Part shown: positions 1 to 64,000 of the stretch, piece by piece
Layout: the number at the start of each line of letters is the position of its first letter
Position numbering within the stretch: position 1 is the stretch's first letter
IMG/VR virus record: IMGVR_UViG_3300035208_001463
Location: 48,521-112,520 of that record
Origin: a virus
Taxonomy: Duplodnaviria; Caudoviricetes
Reading direction: 5' to 3' (one strand)
DNA length: 64,000 nt
The notes under the pieces: generated by a model
Seen by the model: only the letters and a program-made list of their open reading frames with translations
Databases searched by the model: none
What the model was told of the DNA's origin: nothing
Made by a program: the position numbers and the translations under genes

Positions 1-1
1 A

Positions 2-634
2 ATGTTTTTCGGAGTTCCACAAACTGTTGATATCAATACTCAAGTATCTTCCGAGTATTTAGTATCATATGCTCGAAGAAACTATACATATTTCTTACCG
101 GGCGAAAGGCTTCTCATAAGAGCAAATCTTTCAACAACAAGTGTTGTTAGCAGAACTGGTTATATAAGTGTTGCTGGTACAACTGAAGCCAGTATGGTTC
201 AAATCGGGTATTGGATGGATACACCCAACGAAAGTTACGCCTACTCACCCAACGAAAGTTACGCCTACTCACCCTCCGGCGCAACGCCATTGACCCAATG
301 GATAGTTGTCGCTCTGACCGCAATAGCATTATTTGTATGCGCGTTTTATTTTAAAATGAGAAATGAAGACGGTGAAATTTCTAAAGAGCGCATAGTATTT
401 TCAATAGTATCCACCGTCGTGTGTGGAATAGCAGCATATTTATCATTGGAGATTATTATACCGAGTGGGGGATTGGCGACAAGTGTTGTATATCAGCAAC
501 CCGTGATAGCAATTCTATTCACAATGGCAAGTATTATATCCTTTGCGAACTTTATATATTGCATCACACAAAAAGATATGTTGAAACCGGAGAAGAAAGA
601 TTATAAAAATGATGGAGAGGGGGAGAGGAGATAA
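2..634 (+). CDS. Membrane protein, 5'-truncated, three C-terminal TM helices (candidate virion/surface protein)
   Basis: ORF open from window start; hydrophobic segments WIVVALTAIALFVCAFYF, IVFSIVSTVVCGIAAYL and VIAILFTMASIISFANFIY. Confidence 0.6.
   Translation: MFFGVPQTVDINTQVSSEYLVSYARRNYTYFLPGERLLIRANLSTTSVVSRTGYISVAGTTEASMVQIGYWMDTPNESYAYSPNESYAYSPSGATPLTQWIVVALTAIALFVCAFYFKMRNEDGEISKERIVFSIVSTVVCGIAAYLSLEIIIPSGGLATSVVYQQPVIAILFTMASIISFANFIYCITQKDMLKPEKKDYKNDGEGERR
222..274 (+). repeat. Perfect in-frame 24-bp tandem duplication (PNESYAYS x2)
   Basis: cacccaacgaaagttacgcctact at 222-245 and 246-269, plus partial caccc. Confidence 0.95.
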
Positions 635-936
635 TGCACGTCAGTAGTTTATTTTTTTTAGTTGTTGTAGTCACGGTATGTTTATTTGGCGGTATAATGG
701 CTGCTGGAACCTATCAGGCAAACGCGCCGACCAGTCAACCAGATAGTTTGGGGAATATGCCTTCTCAGTCAACAAATACGACCGCTGGAATGATCGGAAA
801 CGTAACTGCTTTCGAGCAGGAAGGATCGGGATGGATGGTTTTATTAATCGCGGTGATTATAGTAATATGTGTTATAATCGGCGGAATGGTAATGTTGCGA
901 CAAAGCAAGTTGGGTGGGAATAAGTATAGGACTTGA
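634..936 (+). CDS. Small two-hydrophobic-helix protein, candidate capsid/envelope protein
   Basis: Hydrophobic N- and C-terminal helices, polar S/T/N loop with N-x-T sequons, basic C-tail. Confidence 0.5.
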   Translation: MHVSSLFFLVVVVTVCLFGGIMAAGTYQANAPTSQPDSLGNMPSQSTNTTAGMIGNVTAFEQEGSGWMVLLIAVIIVICVIIGGMVMLRQSKLGGNKYRT

Positions 937-940
937 TATT

Positions 941-1228
941 ATGAAAAGACTTGTAATAGGATTAATGTTGATATGTTTGTTGATTGGTAGTGCAAGCGCG
1001 TGGACAATAGATGATAGAGAAAATAGAGTGGCCGGAACTGTAGATTTTTATAGTGATGGACATGGTATTTTGAATGTTACCGGATACCCGCTTATAAATT
1101 TTAATTGGTATCAGAGTGGTGATATGATAAGAGCGAGTTATTTGTTTTATGGGATCAATGTTTATTATAATGCGAGCACGGATGAGTTGTATAGTCCGTC
1201 AGTTGAAAATGTAACATTAAAAAGATAA
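941..1228 (+). CDS. Small secreted protein
   Basis: Signal peptide MKRLVIGLMLICLLIGSASA; ATG at 941. Confidence 0.6.
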   Translation: MKRLVIGLMLICLLIGSASAWTIDDRENRVAGTVDFYSDGHGILNVTGYPLINFNWYQSGDMIRASYLFYGINVYYNASTDELYSPSVENVTLKR

Positions 1229-1271
1229 AAAATTTTTAAAACTCCGGATAAACCATCCGAACATTGTTCAT

Positions 1272-2502
1272 CTAAAATGCAGCGATGATACCCCAAACTT
1301 TAGGTTGGGGAGGAGCGCGTTCACCACCAAAAAGTATTTATACTAATAGTGTTAATATATGAATGTGATTAGGACAATTAAGTTGAAACTTAATGTTTCT
1401 TCTGATGATAAGCAATGTCTCCTGCAAACAATGAGAGATTACACTGTAGCTTTTAACATCTGCTCAAATTGGGGTTTTAATAACCACACTGTCAGCAAGA
1501 TTGACTGTCACAATGCTACTTATAAAATTATTCGACAATCTGTTCCTAATCTACCCTCATCGCTCGTACAAGGTGCAAGAGATGTTGCATGTGAATCTTT
1601 GAAAGCAGTAAAATGCCATTTCAAACCCATTCGAAAAGAACATTCTGCAATGCGATATAACCAAAGAGTTATCCGTATCTGCCTTGACTCCGGGTATGCA
1701 ACCATCTCCACATCCAATGGTAGAATTAAGGCCACGTTTTGTATCCCGGAATATTACCGACAATATCTTTCGTGGAAGATTAAATCCTCTAATATATCCC
1801 TTCGTAAGAACGATGATATTTTCTACTTGCATTGCCAACTTGAAATCGATACCCCGAAGGTAACTACGGAGCGGTCGGTTATTGGAATAGACAGAGGCAT
1901 TGTTAATATTGCAGTATGCTCTAATAATGTTTTCTTTAATGCTAGGGCGATGAAGAATACGCGTGCAAAATATGCATATCTCCGAGCCGAATTACAGTCT
2001 AAAGGCACTCGATCCGCTAAACGAAAGTTGAAAAAACTTTCTGGTCGAGAAAGACGGTTTGTGACTGATGTTAATCATTGTATTTCGAAGCAAATTATTC
2101 AATTCCCATATACAATCCTTGCACTTGAAAACCTTACTAAAATACGCGTACAGAAACGTAGAAGTAAGAAGTTTAATATGAAATTAAATAGATGGGCTTT
2201 TTATGAACTAGAACGGTTTATTCGATACAAGGCAGAGAGTCTTGGTAAACTGGTTATTACTGTTGATGCTCGTTATACCTCGCAGAAGTGTTCTGCCTGT
2301 GGTCATATCTATAAAGGCAACCGGAATGGTTCTCAATACCTCTGTCGTAACTGCGGTTTTGAACTCCATGCTGACCTCAATGCTTCCCGCAACATCGCTC
2401 AAGATGGTATATCTGTTTTGAGTAGGCTGCCCGTCAACCAGCCAAATGTAGCATGTCCTTGACATAGTTACAAGCCCCGTCGTTTACGGTGGGGCGGTTG
2501 AC
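1272..2502 (+). mobile_element. Non-autonomous IS200/IS605-family (IS1341-like) element, tnpB only
   Basis: Left-end hairpin CCCCAAAC-TTTAG-GTTGGGG (1291-1310) preceded by GATA, matching TCAT at 1268-1271; right-end hairpin GCCCC..GGGGC (2474-2495) preceded by CAAG and ending TGAC at 2499-2502; no tnpA. Confidence 0.8.
1359..2462 (+). CDS. tnpB: TnpB RNA-guided endonuclease
   Basis: RuvC motifs IGIDRG, LALENL and HADLNASRNIA; Zn finger CSAC..CRNC; YTSQKC motif. Confidence 0.93.
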   Translation: MNVIRTIKLKLNVSSDDKQCLLQTMRDYTVAFNICSNWGFNNHTVSKIDCHNATYKIIRQSVPNLPSSLVQGARDVACESLKAVKCHFKPIRKEHSAMRYNQRVIRICLDSGYATISTSNGRIKATFCIPEYYRQYLSWKIKSSNISLRKNDDIFYLHCQLEIDTPKVTTERSVIGIDRGIVNIAVCSNNVFFNARAMKNTRAKYAYLRAELQSKGTRSAKRKLKKLSGRERRFVTDVNHCISKQIIQFPYTILALENLTKIRVQKRRSKKFNMKLNRWAFYELERFIRYKAESLGKLVITVDARYTSQKCSACGHIYKGNRNGSQYLCRNCGFELHADLNASRNIAQDGISVLSRLPVNQPNVACP

Positions 2503-2520
2503 CGATTCGGTTGTTTTCTT
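2400..2520 (+). ncRNA. Predicted omega/reRNA 3' part with flanking guide (5' boundary uncertain)
   Basis: TnpB reRNA overlaps the gene 3' end and right end; guide would start at 2503 (CGATTCGGTTGTTTTC). Confidence 0.55.
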
Positions 2521-2666
2521 GTACATTTTTGTTTCCTCGTTTTGTTTGGGACTTCGGTTGTCCCTAAACATAATGTGCGATATTAGTATTTATAACTTTT
2601 GAATACGCGTTCTAACATATATAACTCACACAAACTCTTTTATAGAATGAACCACTATGGTTATTT

Positions 2667-2918
2667 ATGGTTAAAGAAGATACAACAAAACTTTTTACGC
2701 GCGACCAAGAGACAACCGTGAGATTCCAGTTGGCGTATGGTACGGGAATGATAATTGTCGCGCTTATCACATTTTGGATTTGCTCGCAGATATTTACCGT
2801 GGATATTAAATATGCTGTATTAGCAATCGGCATTATTCTAGCGTTGACGTGGTTCCGGGATGGACTTATGATCTTGGCAGACGTTGCGATTAACATTATG
2901 AAGAACCGCGAGAACTAA
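2667..2918 (+). CDS. Small two-TM membrane protein
   Basis: Two hydrophobic helices; upstream TATA-like sequence. Confidence 0.55.
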   Translation: MVKEDTTKLFTRDQETTVRFQLAYGTGMIIVALITFWICSQIFTVDIKYAVLAIGIILALTWFRDGLMILADVAINIMKNREN

Positions 2919-2956
2919 CCACAACCTTTTTATATAAACGCGTCTAATCATAATAC

Positions 2957-3256
2957 ATGAAAATCATAGGAACATTTTCTGTTACAAACGGGATGATCCG
3001 AGCACCACCCGGTACAGAAGGACGATTCACACTTGAATTGAATAGCAATGGATCTTTTATTTATCACCCACTAAAAAAATGTGATACAGAATATCCTTTT
3101 GAAGTTTATGATGGTAATGAATTGCTTGCTTCATTTCCTACAGAAGCAAAAGCCATCGAATATAAACTTACAATGGAAAAATCTTGTGGGCACACCTTAC
3201 GCATGAAGAAAATGTTCCCTTCTGCTGGGAAGAATGGGAAGATTGTGGGGGATTAA
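2957..3256 (+). CDS. Hypothetical protein
   Basis: ORF after TTTATATAAA box; first gene of a short operon. Confidence 0.55.
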   Translation: MKIIGTFSVTNGMIRAPPGTEGRFTLELNSNGSFIYHPLKKCDTEYPFEVYDGNELLASFPTEAKAIEYKLTMEKSCGHTLRMKKMFPSAGKNGKIVGD

Positions 3257-3260
3257 AAAC

Positions 3261-3551
3261 ATGATTAATCCTGCCAACATTGGTTATTTGAAGGGTATCA
3301 TCATAAAAGAACTTTCCGCCGGTCGTCAATGTGAAATAACAGGTAGTATGCTAGTTCACATTAAGAATATTGAAGATTACGAAAGCAAAAAAGAAAAATT
3401 CGTGGGAAAATTTGGAGAGGTCATTGCCAGAACACCAATTACAATAATTGCCACGCGATTTCCACCACCGTGGGCAGAAAAGAAAATTGACGAAGTGATA
3501 TGGGATTGTGACGAGATGTTACGGTGGGATGCTGATATTAATGACCGATGA
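3261..3551 (+). CDS. Hypothetical protein
   Basis: ATG at 3261; operonic spacing. Confidence 0.5.
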   Translation: MINPANIGYLKGIIIKELSAGRQCEITGSMLVHIKNIEDYESKKEKFVGKFGEVIARTPITIIATRFPPPWAEKKIDEVIWDCDEMLRWDADINDR

Positions 3552-3966
3552 AGAATGTCCATTAACAGCAAACCCGTGTAGGCATTGTTCTAGTGAACAC
3601 GTATATCGTCCATATACGAAGGTAGAAAAAGATCCGAAAACCAATTTGTTCAGACCCGTAGGTATTGGGAAAATGGAAATATTTTTGGGTCACTACTGTA
3701 ATAATGTTTGTTGTTGGTGCGATCAATTGGGAGGGTGTCCGATACCCGATGATCTGATACGACAGGGGAAGATGATTGAAGAAAACGAATTGGTGAAAGA
3801 GAAGGAGCGTGTGAAGGAAGAGAGGAGGAAAGCGAGAGAAAAAGCAAAGCGTGTGGCTGTTAAAAGTGCTGCGGGGAAACCAATTAAACGACTCACAAAG
3901 GTAACAAAAGCAAAACCACAGAATAAGAAAGGTGTTACGAAGGGTGTGACAAAACGAAAACTTTAA
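3541..3966 (+). CDS. Cys-rich putative Zn-binding protein with Lys-rich tail
   Basis: CP..PCRHC and YCNNVCCWC..GCP motifs; basic C-terminus. Confidence 0.5.
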   Translation: MTDEECPLTANPCRHCSSEHVYRPYTKVEKDPKTNLFRPVGIGKMEIFLGHYCNNVCCWCDQLGGCPIPDDLIRQGKMIEENELVKEKERVKEERRKAREKAKRVAVKSAAGKPIKRLTKVTKAKPQNKKGVTKGVTKRKL

Positions 3967-4022
3967 ATAAAATAATTCTCTTTATATTTATACTTGTTGG
4001 TGCTTTTCTTCGTATTTTTAAT

Positions 4023-5006
4023 GTGGGGTATCAATGTTTGTGGACGGAGGAAATTTACAGTCTCGAAATATCTTCTTTGTCAATCACAGACTTAATATTT
4101 AAATCTTTCGCTTCTGATTTCAATCCTCCCATTTACTATATCTTCGCGCACATATCACTTATTTTAACGAGTGGATTAGATTTTTCGATTAGATACCCAT
4201 CGGTAATAACAGGGATATTATTAATTCCTGTGATGTATTGGCTTGGTGCTACGTATAAAGATGAGGCGACGGGAATTTATTGCGCGGGTCTTACAACCAT
4301 ACTACTTCCATTCATATATTACGCTCAATTCGGACGCGCGTATTCAATGTCTTTATTGTTCTTCGCGCTCGCGTTGGTTTATTATATTAAAGTGAAAAAC
4401 GAAAACACACGAACCGATAGAATTTTGTTTTGGGCGTTGGCAGTAATAAACGTGTGGATACATCTGTTTGCTGCAATACCCATTGGATTAATGTGTGTAG
4501 ACCTATTACTTGACCGAAAACATTGGTTGTGTGGAATTGGTGCAGGAATATGTAGTTTGCCGCTTCTAGGTATGCTGGTGAATGTTTTAAGCACACGTAC
4601 ACACCAAGCGTTTAATTATGGTGCTTCAATTATTCAAATGGTTGTGCTGACACCAATGGAATTTTTCAACACTATATTCTTGAATATCTTTGTATTGGCG
4701 GGTGTAGGCGCGTGGTATGATAAAAATCCCATTAAAAAGAATTTAATAGTGATAACGGTAATTACGTTGATTGTGGGGGTTGTGGGATCTTGTTATACTC
4801 CGTTCTTCCCACGATACTATATGACGGTATCGTTGATTATTCTGTTGATGTGTTCGGCGGGTATTGTAGAATTGACGAAAACATGTTCCAAAAAAATAGG
4901 TAAAAATTTAGATTATATTATTCTGATAATACTATTTGTGGTATTTATCTGGATGGAATTTCCTAATTTGGTGAGTCATTATACTATAATGCAGTATGAG
5001 TGTTAA
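4023..5006 (+). CDS. GT-C fold membrane glycosyltransferase (ArnT/PMT-like); true start probably upstream
   Basis: LWTEEIYS, PPIYY, RYPSV and QFGRAYS motifs, about 10 TM helices; an in-frame TM helix continues upstream to about 3966. Confidence 0.75.
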   Translation: MGYQCLWTEEIYSLEISSLSITDLIFKSFASDFNPPIYYIFAHISLILTSGLDFSIRYPSVITGILLIPVMYWLGATYKDEATGIYCAGLTTILLPFIYYAQFGRAYSMSLLFFALALVYYIKVKNENTRTDRILFWALAVINVWIHLFAAIPIGLMCVDLLLDRKHWLCGIGAGICSLPLLGMLVNVLSTRTHQAFNYGASIIQMVVLTPMEFFNTIFLNIFVLAGVGAWYDKNPIKKNLIVITVITLIVGVVGSCYTPFFPRYYMTVSLIILLMCSAGIVELTKTCSKKIGKNLDYIILIILFVVFIWMEFPNLVSHYTIMQYEC

Positions 5007-5494
5007 AAAAGAATTAAATCTTATGATCCTTCACGTATTCCAGAAACGCCAAATATGCAAATTTCTTTCCTTCTTCTCTTGATTTGAATCCTTGAATATC
5101 ATGGAAAGAAAATGCACTCATTAATTTGTCTGATGTTATCATAGGGCTTTTTACTTTATGCGACCAGAAAAATTCAAAAGCATCTTTAGTATTGGTGAAA
5201 TTCTTTGAAGTAAGAGCACCATTTGCTTTGTTGTAAATGACTTTGTAGATCACTTTTTTCCCACCTCATAATAAAATTAAATTTTGTCTCTTAATGCTTC
5301 ATAAGCATTTTTATATTCAATACCATTTACAAATTTCCATTGATCTCCTTTTGAAACATATTTAGTAAGTCTCCAATGATCACCTATTGAAACGGCACGG
5401 AGTTTTTCTCCTTTCTTCCCAATCGCATAAACATTATTTTTAGTAGAAGATATGATTTTTCCAGATTTAATAGATTTTGATTTTTTGGTTGCTC

Positions 5495-5674
5495 TCATTT
5501 CCCCAACCCCCCAATAACAGATCCAGCTAAAGCTACCCCCATTCCAGCAATAGCGACATTTCCAACCATTTGAGTGGTTGCTTCCATCGTCCTTTCCATA
5601 CTTTTAATTCCCTCGAATTCGGGGGATTTGCGCTTCTGCGGCTTACGTTTTGTTGTTTTTGTTTTGCGTGGCAT
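5495..5674 (-). CDS. 59-aa protein with basic N-terminus and C-terminal hydrophobic helix (not in ORF track)
   Basis: Manual translation MPRKTKTTKRKPQKRKSPEF...VAIAGMGVALAGSVIGGLGK. Confidence 0.65.
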   Translation of the reverse strand: MPRKTKTTKRKPQKRKSPEFEGIKSMERTMEATTQMVGNVAIAGMGVALAGSVIGGLGK

Positions 5675-6069
5675 GATTACTCGTCCGTTTTATTTCTATG
5701 ATAATTTGAATAGTTTATATCAGTGCGGTGTTTACTCGATTTTCCTTTAACCTTTCTAATTTTTCGCGTGTTTGCTACCGATTCGTTAACATCTAATCTA
5801 TATCTTCCCCGCGATTCTTTCTTTAATTTAACTGTACCTATTCTTTTATGTGATTGTACCATGTTATTTCACACCTTCTTCGTATGCGCCCAAACTGTGT
5901 AAATGTATCTATCTACATCTTTGTCTTTAGTTACATGCACAATTTCGGTGCCATATTTACGAACTCTCTTTGCTTCAGCATCAGCATCTTTTTTAGTGTT
6001 GTGATATCCAACAACATAAAATTTCTTGTGATTAAAGATTCTCGATTGCATTTTTCACTTCCTCCCTTT

Positions 6070-6270
6070 CTAAATCCCCAACTTCTTCTCCATCTTTTTC
6101 AATTCTACATAATACTGTGAACTTTCCAAAAGATGATCTTTCGCAATTGCTTTTGCCACACGTTTGCTTTTGGTATGTTCCATCTCTACCTTTATACCAT
6201 ATTTTAATTGTGTGGCATCAAAAAAAGAATCTGGATATTTTGAACCTTTGCCACCAATTTTTGTAGTCAT
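6070..6270 (-). CDS. DUF5661-like viral protein
   Basis: QLKYGIKVEMEHT..AKAIAKDHL.E...YY..LKKME signature. Confidence 0.7.
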   Translation of the reverse strand: MTTKIGGKGSKYPDSFFDATQLKYGIKVEMEHTKSKRVAKAIAKDHLLESSQYYVELKKMEKKLGI

Positions 6271-7410
6271 TCCCTCTTACCTCCAATCTTATTCCTTGCT
6301 AATGTTTCCCAAATGCTAAATGGCTTCATATACGTTTTTTCTTCTGTCGCTATTTTTACTTCCGGTTCTCCTTTTAGATGAAGACGGAGAAATTCGGACA
6401 TGGTTATTTACCACTCAAACGTATCAAATCTTTTTCCACCGATGCTCTTCTTAAATGCGTGTTTACCCTTGTGCCGCCTTCCGAAATATAGATCATCTAC
6501 AGCAAGTTTGGTTGGTTCATAACCACCCATCATAGAACTATGACGGTGGACTTTGGATTTTGTGCGTGTTCCGTATTTTCTTGTAGAAGTCATTTTAATC
6601 TACCTCAATTTCCCATTATAAAATTCATGCGCGGTCTTTTCAATAAGATGAAGTCTCCAATTCTTCCCAACCTTTTTGACTTCGTAGCGTTTAATCATAC
6701 TACCAATCTTTTGCACATAAGTCAGACCTACCGCGCGCTGCCCGGCTTTCTGTGCCTCAATTTTAGTTGGGTATTCACCTTCAACGTATCGTTTTCTTGA
6801 CATTTCACAACCTCTAGATATACTTTCTACGTTATAGAAAATATTGCTATGTCTAATAGGTTAAATGTCAAAGTATAAATAGTTATCTATTGTTGGAAAA
6901 AAGAGAAAATATTTGATTATATTATTATACAATAGGCTTCATCTGTTTAATTGCATATGGGACATCGCGCTTCAATCTAATATATGAACTCAAATTAACA
7001 TTGTGATAATTGGCAAATTTTTCTCTTGCTTGTTTCCCATTAATTGCAACAACGGGTCTGAAATCTTCTGTTCCACTCCACCCGATATAAAAAATCTTTG
7101 GTTCTCCGGTTTTTGATTTAACAGCAACCATGATTTTTTTCCTATTTATTAGCGCGATCCGCATTCAACAACGCATTCGCGCGCTTCTTCATAAGTGCCG
7201 TTACACGAACCATCTTATTTCCCGTGGTTGTCGGGTTGTGTGCCACCATTCCAATCTTGGTATCCACAATTGCTTGGAGAAAAGTTAAAGGAATCTTTTC
7301 ACTTGACGGTACACCGAGCTGCTTGTGAAATACACCTTTACCGGCCCGCTTAAAAGCGTCTTGCATCCATAGATTTGTTTTGCGCATTTTTGTTTCACCT
7401 TTAATCAATA

Positions 7411-7566
7411 TTACTCTCTATTCCCACCACGACCAATAATATGAATCTTCCCCAATGGGTTTCGATTCATCATGGTGTTTTCCCCATCCGGCTGCAAAGC
7501 AACCTTATCCGACCCACCACCAGCCTCCTTCGCGCGGTTCATAAGGCCAAAGATGTCAACTTTCAT
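7411..7566 (-). CDS. 51-aa microprotein, paralog of 7568-7726
   Basis: MKVDIFGLMNRAKE...PDGENTMMNRNPLGKIHIIGRGGNRE. Confidence 0.65.
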   Translation of the reverse strand: MKVDIFGLMNRAKEAGGGSDKVALQPDGENTMMNRNPLGKIHIIGRGGNRE

Positions 7567-7567
7567 C

Positions 7568-7726
7568 TTAATCCCTGTTCCCGCCCTTACCGGTAACGTT
7601 TCGGAATCTTCCAAGAAGCCCGTTGGAAAGCATACTCTCTCCCTGCGCTCCGGGTACGCTGTCTTGGCGTTCCTTCGTGTATCCAGCAGTGCGATCCATG
7701 ATTCCTTTTAAGTCAGGTGTCTTCAT
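7568..7726 (-). CDS. 52-aa microprotein, paralog of 7411-7566 (not in ORF track)
   Basis: Manual translation MKTPDLKGIMDRTAG...AQGESMLSNGLLGRFRNVTGKGGNRD. Confidence 0.65.
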   Translation of the reverse strand: MKTPDLKGIMDRTAGYTKERQDSVPGAQGESMLSNGLLGRFRNVTGKGGNRD

Positions 7727-10443
7727 AAAGTCTTAATCTTCCCGAGGATTTTGGTTGTTTCCTCTTTTGTCTTACCCCACGCATTATTGGCATCAAGCGG
7801 TTGCCCGTGATGCTTATTGTGGAGTATTGTTTGATCAGTTGTATGTTCCATATACTTAAACCTTTTGGTTAGTTTTTCGTTTGCTTCTTCGGCTACGTTG
7901 AATAGGTGTTTCATAATAATCTACCTCTTGTGTATATAAACAACATACCATGTTTGTGTATCCACAACACGAGCAAGATATCCTTCTTTTCTTAATCGTT
8001 TTGCTTCCAAATTTGCTCTTTCTTTTGTTGAGAATGGATGATAAACATGATATGTTTTATCTCCAAATTTTCGTGTTCTTTCACTCATTTCCTCACCATC
8101 TTCTTCGTCTCTTTTTCCACACGCTCTACAACACCAGAAACAATCTTCTTCATTGATTCCAAACTAGACATTTTCTTGTGTGCTTCACAATGCGACTTTG
8201 ACACTTCTTTGTTAAGTGTGTTGTATTTCAATACATCTTTGGGGTTGACTTTTTCAAGACCCCCTACTGTAGGTTCTTTCATATTACTTCTCCCTCACAT
8301 GTGTAGGCACATTATCTGCGCGAACGGGATTGATATTGCCCGTCGACGGGTGGAACTTGAACCACGCTCGTGCGCCACCCGGATGTGTTACAACAATATA
8401 GTTGTCTCCGGTCTCGCTGTCATACCGCGTTCCATACTTATCACCACGGAAGAATTTCATTGTTGAGTGGTCAAAGAAATGACCACTTGATCGATTCTTC
8501 ATTTCTTGTAGTGTATATCTACGTGTTTTGTTGGTCATGATAAATTACTTCCCCTTCTTCATTTCTCTCACTACATCTTCAATTTCCCCCTGCATTCCAG
8601 AAAGAAGTTCAACGGCAATTGCTTTTTTGGTAGAAGTGGGGATAACACCAATTTTCTTTTCATAATATTCTTCCGCTGCTCTTTTATATTTTTTAATGCC
8701 GGTTTCGGCGAGATATGTGACTAGTTTGATTGCCTTCTCGCGTTCATATATTCCTTTCACTTTCTTCTTCGCGAGATTCACAACAATCGGTCTGTATTGC
8801 TGACGATAAAGTGTGCCATCAGATTCTACAGAGTCAACAATATATTGTGCAAATCCTCCGATACGTGTTCCAGATTTCATTTCAAACCCTCGCACCCTTC
8901 GCAACAAACACTCCATAACGGAGTCGCCCTGCTTCCTTACCGAGATCCACAACAATAGCGAGTGTCATATAATCCTTATGCATTCGTCCTGCTTGTGTTC
9001 CCAAGTCGCGCGCAGATGCCTTTGCAGTCTGCACGTTTTCATATGCATCATAAATCGAATAAACATGACCACGGAATGAATATCGCGTGATGTCTGGTGA
9101 TTTCGCTCTGTGAATCATAGTTATTTCCTCCCCAAAATTTCAATCTCGTATACTCTAAATGGGGCGTCTGTATACATATAGTTTACGGAAAGTTTGTGTC
9201 CCTTTGCAGAAGGGTGATTCTTACGAAATGTTGCTTCTGCATTCTTTTTGTTGTGTGCTGCTTGGAGAGTCATATTATTTCCTTCCTCCGGACTTCCCTT
9301 TAATTGATGTAGGTGATTTCCATGTGCTATACTGATATCCGGTAATATATCCTCCGATGTATAGAGTGTGGATATAATTTTTCCATGCTTCTCGCATTTC
9401 AAATTTATTGCTTTCTCCGTAATGTTTAATAGTGGATGGTAAAATGTTTTTTATAAAATATTTTTCTGCTTCTCGTTTTAATAATTTAGTTACCATAATT
9501 ATTTCCTCCGTTTAGGAACTTTCACAAGTGATTTTTCCGCCCATGTTAAATACTGTCCTTGTGGTCCATGTACCTTATAATGCCAACCAATATGTCCTTC
9601 AAATCTGTAATCAAGGTATCCAATTTTCCCCACATAATATGTGGAATCTTTAACTTTAACAATATCGCCAATTTTGTATTTTGGTTTTCTTACATTGCGT
9701 CCGTTGTAATACATTTTACTTACTCCCCCAATAAATAAACACCGCGTATGGTTTTGATTCAATATAACTTTTTCTGATTATAAGTTTACTATTTGAATTA
9801 CCTTTGTGTATCATTGCAGATTTACCCTTAATTTCAGCATATCGTTTTGAAGAATATGAGTTGTAATAAACATAAAGTTTTCCATTTATTTTCCTAGTTG
9901 GTTCAAATACCATTTTAAACCACCACAATCCTCCCCCCTCTTGAAGAGGTAGGAACCAATGTAATCTTGTTGTTCCCCAGATCCTTTCTGATTTCTACTT
10001 GTCCCTCTGACATCGGAATTGGATCATCCGGATCTCCAAGAATCTTAACTTTGTAAGGAACAGGACGTCCATTAACGCGCCGTCCCTTTGGAACGGTCAT
10101 TACGAGATTGCCTTTTGCGCGGGAATAGTGGCCTATTTCGATGGACATGGTTACTTCCTCCTGACGTAAACATGATACCAATTTCTCATTTCTTTTTCAA
10201 TTCGCACGTAGTGCGTGGGTTCATAATATTTTTTCCAATAATTTGCCCGAGCCATTGTGTGTACAGAATGTGCGTGTCTAAATCTCATACCATTAAAAAC
10301 TTCTGTTTTTTCTGATTCGCCACGGTGATTTTCAACCATTTTTCTCTCCTATCCCATATAGTGAGTTTTCACGATAAATTAATTTTGTTGTTATGAGATA
10401 TGAAAATAGTTTGTGGTTATAGTATATAAATGTTTGCTTAAAA

Positions 10444-11628
10444 TTATTTTTTGTATTTCTTAATAATATTTGCATGTTTAACTTTGTAAATCTCATATTC
10501 TTCTTTTGTCAAATAACACTTTTTACCTTCTTTCGTTCGTTGTTCAACACGATCTTCTAAAAATTTAATCCACCAAATTTTATCCCTTCCAGATTTTTTA
10601 TTCCCCCTCACAATTCCGTGTTCTTCATGTGTTAATAAAACAAATTTATTGGGATCTTCTTTGATATAATATTTAATCCAATCCGGGTTTTTATTTGAAC
10701 CGTTATTAATCCAAGCGTAATATCCTCCAGCGTCCTCATCCCAAATGCAACATGCTTTCTCTTGCCAGTATAAGTGATGTCTATCTAATGCATATCCCCT
10801 ATGGTTTTCAAATCTCGTTTTACCAGATAATATGCTTTTAAAATCATAAGCTGCATCTATACGATTCTTTAAATCTTTATTCCATTTTTCACAATAATAT
10901 AATCTCGTTGGGCCGCGTAAAATATGGTGACCATACCAAAATAGTTCTCCGGTTAATTGTTCTATCCAAGATACATTTTCACTTCGGAGTATCATGCTTT
11001 CTTTATTTTTAGGATCATTCATCCTTTTTATCATACCACTTTTAAAATTTTTTATATACTCTTCGTTTTCTTTATGGAGAAGTAACACAGTATTTCGTAT
11101 TTTTTCTACATTTTCCTTGTTTTTACAAGCGCAATCAAAACATCTATAATTCTCCTCGGGTTTATCAAAATTGCATTTATAGTCGGTTCTTTCCTTCCCA
11201 CAGTCTATACATTTATAAGTTACGGTTCCAACACGTATGTGTTTTCTAGAACATTTGTAGCACCTGTATTCAGATATTTTGTAGTGTTTGGCATCACTCG
11301 GTCTTACTTTTCTTTCTCTACCACAATCAGAACATTTTAATACTATTCGTTCGGATCTTCTATTTTTCTGTGCACATGTATAACATCTATACTCTTCACG
11401 TGGCTTTTTAAAATCGGATGGGTATAAAGTTCTCTCTTTTCCACAATCTATGCACGCATAAGTTACTTTATTATTTTTCCTTCTATCCGGATTTATTTCC
11501 CACCAATGTTTACCAGCACATGAATGGCATCTATAGTCTTCTATCCATACACCGTCTTTATAAAAACGAGATTTTTGTGCTGTCTTCTCTTTTCCACAAT
11601 CAACACAATATCTAGTGATTATTACCAT
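10444..11628 (-). CDS. Multi-Zn-ribbon protein with C-terminal HNH-like domain (putative homing endonuclease)
   Basis: Four CxDCGxER..YRCxxC repeats; C-terminal LDRHH...PNKFVLLTHEEHG; paralog of 44225-45523. Confidence 0.6.
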   Translation of the reverse strand: MVIITRYCVDCGKEKTAQKSRFYKDGVWIEDYRCHSCAGKHWWEINPDRRKNNKVTYACIDCGKERTLYPSDFKKPREEYRCYTCAQKNRRSERIVLKCSDCGRERKVRPSDAKHYKISEYRCYKCSRKHIRVGTVTYKCIDCGKERTDYKCNFDKPEENYRCFDCACKNKENVEKIRNTVLLLHKENEEYIKNFKSGMIKRMNDPKNKESMILRSENVSWIEQLTGELFWYGHHILRGPTRLYYCEKWNKDLKNRIDAAYDFKSILSGKTRFENHRGYALDRHHLYWQEKACCIWDEDAGGYYAWINNGSNKNPDWIKYYIKEDPNKFVLLTHEEHGIVRGNKKSGRDKIWWIKFLEDRVEQRTKEGKKCYLTKEEYEIYKVKHANIIKKYKK

Positions 11629-11838
11629 TATTTAATTATATGTTTTTATAGTATATAAATTGTTCTGATCATAAAATACTATAATAAATTTCAAAAGTTT
11701 CATCGAAAAAAGATATTTTATTTTTATTTTATTAGGAGTGGTGAAAAACATCCTCTTATGAGAGAGGGAAGCATAAACCGCTTGCCACGCGTGGCAGTCT
11801 CACCGTCACGGATTTTGACGGATCATCGCCGGGTTAAA

Positions 11839-12027
11839 TTAATCCATAGTATATGGGTATTTATAAAATTTGTGCTTTACTCCACTACCGTTGCAACACG
11901 GGCACACAACATTTAGGCCCGTTTGAGCATTTCGTTGTACCCCAGATCCACCACAGCATTTACAAGTATTATCTTTTGGAATAGGATCTCCAATTCGATT
12001 ATTATTAAGTTTATTAAATTCAATCAT
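11839..12027 (-). CDS. Small DnaJ-type zinc-finger protein
   Basis: CKCCGGSG and CPCCNGSG (CxxCxGxG) motifs. Confidence 0.65.
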   Translation of the reverse strand: MIEFNKLNNNRIGDPIPKDNTCKCCGGSGVQRNAQTGLNVVCPCCNGSGVKHKFYKYPYTMD

Positions 12028-12177
12028 ATTGTCGTCACCAACTCATAAGGTGGAACAGAAATTCCCAATGCACACATATGTGGAATATCCTCAACATTGT
12101 GTGTTTTGAACACACATTCTCTACTATCGCACCATTTGCATATCCAAATGTATGAATATCTCATGTCTTTCATATGA

Positions 12178-12867
12178 TCACCTCACCCCCACTTTCGCAC
12201 GAAACCCATCAAAGATTTCACTCATCCGAATATCATACAAGAAATCTTCGAATGGTTTTGGATCTACTTCATCCGGAAGCATAGACTTTTCTTTTGCAAG
12301 ATCAAGATATCTAAACCATTTTCCGATATTCTCATTTGTTATTTCATCTTCGGGTGGTTTGAATTCGATTTTGTGATTCATAAGCATTGTAACCCCGAAT
12401 TGAAGTGTTCGCATAGTGGTTGCTTTGCTTTTTAACGGGTCTTTTACACTTGCACGTTTTATTGCATCATTGAGTTGTGAATGTGCCATTCCATTAATAG
12501 ATGCATAGGATGACTTTGAAAGATTGTCGGTTACAATATCACGAAGTTTTGAAAGCCATTCGCTATCTTTATGAATGATTGGCGAGCATACGCTCCATAT
12601 TGCATTTACATTGCCTTTTTTAAGCAGGTTGACAAGATGACCAATCTCCATATATTGTGCATCGATTTCTTTTGTATTCTCGAAGTAGGATTTTGCTGCA
12701 CGGGTCTTTTCGAATGTGCTACCGCGCAGGTATTCGGAAGATGGCTGTTGAAATACATGGAACAGATCATAATCTGAACTGGGAGTGGCCATTCCCCACA
12801 TACGGGAGCCTACTTCGGTGATGAAGAGATAGTTATCAGTCATCATACCATCTCGAAGGTCTCCCAT
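12178..12867 (-). CDS. Pol-beta superfamily nucleotidyltransferase (YcgL/RlaP-like)
   Basis: GSRMWG...SDYD catalytic motif, followed by LLKKGNVNAI. Confidence 0.75.
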   Translation of the reverse strand: MGDLRDGMMTDNYLFITEVGSRMWGMATPSSDYDLFHVFQQPSSEYLRGSTFEKTRAAKSYFENTKEIDAQYMEIGHLVNLLKKGNVNAIWSVCSPIIHKDSEWLSKLRDIVTDNLSKSSYASINGMAHSQLNDAIKRASVKDPLKSKATTMRTLQFGVTMLMNHKIEFKPPEDEITNENIGKWFRYLDLAKEKSMLPDEVDPKPFEDFLYDIRMSEIFDGFRAKVGVR

Positions 12868-13354
12868 TCACCCAATCGTGTTTATAAGCCTCATCCCTCG
12901 TCACTTCAATTGTAACGCGGTCATCGTCTCTCCAATACCTGTCATTGTAGTAATAATATCGTGTATTGCTCCAATGGTGCGAGATGATGTTTATGTAGTC
13001 CACTTTATAAACAATCGCATTATATGGCGTGTATGTCGATACAACATGAAACTGTACACGATCTCCAATATTTAATTCATCGTAGTATGAATAAGGAACA
13101 TCAAAGATCCTAGTATCCTCTCTTATATTGACCTGCGCGAAACCCGCTGCACACGTCATGCTCGATATTGTAACCACATTCGTGAGATATGTAGGATCAG
13201 GCGTTGGTGTAGGCACAGGAGTAGGTGCAACCGTTACTACTGTGGGAGCGTTTACGTGTCCGTAGTTGTATCCTGCGTAGGCAATTGATGCTGATAAAAG
13301 CAGGATTGCGATGACAAAGATCGGGGTTGTGATGTCTTTTGTGTCGATGGTCAT
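12836..13354 (-). CDS. Membrane-anchored protein with PT linker
   Basis: N-terminal TM; PTPVPTPTPDPT linker. Confidence 0.55.
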   Translation of the reverse strand: MTIDTKDITTPIFVIAILLLSASIAYAGYNYGHVNAPTVVTVAPTPVPTPTPDPTYLTNVVTISSMTCAAGFAQVNIREDTRIFDVPYSYYDELNIGDRVQFHVVSTYTPYNAIVYKVDYINIISHHWSNTRYYYYNDRYWRDDDRVTIEVTRDEAYKHDWVNGRPSRWYDD

Positions 13355-13956
13355 TTAAATCACCTCATCATGATATTTACATTCAATTGCATCATCATCA
13401 CCGTTAACATAATATTCGCAACCAAGACAATCCTCTGCGTTTGCGGAACCATCTTCTGAAATGGGGCAATCTCCTATGATTTTAGAAATGTTATGAAACG
13501 TTGTCATTTCTTTTCACCACTTTGTTAATTCTGTATACGCGTTATTAGTATTTATACTTTATCTTTCAATGTCCGGGTTTCTTTATAACGAATTCCCCAT
13601 TCTTCTTTAGTATAATTCTCGTGTGCATCTTGTGTTTTTGCCAATGTGCGAAAACATCAAATTTGGACTGTATTTCGTTTCCTCCCCATGTATATATTCC
13701 ACCTTCGAGTTCCCAAACGTATGGAGTGGAATCTTTCTTTTGATGTCCATATACCTTTCTTCGGGGTTTCCCAAATAGTTCATTTAAAGCGTGTTTTAAA
13801 TTAATATTTATATCTTTCCACAATTGTTTTCCTTCTACACCAACCGCAATTATCGAATCCCCATTTATCCTAGCATCGGGGCGACCTGTTAGAAACACCA
13901 TTGTTATTTTTTCAGTCATATAATATACACTTCGCTGTTTGCATATTTATACTTTT

Positions 13957-14376
13957 TCAAACTTCCACAAATTTCCCATACTTCTCCCCACTATCAGGTG
14001 GAAGATACACCTCTTCCAATTCTGGATACCCTACAATAATATTACCATTTTCAACACGCGCGGTATACGTGCACCTTTTCACTTGCTCATGCCACGCTTG
14101 GTGACTTCGAAAATACAAAACATCCCCACGAGTTGTAACAACTTTGAGATTTGTTGGGTCTGTAGATCTCACTGTATAGGTGATAAATTCGGGATAATCG
14201 ATGGGTGATGCTGTAACAACTGGCGCAACCGTGGATGTGGGAGTAGTAGTCTGATAAATAACCACCGTTTGTGGATTTGTTCGATCTACTACAATTCCAA
14301 TACCACATGCTAGGATAAACCCTGCTATTAGGGTTATGGTGATGAGGTATGCGGCTCCAAGTAGTTTTTCTTTCAT
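13957..14376 (-). CDS. Membrane-anchored protein with T/P-rich linker
   Basis: N-terminal TM; TTTPTSTVAP linker. Confidence 0.55.
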   Translation of the reverse strand: MKEKLLGAAYLITITLIAGFILACGIGIVVDRTNPQTVVIYQTTTPTSTVAPVVTASPIDYPEFITYTVRSTDPTNLKVVTTRGDVLYFRSHQAWHEQVKRCTYTARVENGNIIVGYPELEEVYLPPDSGEKYGKFVEV

Positions 14377-14431
14377 AGAATAATAGTATTGGGGATTAAA
14401 GTATAAATGGTTTGTGGTGTGTTATTTGGTA

Positions 14432-15061
14432 TTAAATAATATCCCCACCACAAGAAAGTATTGTTTTTGCTACTACATATGTTTTAAATGCTTCAAATTC
14501 ATCATCATATGTTCCCAAATTATATCTTTTTCCGTTATATGAAATTCTTGATTTCCATTTAGATGCATCCTTATTCCAATATACTCCTTTATATTGTGAG
14601 GTTTGTATTTCTTTTTGAATTTTATATGGGTTTTTACATGCTATATTATATGCATTGGCAGCGTCATCTTCTAAATCATAATATCCCAAACTATTTTGTT
14701 TTCCATCTACTATAATTCTAGCGTACCATTTTTTATCACGTGAATGCCATACTACACCCGGATATTTTGATGTTTTTATTTGATGTCTATTCTGTGCGTT
14801 TTGTCTAGTAGTTACAATTCTCAAATTATATTTTTGATTGTTCAATCCGTTTCCATCAATATGATCTGTGAACATACCATCTGGTATATATTTTAATACT
14901 TCTCGATGCATACGAATTATTTTTCTAGTTTTTGATTCCTTCCTCTCTGCGTATGATGTGTGTTCACGCACACGAGCACACCATTTGTATTTATTTAACT
15001 CTTCAAAATCATCGTCATCAACTAGTGCAATTTTACCTTGCGTAAGTGGTATTTCTCTCAT
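14432..15061 (-). CDS. HNH endonuclease with two AP2 DNA-binding domains
   Basis: TDHIDGNGLNNQKYNLR HNH; SKYPGV..KKWYARI..LGYY and SQYKGV..KWKSRI..LGTY AP2 repeats. Confidence 0.88.
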   Translation of the reverse strand: MREIPLTQGKIALVDDDDFEELNKYKWCARVREHTSYAERKESKTRKIIRMHREVLKYIPDGMFTDHIDGNGLNNQKYNLRIVTTRQNAQNRHQIKTSKYPGVVWHSRDKKWYARIIVDGKQNSLGYYDLEDDAANAYNIACKNPYKIQKEIQTSQYKGVYWNKDASKWKSRISYNGKRYNLGTYDDEFEAFKTYVVAKTILSCGGDII

Positions 15062-16619
15062 ATCTCATCCTCACAATATCCACAAAAACAACACCAATAT
15101 TTTTCCACAACTCCGTTATTTCCCGGAACAAACATTCGGTACATGTTCCAGTGACAGTATGGGCAGAATTCTTCCGAATCATGTTCCATCATTGTATTTT
15201 ATTACCGCTTTAATAAGTTCCTTATCAAGTTCATCGGACTCCACATTACTATTTCCACCAATAACATGCAGCGCGTCTATCTCTTCCATCATACACGAGA
15301 TAAATTTTGCACAATTTGAACCATCGCATTTATAGCGTGGTTGGTGTGGGCATAATTTGTTAATGTATAAATCTGTGAGTTTCATTCTTTTTCTCATTCC
15401 TTTCTATGCTCAATAATAAATGCATCGTAGACTTCTCCTTCATTAAAATCGCAATCTTCTTCTGGAGGTATTTCGATTTCTTGGAGTTCTACAGTTTGAT
15501 ATATCTTTCCCCATGTTACTTCTTCAATTTCATCATTCCATTCGTCTCCAGATGCTTCTTCACGATACATTTCAATTATTTTAAGAAATTCATTATATGC
15601 AGCATCTTTAGTGGTAAATATCTGCATATTGTTATCCCAATCATAAACAAACCATTTTTCTTGTATTTCTTCGGGTTTAATTGTTTGTGTAGTCATATTT
15701 TATTCCTTACCATTTTTAAATCTTTCTTGAATTTTATCCCATTCTTCATTGAATACATCTATAGTTTCATCGGACCAATTCGCTTCGTCACCATATTCCA
15801 TCTCATAATCAGCAATCAATTCTATTTCATACAAATTTTTTTGTTGAGCAACAGTTTTTCCTTCAAGATTTTTCAAATTCATTCCTTTTCCTCCATAACA
15901 ATCCTGTAATCATTTGAATAGACTCTTCTGGGTTTTTCGTCACCAAACTGCACAATAACTTTTTGGTGGTGATTGCCTTTTTGATTAACGATCCCTTTGA
16001 CTATTCCTATTGGATGAATTATATCAGGGTTGCCGGAACAATATTGTATACGGTCTCCCGGTTTGAAAGTTTGTTCTTCCATTAGTTTTAACTCCGTTTA
16101 TTAGGGGCAATTATCCCAATACATCCAAATACCATTAATATAACACATAGAACACAATCAAAATACAACCCAAAAATTATAAAATCTTGAAATTTCAACG
16201 GTGCGATTATATTATTTGCTTCTATTGATACAAAATATACGATTAACATTGATGACAAACCATAAATATACCAGATCAAACATTCCAATTCTGATTGTGG
16301 TTCCTTTAATATTTTAATAATCTGCTCGTGTGGATACAATGTCTCACTCATCTAAACACCTCCGGATTATCTTTCAAAACTTGAAACAACTGCGTTGCCA
16401 GAGTTTGGATTACATGGTGTTTCATTTTAAGTTCATTCTCTTCATTAATGGCCTCGATCACTTCATGCAAAAGAGTTGCTAATGCCATATCAGGGCATAA
16501 TGTTTCATCCAAGTGAATCACAGCAGACCCAAAAATGATTTTACCCGATGAATCAGTAACTTTAGAATCACATGGTATGATTTTATAATGGATACCACCA
16601 ACTTTAATTGTTTCGGGCA

Positions 16620-16964
16620 TCATAGTAATGTCAAGCCTCCAACAACAGAATTGATTTTTTCATCTTCATCGGGTCCAATTGCAATGCATGTGAGAGTGTT
16701 TGGGGCAATTTGTGTAAGACCGAAATCGCGAACATAATGAACAGATAGATTTTTATTTTTTGCATTGTTGGCAATAATATTGAGCGATTCTTCATTTGCA
16801 GTTTTTAGAACAATTTTCTTCTGCCCCTCATCATACCATTGTCCACCTTCAAGTGCGTTATCGGTTATTGTACGATATGCCATCACAGAAGCGTGGCCAA
16901 CCTGCCCTGCTATTTTTCCACAAGACATTCCTAAATCTTTACGAACAACAATTGCCAATTTCAT
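16620..16964 (-). CDS. pth2: Peptidyl-tRNA hydrolase, archaeal/eukaryotic Pth2 type
   Basis: MKLAIVVRKDLGMSCGKIAGQVGHAS, GQKKIVLK, VRDFGLTQI and CIAIGP motifs. Confidence 0.92.
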   Translation of the reverse strand: MKLAIVVRKDLGMSCGKIAGQVGHASVMAYRTITDNALEGGQWYDEGQKKIVLKTANEESLNIIANNAKNKNLSVHYVRDFGLTQIAPNTLTCIAIGPDEDEKINSVVGGLTLL

Positions 16965-19900
16965 AAAAAGCATTATAGTATACGTTGTGAAAGTATTTAA
17001 TGGTTTTGTTTGATTAGACAAATCCCATTTTCTGTGTATGTTTGATTCAATAATCGTCCCAGTAATTCATTCTGCTCACTAATAAGTTCGTTTTGTTTTT
17101 CGAGTGCGATTTGGATGGCATTCAATTTTAATTTCATTGCGTTTGTTGCATAATAATTATAAGTAACAATACTATTTTGCTGCGCCCACAAATCATCCGC
17201 TTGTTTGTTTAAATCATAATATTCCTGTGGATATGTCACATTTTCCGCGCACACATGGGGTACAACAATCGCTATTATCAACGCAATAATTAAAATTGGT
17301 AGTGACCTCATTTCATCAACTCCGGCTTCTCCTTCTTCATCCAGTTGATAAAATATTTTTGTTCTTCTTCTGACATTACAGATATATGATTATCAAGATT
17401 TAAAATTATAAATCCTTTATTATGTACACATTTTGTAATAATCATCTTTTCTTCTCCCATTCCGGAGGTGTATAAATTTTGGCAATCCATACACTACACC
17501 GTGTTGTTCCAACCTGATTGTAATTGGGCGAATTACAATTGTTGCAGAGTCCTTTTCCAGTACGCGCGCCACAGTTGTGGCATCCATCTCGTTCATTCAT
17601 TGTCGTTGTCATCGTTTGACCTCCGGTAATATTCACATCCAAATATCATTGTGATTAATCTTCCACAAATACCAGTCGTCCCGTATTGATAAAAACACCC
17701 TTCTGGATCAAGGGATTTTTGGCGATTTTTACAATTATCACATGGGGAAATCATCTCTAATCCACCCTATTTATTACTAATATGCTTTATTCCAGATATC
17801 ATTTTAATCATTTCATCATAAATATGATTCAAATCTTCTTCAGATATTTCATTTGATTCGAGGCTTAAACGCGATACCATATAATTACCATATATCGATT
17901 TAACATACTCTTTGCCAATAGTGGTGTAGTCTCGCATTTCTAATTCACCGGATCCCATTTACTATCAAAGTATCCCTTTCTTACAATAGTGGCAATATCA
18001 CCAACGTTCACGATTCCGCCAATATCATCAGCCTTGATCTCTTTACCATCCATAGCGAGAATGCGCTTGTTATTCTCATCAATTACGTATCCTTCATCGT
18101 CAATGCTTTTGTCGAAACAATAAAGAATTTCCTCTATTGATTCTTTGTCGAATGTTATTACTGGGTCGATCATTATTCCATCTCTCCTTCAGATTCTATC
18201 CAATTTTTGATAATCTCATTTTTGTTAATATGTAGACGTTTCTGATCCCAATTTCCAAAAATCCCATTACAATGGATACTATGTTCTGTCGAATTTACAA
18301 CATCATAACATTCGCATCCATAACAACCATGTGAATCTTCAACGCAGACGAAACCCGTGTCATTTACGGGGCATGTCACGAAATGACGAGCTTTTAACTG
18401 AATACAGATTGTTTCTGGGTTGTTTCCATCAATATAATGGGGGTATTTGAATTTATGGAAATGTCTGGGGGTATCATCTGTGAACAACAATCCGGTTTTA
18501 TTCTCCATTGTAATACTCCATATCTCTATTGGTGTTCATTATATAAATAAGTTATCAACGATACTCCTAAACACGTCGCTGCACTAATGATTGGAATTGC
18601 ACTAATTAAAAATACCACAACCCCAACGATTTGACCAACAATAATACATTTTATTATAGTTGGCCACCAAATACCAATTTCGGGTTTGATACAAACATCA
18701 TCAATTTTCTCAACATATCCGTTAAGAAGTGAATAAGATCCTCCTTTCTCACATTCGTATTTAACAACCTGTAGGTTCTGCGCGCATTCGGTGCAGGTTC
18801 CACAGTTTGTATGAATGGGGGTTGTGCGTGGCATGGTGGATCAAGGGATGATGGTGATGCAGGGGAGTGTGACTTCTGGGATATATGGAGTGATACCAAT
18901 ACAAAACACAAGAATACCTAGTGCTACGCCCATACAACATGCTGGAACTAAAATAAACGGTAAATCATCACCACGGAAGTCTTTATAAATGCAATATAGT
19001 GATACTCCAAGTATCACCACCCCAACAACCGACATCATCCACGAAGCAACGGTGATGCAGGTCATTCCTCAATCACATCCGAATTATAGAGATATTCAAA
19101 TTGTCGCATCTGATTAATTTTAGTTGCCATCTCTGCAATGGCGGGGTTTGGTTTTTCGCATTCTATTCCAATTTCGAGCCAATCCCAGAATTCATCGAGA
19201 ATTCGATCCCTTACGATCTTCGAAACCATCTTATCACGATTTGTTTTATTACAGGTCATGAGTTGTCACCCCAGAAAAATATTCGCCCAACAATTCCGAG
19301 AAAAAATCCCGTTGCTAATGCTGTAACTACTATAAATTGCTGTGGTATCATTCCCGATCCAGATAATATACCGGACATCAGTGAGATTCCAACTACCACA
19401 CTATAAATCAATGCTTTTCTATAGTTTGTCATGATTCTTCTTTCTCCACGGAATGTGGATTTTTATTCACACCCCAATCCGCCGTAAGATAATCCCATTG
19501 GGACAGCGCAATTATTAATTTCTCTTCTATTGTAGCATCCACTGATGCAATGTCTTTGATATATGCAATTACATCATCTTTTTCAAGATCTTCGCTATCA
19601 AAATGACGTAATGCTATCGCGCGACCCATCTGCATCATGTTTGTTTCTCGCGTACCCTTTATCCCCAAGTTTTTAGCAATTTCTCTCCAACTCCAAATTG
19701 TTTTATCTGTCATGATTCCATCCACTTCCTTACTCCTTTCTTTACACCCCACAGATTAATTTTATCCGTGAGTGTAGCAGTTCCAAAAACAATTTTGCTG
19801 GGAACCCATACGATTCCAAACAGAGCAAATCCATCTTTGACTAGTGACCAGTTGATCATTTTTGTTCCTTCCTTACCCACTTCGGTTCATTCTCATACCC

Positions 19901-20072
19901 ACCACTTGGTAAAACCCCGAATGGGCAAGCATGGGGAAAATCTTCTTCCATTGCAATCGATGCAGTTAATTTACAGTTCATATTACATTTCTTGCAAACG
20001 AATTTGTCTTTAACGACCATCTTTCTTTCACTCTCCAAATTTTTCCTTATACCATAATTGTCTCAATACTAT

Positions 20073-20474
20073 TTATACCTTCCCACGCGCGCGTTCTACA
20101 AGTAATTTCTCCCTGCATTCCGGACAACGAAATGCGAGAATACGAATATTCATTTCTGCCATTTCTTTGCGACGTTCTGATGTAAAGTCTTGGTATAATT
20201 CCCTGTATTTTTCATGTAGTTTAATATCCTCTTCCGTTGGAACTTTGTAGTGCCAATCAAGACCACGCGCTTTGTATTCTTCTACACATTCAACAACGCG
20301 CTCGTTTAAGAATTGCAGATCTACACAACCATGATCTACATACCCCTTGATTGAATTACCCTTTCGCATCGAAGGCATAAGTAGGTTGTTATATTCTGCG
20401 AGTATAGAATTTAAGTGTTTGTTACATAAGCAATGGAACGGACAGCCCGGAAACAAATTTACGATTTTAATCAC
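20073..20474 (-). CDS. Possible pyrimidine-dimer DNA glycosylase (T4 endonuclease V-like)
   Basis: N-terminal LCNKHL...AEY resemblance only. Confidence 0.4.
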   Translation of the reverse strand: MIKIVNLFPGCPFHCLCNKHLNSILAEYNNLLMPSMRKGNSIKGYVDHGCVDLQFLNERVVECVEEYKARGLDWHYKVPTEEDIKLHEKYRELYQDFTSERRKEMAEMNIRILAFRCPECREKLLVERARGKV

Positions 20475-21189
20475 CTCTCGCTTTCATCACATCTACCAAT
20501 TTCTTTGCAGATAAATATTGGTCAGCGGCTTCTTTTTCAAATTCGAAATACCCCAGATGATATGTTTTGTTTTTAAACCTTATAAATACCTGCCATTTCT
20601 TCATATCTTTCCTCCACGCAACACCACGGTATTTGCTTGTTTTTGATAGTGATTTGTTAATGCCCAAAAGACAGTTATAGGGAAAATTATTTTTATTTAA
20701 AAGTTTTTCTTCATCGGTCATATCATTCATCTTTTCACATATCATAATATATGTAGAACGCGCAAGTTCTTCGGATTTAAACGAACCGAGATGATAAGTT
20801 TTATTATTATATTTTATTTGAGACATCCATCTTTTACTTTTATTACACCAATAAACGCCCGGATATCTACTTGTTTTTTCTATATGTAAATTTTGAGCAT
20901 TTTCGCGATTTGTTACAACTCTCAAATTTTCTTTTCTATTATCAAGACCGTCCCCATTTATATGATCGATTTGCATTTTTTCTGGGGGATTCATTATAAA
21001 ACGATGCATCTTTATACCTTTTCTTAATCCACTTTCTTTATCAACAGATTTTCGTATTGCATAATACGTATTTCTATGTTTATTAGCATGCCATTTATAT
21101 TTATTTAATTCTTCATAATCTTCATCATCTACCAAAGCAATCTTTCCCATGGTAAGCATTATTTCTTTTGTTATATTAATTCCCCCCAC
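20467..21189 (-). CDS. HNH endonuclease with two AP2 domains (paralog of 14432-15061)
   Basis: IDHINGDGLDNRKENLR; SRYPGV and SKYRGV AP2 repeats. Confidence 0.88.
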   Translation of the reverse strand: MGGINITKEIMLTMGKIALVDDEDYEELNKYKWHANKHRNTYYAIRKSVDKESGLRKGIKMHRFIMNPPEKMQIDHINGDGLDNRKENLRVVTNRENAQNLHIEKTSRYPGVYWCNKSKRWMSQIKYNNKTYHLGSFKSEELARSTYIMICEKMNDMTDEEKLLNKNNFPYNCLLGINKSLSKTSKYRGVAWRKDMKKWQVFIRFKNKTYHLGYFEFEKEAADQYLSAKKLVDVMKARGD

Positions 21190-21770
21190 TCATTCAGATA
21201 TTTCGTTTTCATTATATTGATTTGTTCTCTTGTAAAAACTATACCGAGATAATTTTCGACAATGGTATCTTGATTGTGACCCATACTAGCTTGTATATAT
21301 GCCTGTTTTTCTGGATAACATGCTACAAGCCAACTCACCAATGTTTTTCTAAACATTTTCTCGGTCATACCATCAGCCCCAATTCCAGCACGAACGGCAT
21401 ATCGTTTCATAGCATCTCTAAATGCAACACGATGGGGTATTCTTTCATATGCCATGATTTCTTTCCCTTTAAATTTTACCTTTTCACTAATCAACGTATC
21501 AAATGCATCACACCCGGCAAGTGAAAGTTTGATGGTTCTGTTTTTGTATAAACACTTTTCTTTTAAACAAGCACCTTCTGGAAGTTCAATTACTCTACGC
21601 GATCCACGATACCAAGACGGTTTGAACCTAGACAATTCCACGGGTCTCATACCGGAAAGCAATGCCGCGTCACAAATTATTTGGTAATATCTAGGCATCT
21701 GTGCACGTAACAATTCGTAATCACTGGGTGTTAATACCCGAGCACCTTGTTTTAAAATAATGTCACTCAT
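21171..21770 (-). CDS. Tyrosine recombinase/integrase (catalytic-domain-sized, archaeal type)
   Basis: SGMR (R), KMFR (KxxR), MGH and ENYL (Y) catalytic residues; AAGGAG RBS before ATG at 21770. Confidence 0.85.
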   Translation of the reverse strand: MSDIILKQGARVLTPSDYELLRAQMPRYYQIICDAALLSGMRPVELSRFKPSWYRGSRRVIELPEGACLKEKCLYKNRTIKLSLAGCDAFDTLISEKVKFKGKEIMAYERIPHRVAFRDAMKRYAVRAGIGADGMTEKMFRKTLVSWLVACYPEKQAYIQASMGHNQDTIVENYLGIVFTREQINIMKTKYLNEWGELI

Positions 21771-21840
21771 TAATATAAACTCCTTTTTATATAACAACAC
21801 ATATCATAATTGGTTGTTCCAAAAATATATATTTTTTGTT

Positions 21841-21953
21841 ATACGAACTATAATTAGTATCTGTTCGTATTTAAACCTTTCGTTATGTTCGTATTTCATT
21901 TTTAATGCTGTTTTACGGTATAATACGAACAGGAAGTAGTGCCTGTTCGTATT
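21841..21953. promoter_or_regulatory. Two lox/dif-like inverted-repeat sites ATACGAAC-N14-GTTCGTAT plus one extra half-site
   Basis: Sites at 21841-21870 and 21922-21953 (the latter has perfect 12-bp arms and 8-bp spacer AAGTAGTG); half-site at 21887-21894. Confidence 0.75.
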
Positions 21954-22120
21954 TGAAAATTTTAAACGCGCGTATTAAGCGTGATCCAAGTTTTCAATTT
22001 TCCAAAAACTTATGCAAGAATTTACCAACAAATTTCAAAACACCAAAAATTCAAAACCAAAGCACGCTATTTGGGATCTGTTTCTACCACTCTTGTTGGT
22101 ATCGGAAAGTTGCGACTAAC

Positions 22121-24094
22121 ACGCGTATAGTAAACTATAAATAGTTTTGAGTTTCATAGTAGTATGTAGCAAAAATTAAGGAGTGAAAGAAGATGGTAAC
22201 AATCGTTCAGAAACAAAGGATATGGGAATGCCACAACTACGATCTGACACCAGAACAATTTAAAGAATATAAAAAACTTCCAAAGGAGGAACGACCAAAC
22301 TTCCTTGATAACATCGGTGGAAGTGGTGCAGAATATGAGAACGAAGAAGTATTCAAGTATGAGGTTATAAAATGAAACCCACTCGTGCACAAATCAAATC
22401 ACAGATGAAGAAAGTGAATAAACTCGCATGCAAATCTCTAGAAGAGTCTATGAAATTTAATAAAATGTGCGAAGAATACTATGGAGAAGAAAATTATTCC
22501 GACAATGATCTCGATCAGATCATTGACTGCCTTGATTACGGGCAGGGTGAAATGAACTTCGAAGAGTTTGATGAACTGATGAAAGAAATCAACTCGGACG
22601 CGTATTAGAAAGATATATATACTTACAAGTTTCATATAGTAATGTAACAGAAAACAAAGGAGTGGGAGAAGATGGTAACAAGAAAGCAAGTCCTCGCACA
22701 AATCAAAAAGATGGGATGCACCGTGGATGAAGAAAATCAAGATGGTGATCTTCTTGTAATCGATGCTCCAAAAGGAAAAGTGTTTGCTTGCAGTGGAACA
22801 CATTGTCTTGTGGAGCCGCTTACTGATGAATTTAACCCGGAACTCAAACGATCTGATGCTTACAAAGAAATCATAAAAAATCTAACATTTAAAAATTTAC
22901 AATCTGTAAATGGGCTTATGGACTGTAAAGACCCGGAATGTGACATCTGTCACACGGGGGATGAGGAATGACAAAAACAAAACATTTTACCTTCTGTAAT
23001 GATGAACTAATCGACGACCCTGTAACACAATCATATATTAACGATCCCAGAGCAAAACATATTCTTAATCGTATACACGATTATAATCATTTTGGGATGC
23101 GTAGAAGCGGAAAATGTGGACGACACCCATCATCTCATATGCGTATAACACCGCAATCACTCAAACTGGCAGAAAAAGTCAAATCTGATACGGGGATGGA
23201 AGTATTCCCAGCTCAACGTGGAAATAGTGTTGCTAATATCTACGGTGAAGGCGGTAGCACGTGGGAAATGTATGTTATTGCATGGGAAAATCGCCCATGT
23301 ATCGGCACTCTTGGAAGTGATTATACTGTTCGAGAGTTGATTACTTGTAAAGGCAAATTTGAAATAGACACATTATCTGGGGGAGATTATGAACTTATAC
23401 CGTGCCAAAAAGATCAAGATCGATTATATAAACTTCGTGTAAAACGATTGAATAAGATAGCAGAACGCAATATTAAAATTATAAATGATCGTACAGATGC
23501 CAATTTAGCAAAATTATCTGATGAAGACTATAAGAAAATAACTGGCAGAGAAAGAGGATCAACATGACCACCCAAATAATCTACACCCCACACAATCCCC
23601 CGACCAAGGGGGTTGCGAAGAAGATATGGGATGTGTTAGTAGCAAATAATCTTGACCCGAAAAACCTTCATTATAACAAGGGGTGAATGGGAATAAATGG
23701 CGGAGGCACATGGGCTTGTGAACTTGGAAACCCGGAAAAATATACTAATTCCCTTCGTGATTACTTTGGAAACCTCTGTGGTATATTCGAAAAAACACTC
23801 GTGTATATACAAAGTTTAACCGCTCCATATGATATGGTGTACGTTGGATTTACAACACGTAAATGCCCATTCAAAACTAGAACCGAATGTTCTTATTATT
23901 ATTTAACCAATAGAGATATGCTACTAGAAAATGACTGCCCATCAACATGTGATGCTGGAACCGATGAATTCCTTATACAGAGAAACGAAGAATATGAGAG
24001 GGTTAAAAAGAACTAACACGCGTCCTAGAAAGATATAAATACTTGGCAGTTCCATAGTAATATGTAACAAAAATTAAAGGAGTGAAGAAACATG
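22121..24094 (+). repeat. Three dispersed ~75-bp promoter/leader repeats (22121-22195, 22598-22674, 24018-24094)
   Basis: Each reads ACGCGT..TATA(A/T)ATA..AGTT(T/C)CATA..TGTA(A/G)CA..AAGGAGTG..ATG. Confidence 0.8.
22968..23567 (+). CDS. Hypothetical protein
   Basis: 199-aa ORF coupled by ATGA overlaps. Confidence 0.6.
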   Translation: MTKTKHFTFCNDELIDDPVTQSYINDPRAKHILNRIHDYNHFGMRRSGKCGRHPSSHMRITPQSLKLAEKVKSDTGMEVFPAQRGNSVANIYGEGGSTWEMYVIAWENRPCIGTLGSDYTVRELITCKGKFEIDTLSGGDYELIPCQKDQDRLYKLRVKRLNKIAERNIKIINDRTDANLAKLSDEDYKKITGRERGST

Positions 24095-25214
24095 ATGTCA
24101 CCACAAACTATTAGAAACTGGTTAAACACCGTGGATGAGCAAGGAGAACATCTTGGTTGGAAAGATTATAAAGCATATCGAAATCATATGCTGAACAAAA
24201 TTGCTTCTGAAGACCGTGAAGATATTCTCGATTACTTGGAAGATTATGAAGAGGACTGATCTAACATGACCGGAATCTATCTGGAAGACGGAACAAGCAT
24301 CCACTTCATTCAGGATCGTTATACAATCCACTTCGAAGGTATGACTGTAGTATTCTTACTTAAGAAGGAATGTGAACACCCGCGTAGGGAAAGTAAGATT
24401 GTGCTCGACTACACAAACAAGACTGCTTACTTTGAGTGGGCAGATGGACACAATGAGACCGTGAAGTTTAAGGGGATGATCTAACATGGTAGATAAACTA
24501 GAAAACTTTCTGAATTGTCAATGCTCCGATTGCAAAACAATCCCGTGTCCAATTTATGATGCATTAGTTGCAACAATAGGGTATTCCAATGATGTATCAA
24601 CCATTCGAGACAACATTATGAAAAATAAAATTTGTCTGGTAAAAACGGTGAGGAGAAACTAACATGACCCCAAACTTCTGCAAAACATATTTCGACACGC
24701 AGAGTGTTGAAATCATTGGAATGAAGATTAAACAGACAAAGAAAGAAGAAAAACCAATCGCACCAATCATTGTGGCGAAGGAGTATTAAAATGTTCTACG
24801 GCGAACTTTCAACAAAAGAATTCAATGACGATGATGATATGACTACAAATCAAGGCGTGTATATCGAAGACGATAAAGAAGAATCATCAGAAATCAACGC
24901 GCTTTTGGATTATTATGGAGAATATTAATTATGACCACAGACAAAACCCCAACCCCCGAAATCATTATCGAAAAATACGACAAAAATTACTACCACGCGC
25001 GTATTAAAGACACGAAGTATTCAACCAGCGATAGCGAAATCTACACTACTATCGGAAGATTGGTGTTTGAACACCAAGATCTTTTTAATGTGAAGATTAC
25101 TGTTGAATCTAAAGACCCACCAAAGAAGAAACGCGGTGGTGGATTGTTTAATACGAATCCGGGATCTTCGTTGCCATAGATACATTATTAAACTTTTAAA
25201 ACAAATACCATATC

Positions 25215-25922
25215 ATGTCTAAAAGTTTCACAATCGGTGATCTTCACGGTCGCGCCCCCGCGCTTATCGAAGTATTGGATAAGTGCAACTTCGATAAAGA
25301 CCACGATAATTTAATTGTTCTTGGTGATATCGTTGATGGATATCCGTGGGTAAAGGAATGTTTTGATGTATTGGATATGATTAAGAACAAGGTAATAATT
25401 GCCGGTAATCATGACTATTTATGGTTCCTCAACTGGTGCAAGACCGGTCAAGAACTCCCCGTCTGGGTTCATCAAGGAGGATACGCCACATTGCGTTCCT
25501 ACGACTTCGATAACAAAAATGTTCCCGAATCCCACGTCAAAATGATAGAGACTTCGAAGATCTACCACATAGACAATAATAAGAATCTCTACTGTCACGG
25601 TGGATTCAATCCAAAAGTTCCCATTGAACAACAAACCCCCGATTTTATTCTGTGGGATCGAACACTTTGTAAATACGCACACGACAGGTGGATTCAAAAG
25701 AATCCTGTGAATATCGAACCATATAAGAAGATCTTTGTTGGACACACGAGTACCATGCTTTTTCATTCAACGCGCCCATTAATTATGGGTAACGTAATTA
25801 TGCTCGATACCGGAGGCGGTGATATTGGGAAATTAACGATTATGAATGTTGATACATTAGAATGGTGGCAAAGTGATAAGAAAACGAAACTTAATACAAG
25901 TGGTGTTAAGTCCGGAAATTAA
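25215..25922 (+). CDS. Calcineurin-like metallophosphoesterase (lambda/PrpA-type Ser/Thr phosphatase)
   Basis: GDLHG, GDIVD, GNHD, HGG, GHT and DTG motifs. Confidence 0.9.
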   Translation: MSKSFTIGDLHGRAPALIEVLDKCNFDKDHDNLIVLGDIVDGYPWVKECFDVLDMIKNKVIIAGNHDYLWFLNWCKTGQELPVWVHQGGYATLRSYDFDNKNVPESHVKMIETSKIYHIDNNKNLYCHGGFNPKVPIEQQTPDFILWDRTLCKYAHDRWIQKNPVNIEPYKKIFVGHTSTMLFHSTRPLIMGNVIMLDTGGGDIGKLTIMNVDTLEWWQSDKKTKLNTSGVKSGN

Positions 25923-26619
25923 TATGGTTGTAGTGTGATTAAAATGAAGTTATACGGAGAAATTGAGTTAAGCGGTATCACAAAGATTGTGATTAACCGC
26001 ACAGTTGTTTGGGAACGAGAGAATGAAATATGGGTAAAAAAGGCAGGTGGGGGGAAGTTTGTATATAATGAAGATAACAGGATCATCAAACTTCCACATG
26101 AAATGATGTGGCATGTTAACAGGCTCTTAGCGTGCAGTATTAAAGATCCAGTGTTGGAGATGATTGGCATTAAAGAAAATGCGTATAAGGCGTGGCCTGC
26201 TGGAAATACTTTAAATGTGTGTAGAAAAGATTTGGTGAGGAAGGAAGAATGAAGAAGAAATCCTTGAAATATATGGAATGTTTGCACCACGAGATTTGTT
26301 GTCAAAATGAAATGTTTAACGGTTGTGGTATCAAATGCAAAAATTTCTTATATTCCCGCCAAGATCATCTACGCAATCAAATCGAAATGAGTAAAAATAT
26401 AATTGTGCCATACAATTACAGTATTGTTTTTGATCCGGAAGTTAGTCTCTTTAGATTTGGTGGTGAAATAAATGGAAGATGGATATATGGAAGTATATCT
26501 TGAAGACTACAATGCAAAAACACATCTTATTAAAAAGCAAGAGGAAGAAATTCGCAATTTGAAGAAAAAGATCTCTGATTTGGAAAAAGAATTACACAAA
26601 GTTTATAAAAAATAAAAGA

Positions 26620-27165
26620 TTAATTTTTATTATTATTCTCTTTTACCTCATTTCCCCACAAATCCCAACCAGATCTTTCTTCTCTAGCAAAAAGTTCTAT
26701 CTTCGGATTTAAATTTTGAATTGCTGGCTCTATTAATTCAAAAAATTCTTCTGGTTTTTGCGAATGATTTCTCACTTTAGATTGAATAAAATTTGGTTTT
26801 TGTAGACGAAATGCTTTGACATTTCCTTTAATACCCACAAGACATTCTTCTACCTGACCACGGAACCAATATCCCATTCCAAGAGACATTATTTTACGCC
26901 AATATATCTTCGTTTTGTACTTAAATCCCCACGTATCCATAACTTTCGGTGGATAATCTGCTAATGGGGTTGTTCCCCACAAGAAAAGAACACAATTCTT
27001 TTCACAAATAGTGGGGATCGGAAGCGCGCATATTTCTTCTAAAGACATCGTTGGATACTTTTCACTTGAACCAGATTTCATTGATCCGCCAGTGTTTTTA
27101 TTACGGTATTGCCAAGGCGGATCTGCGACGATCACGCTGTATTTCTTATCGGGAAATTGGATCAT
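26620..27165 (-). CDS. MT-A70 family N6-adenine methyltransferase
   Basis: VIVADPPW, YPTMSLEEI, LFLW, HSQKP, IELFAR and GWDLWGNE motifs. Confidence 0.92.
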   Translation of the reverse strand: MIQFPDKKYSVIVADPPWQYRNKNTGGSMKSGSSEKYPTMSLEEICALPIPTICEKNCVLFLWGTTPLADYPPKVMDTWGFKYKTKIYWRKIMSLGMGYWFRGQVEECLVGIKGNVKAFRLQKPNFIQSKVRNHSQKPEEFFELIEPAIQNLNPKIELFAREERSGWDLWGNEVKENNNKN

Positions 27166-27568
27166 ATTACCTCAATTTACGGCCCTTCCGGGCGGAGTTT
27201 GCACACTTCACACAATGATAAATCGCCCCATCCCTATTCTGTGCCTTTCTTCGCTTTGCATCGCTTGCTTGTATCTTAAATCGTTTCTTACAATAGGAAC
27301 AAAATACCCAGATCATACAATATCACCCGCTATAATAGCATAAATCCCCGACACCGTAAACACCAGATACATAATCACCAGTGCCATATAGCTCAATCCA
27401 CCATCCCACCATTTCTTATGACCACCAATTGCCCATAATAGAAGTATAGGATTTGATATCATCCACACGAGAATGGCAAGGTTGTGGTGAAGCCATAGTG
27501 AATTAACTAAAGTTCCTATAATACCTATTGCCGATCCAACAATAGATAGAACAGAACCAATCTGCGTT

Positions 27569-27865
27569 TTATTCATATATACCCAACATCTTCTTAATGC
27601 GTTTCTCTTTTATATCCATTTCGCATTTAACTCTCACTGTATATTCCGCGTCGTGTTTGAGCATCATAATATCGATTTGCTCTAACATAATACGCACGTC
27701 TGCTTCTTCTTCCGCGATGGATTTGATACGCGACGGATCATCTTCGTTGCGTTTATATTTTGAAATTGCCTTAATCAATTCAGAACATTCTTCGATAGCA
27801 ATATCTAATTGTTTTGATTCACCATATTTCTGAATCATTTGTTCTAGGAGTTTTTGGGAGATCAT
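27569..27865 (-). CDS. MazG-like NTP pyrophosphohydrolase
   Basis: EECSELIKAISK...EEEADV (ExxE..ExxD). Confidence 0.78.
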   Translation of the reverse strand: MISQKLLEQMIQKYGESKQLDIAIEECSELIKAISKYKRNEDDPSRIKSIAEEEADVRIMLEQIDIMMLKHDAEYTVRVKCEMDIKEKRIKKMLGIYE

Positions 27866-28387
27866 AATTTATCACCAAGTTTATCTTTCTCTATACGTTT
27901 TGATATAAAACATTTCAAATCTTTTTTATAATATAATTCCTTTCGATATTCATTTATTGGATCTATTATTACGTGAATGTATATCGCATTAATAACAATT
28001 GCGATCACCATATATAAAATTACACCCATTATTTTTGTTATTTCGTCAATATTAAACAATAAAAACACTTCTAATGGTATTAATGCAATTATTCCCCCAA
28101 TTACTTCAAAGATCCTATGTTTTATTTTATTTATAAGCCAATCGGTGTTAATTTCTTCCATTCATTTACCTTCCAATATCTTAATCGCCTTCTCCAATTC
28201 CACGGCCCTTCTATCCTGACATTCGTTCATGAAATCAAACAACTTTACTTCGTTATCTTCCATCCCTTCCGTTTTAAATTTCGCCCACGCGCGTTCTAAA
28301 TAGCACTTTAGAATACGAATAGCATATTTTCCGTCTGGCGTTGCATCAACGTGAAGATCATTTAATGGTCGATCTAATTCTGGCAGT

Positions 28388-28774
28388 TTAGACATTTAAA
28401 CACTCCTGTTTTTCTATTTTCTTTGCTAAATAATCGCAGTGGCATCTAGGCCCACTTTCATTAATTTTACACCAACACCCCAATCTCCTTGCTCCTTTTA
28501 ATTCATTAATATCAAGAAATCCACCCGTCTTTGTCATCCATAACTCTACTTGTATTGGTGTCAATCCACCAATCTTTAACATATTTCTTACCATTGTTTC
28601 GTTGCCCAGTTCGGTTATAGCATCTAAATAATATTCGTATAAATCACATACGCGATCACGCATCCATGTTTCATACATTATAAAGGGGTTTCCCCATTTG
28701 GTCTCTCGATCCGCGCGAAAATCTCCGGGTTTTCCAAAGTCACGACAATGAAGCATGTTTACTACTTCTATCAT
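28388..28774 (-). CDS. DUF4326-family protein
   Basis: KWGNPF...LGCWC...CHCDYL. Confidence 0.78.
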   Translation of the reverse strand: MIEVVNMLHCRDFGKPGDFRADRETKWGNPFIMYETWMRDRVCDLYEYYLDAITELGNETMVRNMLKIGGLTPIQVELWMTKTGGFLDINELKGARRLGCWCKINESGPRCHCDYLAKKIEKQECLNV

Positions 28775-29376
28775 TTAAAAATTATACCTCTCTAATAACA
28801 TTATCTATATTCCACAACCCATCTTTGTTTACCCATCCCACACCAATAAAAGGGTTGTGCGCTACAGAAACTTCATAAGTTTTGCCTTCGCGTAGTTTAG
28901 CATAATCAATGTTTGATCTAACACGATATGTCGTCTCGGTTTGTGAAATAACAGATAATGGCGATGGTATTTTTTCTTTTACTTCGATTGTAATTATCTG
29001 ATGATCGACCCAAATACAATTTGCTCCGAACACTAATACTATCATAATTATAAGAGAGTATCCTAAATATCCCATGATATTACAAAATTGTTCATCTGAT
29101 AACATTTTAATCAACCATATTTAAAAACATACTCCTTTTTGCTTCTAACAAGAGAGGGATTACTCCTTTCAAGTTTCCTTTTCTTATTCACAAAGTATAA
29201 TCGGATGGGGAACAAAATAACTCGTGTAATAAATAAACCAGCAGGAATATAGAAACTTATCATTCCTAATACACATGCTATAAATCCAATAATTGTTCCT
29301 ATAGTCAATCCAACTTCTGGGAACTTCAATCCCCATAAAATATAATTTATATTGTCGTATTGTTTTTTAGTTGTTG

Positions 29377-29997
29377 TCATTCCCCACCCTCCCCCTTTAC
29401 AATCTCCTCAATCACGCTGATCCCAGCATCCAATTCCACCGCGTCGTGCAAATCCCGCTCTCTTTTCTTCTCGCGTATTGCGTCTTGCACATATTTGGAT
29501 TCATACAAAGCCTGACCCAACACGCCGCCGGATGCAAATGTCTTTGCCCATTCATCATCAGAATGTAGTGCTTTTATTTTTTCTTCAAATCCCCCCATAT
29601 TTACATCTTTTACAGATTCCGGACAATCATTTCTAAATTGACATATCCAATACTGCTCTTGCACATCGTAACCCCATTTCACAGCAAGATCCTGCTCATT
29701 AATATCAAACAGATGATACCACTTTCCATCTTCTCTTGCAACCCACAAGAAATCAGTGATCTCAAACCATTTTCTCGCTTCACCAACTGGATCTACCATT
29801 TCGCGGTCTGCAATAAGACTAATAAGATCCCGAATGTTGTCAGATACTAATATAACAGTATATTCATCCATCTCTCCGGGTTTGTATCTAATACGATACT
29901 TATAAAGTTTTACAATTTCGGTTTCCATCATATCAATAACCCCTAGCGCGGATCGCAGTAAGCGGAACCATATAACACTCTTCCTTTCTTGCGTCAT
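29377..29997 (-). CDS. Hypothetical protein
   Basis: 206-aa ORF in minus-strand operon. Confidence 0.55.
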   Translation of the reverse strand: MTQERKSVIWFRLLRSALGVIDMMETEIVKLYKYRIRYKPGEMDEYTVILVSDNIRDLISLIADREMVDPVGEARKWFEITDFLWVAREDGKWYHLFDINEQDLAVKWGYDVQEQYWICQFRNDCPESVKDVNMGGFEEKIKALHSDDEWAKTFASGGVLGQALYESKYVQDAIREKKRERDLHDAVELDAGISVIEEIVKGEGGE

Positions 29998-30304
29998 TTA
30001 AAACAGTGATCACAGCGAAATCCCCATCAATATCTTTTATTTCGGCTGCTTGGTCAAATCTTTGTTTGGGTATCCACATGGGGCGGTTAGATCCCACTCG
30101 CCACCAGACTGCTTGTTTTTTATGAAAATCGGGCATACGTATATTGGTAGGTGTTGTTTGTATTTATAATGTTCGGTTTTTGCTCACTTTTCCCAACTAC
30201 ATCTCCGGGCGCATAACACCCGCGCTGTCATATTCTATGGTGGAAGGGAATAATAAACACACAAACACAAAACTTTATATATAATGCGATAATAACATTT
30301 ATAT

Positions 30305-30637
30305 ATGGGATTTTCTGATACTAATAAAGGTAACTCATCTCCTCTGTCAATAGGCACACCGAAGGATAAATACGTTGATTTTTTCTTTAATCAGTTCGGG
30401 TGTTACACTAACATATTGAGGTCGGATGTCAATGAGAAAGAATTGGATCGGGCAACAGCGGCACTTATTGCTATCTGTCCTGACATTAAGATACGAGAAG
30501 ATCTGTTCAAAAAATACACGGATAAGAAAAAGGAATCTGGGATAGTAACAGCATCCGCTGGACTAGCCGGTAACTTTATGTCATATATATCTGACACGCT
30601 GGAATTCACAGAAAAGAGTTATGCTTCGGTGTTCTAA
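30305..30637 (+). CDS. Hypothetical protein, first gene of ATPase operon
   Basis: Follows TTTATATATAA box; TAATG coupling to ATPase. Confidence 0.6.
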   Translation: MGFSDTNKGNSSPLSIGTPKDKYVDFFFNQFGCYTNILRSDVNEKELDRATAALIAICPDIKIREDLFKKYTDKKKESGIVTASAGLAGNFMSYISDTLEFTEKSYASVF

Positions 30638-31614
30638 TGGATCTCACCAAACCAATTGTATTAGAAAGTGGAATTGTGGATCTGGGATGTTCTAACAGGT
30701 CTGCCATAATCAGACTTGCTAATTGGGCACAAGATCTTATTGACAATAAAAAACCAATCCCTAGAAGTCCATTCTGCAAATGGGCGGCAGAGCGTGTTGG
30801 ATCTAAAGATAAACAGGATTTAACTATCTTTATATCAGCTCGTAAAGGCAAAGGCAAATCTTATACAGCACTCTATCTTGCATCGCGCATTGCAGAAGAA
30901 ATCGCCTTGTTGCTTGGAGGTAAACCATCAGATTACTTTACTATAGAGAACTGCGCTCTCCTTATGGACTCATCAAAAATTACCAATCTGTTGTCAACCA
31001 AAGGCAAATATCAGGTTTTAATTATTGATGATGCTGGTGTGGGAGCAAACAACAGGGAATTTTTATCTCGCGGTAATATCAACTTTAACAAAATTATGAT
31101 GACGTGCAGAACCAAAAGGTGGATTGTTATATTCACGTCGGTTCTAAAAAGTCACGTTGATTTGAATATTCGTGAAATGAGTGATATACTTATTAATATC
31201 TACAAATCATTTCATGAAGGGGGATTTAATATTTGTAAGGCTAAAAATTCAGATGTTATAGAATTGCCTAATAATAAAAATGTGACAATTTCAAAAAGAT
31301 TATCATTTGATAAAGATAATAAAAAAATTGATTTTTGGGTTTCATTTGCACCCGATAGAAAACTTGCAGAAGAATATGACCGTCAAAGAGATATAGCAGC
31401 GGATCAAATTTTGCAAGAATCAAATGAACAATTGAATGAAAAGCAAGCGGGGAAAACCGAAACAAAACAGCAAGAATTGTTCACAAAATATTATGATGAT
31501 GTAGAAAAACTTTTTAAATCCGAACCAAAAATAAAATCCAGAGAAGTGCTTCGGAGATTCCCGGGATTGACATTAACATATTTAGATAAAATGAGAGCAC
31601 AAGGAGGGTTTTAA
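30637..31614 (+). CDS. P-loop ATPase, Zot/FtsK-HerA-like (candidate packaging/extrusion ATPase)
   Basis: Walker A ARKGKGKS, Walker B VLIIDD, Arg motif TCRTKR..IFT and VDLNIR. Confidence 0.78.
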   Translation: MDLTKPIVLESGIVDLGCSNRSAIIRLANWAQDLIDNKKPIPRSPFCKWAAERVGSKDKQDLTIFISARKGKGKSYTALYLASRIAEEIALLLGGKPSDYFTIENCALLMDSSKITNLLSTKGKYQVLIIDDAGVGANNREFLSRGNINFNKIMMTCRTKRWIVIFTSVLKSHVDLNIREMSDILINIYKSFHEGGFNICKAKNSDVIELPNNKNVTISKRLSFDKDNKKIDFWVSFAPDRKLAEEYDRQRDIAADQILQESNEQLNEKQAGKTETKQQELFTKYYDDVEKLFKSEPKIKSREVLRRFPGLTLTYLDKMRAQGGF

Positions 31615-32111
31615 TGGCAGATGTTGATAAAGAAGCAGAATTGCTAGTAATAAGTGAAAAACTTGTCGAAATACAAAAAGATGGAAAAGACCATTCTGTA
31701 ACAGAGTTTTTTAAAATTCTTGAAAAAATTAAAACACTGATAGATCCAAATTTTATGGCTATACCAGAAGATTTGAAACGAAGTATCGGAATTGCCACAG
31801 TAAGTGCGGTTGCCGCACCGGATCCGGAACAAAGAGTTGATATCGTGAGGGCTGGGTTATCCCTTTTAAGAACTGCTGTTTTAATGGCAGGAGGGCCGCA
31901 AACGCGTTTTTATTTGGAAAAAATTAAAGCACATGAAAATGCAATATCTTCAGAATTGAAAAGAATTGCTCCAGATTCGGAATCTGAACGTGTTACACTA
32001 TTTGATACGGTGTGGCGCGCAACATCCTTCCTTGTATTTATGAGTTTTAATGGATATGGAGAAATTAATTCTACTGGGTTTTCGTGGCCTACAGGTGGTG
32101 ATTCTAAATGA
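31614..32111 (+). CDS. Hypothetical protein (ATPase operon)
   Basis: TAATG coupling. Confidence 0.6.
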   Translation: MADVDKEAELLVISEKLVEIQKDGKDHSVTEFFKILEKIKTLIDPNFMAIPEDLKRSIGIATVSAVAAPDPEQRVDIVRAGLSLLRTAVLMAGGPQTRFYLEKIKAHENAISSELKRIAPDSESERVTLFDTVWRATSFLVFMSFNGYGEINSTGFSWPTGGDSK

Positions 32112-32686
32112 CGATGCGGGATTTATTTAAAAATACCGATGATTATGAAGATGAATACAACAATCAAGAACAGCAGGATCAACCACAATTAACCGATGGT
32201 GGAGAAGGAGAGGAACAACCACAAGAAGGGAGTGTTTTTGATGATGGAACCGGGGTTATTCCGGGGAATGATATGTCTACCTCTCCGAGAGATTTTAGAT
32301 ATATTGACAGATTCGTGCGCGTGCGTGGAATGCCATCTCCTGCGCATAACACTAACGAAGAGAGCAATTTTATCCTTGGAGACTCGTTCGCAGAGCAGCT
32401 AGTTTTAAACTTCCTTTCCGATTCCGATCAAAAGAAGATACTTCGCAGTTTATATGATATAGTTGATGAAAGTGAAGGAAGTGGGAATGCGCGCGTTGCA
32501 TTAACAGACGCAAAAATACTCGCTGCACGCATTTTGATGAAACGTTCTTCCACAGAAAACGCATTGAATTTAAATGAACGTTCCAGCCATATATCGACGT
32601 TAAACCGGAGTAATATCACCACTAAAACCAATCATATTCAACCATCTAGTAGTGGGGGATGGTTGTCTAGACTGTTTGGGCATTAA
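32108..32686 (+). CDS. Hypothetical protein with acidic N-terminus and C-terminal amphipathic GGWLSRLFG
   Basis: ATGA coupling; composition. Confidence 0.6.
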   Translation: MTMRDLFKNTDDYEDEYNNQEQQDQPQLTDGGEGEEQPQEGSVFDDGTGVIPGNDMSTSPRDFRYIDRFVRVRGMPSPAHNTNEESNFILGDSFAEQLVLNFLSDSDQKKILRSLYDIVDESEGSGNARVALTDAKILAARILMKRSSTENALNLNERSSHISTLNRSNITTKTNHIQPSSSGGWLSRLFGH

Positions 32687-32721
32687 AAATTCTTTTTTCA
32701 CAAAAATACAAAAATAAACAC

Positions 32722-32748
32722 AAACATATAAATACTATTAGCGCGTAT
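32722..32748 (+). promoter_or_regulatory. Archaeal TATA promoter with CGCGTAT element, driving the RAMP operon
   Basis: AAACATATAAATACTATTAGCGCGTAT; near-identical motifs on minus strand at 13535-13560 and 59321-59347. Confidence 0.7.
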
Positions 32749-32756
32749 ACTATTAT

Positions 32757-32888
32757 ATGGGAAAAGTAGATGACCCTGTAATTCCTGTCTGCCCCATTTG
32801 TAAACGGAAAACCATTTATTTCCGCGCAGACGGAACAATTAAGTGTAGAGCGTGTGGATATGATGGCCCTAATAAGGTGAAAGAATGA
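32757..32888 (+). CDS. 43-aa C2C2 zinc-ribbon protein (not in ORF track)
   Basis: Manual translation MGKVDDPVIPVCPICKRKTIYFRADGTIKCRACGYDGPNKVKE; ATGA overlap with next gene. Confidence 0.75.
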   Translation: MGKVDDPVIPVCPICKRKTIYFRADGTIKCRACGYDGPNKVKE

Positions 32889-33433
32889 CAGAAATTGATG
32901 TTAAAATTAAAGGTGTGAAGCCCCTTTTACAGCATTCGACTTATGCAATGACGCTTCCAAAATCGAAGAAAGTTAAATCTTCGGAACATGATACTGACAA
33001 AGAGGCAGAATTATGTTTGTATCTCGATGAGAACAAAAAGATGTGTGTACCGTTTATGCACATTCTCGCTGCAATGCGTAAGGCTGCAACCAATCTTAAG
33101 AAAGGTGGTTCCGGTAAGAAAACACTCAAGGATTTTGTTTATTCCGGATTACAAGTTTCACCCGATCTTATTGAAATTACACCGCAGAAATACGATGTTG
33201 ATATTCAGATTGTCAAGGTTGGTAATGCTCGTATTCCGCGCGCACGACCGCTATTCAAAAAGTGGGAAATTACATTCAAAATCAACATCATTGATGAACA
33301 GACATGGGATGCTGGCACCGTTCGGCAGGTGCTTGAAGAAGCAGGCAAATATCAGGGACTTGGAGATTTCCGCCCACTGTACGGCACATTTGAAGTTGTT
33401 AGTATGAGTGTAAATGGGAAAGAAGTGAAGTAA
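32885..33433 (+). CDS. Stand-alone Cas7/RAMP-like RNA-binding protein
   Basis: RAMP-like motifs IKGVKPLLQH, VPFMHILAAMRKAA and RARPLFKKWEITFKI; C-terminal Gly-rich loop AGKYQGLGDFRPLYGTFEV. Confidence 0.75.
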   Translation: MTEIDVKIKGVKPLLQHSTYAMTLPKSKKVKSSEHDTDKEAELCLYLDENKKMCVPFMHILAAMRKAATNLKKGGSGKKTLKDFVYSGLQVSPDLIEITPQKYDVDIQIVKVGNARIPRARPLFKKWEITFKINIIDEQTWDAGTVRQVLEEAGKYQGLGDFRPLYGTFEVVSMSVNGKEVK

Positions 33434-33768
33434 TGCCAACTGGATATCGCACTTGTTTGGAAAAACAAATGTATGGTTATCTCACGGAACTTGGATACCA
33501 AACGGGTGTTGACTACTATGAACAATACCCATTTGGTTTATACGTTCTAGATTTTGCATTTGTTCAATCTAGAAGCCCATTTAGAGGAGTTGATATCGAA
33601 ACCGACGGAATTCAATGGCATTCTGATTCGAAACAGAAGAAAAGAGACAACTACAGAGACTATAAATTGTTGAAAAGTGGATGGATAACAGAACGCTTCG
33701 GAGAAACGTTTTCTCTAGAAAATGTGGCAATTGTGCTGAAAAGGCATAATATTAAACCCTCTTTGTGA
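33433..33768 (+). CDS. DUF559/Vsr-like PD-(D/E)xK endonuclease
   Basis: TCLE, EQYP..YVLDFA, IETDGIQWH and RDNYRD..L...GW motifs; TAATG coupling to the RAMP gene. Confidence 0.8.
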   Translation: MPTGYRTCLEKQMYGYLTELGYQTGVDYYEQYPFGLYVLDFAFVQSRSPFRGVDIETDGIQWHSDSKQKKRDNYRDYKLLKSGWITERFGETFSLENVAIVLKRHNIKPSL

Positions 33769-34058
33769 GGGGTGTGGTTTGTTGTGATAGGTTTAAATAT
33801 GTTCCGATTAGGTTAGTTTCGGTTTGTTATGGTATGGCAAAACCGTCGAAGAGACGGGTATGGTTGGGTTTGTTCAGGTGCGTTTTGGCGCGGCAAGGCG
33901 AGTTTGGGTATGTTTGGTTTCGATGTGGCAAGGTATGGAAAAACCGTCCTTGTGACGGGTATGGTACGGTTCGGTTCGGAATGGTTTGTTTCGGCTTGGC
34001 GTGGCATGGTGCGACGCGTTGAGTTATGGTATGGTTAAACCCTTCTATGTGAAGGGTT
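33754..34058 (+). ncRNA. Array of three hairpin-delimited pentamer (GDY-NN) tracts; candidate guide RNAs
   Basis: Hairpins at 33757-33771, 33843-33857, 33944-33958 and 34038-34058 flank tracts of 14, 17 and 16 pentamers; 44 of 47 start with G[G/T/A][T/C]. Confidence 0.8.
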
Positions 34059-34071
34059 AAAAATATTTTTT

Positions 34072-35043
34072 TTATTTTACCGGAACATGCGACATAAATT
34101 TCAATATGAACATTATAACAGAAATTGCCAAGCACGCTATAAAAACAATAACCCCCGCAGTTGTCATTGACATTCCTTTGTTGTAATCACCGCGCGCTAT
34201 ATTTTCGGCAAGTTGTCTAACAAAACCACCCCAGCTAGCAGAATTTCTTATTCGCGGATAAGAGTTATCTATTCTGATCCATTTTATTGTAGTATATAAA
34301 TCAACACCCCTAGGTACGGGGATCTTTCCTTCATTCATCAACCGCCACGCTTTGCTCAAGGAATGTACTTGATCCGATTCATTTGTTTCATTCCACAAAT
34401 CACATTCCCTTGCTATTGCTGCTCTTTCCGGAGATATCAACCCGGTCCAACCCTTGATGTCCACCAATATGCTCCCCGGGATTGACCCAATATTTACCAG
34501 CGGTTTCGATTCCCACGACCCTTGTAGAAACTTCGCAAAATCCACAGATTGATCTACCGGTCGCAACCAATTACTAATCGGGGTTAAAAACGGATATTTG
34601 TGTTTAACGAGAGAATTATATCTATCTTTTTCAAATACAAGACACGCTCCTGCTTCAGAGGTTAAAACGAAATTGAGCCTTTCATCTGTCTTAAACACAA
34701 CCTCGCTCCGACTATTCATCGCACTCCACAAACCGTGGAATGGGGACATCATCCCCCATTGTAAATGACCCCAATAAGCCCATGCCAAAAAATATGCTAA
34801 CGGGACGAGTGGGATGAAAAATACATAAAGTGGTTGACCCCAAAACGAACTATTAAATAACCCACCAAAAAATGGTTGTTCCACCACATGCCATTTCATT
34901 ATCGAAAAGACACCAATAACAATTATTATAATGATGATCCCAATAAGAAGAAGTGTTTTTTCTGGTGTAAAAAAACTAACTTTTTCAGTATCTTTTAGAT
35001 TAATTTCCGTATTTATTTCTTCTTCGTCGGTCATTAATATCAC
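34072..35043 (-). CDS. Membrane protein (two N-terminal TMs, one C-terminal TM)
   Basis: Hydrophobic segments; architecture similar to neighbour 35040-36005. Confidence 0.65.
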   Translation of the reverse strand: MILMTDEEEINTEINLKDTEKVSFFTPEKTLLLIGIIIIIIVIGVFSIMKWHVVEQPFFGGLFNSSFWGQPLYVFFIPLVPLAYFLAWAYWGHLQWGMMSPFHGLWSAMNSRSEVVFKTDERLNFVLTSEAGACLVFEKDRYNSLVKHKYPFLTPISNWLRPVDQSVDFAKFLQGSWESKPLVNIGSIPGSILVDIKGWTGLISPERAAIARECDLWNETNESDQVHSLSKAWRLMNEGKIPVPRGVDLYTTIKWIRIDNSYPRIRNSASWGGFVRQLAENIARGDYNKGMSMTTAGVIVFIACLAISVIMFILKFMSHVPVK

Positions 35044-36005
35044 CTACTAGCGAGATAACTCGCCCCGAGACAAATTAATCCCCCCAAAATCAAAATCATT
35101 GCAATTCCATTGCGATCCCAAAATGTCAAATCTGGTATATTATCTGCTGCCAAATCTCTTGCTTTTTTCAATAATATTCCGCCAAATAATGAAGGAGAAC
35201 GGTTCTTTGGTGTAAATTTGTCAGAATCATATGGATCATAGAAACAATAACACGGTATTTTTATACCATCGGGCCAAATTTTTTCTAATATAGGACGTAA
35301 TTTAACATAATCATCAAAATCACTTATAGAATCAGGAATTAATCCTTCACGCGCGGCAGCGTAAAAATCACACTCCGACCCATCAAATCTCTGGAATTTA
35401 ATAAGTTTTGTCTCTTCGGCAGCGCGTTTCATATTTTGCATGTCTCCAAATCGCCCGTGATTAAAATCATCACAAGCTTTACAAAGGGCAATGTCAGCAA
35501 TTGGATCGGAAACTTCGTCGGAGTTATCTTTTATAATTACCGCAGACAAACCCCCCAATCTACCACCAGAAGAAGATGCTCCCATGTGCCACATATCTGT
35601 TTTAAAGAGATCCGAAAAATATAAAATACCTTCCGAATGGTATGTTAACATTCTTATAAACCACTTTCTAGATTTGGTGAATACAATAGTCTGTTGGGCG
35701 TTTGATCCAGAACCAGCCATTAGTGCATCTTTATACCCATAACACGAAGAAAGGGAACTGCATTTTCTCATCCACCCGAGATTATACCAAACAAAATATG
35801 CGCCTATAATAAATGCTAATATAGCCCATAATGGGATGGTATTTAACCAAAACAATTGTATTCCGTGGAACGGCGCAATATCAAGCACCGGATTCAACAC
35901 CGGAGCAACCGTAGGTACAGGTGTTGCCGTAGCAACAGGTGTTATCATAACTACTTGTGGCGCTTGTGTAATGTTGGTAACGATTACGTTAGAAAGATCG
36001 GTCAT
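35040..36005 (-). CDS. Membrane protein (N- and C-terminal TMs)
   Basis: TMs at IPLWAILAFIIGAYFVWY and the C-terminus. Confidence 0.65.
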   Translation of the reverse strand: MTDLSNVIVTNITQAPQVVMITPVATATPVPTVAPVLNPVLDIAPFHGIQLFWLNTIPLWAILAFIIGAYFVWYNLGWMRKCSSLSSCYGYKDALMAGSGSNAQQTIVFTKSRKWFIRMLTYHSEGILYFSDLFKTDMWHMGASSSGGRLGGLSAVIIKDNSDEVSDPIADIALCKACDDFNHGRFGDMQNMKRAAEETKLIKFQRFDGSECDFYAAAREGLIPDSISDFDDYVKLRPILEKIWPDGIKIPCYCFYDPYDSDKFTPKNRSPSLFGGILLKKARDLAADNIPDLTFWDRNGIAMILILGGLICLGASYLASR

Positions 36006-36175
36006 TCTTCACCTCTAGGAATAATAACATAAACAATTTTATTATTATCTAACAAAACTTTTGCCTCTTGTTGCGACTTGATATTCAATCTTTTTACAAT
36101 CCTATGAGGAATACTAACCATAAAAGACGAATCTTTCTGGTGTTGTATAGAAACAGTACTTATAAATTCTTCCAT
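36002..36175 (-). CDS. 57-aa AbrB/MazE/SpoVT-like DNA-binding protein (not in ORF track)
   Basis: Manual translation MEEFISTVSIQHQKDSSFMVSIPHRIVKRLNIKSQQEAKVLLDNNKIVYVIIPRGEE. Confidence 0.65.
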   Translation of the reverse strand: MEEFISTVSIQHQKDSSFMVSIPHRIVKRLNIKSQQEAKVLLDNNKIVYVIIPRGEE

Positions 36176-36530
36176 TGAGTATTTATAGATATTTTAAAGT
36201 ATTTATAACTTTGTGTTGGTTTTATAAATACTATGCGTAAGTTTTATATACAATGAAAGAATACATTTAAATAGAGGTACTAAAAATGAAGAAGTATCAG
36301 GAAACAATGAAGTTGCAGCACAATGAACTCAACAAGCGCGCCAATTCTAAAGGCGCATATATAATAGATGGAGAAAAACTTATTAGGGAAGATCCAAAAG
36401 TCATCCGTATTGATGGTATTCGTGCAAAAAATACTGATACCTTTATGGGAGAAAAAATCTAAACTTTTTTAATAGAAACATTTATTAACAATGAATTGTA
36501 ACACTATATATAATATATGGTGATTAAATT

Positions 36531-37886
36531 ATGGTAAAAGCACGTTTAAGTGAAGCCGAATGGGAAAACATTAAAGAAAAATCCAATATTGTAGAAAGTG
36601 ATGGGGAAGCACACCGCGCGGAATCCACAGAAGAAGATGAAGTGGAACCCAAAGCGGAACCCAAAAAGAAATACCCGTCGGTTGGACAGATGCAAGCAGC
36701 GAAGGGTGGAAAACCCGCTGGAGAAGTGACCGAATGGGAGTCACATGAGGGTTATGATGCTGGGGAAGAAACATTTGAAAAGCGACACCCAACACTTGCA
36801 AAAGCTGTGGATATTGGGAAGAAAGCAGTTGGTGTCGTAAATAGAAAATCATCCGAGTATTTAAAAAACGTTGAAAAATCTGATAAAAAATTTAAAGAAA
36901 TGGAAACGGAAAAGGAAGATGAAGAAGAACCTGAAGAAAGAAAATCATCTAAAAAGAAATCAACTAAAAAATCAAAAGGTAAAATGTTGGATGAAGACGA
37001 TTTTGATTTTGAAGATGAAGATGCAGATATAACAGCATTACATAAATCCACTTCTAAACAAAAGGTTTTACCCGGTGATTATAAAACTGCATATGGAAGC
37101 GGGATGGGAAAAGAAGGATATAAACCAGTATATACCTCTGGAATGGGGTTAGGGACATATCGCCCTGCTTATAAACCAACTATACGAGAAGAACAATCAC
37201 CAGAATCATTAACTGATAATAGACGTGGTAAGAAATCCCCTGTGGAAGAATTAACACCACGCGAACCAACCCCCAAACCAAAAGAACCCCAACCAAACCG
37301 TTTCAACATGCAAAATTGGCAATCGATGGGTTTCCCCAACACGCTACCAATGAGCGCGCGCGGTGCTTTATTTAGACCCGCACAACAGCAACAGCCACAA
37401 CAACAGGTTGTTCCTATGGTTCGTCAACCGTATCAACCGCGCGCCGCGCCCGCACCGCAACCTGCGCGCGCACAAGCACCAACACCACAACCACAAGCGC
37501 GCAGACAGGTGTTTGGCCCGATACCCAGAATTGGCTTGAATATAAATATACCACAGATAACAAGACCAAAAACAACTATTACACCTCCGCGCGCACCAAC
37601 TGCACCCGCTCATATGAGTAGAGGTATTCCAACTTCTGCACCTTTAACATTTATGGGTGTTACATTAGGTGAAAAGAAGAAAACAGAATCAAAACCAATT
37701 ACCAATATGGGAGCGGGGTATAAACACGTCCCCTTGGTTGTAATGAATGGGATTTATCCGAATGCTGGGTATAATCCCAAAACAGATCCAATTACGAAAA
37801 AATCTATTATTCCAAAAATACAAGCAACGGTTACTCCGAATAATTTTACGATGTTTGGCATAAAAATGAAGAATAAAAAACTTTAA
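36531..37886 (+). CDS. Low-complexity, probably disordered protein (acidic N-half, basic P/Q-rich C-half)
   Basis: E/D/K-rich then P/Q/R-rich; short Y(K/R)xxYxSGMG repeats. Confidence 0.7.
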   Translation: MVKARLSEAEWENIKEKSNIVESDGEAHRAESTEEDEVEPKAEPKKKYPSVGQMQAAKGGKPAGEVTEWESHEGYDAGEETFEKRHPTLAKAVDIGKKAVGVVNRKSSEYLKNVEKSDKKFKEMETEKEDEEEPEERKSSKKKSTKKSKGKMLDEDDFDFEDEDADITALHKSTSKQKVLPGDYKTAYGSGMGKEGYKPVYTSGMGLGTYRPAYKPTIREEQSPESLTDNRRGKKSPVEELTPREPTPKPKEPQPNRFNMQNWQSMGFPNTLPMSARGALFRPAQQQQPQQQVVPMVRQPYQPRAAPAPQPARAQAPTPQPQARRQVFGPIPRIGLNINIPQITRPKTTITPPRAPTAPAHMSRGIPTSAPLTFMGVTLGEKKKTESKPITNMGAGYKHVPLVVMNGIYPNAGYNPKTDPITKKSIIPKIQATVTPNNFTMFGIKMKNKKL

Positions 37887-37936
37887 TACTTTTTTAAACA
37901 GATAAATTTAAATACATCTATTTTCTACTATATATT

Positions 37937-38353
37937 ATGGGACTCATAGATCGTTTATCATATACTCTCGAAACCGTCAAGAAACAAAAAGACGAGCAAG
38001 AATTAAAGCGCGCGCTTGAACTTAAAGCATTACGCGATAAAACAATACCTGTTTTTGAACGGTTGATTAATAAATATCACGCACAAGTTAGGTATCTTGA
38101 TACAGATGCTTATGTATTTGTTATCGAAAATGGACAAGAGCGTGGAACATATATTCCTTATACCACAGATGAAATTCATTTAGATCTTAAACTTGATACC
38201 TTTGTTCACAACTATACTTCGGCATCTAGGCATAAGATGCGCGCTAAATTAGAACAAAGTCTTGATGGTATTGAAGATAATAAAAAAGGTGGATTTTGGA
38301 ATGTGGATATTGATATCAAAAGTTTTGATACAAGTTTGAATCGGAGGCATTGA
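37937..38353 (+). CDS. Hypothetical protein
   Basis: ORF with upstream TTTAAATA box. Confidence 0.55.
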   Translation: MGLIDRLSYTLETVKKQKDEQELKRALELKALRDKTIPVFERLINKYHAQVRYLDTDAYVFVIENGQERGTYIPYTTDEIHLDLKLDTFVHNYTSASRHKMRAKLEQSLDGIEDNKKGGFWNVDIDIKSFDTSLNRRH

Positions 38354-38866
38354 TGACAAACTACGGGCAAACGTCAAAAGAACTAGAGGAAGAATATGAA
38401 AATGAAGAGGATATTGTAGAAACCAAATATATTTCTACGTTCCCAAAGAAATTTTCAAGTATGGCACCATGTGAACAACTACGTGTGAAAATCCCTAATA
38501 CCAATTCGAATCTAAATGTTATATTGGGTGTAAAGTTGCCACGCACGGATGTGCATGATACAACACCATGTGTAGTAAATATGCCTAATAGTTTAAAGAA
38601 AAAGAGATATTAGATTTTAGAATATTTCATTTTTATATCACAGTAGGGCAATGTTCCTAAACATTCTCCATAACCATGACTTTTTTTATTCCTGCAAACG
38701 CCAATATCTTTTATTGTTAATAATGTATCTGGTCGTAAATGCTTTTTCTTTTCTAAAGATTCGAGGCCCATAAAACTAGTTTGCCCGGGTATTTTAAATA
38801 AAAATTTAGATGTAGAAACCATTATATACCATTCTCCTTTCTAGTTTATAAACCTTTCGGTTGTTC

Positions 38867-41800
38867 TCACTTCTTTCCTTTCTTCTTCTGTGTTGGTAAT
38901 GACGAAGGCAACGACATTGATTTTAATGTATTCGTAGTTCTAGGTACACCAATCTTTGGCATTGTGAATTGAGGCATTGCTACTTTTCTTTGTGGCGTAG
39001 GTGTTTTGATTTGTGGAGATGATACTTTCTTTTGTGGTTGCGGCATCACTGTCTTTCTTTGCACGGGCATATTAAACTTCGGAACAGCCACGCGTGGTGT
39101 TGTAACCGTTTTGGTGGGCTTCTGCGCGGGTTTCCGCGTTGCTTGTAATGAAAACGAAGGCAATGATGAAGCCGGTGCTCCCGTAACATTGGAACCAATT
39201 GCTAACGCTTTTGCAGTAATACGTGCAGCTTTCCACGGATCGAATTTGTACTCAAAAACCTCCACGTGTTTTTTAAATCTCCTGCGCTTATCAGATCCGC
39301 CGCCTCCGCCTCCGAGACCGCCCCATCCTCCGAATAGTGGAGGGATTATGATTTCGGGTTCTATTACAGGTTCTATCTTGGGTTCTGTAGTAGTAATTAT
39401 TTTGGGTTCGGTTATAGTTGTCGTTTCTGTTTTAGTGGTTGTTTTTGTTTTTGGAACTATATCCACAATCGGAGCTGTTTTTATAAATTGCTCTTCCCGT
39501 TGCGCTTGTCGCGTTTCTTCCTTATATGATGGAACAGTTGTTGTTGAAACCAATTTAGATATATCATACATTAAATACGATTCTTTCTGTTTCTGTGCCA
39601 CTTCGGATGTTAATATCAAATCTTGAGTATCTTTCAAGGTTTGAGTAGATAATAATGAAGGTAATGATAATGTGTCAGTTCTATATTTTGATATTTGCGC
39701 AAATTCTAAAGATGGTTTTACCAATTGTTCTTCTTGTTGAACATTCGATTTTAATAAACTAACCATACCCAAACCAGCTTTTGGAATTTCCATCTCCGTT
39801 ACTACTTCTTTTTGTCCTTGTCTTAATTGTGGAATAAATAAGGGATATGGTATTGTAGTGGGTATTTTACCAGTTTGCAACCCCTCTACTTTTGGTAACG
39901 ATTCGCTCATTATTTGTATTTGACCCGCTGCTTGCTTTCCTTCAACTTTACCCATAGGTTTCATTGTAGTTGGGTGTTCCCCAAAATATTGAACTTTTGT
40001 TTTAGCAAACCCAGATGGTTCCATTTTCTCTGTTATATCGCGTTCTGTTTTTAAAAGACTTCTCGTAGGTTTTTCTATAGATAAAGATGGAACTGTTCTG
40101 CCACCAATAACTTTAGTTCCCTTTATTCTTTCGAATCCACCAAAAGATGGTGCACTTGGAGTAACACCTTTCTTAATTCCCCCAACTGAATATCCAGAAA
40201 CATCTCCGATTGAAGGAACAGTTGTTTTTCCAAATTTTAATGAATATACATAACGTGGTGCTCCCTCCCATTCAATTGAGGGTTTGTGTTCTTGCCAAAA
40301 CGATTTGACAGTAATACTTGGGGTTTTTGCCAATTGCCCGATTTCCCACAGTTTTGTTTCTCCAGATATTAATGCGTTTTCTGCTGAAACCGGTAAATTC
40401 AATTTTGTAGTAAAATACTTATTATATAACGATTCCATTACCGGAGCGCGTTCACCATATTTTAATACTGCGATATCAATGGATGCTCTACCTAAAGCTG
40501 CTTGCGCTCTAGGAACAGCCGTTATTCTAGCAGTAACGATTGGCTCTGCAATCACCTTTACTCCCACAGATGGGAGTTTACCAATTTCTTTTGCTCCTGC
40601 ATATAAATATTCTGGAGCAGATTCAATGTATCTCCCAATCTTCGTTGGCAGATTTCCAATATCCGATCTCAATCCATATCTTGGACTTGCACTTGTAATA
40701 TATTCGGGAAAGTTTAATATTGCTTCCGGAGTTGCCTTCCGCAAACTATATTTAGCATATTCTCCAAATGTTGGTGTCTTTGTTGCATAAGTAGTTAATA
40801 CAACTTCCCCTTCTGTTGGTGTTAATCCAATATGCGGAATAGACGTTTCCCGTTCTGCAATCATAGATTTATATTCTTCAAATCCTGTTTTAATTCCTTT
40901 TATACCAGAAGATATTTTACCCGGTAATGCAAATCCCGCTCCCATCGGAACAGCTTCTTGTAATATCAATCCTTTTGCAGTAGAAGATACCTTTTCCGGA
41001 GCGAATTCTGTTAGCCCTTTTGTAGATCTATATCCTACATCTGCCGCATACAATCCACCAAGAATCTTTGGTGCTTGTTCAATTATAGGAGTGGATATGG
41101 TAGAAATTACTTTTGCGGCGGTTCCAGCCTTCCCGGTTGATTCTAACAATGGGACAGCAACAGATTTTCCAGTGCCAAATATTGTTTCGGCTCCTTTAAA
41201 TAATGTTCCACCAGCAGCCCCAACACCATAACTTATGGGAACAAGTAACGGTTGCTCATAAAATTGTGTATATTGACCCGCAAATGGATTTATTATAGAT
41301 GACACTTGTTTTGTTTCTTTCGATGCAGGAATAAATTCTGAAATCGTGCTAGGCATTGTAAGTGCCCATGTTGTCGGAAGAACCGCCGTTGCATATTTTA
41401 CCATTTTCTCACCAACTTCCGGAGACGGCAAATTCAATGTAGTTCTTATATTTTCTTGTAATTTATCCCACCCGCTTGGTGTTGATGATATAATCGTGGT
41501 GATTGGAGTGACATTCCCACCGGTTGTAGTATAAGGAGTTGTTGTAGTTGTTACTCCCCCAATTGTTTCTGCTACCGGTTTCCCTACAATAGTAGTTTCT
41601 GGCAAAATTGTTGGGGTTCCGGTTTTTGTGGTAGTTGTTGTGCCGGGTTGAAAAAACGCAAGAACCGGACTTATTATAGGAAGTTCGGTTCCAAATATAG
41701 CACCGGTTGGTTTTGTTTCTTTTGTTGCCATTGTAGAAACAAATGAGGGTTCTTGTGGCTGCGGAGTAGCACTTCCAACAACCTTCATCCCACCAGTAAG

Positions 41801-43447
41801 CGCAACGCCCGGCATCAACTCCGCCATTTTTGTCTCTGGAGGCATTGCACCAATCCCCACACTCTTCAATTCCGCTCCACTTGTAGGAGCCAATTCCCCC
41901 TTCACATTAACAGTCTGCAATACTGGAGATGCATTCCAATCAATACTCCACGGTTCCGTGGCCCATTCCGAACGGGGTTGATTCACTCCGGTGGGTGAAA
42001 CGAGATTTGCAAGGTTGCCTGTCTCTGATGCATATCTTCCCATTTGTGTGCTCGGTGAAAGAATTCTACTATCAAGACGTGTAACATCTCCGCCATATGC
42101 TTCCGCTCCGGAACGTGAATATAACCACGGAGTTTTTAAAATATCCGCCGCGCGTTCCTTGTTATACCCTTCTGCAAATTTAGTTCCTGCACTTTCCTGT
42201 GTATATACAACGTCGGTTCCCGCTTTGCCCTTCCCTACAGTAAACATCCCACTCTGTAATGCACCCGCGCCACCCGATGAAGTTTCAATACCATAAATAC
42301 GCTTGAATCCACCTTCCTTTTCATAAATAGATTTTGGAACCTGATAGAATCCAACAGTGCCGCTTGTTGGATCATATACGGCTTTTGCATCACGGATTTC
42401 AGTTTTTGCTACGTTCCCCAATGGGACATTAAATGTTTCTCCTTGAGAAATCGCGGTTGGTGGTAATGTATTGGTTCCCACCATTGGAGATCCAATATCA
42501 GTTCCCGCACCCATTTTATTAGGAACAAAATACGATTTTGTTACTACAGGCTCTATTGCTGTTGTTCTTGGTATAATATTACTTACCCAATCACCCGCTG
42601 CCTTTACTCCTCCGCCAATCGCCCCACCCATGATCCCAAAACCTTTTAAAGTGGTATCGACAGGATTCAATACTGATGATATTATTGGATTTGGTGGTGC
42701 CGACACTATTGCTGATGGCACTATCGGACTATATGTCTGTGCAGCGTATTGCTGCCCACTCGTTGTTGTTGGTTGCTTAACAGTTACATTAGCCCCCGCT
42801 TCCCGCCCCCACCCGGATATAGTTCCCAATGGATTGGTTACAAATTTCCATATGTTACCACCAACATCTGTTGATTGGGATGGTAGACTACTAGATCTTC
42901 CAATTACCTTCATATCACCAGTGAATGATACGCCGGGCATTAACTCTGTTGATGGTGACGAACCACTATAATATGATAATTGTGGACTAACTACATTCGT
43001 TTGTGTAGGTAATGTTTCAACACCCGATTTAATTTGAGACATATCATATACTCTGGATGCTGGAATAGCATACCCGGAAACCGATGTGTCTCTGGCACTC
43101 GCAAGATTAATAGCGGATGGTGAAAACCCTTCTGATACTGCCCTTCTTGCAAGATTTACATCTACAGCACCGCCGGTTCTTCCGATCAATGCAGCAATAC
43201 CAGCTGCTGTATTGGTATCATAATATGTTGGAGTTATTGAATGTGCGATAGATTGCCGATATGCACCTCCAGAACCAACGGTGTTATAATGTTGTTGAGC
43301 ATATTGTGAAGTGATCGCTTTATATGCATCTGAACCACCAGACGCACTAAATCCGGGTTCGTATGTTACTTGACCTGTATATGCAGATTGATAACCTATA
43401 ATATTGCCAGATGAATCACGAACAGCATAAGAAGCATATGATCCCAT
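38867..43447 (-). CDS. 1526-aa T/P/S/G-rich protein, candidate internal virion/ejection protein
   Basis: Long ORF, hydrophobic Gly/Ala segments, internal repeat ELMPGV.(F/L)TG.MKV.G, poly-Gly then basic C-tail. Confidence 0.6.
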   Translation of the reverse strand: MGSYASYAVRDSSGNIIGYQSAYTGQVTYEPGFSASGGSDAYKAITSQYAQQHYNTVGSGGAYRQSIAHSITPTYYDTNTAAGIAALIGRTGGAVDVNLARRAVSEGFSPSAINLASARDTSVSGYAIPASRVYDMSQIKSGVETLPTQTNVVSPQLSYYSGSSPSTELMPGVSFTGDMKVIGRSSSLPSQSTDVGGNIWKFVTNPLGTISGWGREAGANVTVKQPTTTSGQQYAAQTYSPIVPSAIVSAPPNPIISSVLNPVDTTLKGFGIMGGAIGGGVKAAGDWVSNIIPRTTAIEPVVTKSYFVPNKMGAGTDIGSPMVGTNTLPPTAISQGETFNVPLGNVAKTEIRDAKAVYDPTSGTVGFYQVPKSIYEKEGGFKRIYGIETSSGGAGALQSGMFTVGKGKAGTDVVYTQESAGTKFAEGYNKERAADILKTPWLYSRSGAEAYGGDVTRLDSRILSPSTQMGRYASETGNLANLVSPTGVNQPRSEWATEPWSIDWNASPVLQTVNVKGELAPTSGAELKSVGIGAMPPETKMAELMPGVALTGGMKVVGSATPQPQEPSFVSTMATKETKPTGAIFGTELPIISPVLAFFQPGTTTTTKTGTPTILPETTIVGKPVAETIGGVTTTTTPYTTTGGNVTPITTIISSTPSGWDKLQENIRTTLNLPSPEVGEKMVKYATAVLPTTWALTMPSTISEFIPASKETKQVSSIINPFAGQYTQFYEQPLLVPISYGVGAAGGTLFKGAETIFGTGKSVAVPLLESTGKAGTAAKVISTISTPIIEQAPKILGGLYAADVGYRSTKGLTEFAPEKVSSTAKGLILQEAVPMGAGFALPGKISSGIKGIKTGFEEYKSMIAERETSIPHIGLTPTEGEVVLTTYATKTPTFGEYAKYSLRKATPEAILNFPEYITSASPRYGLRSDIGNLPTKIGRYIESAPEYLYAGAKEIGKLPSVGVKVIAEPIVTARITAVPRAQAALGRASIDIAVLKYGERAPVMESLYNKYFTTKLNLPVSAENALISGETKLWEIGQLAKTPSITVKSFWQEHKPSIEWEGAPRYVYSLKFGKTTVPSIGDVSGYSVGGIKKGVTPSAPSFGGFERIKGTKVIGGRTVPSLSIEKPTRSLLKTERDITEKMEPSGFAKTKVQYFGEHPTTMKPMGKVEGKQAAGQIQIMSESLPKVEGLQTGKIPTTIPYPLFIPQLRQGQKEVVTEMEIPKAGLGMVSLLKSNVQQEEQLVKPSLEFAQISKYRTDTLSLPSLLSTQTLKDTQDLILTSEVAQKQKESYLMYDISKLVSTTTVPSYKEETRQAQREEQFIKTAPIVDIVPKTKTTTKTETTTITEPKIITTTEPKIEPVIEPEIIIPPLFGGWGGLGGGGGGSDKRRRFKKHVEVFEYKFDPWKAARITAKALAIGSNVTGAPASSLPSFSLQATRKPAQKPTKTVTTPRVAVPKFNMPVQRKTVMPQPQKKVSSPQIKTPTPQRKVAMPQFTMPKIGVPRTTNTLKSMSLPSSLPTQKKKGKK

Positions 43448-43712
43448 CTACTCACCTGCGCGCATATGGATCTTTAGGCATTTGCGGGAGTGGCGCGACA
43501 ACTGCTTGAACCAAGTATGCTGCCGCGCGCTTTGTTTGCCCGGGTATTACTATAGTGTTCTGATTCGGCACATTCATATGTGGTGCATTATCGGTTTGTA
43601 TCAATTTTGGAAATATAACTGGAGGTAACATTCTACAACACCTTTATATATGAATTGTATTCATACTTTATAAATGTTTTGGTATAGAAGAGAAAAATAT
43701 ATAATATTTGGA

Positions 43713-44195
43713 TTAGCCTACGTTCTTGAAAATTGACATGGTCACGCCAACGACTGAAGCTAGCAATGCCCCAAAAGCGAGAGGTTGAATTACAACAGGC
43801 ATTGAAACTCCAATTCCGCCGGAAAATAAAAATGCTCCGGATAATAAAAGACCGATGATTGAAGCCAATCTAAGGTTGGCGTGACTCAACCACATGCCTA
43901 GGTAGATGAAAAAGAAAATGAGGAATGAGGGGACGGAAAGATTATTCATCGTTGTCCATGCGTATGGGGAGAGAGCGTTACCGGGAAAGTAAATTATACT
44001 GAAATTTGATGCTGTAAGGTTATTAAAAGCATTTCCAAAAGTTGTAGTGGGCAATGGACTCAAATATGGTGTAGGTGTTATTGTTATATACGGGGGAGAA
44101 TCCGCTTTCACTATACTAACAATATTAAGCGCGCATATAATTGAAATGATTTTAGAGATGTGTTTTTTAAAATCAAGCATATGATTATATACCAT
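43713..44195 (-). CDS. Membrane protein (signal peptide plus three TMs)
   Basis: Hydrophobicity pattern. Confidence 0.6.
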   Translation of the reverse strand: MVYNHMLDFKKHISKIISIICALNIVSIVKADSPPYITITPTPYLSPLPTTTFGNAFNNLTASNFSIIYFPGNALSPYAWTTMNNLSVPSFLIFFFIYLGMWLSHANLRLASIIGLLLSGAFLFSGGIGVSMPVVIQPLAFGALLASVVGVTMSIFKNVG

Positions 44196-44224
44196 TGTAA
44201 TGTTATAGCATAAATAGTTTTCTA

Positions 44225-45523
44225 TTATTTTTTATATTTTGCAATAATGTCGGCATGTTCCACTTTATAAATTTCATATTCTTCTGGTGACAGATAACAC
44301 TTCTTTCCTTCTTTTGCGCGTTGTTCTACCAAATCTTCGATGTGCTTTATCCAATAAATTCTATCCTCTGTAGTCCCATTCTTCCCTCGTATTATACCAT
44401 GTTCTTTATCAGTTAACAAAACAAATTTATTCGGATCGCCCTTGATATAATATTTCACTCTCTCCCCATTGTTAATAATCCACGCATAATATCCGTTAAC
44501 ATCTTCGTCCCAAATACAACATGCTTGTGGTTGCCAATAAAGATGATGTCGGGTAAGCGCCCTATAGTTTTTATTATCAAATCTTGTTTTACCAGATAAT
44601 ATACTTTTGTAATCATAAGCAGCGTCTATACGATCCCATAAATCTTGGTTCCAGCGTTCACAGTAGTATGCCCGACTATTATTATTCGCATTTCTTAATG
44701 CTTTGTTTCCGTACCATATCCCTTCTCCATTAGAAGCGATCAAATGTTTTTCTACCCAATATGGATCTTGCGCCATCCTTTTATTTTCTTCAATTCTCCA
44801 TTTTTGCCACTCGGGGTCTCGGGACATCTTTTTATTTCGTTCTGACATCATATTTTGCCATTCGATATTATCAGAACGTTCGTTTATACTTTGCATAAAT
44901 TTATCTTTAAATATAGGATCTTCGAAACGCTCTTTTGCCATTTTACTCATTTTCTCTATATATTCAACATTATTATAAAGTTCCTCGCGTCCTTTTATCC
45001 ATTTTGGATTTGAAGGAAGTTTTTTATTTGTTTCTCTCCTCCATTCCTGCCATTTAGGATCATTTGATCGTTTCTTCATTGCTTCATTATGACTCTTTAT
45101 CCATACTGGGTTTGAAGATAATACTTTCCCACGTTCCTTACATTTTTCTTCATAATCTGGAGCAGACATTATTTTTGCAATTGCTTTTTTATTTGCTTCT
45201 TTCCATTCGGGTGTTTGCACCATTTTTCTATTTGCTTCTGTAGTATTTTCCAACCAAATCGGATCTTTTGCCATATGTTTGCACGCGCAATCGTGGCATC
45301 TATATTGTTCTTTTGGTTTACTAAAATTACAAATATAATCAGTTCTTTGACTACCACAATCCAAACAAGTATACGTATCCATCGTATTATTACCACCATT
45401 AATCCCGCGATTCTTTGCAGCGCATGATTGACACATATGCTTTTCGCGGGATTTATGAAATGTAGAAGGATACCCAGTTCTGGGTTTACCACATATAATA
45501 CATTTATACGTAACCTTTGGCAT
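44225..45523 (-). CDS. Zn-ribbon/helical-repeat protein with C-terminal HNH-like domain (paralog of 10444-11628)
   Basis: Shared RIDAAYD.KSILSGKTRF..AL.RHHLYWQ..ACCIWDED..PNKFVLLT..EHG; repeated DPxW motifs. Confidence 0.6.
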   Translation of the reverse strand: MPKVTYKCIICGKPRTGYPSTFHKSREKHMCQSCAAKNRGINGGNNTMDTYTCLDCGSQRTDYICNFSKPKEQYRCHDCACKHMAKDPIWLENTTEANRKMVQTPEWKEANKKAIAKIMSAPDYEEKCKERGKVLSSNPVWIKSHNEAMKKRSNDPKWQEWRRETNKKLPSNPKWIKGREELYNNVEYIEKMSKMAKERFEDPIFKDKFMQSINERSDNIEWQNMMSERNKKMSRDPEWQKWRIEENKRMAQDPYWVEKHLIASNGEGIWYGNKALRNANNNSRAYYCERWNQDLWDRIDAAYDYKSILSGKTRFDNKNYRALTRHHLYWQPQACCIWDEDVNGYYAWIINNGERVKYYIKGDPNKFVLLTDKEHGIIRGKNGTTEDRIYWIKHIEDLVEQRAKEGKKCYLSPEEYEIYKVEHADIIAKYKK

Positions 45524-45524
45524 T

Positions 45525-45677
45525 TTATTTTATCCTATAAGATCTACTCTTCATCCCGCGCGTCTCTATTCTCTCATCTTTCCAATATTTCGTATGGCAG
45601 TGTGGGCAATATGTTGGTATTGTATCAACGGTTTTTGCATTCCATCTATGTTTACATTCTTTACATTCGAAAGTCAT
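45525..45677 (-). CDS. 50-aa C2C2 zinc-finger protein (not in ORF track)
   Basis: Manual translation MTFECKECKHRWNAKTVDTIPTYCPHCHTKYW... Confidence 0.7.
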   Translation of the reverse strand: MTFECKECKHRWNAKTVDTIPTYCPHCHTKYWKDERIETRGMKSRSYRIK

Positions 45678-45753
45678 CTTTAAATATATACATTAATAGT
45701 ATTTATACTTTCGTATTGAATGTAGAAATGTATTTATAAAAAATAATATTATA

Positions 45754-46038
45754 TTACCAACTATCTCCTGTATCATAGGTAGTCACCCTGCTCGCTTCTG
45801 ACCACAAGCGTACGATGATAAATATTTCACATAATATAATTAAAACCCAAACAAAACTCATCATCCACACTATAGAATCCCCTGATAGAGCATTCCACCA
45901 GTATGGTGGAGTATACGCTTTAAACAGCGGCACCACCTTTGAAAACAACGTCCCAAATATAATCGTATAAATTCCCAATGCCAACGTGACTGCCAACATT
46001 GAAATTCCAGCTATTAACATACGCCCAGCAGAAGTCAT
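45754..46038 (-). CDS. Small two-TM protein, candidate structural protein
   Basis: Helix-loop-helix hydrophobic pattern. Confidence 0.6.
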   Translation of the reverse strand: MTSAGRMLIAGISMLAVTLALGIYTIIFGTLFSKVVPLFKAYTPPYWWNALSGDSIVWMMSFVWVLIILCEIFIIVRLWSEASRVTTYDTGDSW

Positions 46039-46205
46039 TCAATACCCACCCCCTTGTTTTGAGGAAACATAATTGCAACCGAAACAATAATCATAATAAA
46101 TCCTCCTACCCATGTTCCAACCAATGCCCAATCTGTAGCATATAGTATACCAACTATACATAACACAATTCCAATAATTAAAAATATTAAACCTTCTGTC
46201 TTCAT
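46035..46205 (-). CDS. 56-aa two-TM protein (replaces track ORF 46039-46236)
   Basis: Manual translation MKTEGLIFLIIGIVLCIVGILYATDWALVGTWVGGFIMIIVSVAIMFP...; ATGA overlaps on both sides. Confidence 0.65.
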   Translation of the reverse strand: MKTEGLIFLIIGIVLCIVGILYATDWALVGTWVGGFIMIIVSVAIMFPQNKGVGIE

Positions 46206-46459
46206 ACATTGCGACCTCTATCCCGTTTACTCTCAATTATAAGATTATACCCCGATGCAATCAAAAACAATATTCCCATTGCATAGAAACATATTGTAAG
46301 TAAATGAAATGTATTCATGGAATCCTGCGTAGTCAAACCCAACGAATTTAGATTATTCATTGTGTTTCCTAACATATCCCACGCTTTGCCTATCGCTATA
46401 CATATTGTCCCCCATGCAAAAAGGTTAATAATAAATCCCTGCATTGCTCCTGCTGACAT
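46202..46459 (-). CDS. Small two-TM protein, candidate structural protein
   Basis: Two hydrophobic helices with N-rich loop. Confidence 0.6.
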   Translation of the reverse strand: MSAGAMQGFIINLFAWGTICIAIGKAWDMLGNTMNNLNSLGLTTQDSMNTFHLLTICFYAMGILFLIASGYNLIIESKRDRGRNV

Positions 46460-46461
46460 AA

Positions 46462-47343
46462 TTAGAGCCTCGCATCTTGCGGCATGGGCTTAAATACGTA
46501 TCTAAACAATACCAACATATAAATCAACCATATTCCCACTTGCAGCAATCCTACAAATAACATTGCTTCCGCAGAATCTTTAATCCACGGGTATGTTTGC
46601 AGAAGCACTACAGAAAAACATGCTACTGATACAAGAAGTTGAACGATCAATACTAACAAATTCCACCCCATTGTAACAATAGTTAGTAGAGGATCAAAAA
46701 ATTGCCCAAGAATATTATCCGTGCCACTCGTGGTTTGAATATTTGTCAACATCAGATTTCCATTAATTGCGCAATTCTCATATGTCACAGAACCATTCGC
46801 GCATTCAGATGGGGTAGCAACTGTTGCTCCTGCTTCAAATATACCTGCGCCATTAATTAACCCGATTGTAGATTGCATGAGTAGAATAAACACAAGAATA
46901 TTAATGAGTGGGTCGCCAGCTCCATTTATACCATATAAGAACCGTTTCTTCTCGGTCATGTAAAGTATAACCGCAATCAAGGCACACATTATAATTAATC
47001 CCCATTGTCCAACGGGATTTGGAGTTGTAAACCATTTTGCCCATGCTGTAAATGCTGCTATCCCCACCGCGATAACACAAAACTGTGCAGATGAAGGTTC
47101 ATCGGCTACCCAAGCAATCCAAATGATCAATGCAAAGGAAATAATATTATAATAAAACGCCGCCTGTGCAGCAGTAACACCGGGCACATTTTGTATACCC
47201 AAATCAATAAGATATCCCCCTGCAACCAATAACGTTGCAGATGTGCCAGCAGCCATTTGTGTAACTGTTTGTGCCGATACAGATGCTATTAATACCGAAA
47301 TGGATGATATAAATAATACCAATCTACGTTTCATTGAAAACAT
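46462..47343 (-). CDS. Polytopic membrane protein
   Basis: About 7 hydrophobic segments. Confidence 0.65.
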   Translation of the reverse strand: MFSMKRRLVLFISSISVLIASVSAQTVTQMAAGTSATLLVAGGYLIDLGIQNVPGVTAAQAAFYYNIISFALIIWIAWVADEPSSAQFCVIAVGIAAFTAWAKWFTTPNPVGQWGLIIMCALIAVILYMTEKKRFLYGINGAGDPLINILVFILLMQSTIGLINGAGIFEAGATVATPSECANGSVTYENCAINGNLMLTNIQTTSGTDNILGQFFDPLLTIVTMGWNLLVLIVQLLVSVACFSVVLLQTYPWIKDSAEAMLFVGLLQVGIWLIYMLVLFRYVFKPMPQDARL

Positions 47344-47345
47344 TA

Positions 47346-50300
47346 TTACACACTCCGAGTGTAATTTTCCCATGCGATATAGTTCTTACCACGTTCATTA
47401 AGCACCGTATAATTTAACTGATAGATCGAACCTGCAACCGGAGATGTAACGTTTGTCATATATACCGTTGTATTCAAATCCACGTCTTTCAAATAGAAAT
47501 CTATTCTCGTTGTTAGATCAGTCATATCTTGAAATGACCAATGGAATGTTACATTTCCAATGTCTGGTTCTGTCGCCCAAACCTTTGTGTTCCCGCTAGC
47601 ATACAAATCATCCCATATATTATCCGTTGTTACAGGAACAATAAATTTAAGCTGATACTGTGAATCCTGTGGATACACCGAATAATAATTTGTATTTCCG
47701 CCATATGTTACATTAACATCATATTTAATAGTGCTTAACATTGTAAATACTATATTGCCCTGTGAATCCGTAGATCCGTGCATTATCAGTGTACCATTCA
47801 ACGCATCGTTTGCAGAATCCGAATTCATTCCATAATTGTTAATTAAATCCGACAACCCTTTTGGCAAAGTCGTTTCATTATAATTAGCATTTACAACCGC
47901 CTCCTTCAATTGATTCCCATATACATCCACGATGGAAAACTGAACTGTTTTTGGTGTGTACCATGTCGTTGATGTAGATGCGCTTTTTTCAGATAACTGC
48001 ACCGTTTCTTCTCTATCACTATCCATCACATACGATACCTGCTTCCCTGCATACCCCGTTGACGCTAATGTGAGAACAACGGTGCTGTAGGGATAGGTGA
48101 GGATGAATGTTCCGTTTGTTGTCAAATATGTGGTTGAACTGTCGGTGAGTGATACATCTGGGATTACTAACCCGGTTGCGCTATCTGCGACGTGAAGGGT
48201 GAGGATATATTGGGGGTCCATCCAGATATCCTGCTGGGTGAAACCTGACACATCGGTAGCTGTGATATTCACCGATGTTGAATTCCAAATTCCAAAACTA
48301 CTGTTAGTAATCGTAAGTTTCACGTATTTCGGAACTTGCGTTGAATTGTAAGTGAATGATGTGTTCTGAACGTTATCAATAGTGTGTGTAGATCCTTCTA
48401 CAAAATCCCATTCGAGAGTATTGATTGTCGCATTAAAATTTGTTGATGTATCATTTACAATAACGACAAACGGTTTATATCCTGATACTGCGTTGATATT
48501 GAATGATGGATATAATTCACTTGCATTGAGTACATTAATATAATCTGTTTTTACAAGGGATGAATTTCCGGCTGTGTTATTCCCAACTGATAAATTAACA
48601 GAGTATAATCCTTTGGATACATATGTATGCGTCAGGATGTCGGGCTTGCCATTTAGTATATCTCCATCTCCAAATGACCAGTTCCAAGAATCCGGTGTTC
48701 CTGTTGATTCGTCTGTGAATGTTACATCCAGTGGTGCGTGACCTGTTAATGGGGTGCCTGTGAAGTCTGATGTGAGGGGAATTCCGCTAGGGATATTACT
48801 TACATTCACAAAACTTGAATTATACCCACTGATATTATACCCCTCGGAATTACTTGCGTTCAACCGGATACTCCAATTTCCGATACCGAACGTATATTCC
48901 GGATTCTGCAACTGGCTGAACAATACTTCTGTAGCAATCCCGGTTATATTTGCGCAGGACCAATTCCATGTCGTTGGACTTCCAGCTGTTGCATCTACGA
49001 ATTTAACAGTATGTGGGGATTGGCCGGAACTTGAAATCGGTTTTGTAAATATAGGGTTTGTCCACGCTTTTCTCATTGTTGTATTGTCAGTTATTCTGGC
49101 ACGTACATATTTTTCATAGCCAGAATCAGATATCGTATAACTCGCCCCAGTTACAGATATGTTCGTACTATTAACAATCCCACCATTTGTTATCCATTCG
49201 ACGGTGCTAGCGTTAGGAAACGATAATGATATTTTTCTATTTACAACCGATATTCCAGAAATTATTGCACCCGTAGTTGAATAATAATTCCCATCATTTA
49301 ATGATTGTTTTATGCTTGAACAATCTAATGCATCTGAATAAACCATTACCCACCCAGAATTAAAAACTGTTGAAGTTGGATCGTGCATGTCATCTACGGC
49401 CGACCCATAGACGCTACGACTCTGTGTTCCAGATGAGAGTATAGAGTCCCATAAATATTCAGAATTATTTCCTCCATAAGTGGTATCCCCCCCATTAAAT
49501 ACCTCTATAGTTTTATATCCGTTTAATAAAATCAGCGTTCCCAAATCCCATGCTGCCGGAGAATATAGAGGGGATGCTATTGTAGGTATTGAACCATTAG
49601 ATAACATGCCATTTATTTTCGATTGGGGTTGAAAACTTGTTTGAGTGACATTTCCCCCTATATTTGTCATATAACCGATGATTGTTGTATTATCAGGACT
49701 CCTTGCTTCTTCTTCGGAACCATTGATATGTAATATTCCAGATACCCCCGGGTCTGGTGTAACATATGCATGATCGGTAATGGCCAAGAAATTATACCCG
49801 GCGTTTTTATAGGCGGTAGATACAACTGTGGGGGAACTTGTTCCATCGGAATTCGCTGTATGCGCATGCAATTGTCCTTTATACACATTGGTTTTATTTG
49901 AGTATGGTGATACTATTTCATTGAGGTAAAATGATGTTATTGGAGAAGCAGGCGAAATTCTTGATTCCCTCATCTCCAATTGGCTGATGCTGGTGTATGT
50001 ATTATTATTATTTTCTTTTATGTATAATCTATAATATTTGTAATTTTCTGTATTGTAAAATTCGTATGATTTTCTTGTTTGAGTTGTAGCATCCCATGAT
50101 ATATTATATTGAGTGTCGAGTATAATCCATGTGGCTCCATCGTTGGATGCTTGTAATTCCCACGTTCTGGGTGCTTCTTGCGCTGCCGTAGAATAATACC
50201 CATCATACCGTGGAGAAACGATAGAATAATTTTGCACGGCCTTTCCACTTGATAATTGTATTTGTATCCATGTCGGAATCCCACCGTTCGAAGACCACCT

Positions 50301-51194
50301 GTTGTTATTTTCGTTATTTCTATCAAATGACCACCATGCTGGATATCCACTGAACACCGAAGCAGCACTTGAAAAATTACCAGTTGGTGTTGTATCACTT
50401 GTCATTATCGGAACAATATTTGTATCTGGGGGGTGCGTGAACTCTGCGGTCTGTGGGGCGACTTCGGAAATTGGCAATGATGTATTCCACATCGCAATTT
50501 CATCAATATATACTGGCATATCATATCCATTAGAGAGTGATCCAAATGTCGGGGTGCTATCGTTCATTAATGTGGCGATAGTAGAAACTGCCGATACCTC
50601 GACCCCATTTTTAAATGCGGCAATGTGTGTAGAGTTTCTACGGATTACGTATTGTTCCCATACTCCTTGTGTTGGTATGGATATGATCTGTGCACTTGCA
50701 ACATTCCAACTTGTTGCACCACTTGCCGCAGAATACCATTTTATAGCCCCATCACTGTATGATATAAACAGTGGCATATACCCACCTGTCGGATCGAATG
50801 CAACTAACGTATCGATATCTGCAAGTCCAGCAGTATTTGGAAAATATACCCACATCGAAATTGTAAATTCTTTGGATGCAATACTAAATTCACTACTTGA
50901 TGGAAGTTGTATTCTTGCTAAATCGGTTCCACTAAAATTCCCGGATGCAGATCCGAATTTTTTTGTAGTGGTATTAATTGTAGCATTGAATGAGGATACT
51001 GTGTGCCCGACATCGTCTATGAAATCAGAACTACCATCAACCCCGTTATTATGCAGTAACATCACCAAATTCCCGTCGTAATTAATAAGTTCGGCATTTG
51101 CCGATCCGATTCCAACCAGTATCAATATCAGGATTAAAAATATGTTTTTGAACTTCATGGTGCCACTACCAAATGCAAAAAGTATTCGTCTCAT
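47346..51194 (-). CDS. Large secreted adhesin-like protein: LamG-like, F5/8 discoidin-like, PHP metallohydrolase and PKD domains
   Basis: Signal peptide; FTISMWVY..IDEIAMWN; RTWELQASNDG..YRLYI; GQLHAHT..ITDH..DDMH; PLDVTFTDESTG..WNWSFGDG. Confidence 0.75.
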   Translation of the reverse strand: MRRILFAFGSGTMKFKNIFLILILILVGIGSANAELINYDGNLVMLLHNNGVDGSSDFIDDVGHTVSSFNATINTTTKKFGSASGNFSGTDLARIQLPSSSEFSIASKEFTISMWVYFPNTAGLADIDTLVAFDPTGGYMPLFISYSDGAIKWYSAASGATSWNVASAQIISIPTQGVWEQYVIRRNSTHIAAFKNGVEVSAVSTIATLMNDSTPTFGSLSNGYDMPVYIDEIAMWNTSLPISEVAPQTAEFTHPPDTNIVPIMTSDTTPTGNFSSAASVFSGYPAWWSFDRNNENNNRWSSNGGIPTWIQIQLSSGKAVQNYSIVSPRYDGYYSTAAQEAPRTWELQASNDGATWIILDTQYNISWDATTQTRKSYEFYNTENYKYYRLYIKENNNNTYTSISQLEMRESRISPASPITSFYLNEIVSPYSNKTNVYKGQLHAHTANSDGTSSPTVVSTAYKNAGYNFLAITDHAYVTPDPGVSGILHINGSEEEARSPDNTTIIGYMTNIGGNVTQTSFQPQSKINGMLSNGSIPTIASPLYSPAAWDLGTLILLNGYKTIEVFNGGDTTYGGNNSEYLWDSILSSGTQSRSVYGSAVDDMHDPTSTVFNSGWVMVYSDALDCSSIKQSLNDGNYYSTTGAIISGISVVNRKISLSFPNASTVEWITNGGIVNSTNISVTGASYTISDSGYEKYVRARITDNTTMRKAWTNPIFTKPISSSGQSPHTVKFVDATAGSPTTWNWSCANITGIATEVLFSQLQNPEYTFGIGNWSIRLNASNSEGYNISGYNSSFVNVSNIPSGIPLTSDFTGTPLTGHAPLDVTFTDESTGTPDSWNWSFGDGDILNGKPDILTHTYVSKGLYSVNLSVGNNTAGNSSLVKTDYINVLNASELYPSFNINAVSGYKPFVVIVNDTSTNFNATINTLEWDFVEGSTHTIDNVQNTSFTYNSTQVPKYVKLTITNSSFGIWNSTSVNITATDVSGFTQQDIWMDPQYILTLHVADSATGLVIPDVSLTDSSTTYLTTNGTFILTYPYSTVVLTLASTGYAGKQVSYVMDSDREETVQLSEKSASTSTTWYTPKTVQFSIVDVYGNQLKEAVVNANYNETTLPKGLSDLINNYGMNSDSANDALNGTLIMHGSTDSQGNIVFTMLSTIKYDVNVTYGGNTNYYSVYPQDSQYQLKFIVPVTTDNIWDDLYASGNTKVWATEPDIGNVTFHWSFQDMTDLTTRIDFYLKDVDLNTTVYMTNVTSPVAGSIYQLNYTVLNERGKNYIAWENYTRSV

Positions 51195-52900
51195 CCCGTC
51201 ACCACCTTGTAAATATCCGACACAGAATACCCCGTCTTATTCCCCTGCACGTTGTAAAGTTTGTAGGATAACGAACACGAATGCCCATTATCGCAGATGT
51301 AGTATCCTCGCGGGTTTGCTACCTTGACGTAACTTTCCGAAGCGTTCCAGACGTAGACGCTGGCATTGGGGATTAATTGCCCATATGTTTTAGATCGCGC
51401 TATTCCACTAATAGCAACTCCTGTATATGCTATATCTGTTTGATTTAATAGAGCAAAATCCAAAGATATGTTTTTTGCCACAAGAGGAACGAAACTGTAA
51501 TTATATCTTGTGTACCCGGATTTCGTGACGTTAATGTTTATAGCACTACCTGTTAAGAACCCCGTCAGGAGATATGTTCCGTTCGCTGCTGTCGTGTATG
51601 TGTGCTCGGTTCCGAGTTGTGCCATCGAAACAAGTGCTCCGTCAAGTTCTGCCGTGGTATTGGCATCATAAACAGTTCCTTGGAATTTGGCATAACCTGT
51701 TAATTCAGTTTCATCCCAGTTCAATATAGATTCCGTTATTGGCGCAAGGGTGTTTCTCACGATGATTTCTGCATAGTAGACACCGGTGCTATCGGAAGTC
51801 GACCAGTCAAAATCGTAGGTTCCGGTCTGGGTGGTGATCGTCTGTGAGTGCAGAACGGTTCCATACACATCAAGTATTGAAAGCGTATAGATGTAATGTT
51901 CTCCGGGTGAGTGAACATCCCAGTAATCGTTGGTTACGTCCCACGTCACTGTAGCGGAATCTCCCTGCGAGTATTCGTCGGAACTCCAAGCAACATAAGC
52001 CCCCGATGTCGTTACCCAGAAATACGAGGTGGTGGACGAGTCCCCGAGCGATACGCTCCATTTTCCGTTTTGTATCGGTGCCCCTGCGACGCTCAAATCT
52101 GATATTGGGATTACGCACTGGCAACTCATATTAGCGACGGGGTAGGATTTGACAGCCGTTCCCGCTGGGTTGGTGATGGTAAGAACGGTTGCATCCGGAT
52201 AGGGGCGACCGTAGGAGAGGCCGAAATAGTTTGAATCTTTGGGTATTGGTATCCCGGTCGGATCGGTTGTGTTGAGTTGGTAAAGTCCTCTGGCTGCTGG
52301 TGCGGAGCTGTCTTCATGGATAAACCAGTCTGGGGGGATGGAACCTATGATGGTGGCGTCGTCGGAGTAACCTATGATGATGTCGTCGAATCCAGTACTA
52401 TAATATCCGCCATTAACCGTAGATATTATTTTAATGTACGATGGGTTAAGTGTCACCGCGCCGGATGCGAATAATACATCATTAGCATAAAAATAAGCAG
52501 TCCCTCCGGATACCACCGTTTCTATTCTAGTGCCTGCTGATGACACTCCTAGATAATACCCGGATGATCTTAACACAGCCCCGGTTGAATCCAGTAATTC
52601 GATTTGAATTTGCGGTTGGTTGGCCCCTAACCATCTCGCAGTAAATGCCGCATAATTAAATGATGTAGATGTTACACTTTGAATATAAGTATTCCCGGTT
52701 CCACCAGATATCGTAGAGTAAATATGTCCATATGTATCAGGGGATGCAACTCTGGTATTTGTATTAAAATACCAATCCCCTTCCGTCGCCGGCCCCGTGA
52801 CTGCGGTATAATCCTGAAAATCCGTCTTAATCGGACTTACACTCCCCATCACCGGCAATACCATCAAACACAGCAATACCACAATCAAAAATCGCTTCAT
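51191..52900 (-). CDS. Secreted beta-sandwich surface protein with carboxypeptidase-regulatory-like domains
   Basis: Signal peptide; GTVYDANT..L.GA.V..T..NGTY..KSGY motif. Confidence 0.65.
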   Translation of the reverse strand: MKRFLIVVLLCLMVLPVMGSVSPIKTDFQDYTAVTGPATEGDWYFNTNTRVASPDTYGHIYSTISGGTGNTYIQSVTSTSFNYAAFTARWLGANQPQIQIELLDSTGAVLRSSGYYLGVSSAGTRIETVVSGGTAYFYANDVLFASGAVTLNPSYIKIISTVNGGYYSTGFDDIIIGYSDDATIIGSIPPDWFIHEDSSAPAARGLYQLNTTDPTGIPIPKDSNYFGLSYGRPYPDATVLTITNPAGTAVKSYPVANMSCQCVIPISDLSVAGAPIQNGKWSVSLGDSSTTSYFWVTTSGAYVAWSSDEYSQGDSATVTWDVTNDYWDVHSPGEHYIYTLSILDVYGTVLHSQTITTQTGTYDFDWSTSDSTGVYYAEIIVRNTLAPITESILNWDETELTGYAKFQGTVYDANTTAELDGALVSMAQLGTEHTYTTAANGTYLLTGFLTGSAININVTKSGYTRYNYSFVPLVAKNISLDFALLNQTDIAYTGVAISGIARSKTYGQLIPNASVYVWNASESYVKVANPRGYYICDNGHSCSLSYKLYNVQGNKTGYSVSDIYKVVTG

Positions 52901-53028
52901 TTCGTGTACCTCCCCCGAAGTTTGCGAACTGGTTTTTTACCATATGGATTCCCACAGCGGGGGCATCGTATGGGGTGTTCAACTCTAGGAAACTTATTTA
53001 TATGTTTACAATAATTACACTTCATCAT
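52897..53028 (-). CDS. 43-aa C2C2 zinc-finger protein (not in ORF track)
   Basis: Manual translation MMKCNYCKHINKFPRVEHPIRCPRCGNPY...; ATGA overlap with 51191-52900. Confidence 0.7.
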   Translation of the reverse strand: MMKCNYCKHINKFPRVEHPIRCPRCGNPYGKKPVRKLRGRYTK

Positions 53029-53135
53029 GTAGTAATTGTATAGTGTTATAGTATTTAAACCTTTCCATACCATTTATATACGTGTATTATAACTAACACA
53101 AAACTATATATATTATTACGACTACTATTATTAAT

Positions 53136-53288
53136 ATGAGATTGCAACCAAACGAACAGACACCAGAAGGATATTATAGATGTGTCAAATGTAATTATAT
53201 TTGGCACGCGCGCATAAACCCCCCGGCACTACCGGTTTCGTGTCCAGATTGTAAAAGTCGATATTGGTCAGGAGAGAAACAAAAATGA
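53136..53288 (+). CDS. 50-aa C2C2 zinc-finger protein (not in ORF track)
   Basis: Manual translation ...YRCVKCNYIWHARINPPALPVSCPDCKSRYW... Confidence 0.7.
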   Translation: MRLQPNEQTPEGYYRCVKCNYIWHARINPPALPVSCPDCKSRYWSGEKQK

Positions 53289-53521
53289 CCCGCATTAAAC
53301 TCTCACTACGTCTCGGAACAGTTGGAGGTATTATTTGGGGCCTTCTATTCACAGCCTACTACTCCATGCTCCCTTACATCAATGTTTTACAAACAAAACG
53401 TTTTGAATTCGCATGGAAAAGCGCATCGATTTGTTTTGCAGCGTTGATAATTATTATTCTCGCCCTTCCATATATTTACAACGCTTTCAAAGAAGCATAC
53501 CAAGAGAGGAAAAACAAATGA
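53285..53521 (+). CDS. Small two-TM protein
   Basis: ATGA coupling on both sides. Confidence 0.55.
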   Translation: MTRIKLSLRLGTVGGIIWGLLFTAYYSMLPYINVLQTKRFEFAWKSASICFAALIIIILALPYIYNAFKEAYQERKNK

Positions 53522-55137
53522 AACGTTTATTCATAATTTTATTAATTTGTTTAATTATCCCTATAGTATCCGCCAACGATGATATTACAATAGTAACACC
53601 GTTTCAAACTACACCTGCTCCATCAACCACGGGTTATATTCCAACACCTACTCCAATTCCAACCCCGACGCCAGCCCCCGTTCCCACACTAACACATTAT
53701 ATTTCACAAGGAGAAACGATTTATGTTAACGATACTATAGATATATCAGGTGTTGTCCCACCTTACCAATATCTTGCTTACTGGAATGGATATGATGAAT
53801 ACGATTCAAATGCATCGTATCTTATTACCATGTCACAACGAAAATCGGATTATTACAAATTTTATATAGACCCATCTATATTTGAAACAAGAATTGGAAA
53901 ATGGTATAAATACGACGGCAACTTTGAAAAGAATGCAAACAGTCTTGCATTTATTGTATATCCGCAATCATATAGAAACAGCACCATGCGATATCAAAAC
54001 GGGACTATTGTAAATATTTCGGAATTGGTTGTAAATAATTATACCGATTATGAAATACCAATTAATCCTCCCGTTGAGATTAAACACGTTTCTGATTATC
54101 TTGTTGCGCGCGGAGACCCTTTAATAATTAAAACAAATACCACAACGAATGTTTGGTTGTTCGGAAGACTAGATAAATTGTTGGATTTCAAATCTACCAA
54201 TGATACTTCAATAGATTTGACAACTGATATACTCTCTGGGTTTGAACCCGGATCATATACAATTAAAATGCAGACGGTTGGTAATGCAAGCAATAGTTTC
54301 ACCGTTAAATATGATATAGAAACTGAAAAAATCAAATGGTTTGATTCATCAACATTTTCAATAAAAGAAATTGACACAAGTGGATTGTCTCCCAGAGTAT
54401 TGGAAGAAAAGTTCAACAACGTTTTGCCATCGACATTAGATGTGTTTACCACTTATAAGTTTGAATTACAGGAACCTTATATAGAAATCCAAAATGTGAG
54501 AGAAACGTTCACACCAAATTATACTATCAACGAAGCCGGTGCAATAGAATATAATACCAACATAAGTTATATCGAAATAAAAGGTTATACAAATGTTGCT
54601 ATAGGAGACACCTTAAAATTCATAATTGACGAAAAACAACAGACCCCGAGAACACTCAAATATTACACAACCACTGCTGTAGCTGGTGGGACAAAAGATC
54701 CGGGTGATATGAGATGGTTTGACGTTCTGATTTCTTTGGATAAATATAACATGCCACTTGGAGATCACACAGTTACGGCATTCACAAATCTTTCTGATGC
54801 GGGAACCGTATATACATTTACAGTATATGCAGCGGCCCCGAATTCATATGTGCCGCCAAAAACAATAAGATATGTGTCTGGTAGATATGGGCCGGAAGAA
54901 TTTGTGCCAACACCAACACCAATCATAGAAACCGTAACCGTGCCTGTTCCCGGGCCGACACAAATAGTAACAGTAGAAGTTACACCATCCGATGAGAAGA
55001 TTAAAGAACAACAAAAAATTATAGCGGATGAAAATTTAAAAATATGGGGTTTCAGAATAATTGGGGGCGCTTTAATTGTTGGGATTATATGGTATTTGAT
55101 TTCTTTATATTTGAGGAGGAAAGAACTCAATGACTAA
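53518..55137 (+). CDS. Secreted, C-terminally anchored surface protein, DUF3821-like (Methanomicrobiales type)
   Basis: Signal peptide from ATG 53518; ISQGETIYVNDTIDISGV; PT-rich linkers; C-terminal TM plus RRK. Confidence 0.6.
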   Translation: MKRLFIILLICLIIPIVSANDDITIVTPFQTTPAPSTTGYIPTPTPIPTPTPAPVPTLTHYISQGETIYVNDTIDISGVVPPYQYLAYWNGYDEYDSNASYLITMSQRKSDYYKFYIDPSIFETRIGKWYKYDGNFEKNANSLAFIVYPQSYRNSTMRYQNGTIVNISELVVNNYTDYEIPINPPVEIKHVSDYLVARGDPLIIKTNTTTNVWLFGRLDKLLDFKSTNDTSIDLTTDILSGFEPGSYTIKMQTVGNASNSFTVKYDIETEKIKWFDSSTFSIKEIDTSGLSPRVLEEKFNNVLPSTLDVFTTYKFELQEPYIEIQNVRETFTPNYTINEAGAIEYNTNISYIEIKGYTNVAIGDTLKFIIDEKQQTPRTLKYYTTTAVAGGTKDPGDMRWFDVLISLDKYNMPLGDHTVTAFTNLSDAGTVYTFTVYAAAPNSYVPPKTIRYVSGRYGPEEFVPTPTPIIETVTVPVPGPTQIVTVEVTPSDEKIKEQQKIIADENLKIWGFRIIGGALIVGIIWYLISLYLRRKELND

Positions 55138-55319
55138 ATTTTTCGATCTTTATACAATTGGCAGTGTAATATTTATATTTGGATCTTCCGTAGCATTGTG
55201 TTTGGCATTGCTATTTACAGATATTGATAATAGAAATATGCCATTATCCCCGTTATTTATCATCCCGTTTATAATTTCTATTATTGGGATCACTGTAATA
55301 TATATCGGTGAAAAATATC

Positions 55320-55835
55320 ATGATTGACTACATCCACGCGGCTGCTTATGTTGGTGTGATATCCACATTAATTTATTTAATCCCGCTTTGTTATTGGGAT
55401 ATAAAATATAGGAAGATACCAAAATGGACATTGGTTCCACTAATAATAATTAATTTACCATGTTTGTTTATAATGTATACAAATGGATTACCATTCGCAT
55501 ATATAGCATTGTCGTGTTTATTAACAGCATTCTTTATATTATTATTTATTAAGAATTGTTATCGCGGTGCAGATGCGCGATTCTTGATACTGATATCGTG
55601 GTTCTGTATATTGAATCCAATTAATCCATTAGATAGTTCAAATATATTTCAAATCATATTTGTTATAATGTTGGCGTTCACATCGATTATGTGGATGATA
55701 TATGTTTATTTCTATAATCGACACGCTGGGAATAGGGGTTTGAATTTGTTACAGAAATTTAATAACTACCCGCGTGGATCTCCGTGGATGATCCCAATCG
55801 CAATAGCATTTATTTTAACGGCGGTGTTTGCATGA
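55320..55835 (+). CDS. A24 prepilin/prearchaellin peptidase (PibD/FlaK-like)
   Basis: Catalytic aspartates in YWDIKYRKIP and GADAR; multi-TM; C-terminal PWMIPI. Confidence 0.8.
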   Translation: MIDYIHAAAYVGVISTLIYLIPLCYWDIKYRKIPKWTLVPLIIINLPCLFIMYTNGLPFAYIALSCLLTAFFILLFIKNCYRGADARFLILISWFCILNPINPLDSSNIFQIIFVIMLAFTSIMWMIYVYFYNRHAGNRGLNLLQKFNNYPRGSPWMIPIAIAFILTAVFA

Positions 55836-57032
55836 ACGAAGAAATAATAATTATAGATAAGTTTGAAGTGTTTTATAAATGGTATCGTTGGTGGAAAGCG
55901 CGCGGAGGAATGCATTACTATGGATGGGGAGATGGTGAGTATATTCTCGAAGGGTTGAAGAATGATCCGTCGAAAGTTATTGAACTTGGAAGGTTGCAGG
56001 GTTGGTGGAAAGAATGACAACAACACGTGAAGAAGAAATGGCGAAACTGCGCGAACGATATGCGCAGAAAATGAAAGGCGGTATACCGGAAGAAAAACCA
56101 CAGAAAGAAGAAGCGCCGGTTATAAAAATAAAATTAAAGAAACCGCGCATAAATTTAAAACCATACTTATTCTTAATTGAAAATGACATCAGGAAAATAT
56201 TCCGACTTCCACAACGAGAGTGGGGGGTTGGTGGATTGAAGTTTGAGGAGTTAAAGAAACCGTTGAATTTGGATTGGTTGGAAAAGAATGGGGGGAGGTT
56301 GTTTTAATCACCAATAATACCCTCTATTTTTCACAGGTCTTAAATACTCACCAAACTTTTGAAAATATTGTTTTTCCTTTTCTCTGAATGATTTATTCAA
56401 CCCTCTCCTATACCACGAAGGATCGTGCCTCATCCAATAACGATTAAATTTCATCCACCCGAACATTGGATGATTATATAAAACCATTCCTTTTCTTATA
56501 GTGTCACTCATTCTTCTGTCTCCATCTCTCGGATGAAAGGTTCCTCTTGTGGATAGTTATCCATTTTTTCCGGATTTGTTTCTTGAAGATTTTTATTTAT
56601 TCTCACATACATTGGGTGGTCATGTTGTTCCCACAATTCTTGGTTCCTAACAATCAGATCTTGTCTGATTTCTTCCCACCTAATAAGAGCGGTCTTTTTA
56701 GAAAGACAAACATATTGTGTGTTCGTAGATTCGTAATCACTTATACCCACAAGGTAGATTTTCGTAGTTCCTCATTAAGCGCGCGCAAAAATTCCCGCTT
56801 CCTTTCTTTTCTCTGCTGCTTCTGATCTAATTCTTGATTCCTGCAAAATCCACAATGACTCATACAAAGCGCGCGGTAAGGATGATAGGCCAAACCATAC
56901 TCGTGGATAGAATTGGTAAAGTTGTGGAATGCTACATTATAACGGTGCGCTTTTTTAACGATTTTATTGTAGATGCGACGTGTATGTGACATCAAAAGAA
57001 TATATGAGTTGAAAGTATTTATAAATTTCTAA

Positions 57033-57105
57033 TGTCAACGCTCGGATTTGAACCGAAGTCTCCTGCGTCCAAGGCAGGAAGGATACCAGACTACCCCACG
57101 TCAAC
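57033..57105 (-). tRNA. tRNA-Pro(TGG)
   Basis: Anticodon arm CCTGC-CTTGGAC-GCAGG; T arm TTCGG-TTCAAAT-CCGAG. Confidence 0.85.
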
Positions 57106-57116
57106 AAAAGTGTTTA

Positions 57117-57413
57117 TCAAACCGGCACATGGGACTTGAACCCCGGACCCCATATCTACTTCGTCACACCACCTCAAGGCGGCCTCATTCTTTTCGATAT
57201 GGACTTACTCCGCTCTGGATCATAGTGGAATTCCACAACCGTTTCCGGATATTACGTGGCACAGACAACCACAGAGATGCTTTAACCACCAACCCGTGAT
57301 CAATGGATTGGGCCGGTTGATTGTGTCTTTCCGTGTACAAATCAGACACGCTGTTTGGTATCAAGAAACAGCACTCGTCTCGTGGCGTGGTCTGCAACAC
57401 CGCTTTAACCACG
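57117..57413 (-). ncRNA. Unidentified structured RNA with a tRNA-like T-loop, between tRNA-Gln and tRNA-Pro
   Basis: Terminal stem 57309-57320/57117-57129, GGG-TTCAAGT-CCC loop, several hairpins, duplicated GTGGTTAAAGC..GCCACG motif. Confidence 0.55.
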
Positions 57414-57415
57414 GA

Positions 57416-57489
57416 TAGGGTCGGAATGAGTCGAACATTCCCCGCAAGGTTCAAAGCCTTGCATCCTTAGACCGGTAGACGACGACCCT
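57416..57489 (-). tRNA. tRNA-Gln(TTG)
   Basis: Acceptor AGGGTCG/CGACCCT; anticodon arm CAAGG-CTTTGAA-CCTTG; T arm GAATG-TTCGACT-CATTC. Confidence 0.9.
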
Positions 57490-57633
57490 TCAATGCCAAG
57501 AAGAGAATATTTGATATGAACGCAATCCCTTATATTTCTCTTCTTGACACATACACATACGCTTCAAAACTATTTATACTTTTATATTTTCTAAAGGACA
57601 TTCTTTTGGGAACTTTCTTTGTTCAAAATCACT

Positions 57634-57661
57634 AAAAACATCAACGTTGTTGCCAACATCG
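57634..57661 (-). terminator. Hairpin (GCAA tetraloop) plus U-tract just downstream of the CRISPR array
   Basis: Minus strand GATGTTG-GCAA-CAACGTT-GATGTTTTT. Confidence 0.4.
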
Positions 57662-57675
57662 AAAATCTTTTTATT

Positions 57676-57859
57676 GTTCTAGTACAACATCTATCAGATA
57701 TCTCTCTTGTTTAGTAATACCGTGATACCCGCCGCATATCGTCAACAGTTCCATTACAACATCTATCAGATATCTCTCTTGTTTACAATCCATCAAAAAT
57801 TCTGTAATGGACAGAACCAGGTTCTAGTACAACATCTATCAGATATCTCTCTTGTTTAG
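57676..57859 (-). CRISPR. CRISPR mini-array: three 39-bp repeats, two spacers (33 and 34 bp)
   Basis: Repeats at 57676-57714, 57748-57786 (3 mismatches) and 57821-57859: GTTCTAGTACAACATCTATCAGATATCTCTCTTGTTTAG. Confidence 0.9.
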
Positions 57860-59232
57860 CACGTATTTTTCTTTCTTTTCCCAAACAACGCTTTCTTTTT
57901 TGTCTTTTTTATACAACCGTTTTCTTGTTGTTCTTTTATTTCTGTAATGCCACGCAACAATATATTTTTTGCAGCGTTGGTATCCCTATCATGAGCAACC
58001 CCACATTTTGAGCAAACCCAATTGGATTCTGATGTTAATTCATTATTTACATTACCACACTTATTACAAGTTTTAGATGTGTATGCAGGATTAACCTTTA
58101 TCAGATGGTCTCCCATTTTATATGAAAGCATACGAACAAATTCACTGAAACTATTATCAGTCCACGCTTTGCGTTTCGTCCGATCTCCCTTCAACGTTGA
58201 ATTTGAAACTTCTGATGGGTTTCCTCTCTTGGTATGGAAATCACGCAAATCCATATCTTCAATAACAACATAATCGTAATTGTTTTTTAATGTGGTTGTT
58301 ATATCGTGCAGCCACCATTCTTTTTTATTTGAATCGTGCTCGCGAATATGTTTTATTTTTCTAGAAATTATTTTATATTCGCGGGAATCATAATTAAATT
58401 TGGATGCACGCTCGTTCCAATAGGATATTTTTTCTTCAGCGTCACTAATTAATTTGTTAATTTTTCTACCATCGGATAAAGTAATGAAACAACGTTCATT
58501 GTTATTTAATCTGCGTATGTTCATATCAACCCCAATAATTTTCAGTTGTGATATGGGTTGTGATTGTACATTTGATGATTCAAATTCACATGATAGTGAC
58601 GCATACCAATTACCAAGTATATCACGAGAAACATTTACGCGTTTTATTTTACCACGTATGGGTCTGTGATAAACCAAATTTAATACCCCGATTGCCGGCA
58701 ACTTCAACTTTCCTTGTTCTTCGTATAAAACAATAGAATCCGATGAAGTCCATGTCATAGAATTATAATTTCGCTCCTTCGGATACTTGGGATATCCGCC
58801 CTCACCTTTGAAAAATTTAACACGCGCGCTATTTACACGTTCTAAAACTTCCTGAAGCATAACAGCGGGGGGAATATCAACTTCTATGTTGTTTCCTTTG
58901 TGTTTGTTTTTTAATATAACTCTTGCCGACTTAACAAATTCATAATCGCTTGTACTAATACCAGTTAATTTTTTACCCCCACCTTGATGAGTAATGGGTT
59001 TACCAAGATGGTAATATTCATTTGGTATTTTTAAATTGGTGGTTTTATGACCATACCAAGCAAAATTTTCTAAATATGAAAATTTAGCAAAATTGTAATC
59101 ATCTTCAAAATTATGTAATGCATAACGATAAAACCACCAACAATCGTGTAACCACATTTTCAATATGGTTTGTTGGTGGCGAGATGGATACACGCGAAAC
59201 TTATAGGCCATTTTAGTTTTTGTTGTTTCCAT
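57856..59232 (-). CDS. CRISPR-associated TnpB-derived (Cas12f-like, type V) RuvC nuclease, 458 aa
   Basis: AYKFRVYPS N-terminus; RuvC IIGVDMN, VVIEDM and HDRDTNAAKNI; CNKC/CSKC Zn finger; stop codon inside CRISPR repeat. Confidence 0.82.
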   Translation of the reverse strand: METTKTKMAYKFRVYPSRHQQTILKMWLHDCWWFYRYALHNFEDDYNFAKFSYLENFAWYGHKTTNLKIPNEYYHLGKPITHQGGGKKLTGISTSDYEFVKSARVILKNKHKGNNIEVDIPPAVMLQEVLERVNSARVKFFKGEGGYPKYPKERNYNSMTWTSSDSIVLYEEQGKLKLPAIGVLNLVYHRPIRGKIKRVNVSRDILGNWYASLSCEFESSNVQSQPISQLKIIGVDMNIRRLNNNERCFITLSDGRKINKLISDAEEKISYWNERASKFNYDSREYKIISRKIKHIREHDSNKKEWWLHDITTTLKNNYDYVVIEDMDLRDFHTKRGNPSEVSNSTLKGDRTKRKAWTDNSFSEFVRMLSYKMGDHLIKVNPAYTSKTCNKCGNVNNELTSESNWVCSKCGVAHDRDTNAAKNILLRGITEIKEQQENGCIKKTKKKALFGKRKKNTC

Positions 59233-59245
59233 CCCAATTCACCTT

Positions 59246-59313
59246 TAAACAAGATTCGAGTCTGACTGTTGCTTTTTATCAGATTGCTCTGAAAGGACTA
59301 CTAGACTAGTCCT
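59246..59313 (-). ncRNA. Candidate tracr/scout-like RNA in the nuclease 5' leader
   Basis: Partial anti-repeat (TAAACAAGA..TCTGA..TGTTG on + strand) and two hairpins between promoter and RBS. Confidence 0.5.
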
Positions 59314-59320
59314 ATATCCT

Positions 59321-59347
59321 ATACGCGTTATTAGTATTTATAAGTTT
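59321..59347 (-). promoter_or_regulatory. TATA promoter AAACTTATAAATACTAATAACGCGTAT
   Basis: Same motif as 13535-13560 and 32722-32748. Confidence 0.7.
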
Positions 59348-59849
59348 CTAAAACAAAATATTTAAATACTATTAAAACGCATTAATATATGGACTTGTTC
59401 GAAAGTCCTTCTATGAAAATAGTAAATAGTTCACCTAGAAATCTCTAGATCGTGAATATCGAAACTACCTTTGCATTCTCCAACGGACAATCTGTAGGAA
59501 ACTCTCTTTCTTTCAAATCTTGAAAAATATCATCACTATTATTAAAATTAAATATCTTTTTGTTTAGAGCCGCGCACCAAACGTGCTCATCGTCGTCGTA
59601 GTTGTGGTAAAACTGTCTACACGACGAATTACAAAATTCTATTTCATATGAGACAATCTTTTTCATTTCAAATCACCATCCAGCAAGCAAGCTGGATATA
59701 AAAAAGTTTGTTTAATTTAAATAATTGCATTTAATTTTCTTCGGTATCATCAATCATTTTAATTCCCTTCTCATTCGTCAACATTAATATTTTCGTTTCT
59801 TTCTTTTATCAACACTTTCCAACCGACACTTCCAATCTTTACAAACATA

Positions 59850-60317
59850 TTATTCTTCTCCTTTCAACATCTTTTCTGCTTTCATTGTATTTATATCTTT
59901 CTTCATTTTCTCATTCAACTTTTCAACCATCAAATATATCTCTTCTTCTGTATATCCATCAGGCACAACACTTAACCCATTATATGCAACAGGTTCAATC
60001 TTCCTCTTCCACAGATTTTGATCGCGCGTTATTACTCCATCAATAATAGGAATTTCGTATTCAATCCAATACCCAGTGATCAGTGTGAATATCAATTCGC
60101 CTTCGATTTTTGTTATCTCTCGCTTGTGATCGCAAGTTGTGTAAGCGCGCACAACTCTGGAATAAATATTAACCGGAACTTCATCACCCGGTTGATATAC
60201 ATCCATCAAACAATCAAAGTCTTTCGTCTGAAAAGTATTGATAATAGCGTTGCCGCATATTGGACACGAAACATCTAGTTCTATCAGATCATACATTCCC
60301 ATTTTAATCACCCACAA
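59850..60317 (-). CDS. Hypothetical Zn-binding viral protein
   Basis: MGMYD..CPICG..FQTKDFDC motif. Confidence 0.55.
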   Translation of the reverse strand: MWVIKMGMYDLIELDVSCPICGNAIINTFQTKDFDCLMDVYQPGDEVPVNIYSRVVRAYTTCDHKREITKIEGELIFTLITGYWIEYEIPIIDGVITRDQNLWKRKIEPVAYNGLSVVPDGYTEEEIYLMVEKLNEKMKKDINTMKAEKMLKGEE

Positions 60318-60391
60318 CGGGCCGGAAGGGAGTTAAACCCCTGACCACTTGATTAAAAGTCAAGCGCTCTACCTGACTGAGCTACCGACCC
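60318..60391 (-). tRNA. tRNA-Lys(TTT)
   Basis: GGGTCGGTAGCTCAG..CTTGA-CTTTTAA-TCAAG; variant T-loop TTTAACT. Confidence 0.88.
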
Positions 60392-60505
60392 AATGGGTTT
60401 TTTGAGCGTTCCCACGCTGAACGTTTGTCAGTATTTTGGTGGCCGTATTTATTCCTAACATAATCGTCACATTACTCCCTACATCATAGACAACCATAGG
60501 GAAAG

Positions 60506-60600
60506 TGGGCGGGAAGGGGTTCGAACCCATGACTTCACGGTCGCCCAGAATGTTTGCCATTCTTATGAGCCGTGCGATCTCCCAACTGATCTACTCGCCC
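60506..60600 (-). tRNA. tRNA(CAT), probably Ile2 rather than Met, with 22-nt intron at 37/38 (60542-60563)
   Basis: CACGG-CTCATA|intron|A-CCGTG; canonical BHB (CTCA/TGGG helix, TAA and CGA bulges); G1-C72 argues against initiator. Confidence 0.85.
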
Positions 60601-60602
60601 GA

Positions 60603-60675
60603 TAGACCCGACCGGGATCGAACCGGTGACACCCGCCTTATAAGAACGGTGCACTACCTACTGTGCTACGAGTCT
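60603..60675 (-). tRNA. tRNA-Ile(TAT)
   Basis: Acceptor AGACTCG/CGGGTCT; anticodon arm CCGTT-CTTATAA-GGCGG; T arm ACCGG-TTCGATC-CCGGT. Confidence 0.88.
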
Positions 60676-60699
60676 AAAAATATATCGTTGGGTGATACT

Positions 60700-60815
60700 T
60701 CTATAGCGCGATCACCTGCGCGCTTAAGCAACCCGTGGGAAATGACCCCACTAGATCTGCCTCGAAAGGTTATCCGGTTGCACATGGCGGTTTTTATCAG
60801 GTGACCGCCAAACCT
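60700..60815 (-). ncRNA. Unidentified structured RNA with a potential loop-loop pseudoknot, upstream of the tRNA cluster
   Basis: Stems AGCGCG/CGCGCT, GCAACC/GGTTGC and TGGCGGT/ACCGCCA; complementary loops TCACCTG/CAGGTGA. Confidence 0.5.
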
Positions 60816-61085
60816 GTTATTATTTGATAGTGAGTCTAATGGATACATTCATATGTCGATACTCGTCAGAAATTCTAACAATATGAACGTTGGGGGTTTC
60901 GAATATTATTCGCTGACTCCTCGTTCGTATTAGAGAACTCTTGACTATACTATTGTATGTCTTATAACTATTTAAAACTTTTTAATAATAGGGGAAATCG
61001 GGAGTCTACTTTGAATTAGTCTACTTTAAATTATATTAATCACCAACACAAATATTTATATACTCCAAATCTCTATTTTTCTTAT

Positions 61086-62189
61086 ATGCACCCAGATCTA
61101 TCAATCGTCATTCCTACTTATAATGAAGCAGAAACCATCCAAACCACGATACAAAAAATATCTCATATCATTCGTAATAGCAATGTTCCTTTTGAGATTA
61201 TTGTTGTGGATGATTCGTCCACGGATGAGACCCAACAATTGGTAATTGATATGATCGCGCGCCGTTATCCTGTGGTTCTGGTGACGCGCACAAAAGATCC
61301 GGGACTTTCACAATCTGTAATGGCGGGGATAGAGCGCGCACAAGGAAGTGTGGTCGTGGTTACTGATGCGGATGGAAGTCATGACTTCAAATTGATACCA
61401 AAGTTATACTCTGAAATAAAAAGTGGTGGGGCAGATATTGTAATTGGGAGTCGTTATATGCCCGGCGGCGGGATAAAAGACTGGCCTGTCAAACGCCGTG
61501 TCATTTCGTGGGGAGCAACAACACTATCAAGAATTTTATTTCCACAAATCTCCGACCCCGTTTCCGGTTTCTTCGGAATCAAAAGGGATCTTGTCCTTCA
61601 CACCCCAAGCATCAAACCACGCGGGTACAAGATCCTTCTTGAATTTCTAGGCAAATGTCGTTGGCACACATTTAAAGAATTGCCTTATGTTTTTCAAAAT
61701 CGAAAACGTGGGAATAGTAAACTCAAAGCCGCAATAATGGCCGATTTTTTGAAACAAATAATAAACATCTCACTTTTTCCCGGGCGCGCATGGGATGAGT
61801 TACGAAAAATAATAAACTTCGGAATAGTGGGTCTTGTTGGTGTCTCCGTGAATATGGTATGCTTATCTATTTTTAAAGAAGTATTTTCTGTGCCACTGAT
61901 TTACGCGAGTTTTTTATCAATCGAAATAAGTATTTTAACAAACTTTCTAATGAACGATAAATGGACATTCCACGGATTGAAATGTGAAAAATCATTCCTT
62001 CACAAGATGTTTAGTTATAATTCAATTTGTGTTGGATCAATGTTAATAAATGTTGCAACACTTATGACACTAACATTTGTAGGAATAAACTATCTAATAG
62101 GAAATGCAATCGGGATAGGGGTTGGATATATTTGGAATTTTTTAATGAATAGAAGAATAACTTGGGTGGAAAATTTGCCCAAGTTTTAA
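61086..62189 (+). CDS. GT2 polyprenol-phosphate glycosyltransferase (DPM1-like) fused to GtrA-like domain
   Basis: SIVIPTYNE, VVDDSSTD, TDADGSH, IGSRY and DPVSGF motifs; four C-terminal TMs with FGIVG..NF..N..WTF. Confidence 0.9.
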   Translation: MHPDLSIVIPTYNEAETIQTTIQKISHIIRNSNVPFEIIVVDDSSTDETQQLVIDMIARRYPVVLVTRTKDPGLSQSVMAGIERAQGSVVVVTDADGSHDFKLIPKLYSEIKSGGADIVIGSRYMPGGGIKDWPVKRRVISWGATTLSRILFPQISDPVSGFFGIKRDLVLHTPSIKPRGYKILLEFLGKCRWHTFKELPYVFQNRKRGNSKLKAAIMADFLKQIINISLFPGRAWDELRKIINFGIVGLVGVSVNMVCLSIFKEVFSVPLIYASFLSIEISILTNFLMNDKWTFHGLKCEKSFLHKMFSYNSICVGSMLINVATLMTLTFVGINYLIGNAIGIGVGYIWNFLMNRRITWVENLPKF

Positions 62190-62206
62190 ATCTTTAAAAA
62201 AAGAGA

Positions 62207-62671
62207 TTAAACAGATTTATCAATAATAATCTGTGTTCCACCGTCAGCAAAGTTTCCTACAATAACAATGCGCGCGGGTACATCCAATGCAGCAGCAGAC
62301 ACGAGTTTAAGGCTCGATCCAATCGCCGGATCTGCTACCGACGTTGCAACAAAATTGTCTCCAGATGCAGATGCAGCAATTGTCGTCCCGTCAAAATCAG
62401 TCATTGTAAACGCTTGGGGTGCTGTAATACTAACACTTGTAAGCAATGCCTGATCCTGCCCGCCCATATCCACCATCTGAATTGATGCGGAACTTGTCTT
62501 CTGAACGGTAAACATTACAACATGCGCCTTCGATACATTGTCGAACATCCCAAATGCGAATGCTCCAACCACTGCTGCGAGAATCACCGTGATAGATACC
62601 ATAAGCATGACACCCACCACATTTGATACCGCGCTATCATTCTTCTTAATACACATCATTTTTATCTCCAT
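62207..62671 (-). CDS. Archaeal type IV pilin (class III signal peptide, Pilin_N/DUF1628-like)
   Basis: KKNDSA|VSNVVGVMLMVSITVILAAVVGAFAFG. Confidence 0.88.
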   Translation of the reverse strand: MEIKMMCIKKNDSAVSNVVGVMLMVSITVILAAVVGAFAFGMFDNVSKAHVVMFTVQKTSSASIQMVDMGGQDQALLTSVSITAPQAFTMTDFDGTTIAASASGDNFVATSVADPAIGSSLKLVSAAALDVPARIVIVGNFADGGTQIIIDKSV

Positions 62672-63040
62672 AAATATCCGCGAACAGGATATTCACATTA
62701 CGTATTGTATTGCATAGTATAAATAACTATTGAATTGCAAATTAAATTTTTATCCACGTGCCACTTTTAACAAATTGGATTATATCGTTCTGCTCTTTGA
62801 GAAGACTCGTTATGCGCGCAGAGGATAAAGAATAATTTTTGTTCAATTTTGAAAGTGTCATCACGAGATGATTAATATGAAATGTATCCCCGCTTGGTAT
62901 CTTTTTAAGAAATGATTTTAATCTTTTTCTTAATGTATTGTTTCCTTTTGTTCTATTATTTGACATGTCTTATTGTATATGCGTTTTAAATATTTATATA
63001 TTGTGGTTGGGCAGATTGGCAAAGGGATTTTCAATTTGTC

Positions 63041-63343
63041 CTAAATTATCACCAACACATTATTAATAACCGCACCCAATGTAATTCCTATAACCACTGA
63101 CATTCCAAGATACCCAATCCATTTTGTTTTGTAACAATTAACTATAAGTATTACCAGACACAACCCTATTCCTTTAACAACGATACTTGATAACGGAGAC
63201 TCTATAACCGCGCGCATTATAGGATTTGCTTCATATCCAATTCCAGTTGAAAGGCAAACTTGTGTTGTACAGATGTCTAGTGCGAAGACCACTGCTAACA
63301 TTAGACCTAGGAAGAGGTCGCCGGGGTTTTGGATGTATTTCAT
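63041..63343 (-). CDS. DUF5658-like membrane protein
   Basis: LDICTT..G.GYEANPIM motif, three TMs. Confidence 0.65.
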   Translation of the reverse strand: MKYIQNPGDLFLGLMLAVVFALDICTTQVCLSTGIGYEANPIMRAVIESPLSSIVVKGIGLCLVILIVNCYKTKWIGYLGMSVVIGITLGAVINNVLVII

Positions 63344-63386
63344 AAATTTATATTTTTTAATGACGATGTTTATTGTTCACAAAACT

Positions 63387-64000
63387 CTGACACACTCTAC
63401 CACTCCAATGTAGTAGGTTTCAACGTTACCGGGCATTCCAGCATTGCGTCGTGGGGTATCAGTGCTCCCATCGTACACATCTCTTTCTGTGTACGATCGA
63501 TCATACTTTTTTGACGCAATGCTATATTGAATGCCGCATTAACGTCAGCATGATCAACGTGTCCACAAACAGGACACTTAAATTCCTTACCATTCCGTTG
63601 ACCACGCGCGCCACATTTAGAACAATCTTGTGAAGTGTAAGACGGATTAACATAAAGGACGGGGACACCAAGCAGCTTGGCTTTATATTCAACAAATGTT
63701 TGAAGTTGATAGAAAGACCAACTGTGCAAGGCATATTTGAAAGGTTTAAATTGTCTTTTACTTGTAGTTTGAATTCCTTTCAAATTCTCAAAAACAAGCA
63801 ATGCGTGTTGTTCCTTTGCCATATCAACAATCTTACGACTGATTTTATGGTTAAGGTCTTTTACAATACGACTCTCACGGTTTTTCATCTTCTTTACTTC
63901 GCGAAACTTTCCTTCTTTCTGAAGTCGTTTTCGAATTGATAAATACTTTTTATGGATATGAAGTGATTTCTTACCGAGTTTTTCAATCTTTCCGGTATCG
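63387..64000 (-). mobile_element. IS200/IS605-family element, right end (continues beyond window)
   Basis: Minus-strand hairpin CTACTAC-ATTGGA-GTGGTAG followed by terminal GTCAG ending at 63387. Confidence 0.65.
63397..64000 (-). CDS. tnpB: TnpB, C-terminal part (5'-truncated by window)
   Basis: Frame open to window end; LVFENL, WSFYQL, YTSQDCSKC, CPVC and HADVNAAFNIA motifs. Confidence 0.9.
   Translation of the reverse strand, partial: DTGKIEKLGKKSLHIHKKYLSIRKRLQKEGKFREVKKMKNRESRIVKDLNHKISRKIVDMAKEQHALLVFENLKGIQTTSKRQFKPFKYALHSWSFYQLQTFVEYKAKLLGVPVLYVNPSYTSQDCSKCGARGQRNGKEFKCPVCGHVDHADVNAAFNIALRQKSMIDRTQKEMCTMGALIPHDAMLECPVTLKPTTLEW

What the first reader, a model, noticed from the sequence alone, without database searches (positions are those of the whole stretch)
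57634..59347. Virus-encoded TnpB-like nuclease coupled to a CRISPR mini-array instead of transposon ends (nascent type V system)
Seen: a 458-aa protein with IS605 TnpB-type N-terminus, intact RuvC D/E/D and a Zn finger, longer than the 367-aa IS-associated TnpB in the same window. Its TAA stop lies inside the first of three 39-bp repeats. In the sense orientation the repeats end ..GTACTAGAAC or ..GTAATGGAAC, reminiscent of archaeal ATTGAAAC ends. Spacers are 34 and 33 bp. I see no IS end hairpins and no cas1/2/4. Established: Cas12 effectors arose repeatedly from TnpB, and viruses carry adaptation-less mini-arrays against competitors or hosts. Inference: a compact, possibly independently evolved Cas12f-like system.
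Basis: partly seen in the sequence, partly recalled or inferred. Interest (0 to 1): 0.88.

Follow-up and report, generated by a model that had tools for sequence, protein, structure and literature searches.

The report
Virus-borne TnpB-derived CRISPR nuclease with leader tracrRNA
A virus of methane-producing archaea carries a very small RNA-guided DNA-cutting system: a transposon-derived nuclease, a three-repeat CRISPR array, and a helper RNA that appears to lie in the leader of the nuclease's own messenger RNA; it is a rare relative of the recently described TnpB-to-CRISPR intermediates.

Summary
ORF 57856-59232 (-) encodes a 458-aa TnpB-type RuvC nuclease with an intact D/E/D triad and a CxxC..CxxC zinc finger. 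Its stop codon overlaps the first of three 39-bp repeats, which are separated by unique 34- and 33-bp spacers.

The array is not a chance repeat. Seven other loci of the same protein clade carry 2-10-repeat arrays on the same strand just after the gene. One nested member has lost its array.

I also found a conserved structured RNA between the TATA box and the ATG (59233-59312, -). It has two hairpins with compensatory changes and an anti-repeat that co-varies with each locus's own repeat. I read it as a tracrRNA lying in the effector's 5' leader. Two other clade members, one in the sister group and one placed on a long branch inside the core group, have the anti-repeat between gene and array instead.

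A contig from another sample has the same repeats and spacer 2 but an unrelated spacer 1, which indicates spacer turnover.

The 112.5-kb virus record has no cas1, cas2, cas4 or tnpA. No spacer target was found.

Best reading: a TranC-like, minimal type V dual-RNA system on a virus of Methanomicrobiales. This kind is known (Jin et al. 2025). The leader-borne tracrRNA and the methanogen-virus setting are a new variant. The scan's look-up by sequence found look-alikes only in this genome.

The parts
59335..59343 (-). TATA box (sense TTATAAATA). The virus-wide ACGCGT box follows at 59323-59328. This is the inferred promoter of the whole unit.
   Evidence: Read directly from the sequence. A TATA-like box sits at the same distance (~24 nt) before the conserved GGACT start in 5 of 6 loci. 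Use as a promoter is inferred.
59233..59312 (-). Candidate tracrRNA, which is also the 5' leader of the effector mRNA. Hairpin 1 is 59295-59312. Hairpin 2, with a GNRA loop, is 59279-59292. The anti-repeat is 59246-59272. The GGTGA ribosome-binding site is 59239-59243.
   Evidence: Conserved in all 6 array-bearing core loci and absent from the array-less L008. All 11 pairs are 100% paired and 5 have compensatory changes; the covariation score is 0.503 against 0.198 in shuffles (0/500). The cognate repeat:anti-repeat duplex is the best in 6/6 rows and columns. The covariance model hits only these loci, at 72-86 bits.
57856..59232 (-). 458-aa TnpB-derived RuvC effector. D236 is codon 58525-58527, E325 is 58258-58260 and D417 is 57982-57984. 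The zinc finger is C389/C392/C407/C410. The Lys-rich tail (aa 438-458) is disordered in the model.
57821..57859 (-). CRISPR repeat 1 (gene-proximal). It overlaps the last base of the Cys codon and the TAA stop.
57787..57820 (-). Spacer 1 (34 nt). An unrelated spacer of the same length takes its place in a contig of run X4.
57748..57786 (-). CRISPR repeat 2, with 3 differences from repeats 1 and 3.
57715..57747 (-). Spacer 2 (33 nt). It is unchanged in runs X2, X3 and X4.
57676..57714 (-). CRISPR repeat 3 (terminal). It is identical to repeat 1 here and carries 3 SNPs in runs X3 and X4.
57538..57675 (-). Flank after the last repeat. It is a 5'-truncated paralogue of the 73-aa ORF 59445-59666, followed by that gene's downstream promoter.
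59391..59454 (+). Diverged, inverted paralogue of the tracr element, behind a mirrored TATA/ACGCAT promoter. It has no good anti-repeat.
   Evidence: Covariance-model hit of 29.8 bits, E 3e-4, with a hit at the homologous place in L008. Its duplex with the repeat is only -12.7 kcal/mol. The promoter inverted repeat is 59321-59347 / 59356-59382.

Best explanation
The locus is a self-contained, adaptation-less class 2 type V-like CRISPR system of the TranC kind: a TnpB lineage that has become CRISPR-associated. It is carried by a virus of Methanomicrobiales methanogens.

Proposed mechanism:
1. One TATA promoter is read on the minus strand.
2. The transcript starts with an ~80-nt structured leader of two hairpins and an anti-repeat. 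It continues through the 458-aa RuvC nuclease gene and runs without a gap into a 3-repeat, 2-spacer array.
3. The leader, or a fragment released from it, acts as a tracrRNA. Its anti-repeat pairs with nt ~2-31 of each 37-39-nt repeat. Together they rebuild a split omega-RNA-like scaffold, leaving the last 6-8 repeat bases and the 3' spacer free.
4. The nuclease, loaded with this dual RNA, cuts DNA that matches the spacer next to a still unknown 5' PAM/TAM.
5. New spacers must be installed in trans, presumably by the host's Cas1-Cas2.
6. The likely use is conflict with competing viruses or other mobile elements in the same host.

Shown: the gene, its catalytic residues, the array, the conserved gene-array linkage across the clade, the covariation of the RNA, and a spacer difference between samples.

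Inferred: transcription, processing, cleavage, the PAM, the targets and the source of new spacers.
For: Effector:
- It is a TnpB-type RuvC/TNB protein with an invariant D/E/D triad and zinc finger.
- The AF2 model (pLDDT 74.7) is closest to ISFba1 and ISDra2 TnpB. AsCas12f, Fanzor2 and LaTranC follow.

Linkage to arrays:
- Arrays lie on the same strand after the gene in L009 (6 repeats), L010 (9), L011 (at least 3), L294 (10), L295/L296 (4), L297 (at least 2) and L298 (at least 2). They start 16-53 nt after the gene in the first five and ~180-200 nt after it in L297 and L298.
- In the first five loci the repeats share the window repeat's AGAGRGA core and following bases, and end in GTGAC or GAAAC (the window's in AGAAC). 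Those of L297 and L298 differ.
- Spacers are unique and mostly 32-38 nt (three shorter ones, 21-26 nt, in L010).

Phylogeny:
- The array-bearing proteins form one clade (SH-aLRT 99-100) inside ordinary ~370-aa TnpBs.
- About a dozen 50%-identity clusters among the best hits from 1.84 billion representatives match a profile of the core clade over its full length.

tracrRNA:
- The element is conserved upstream in all 6 array-bearing core loci and missing in the array-less L008.
- Two helices are 100% paired, with 5 of 11 pairs compensatory. No shuffle of 500 reaches the covariation score, and slid controls give 0.04-0.11 against 0.50.
- The cognate repeat:anti-repeat duplex (-16.7 to -23.3 kcal/mol) beats every non-cognate pair (-7.8 to -16.0).
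- The window's duplex beats 500 of 500 shuffled repeats.
- The covariance model finds nothing in 60 ordinary-TnpB loci.
- L297 and L298 have an anti-repeat between gene and array instead.

Array dynamics: a contig of run X4, from a different study, keeps the repeats and spacer 2 but differs at nearly every base of spacer 1 with no net length change.

No transposon or adaptation genes: Cas1, Cas2, Cas4 and Y1 TnpA are absent from the record.

Host:
- The virus's GT2-GtrA protein is closest, among named cellular proteins, to Methanoregula, Methanoculleus and other Methanomicrobiales.
- An archaeal type IV pilin and a prepilin-peptidase-like gene lie nearby.
Against: - There is no expression data. 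No listed run holding the locus is on record as RNA.
- No protospacer was found for either spacer, so neither interference nor a PAM is shown.
- The tracr leader alone does not fold better than shuffles (z -0.84).
- For three loci the cognate duplex energy is not individually significant against shuffled repeats (39-89 of 500). The case therefore rests on covariation and conserved position.
- The array has only two spacers, and the virus record is 82% complete, so a distant cas gene on the missing part cannot be excluded.
- The spacer difference rests on a single low-depth assembled contig (depth 4.35).
- I could not compare the protein with published TranC clade sequences.
Confidence: 0.8

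Rival explanations
1. It is an ordinary IS200/IS605-type TnpB. Its omega-RNA lies at the 3' end of the gene, and the 'array' is a tandemly duplicated right end. The unit would be a selfish transposon remnant rather than a CRISPR system.
For: The protein passes NCBIfam's guided_TnpB model, and its best solved relative is ISDra2 TnpB. The first repeat abuts the stop codon, where a right end or omega-RNA would lie. The flank after the last repeat is a truncated gene, as at an insertion site.
Against: There is no Y1 TnpA in the record. No structure is conserved in the 3' 200 nt of the ORFs, and Rfam gives no hit. The sequences between repeats are unique, of constant length, differ in every locus, and differ between samples. 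The RNA that co-varies with the repeat lies upstream of the gene, not at its 3' end.
Confidence: 0.06
2. The array is real, but the upstream element is not a tracrRNA. It would be a cis-regulatory leader, for example an autoregulatory site where the effector, or the crRNA repeat, binds next to the ribosome-binding site. The effector would use the crRNA alone, or a scaffold encoded elsewhere.
For: In the window the anti-repeat ends 2 nt before the GGTGA ribosome-binding site and 14 nt before the ATG, so pairing with repeats could occlude translation. There is no clear terminator between leader and ORF in the window; L010 has a hairpin and L011 a hairpin with a T-run there. L294 carries a spacer against its own effector gene, which hints at self-regulation.
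Against: The duplex covers nearly the whole repeat and co-varies in three separate segments. Two structured hairpins lie 5' of it. This is the architecture of a type V tracrRNA, and L297 and L298 show the same design as a separate unit between gene and array. The two roles are not exclusive.
Confidence: 0.1
3. It is a decaying or inactive relic. The mini-array and nuclease would no longer function in this virus, which is on the way to the array-less state seen in the related virus L008/L007.
For: There are only two spacers and no targets were found. A close viral relative keeps the orthologous gene and promoter but has lost both the leader element and the array.
Against: The catalytic residues and zinc finger are intact. 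Repeats 1 and 3 are identical. The window's anti-repeat has the strongest complementarity of all loci (0 of 500 shuffles reach it). Spacer 1 differs between samples while the rest is conserved. The locus is present in several studies.
Confidence: 0.04

Closest known systems
TranC systems (transposon-CRISPR intermediates; Jin et al., Cell 2025, as described in PMC13565253, PMC13639567 and bioRxiv 10.64898/2026.03.27.714800)
   Same: Both have a TnpB-sized effector (300-600 aa) that is closer to TnpB than to classical Cas12. A short CRISPR array (3-20 repeats of 32-38 bp) follows on the same strand. No cas1 or cas2 lies beside it. The guide is split into tracrRNA plus crRNA. Some are virus-borne (CauTranC9).
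   Different: Here the anti-repeat RNA lies upstream, in the effector's 5' leader, not at the 3' end of the ORF or between effector and array. The setting is a virus of methanogenic archaea. Similarity to the solved LaTranC (clade 11) is confined to the C-terminal TNB region (E 4e-8). Whether the clade equals one of the numbered TranC clades could not be tested.
ISDra2 / ISFba1 TnpB with omega (reRNA) RNA, IS200/IS605
   Same: This is the best sequence and fold match. The RuvC D/E/D triad, zinc finger and WED-REC-RuvC-TNB order are the same. The guide is at the 3' end of the RNA scaffold.
   Different: It is ~50 aa longer, with an expanded and variable N-terminal REC region. There is no TnpA and there are no IS ends. 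It has multiple exchangeable guides in an array, and the scaffold is split and encoded upstream.
Cas12f / Cas14 (type V-F), including archaeal DPANN Cas14
   Same: It is a miniature RuvC effector with tracrRNA-dependent guides, repeats of ~36-37 nt, and an archaeal context for Cas14.
   Different: It fails the NCBIfam Cas12f2 model (48 against 450 bits). PDB Cas12f matches cover only the last ~80 residues. PADLOC Cas12f models hit the ordinary TnpB of the same window just as well. There is no cas1/2/4 module.
Virus-borne mini-CRISPR arrays used in inter-viral conflict (Sulfolobales viruses; recalled from my own knowledge, not checked here)
   Same: A very short array sits on an archaeal virus without adaptation genes, presumably serviced by host machinery.
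   Different: Those arrays borrow the host's effector complexes. This virus brings its own effector and its own tracrRNA.

Membership tests
Type V CRISPR-Cas (Cas12 sensu lato) | Single effector with a tripartite RuvC domain (D, E, D) and a TNB/zinc-finger insert | tested here: met
   Pfam Cas12f1-like_TNB at 2.7e-20. D236, E325, D417 and four Cys are invariant in 19 sequences.
Type V CRISPR-Cas (Cas12 sensu lato) | Effector gene linked to a CRISPR array, conserved across homologues | tested here: met
   Arrays lie after the gene in the window and in 7 other loci of the clade. One nested member lacks an array.
Type V CRISPR-Cas (Cas12 sensu lato) | Adaptation module (cas1, cas2, sometimes cas4) in the locus | tested here: not met
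   None in the 112.5-kb record. This module is also absent from the V-U and TranC systems.
Type V CRISPR-Cas (Cas12 sensu lato) | crRNA-guided, PAM-dependent DNA binding or cleavage | not testable with these tools
   No protospacers were found, and no biochemistry was possible.
TranC (transposon-CRISPR intermediate) | Effector phylogenetically inside TnpB diversity rather than inside an established Cas12 subtype | tested here: met
   The clade is nested among ~370-aa TnpBs. Only guided_TnpB passes its cut-off; the Cas12f2, c2c8, IS200_TnpB and IS607_TnpB models do not.
TranC (transposon-CRISPR intermediate) | Guide RNA split into tracrRNA and crRNA | tested here: met
   There is a co-varying anti-repeat element with two hairpins. 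This is sequence evidence only; expression was not tested.
TranC (transposon-CRISPR intermediate) | Membership of one of the published numbered clades | not testable with these tools
   The published clade sequences are not held. It is not close to LaTranC (PDB 9jfo/9jfq, E 4e-8, C-terminus only).
IS200/IS605 TnpB (OMEGA) | TnpB-family protein by curated model | tested here: met
   NCBIfam NF040570 at 153.9 bits against a cut-off of 100.
IS200/IS605 TnpB (OMEGA) | Lies in an IS with a TnpA (Y1 or serine) and/or terminal LE/RE hairpins | tested here: not met
   No Y1_Tnp in the record. The neighbouring ORFs have no transposase domains. The unit is bounded by a promoter shared with L008 and by an array.
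IS200/IS605 TnpB (OMEGA) | Omega-RNA scaffold overlapping the 3' end of the ORF | tested here: inconclusive
   No conserved structure was seen in the last 200 nt of six ORFs plus the first repeat, and Rfam gives no match. Six sequences are few for this test.
Cas12f (type V-F) | Match to curated Cas12f models over the full length | tested here: not met
   NCBIfam Cas12f2 at 48.4 bits against 450. PDB Cas12f hits cover query residues ~341-434 only.

The most novel reading that the evidence does not exclude
This may be a previously undescribed CRISPR-associated TnpB lineage, so far seen mainly on virus-like contigs with archaeal-type promoters. In it the tracrRNA has moved from the ancestral position after the gene, still seen in L297 and L298, into the 5' leader of the effector mRNA. 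One promoter would then give tracrRNA, mRNA and pre-crRNA as a single transcript. That would show that the 'split omega-RNA' can be relocated. It would also explain why tracrRNAs were not found for several TranC clades when only the effector-to-array gap was searched.
Probability: 0.4. Interest if true: 0.72.

Novelty: new variant of a known kind. Interest (0 to 1): 0.6.

Why it matters
The route from the transposon nuclease TnpB to CRISPR effectors is a current question, and compact effectors are sought as genome editors. This locus adds three things.

First, it is a rare lineage carried by a methanogen virus that brings its own effector and helper RNA.

Second, it gives sequence-level evidence (covariation) for a tracrRNA in the effector's 5' leader. 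Two other clade members keep the anti-repeat between gene and array. The helper RNA is therefore a movable module, not tied to the 3' end where the ancestral omega-RNA lies.

Third, the result is practical. A recent screen found tracrRNAs for only two TranC clades when it looked between effector and array (bioRxiv 10.64898/2026.03.27.714800). Searching the 5' leaders may supply the missing guides.

The locus also offers a natural case of spacer turnover on a virus that has no adaptation genes.

Tried and rejected
- Energy-only search for an anti-repeat in 1.8-2 kb around each of four loci. The best hits were no better than shuffled repeats. The anti-repeat emerged only from the comparative alignment.
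- Conserved structure in the 3' end of the ORFs plus the first repeat: none.
- Rfam on 57300-59700: only tRNA-Gln and chance hits.
- Spacer targets. Only chance-level matches in 50,697 phage records. No exact 24-nt 5' cores in IMG/VR. No second copy in the virus's own record or in any fetched locus. No match with up to 3 mismatches in 401 sampled genomes of the class of Methanoculleus. No PAM could be derived.
- The search for related loci with the clade alignment, in the viral, metagenome and genome collections. It chose generic TnpB motifs and returned only ordinary TnpBs at 23-32% identity.
- A clade-specific CWWFYRY DNA pattern and a repeat-family pattern in IMG/VR: no further member found.
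- tracr covariance model in 151 sampled Methanomicrobia-class genomes: one 31-bit hit with no TnpB beside it, taken as chance.
- Sequencing runs: no RNA holder was listed, so expression could not be examined.
- Single-sequence fold of the leader: z -0.84, uninformative.
- PADLOC Cas12f, Cas12u2 and Cas12u4 models hit this protein, but they hit the ordinary TnpB of the window equally well, so they do not discriminate.
- A phylogeny with Cas12f, Cas12n and published TranC sequences could not be built, because those sequences are not retrievable here.
Full report
**What is there.** The window is the last 64 kb of a 112,520-bp IMG/VR virus record, classed as linear and about 82% complete. On the minus strand, ORF 57856-59232 encodes a 458-aa protein. 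Pfam finds the Cas12f1-like TNB domain (2.7e-20) and weak OrfB_IS605 and HTH_OrfB matches. NCBIfam's general guided_TnpB model passes its cut-off (153.9 against 100 bits). The IS200_TnpB, IS607_TnpB, Cas12f2 and c2c8 models do not. In an alignment of 19 relatives, the RuvC residues D236, E325 and D417 and the four zinc-finger cysteines are invariant. Three 39-nt direct repeats follow directly: 57821-57859, 57748-57786 and 57676-57714. They are separated by unique 34- and 33-nt spacers. The TAA stop lies in the first 4 nt of the first repeat. The repeat occurs nowhere else in the virus record. The record has no Cas1, Cas2, Cas4 or Y1 transposase. The one exception is the 367-aa TnpB at 1359-2462, which is a solo gene with no visible transposase.

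**Is the array meaningful?** The protein belongs to a tight subfamily of 430-490 aa at 40-87% identity. There is then a jump down to ~28% identity with ordinary ~370-aa TnpBs. I fetched DNA for all members that were available. L009 (6 repeats), L010 (9), L011 (at least 3, at a contig end), L294 (10) and L295/L296 (4) each carry an array on the same strand, starting 16-53 nt after the stop codon. These repeats are 37-38 nt and share the window repeat's AGAGRGA core and following bases; they end in GTGAC or GAAAC where the window's ends in AGAAC. Their spacers are unique and mostly 32-38 nt, with three shorter ones (21-26 nt) in L010.

A profile of the subfamily, searched against 1.84 billion representative proteins, found about a dozen 50%-identity clusters among the best hits that match over the full length. 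I could fetch two of the more distant ones, L297 and L298. Both also have arrays, with different repeats, about 180-200 nt after the gene. In a maximum-likelihood tree the array-bearing proteins form one clade (SH-aLRT 99-100) nested among ordinary TnpBs. The single array-less member, P0014 in L007/L008, sits deep inside this clade and so represents a secondary loss.

**A helper RNA.** A search for an anti-repeat by duplex energy alone gave nothing above shuffles. The 3' ends of the ORFs show no conserved fold. Aligning the 220 nt upstream of the start codons was decisive. All six array-bearing core loci share an element between a TATA-like box and the ATG. The array-less L008 lacks it, although it shares the promoter region. 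The element consists of:
- hairpin GGACTRG...CYAGTCC;
- a second hairpin closed by a GNRA loop in five of the six loci;
- an ATAAATA motif;
- a stretch complementary to that locus's own repeat.

All 11 pairs of the two hairpins are 100% paired and 5 have compensatory changes. The covariation score is 0.503, against 0.198 in shuffles (0 of 500 reach it) and 0.04-0.11 when partners are slid.

The anti-repeat pairs with repeat nt ~2-31 in three segments. In each segment the bases differ between loci but stay complementary. Examples are TCTGA:TCAGA, TCTAGTA:TACTAGA and TGTAG:CTACA; GAG:CTC against GGG:CCC; and TGTTAA:TTAACA against AGTAGG:CCTACT. In a 6x6 matrix the cognate duplex (-16.7 to -23.3 kcal/mol) is the best in every row and column, with non-cognate pairs at -7.8 to -16.0. 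Against shuffled repeats the window's duplex is never reached (0 of 500). Three other loci are individually weak (39-89 of 500), so the argument rests on covariation and position. A covariance model of the element hits only these loci (72-86 bits) and none of 60 ordinary-TnpB loci.

In the window the element is 59233-59312 (-). The TATA box (59335-59343) lies ~24 nt before its first base, the spacing expected of an archaeal promoter. The anti-repeat (59246-59272) ends just before the GGTGA ribosome-binding site. I therefore read the 5' leader of the effector mRNA as the tracrRNA. Another first-stage note (e1-5886238) had proposed the same from this window alone. The comparative evidence here tests and supports it.

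In L297 and L298 the anti-repeat, preceded by hairpins and a TATA-like motif, lies between gene and array, which is the usual place. L297's protein is in the sister group; L298's protein is placed inside the core group, but on a long branch with unusual composition. The position of the helper RNA has thus shifted within this lineage. The predicted N-terminal extension of P0010 (...DWLNSPSG...SSYQTRIL...) back-translates to the same hairpin and TACCAGACTCG motif. This suggests that its start codon was mis-called through a leader element (inference).

**Dynamics.** Several DNA runs from landfill, groundwater and other samples hold the locus. In run X4, from a different study, one contig spans 57470-57879. 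It matches the repeats and spacer 2, but differs at almost every base of 57785-57819, with two insertions and a 2-nt deletion that cancel out. That is an unrelated spacer 1 of the same length. The terminal repeat carries three SNPs in X3 and X4. Replacement at the gene-proximal end with retention of the distal spacer is the pattern expected of polarised acquisition. It rests on one low-depth contig.

**Context and host.** The virus's GT2-GtrA glycosyltransferase (61086-62189) is 44-49% identical to proteins of Methanoregula, Methanoculleus and other Methanomicrobiales, and 50-98% identical to many virus-like contigs. An archaeal type IV pilin and a prepilin-peptidase-like gene lie nearby. tRNA genes flank the locus here and in relatives.

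The related virus L008/L007 shares the promoter region up to the exact base where the leader element begins (59313). It has the orthologous gene but neither leader nor array. The sequence after the last repeat is a 5'-truncated paralogue of the 73-aa ORF that lies just upstream of the promoter. No IS-like ends are present.

**What it is and how it probably works.** The best-supported reading is a minimal, adaptation-less type V-like system of the TranC kind. One transcription unit gives tracrRNA (the leader), the effector mRNA and the pre-crRNA. The repeat:anti-repeat duplex plus the two hairpins rebuild a split omega-RNA-like scaffold. The 3' spacer then guides the intact RuvC nuclease to matching DNA next to an unknown 5' motif. 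Spacers are added in trans. Both spacers lack matches in isolated phages, in IMG/VR, in 401 sampled genomes of the class of Methanoculleus, and in the virus itself. Targets and PAM are therefore unknown. Use against competing viruses or mobile elements is an inference, by analogy with other virus-borne arrays and with the phage-targeting CauTranC9 (bioRxiv 10.64898/2026.03.27.714800).

**Comparison with what is known.** TnpB lineages that became CRISPR-associated by splitting the omega-RNA into tracrRNA and crRNA were named TranC by Jin et al. (Cell 2025). I did not read that paper directly; it is described in PMC13565253, PMC13639567 and the bioRxiv preprint. Those systems have 300-600-aa effectors, 32-38-bp repeats, 3-20 repeats and no adjacent cas genes, and some are viral. 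The present locus fits this kind.

It is not Cas12f, Cas12n or LaTranC-like by sequence. The PDB matches are ISDra2 TnpB at E 3e-20 over residues 126-427, Cas12f at 2.5e-10 and LaTranC at 4e-8 (both C-terminal only), and Cas12n at 1.6e-7 over residues 262-426. Foldseek ranks TnpBs first. I could not test whether it equals one of the numbered TranC clades.

The features that differ from published descriptions are the leader-borne tracrRNA and the methanogen-virus setting. The preprint reports that tracrRNAs could be found for only two TranC clades when the effector-to-array gap was searched, so an upstream location may matter in practice.

**Verdict.** The kind of system is already known, so this is a new variant rather than a new category. 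Confidence is 0.8 for the overall mechanism. It is higher (~0.93) for 'CRISPR-associated TnpB-derived effector', ~0.8 for 'the leader is the tracrRNA', and ~0.5 for the inter-viral conflict role.

Noticed in passing
L294:1361-1396 and L294:1865-1900: The first, gene-proximal spacer of the 10-repeat array in L294 matches that locus's own effector gene at 35 of 36 positions, on the same strand. The only mismatch is at spacer position 3, and the 5' flank is ...ATTGGTT. This could be autoregulation, a spacer taken from a rival's homologous gene, or an accidental self-acquisition.
   Followed up: partly
window 59391-59454 (+), with inverted repeat 59321-59347 / 59356-59382: The promoter region is an imperfect palindrome. 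A mirrored TATA/ACGCAT promoter faces the other way and is followed by a diverged copy of the leader element (GGACTT..AAGTCC hairpin, CTAT-GAAA-ATAG hairpin, TAAATAG). This copy lacks a good anti-repeat. It is also present in the array-less relative L008 (1787-1849).
   Followed up: partly
window 57538-57675 (-) and 59466-59564 (-); L008:6-142: The DNA right after the last repeat is a 5'-truncated paralogue (~70% nt) of the 3' half of the 73-aa ORF upstream of the promoter. It is 81% identical to the homologous gene of virus L008. A crRNA made from the intact terminal repeat would carry this flank as a fixed guide, matching the L008-type gene with a few mismatches. This is speculative.
   Followed up: partly
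L008:1778-3322 and L007:33-1352: A related virus keeps the orthologous nuclease gene (P0014, 439 aa, catalytic residues intact) and the same promoter. It has lost both the leader tracr element and the array, and a 145-aa ORF follows the gene instead.
   Followed up: partly
window 1359-2462 (+) and 63397-63999 (-): The same virus has two further TnpB-like genes. One is a 367-aa solo TnpB with no transposase nearby. The other is cut by the contig end and is 82.5% identical in nt to a 351-aa gene in L007. Neither has repeats beside it.
   Followed up: partly
window 57032-57106, 57416-57489, 60317-60392, 60601-60676; L297:146-530; L298:60-376: tRNA genes (Pro, Gln, Lys and Ile here; clusters of four in L297 and L298) flank the effector loci in several of these virus-like contigs.
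   Followed up: no
window 58543-58578 (effector aa ~219-230): This is a hypervariable patch in the effector. A contig of run X5 differs at most bases there, with indels. The 87%-identical P0001 also differs there, and the AF2 model has low confidence at 219-225.
   Followed up: no
window 61086-62189 (+), 62207-62671 (-), 55308-55835 (+): Host-like genes lie here: a GT2-GtrA glycosyltransferase (closest named cellular relatives in Methanomicrobiales), an archaeal type IV pilin N-terminal domain protein, and a weak prepilin peptidase A24 match.
   Followed up: partly
window 10443-10900 and 44224-44669: The 3' parts of two minus-strand genes (394 aa and 432 aa) are 72% identical in nt over ~460 bases, so they are paralogous. 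One carries a weak DUF7836 match.
   Followed up: no
L294 (JBAZJC010000182.1): This 3.2-kb contig is binned in a 'Candidatus Omnitrophota' MAG. It carries the same TATA-spaced leader, effector and array as the virus-like loci with archaeal-type promoters, so it may be a binning artefact.
   Followed up: no
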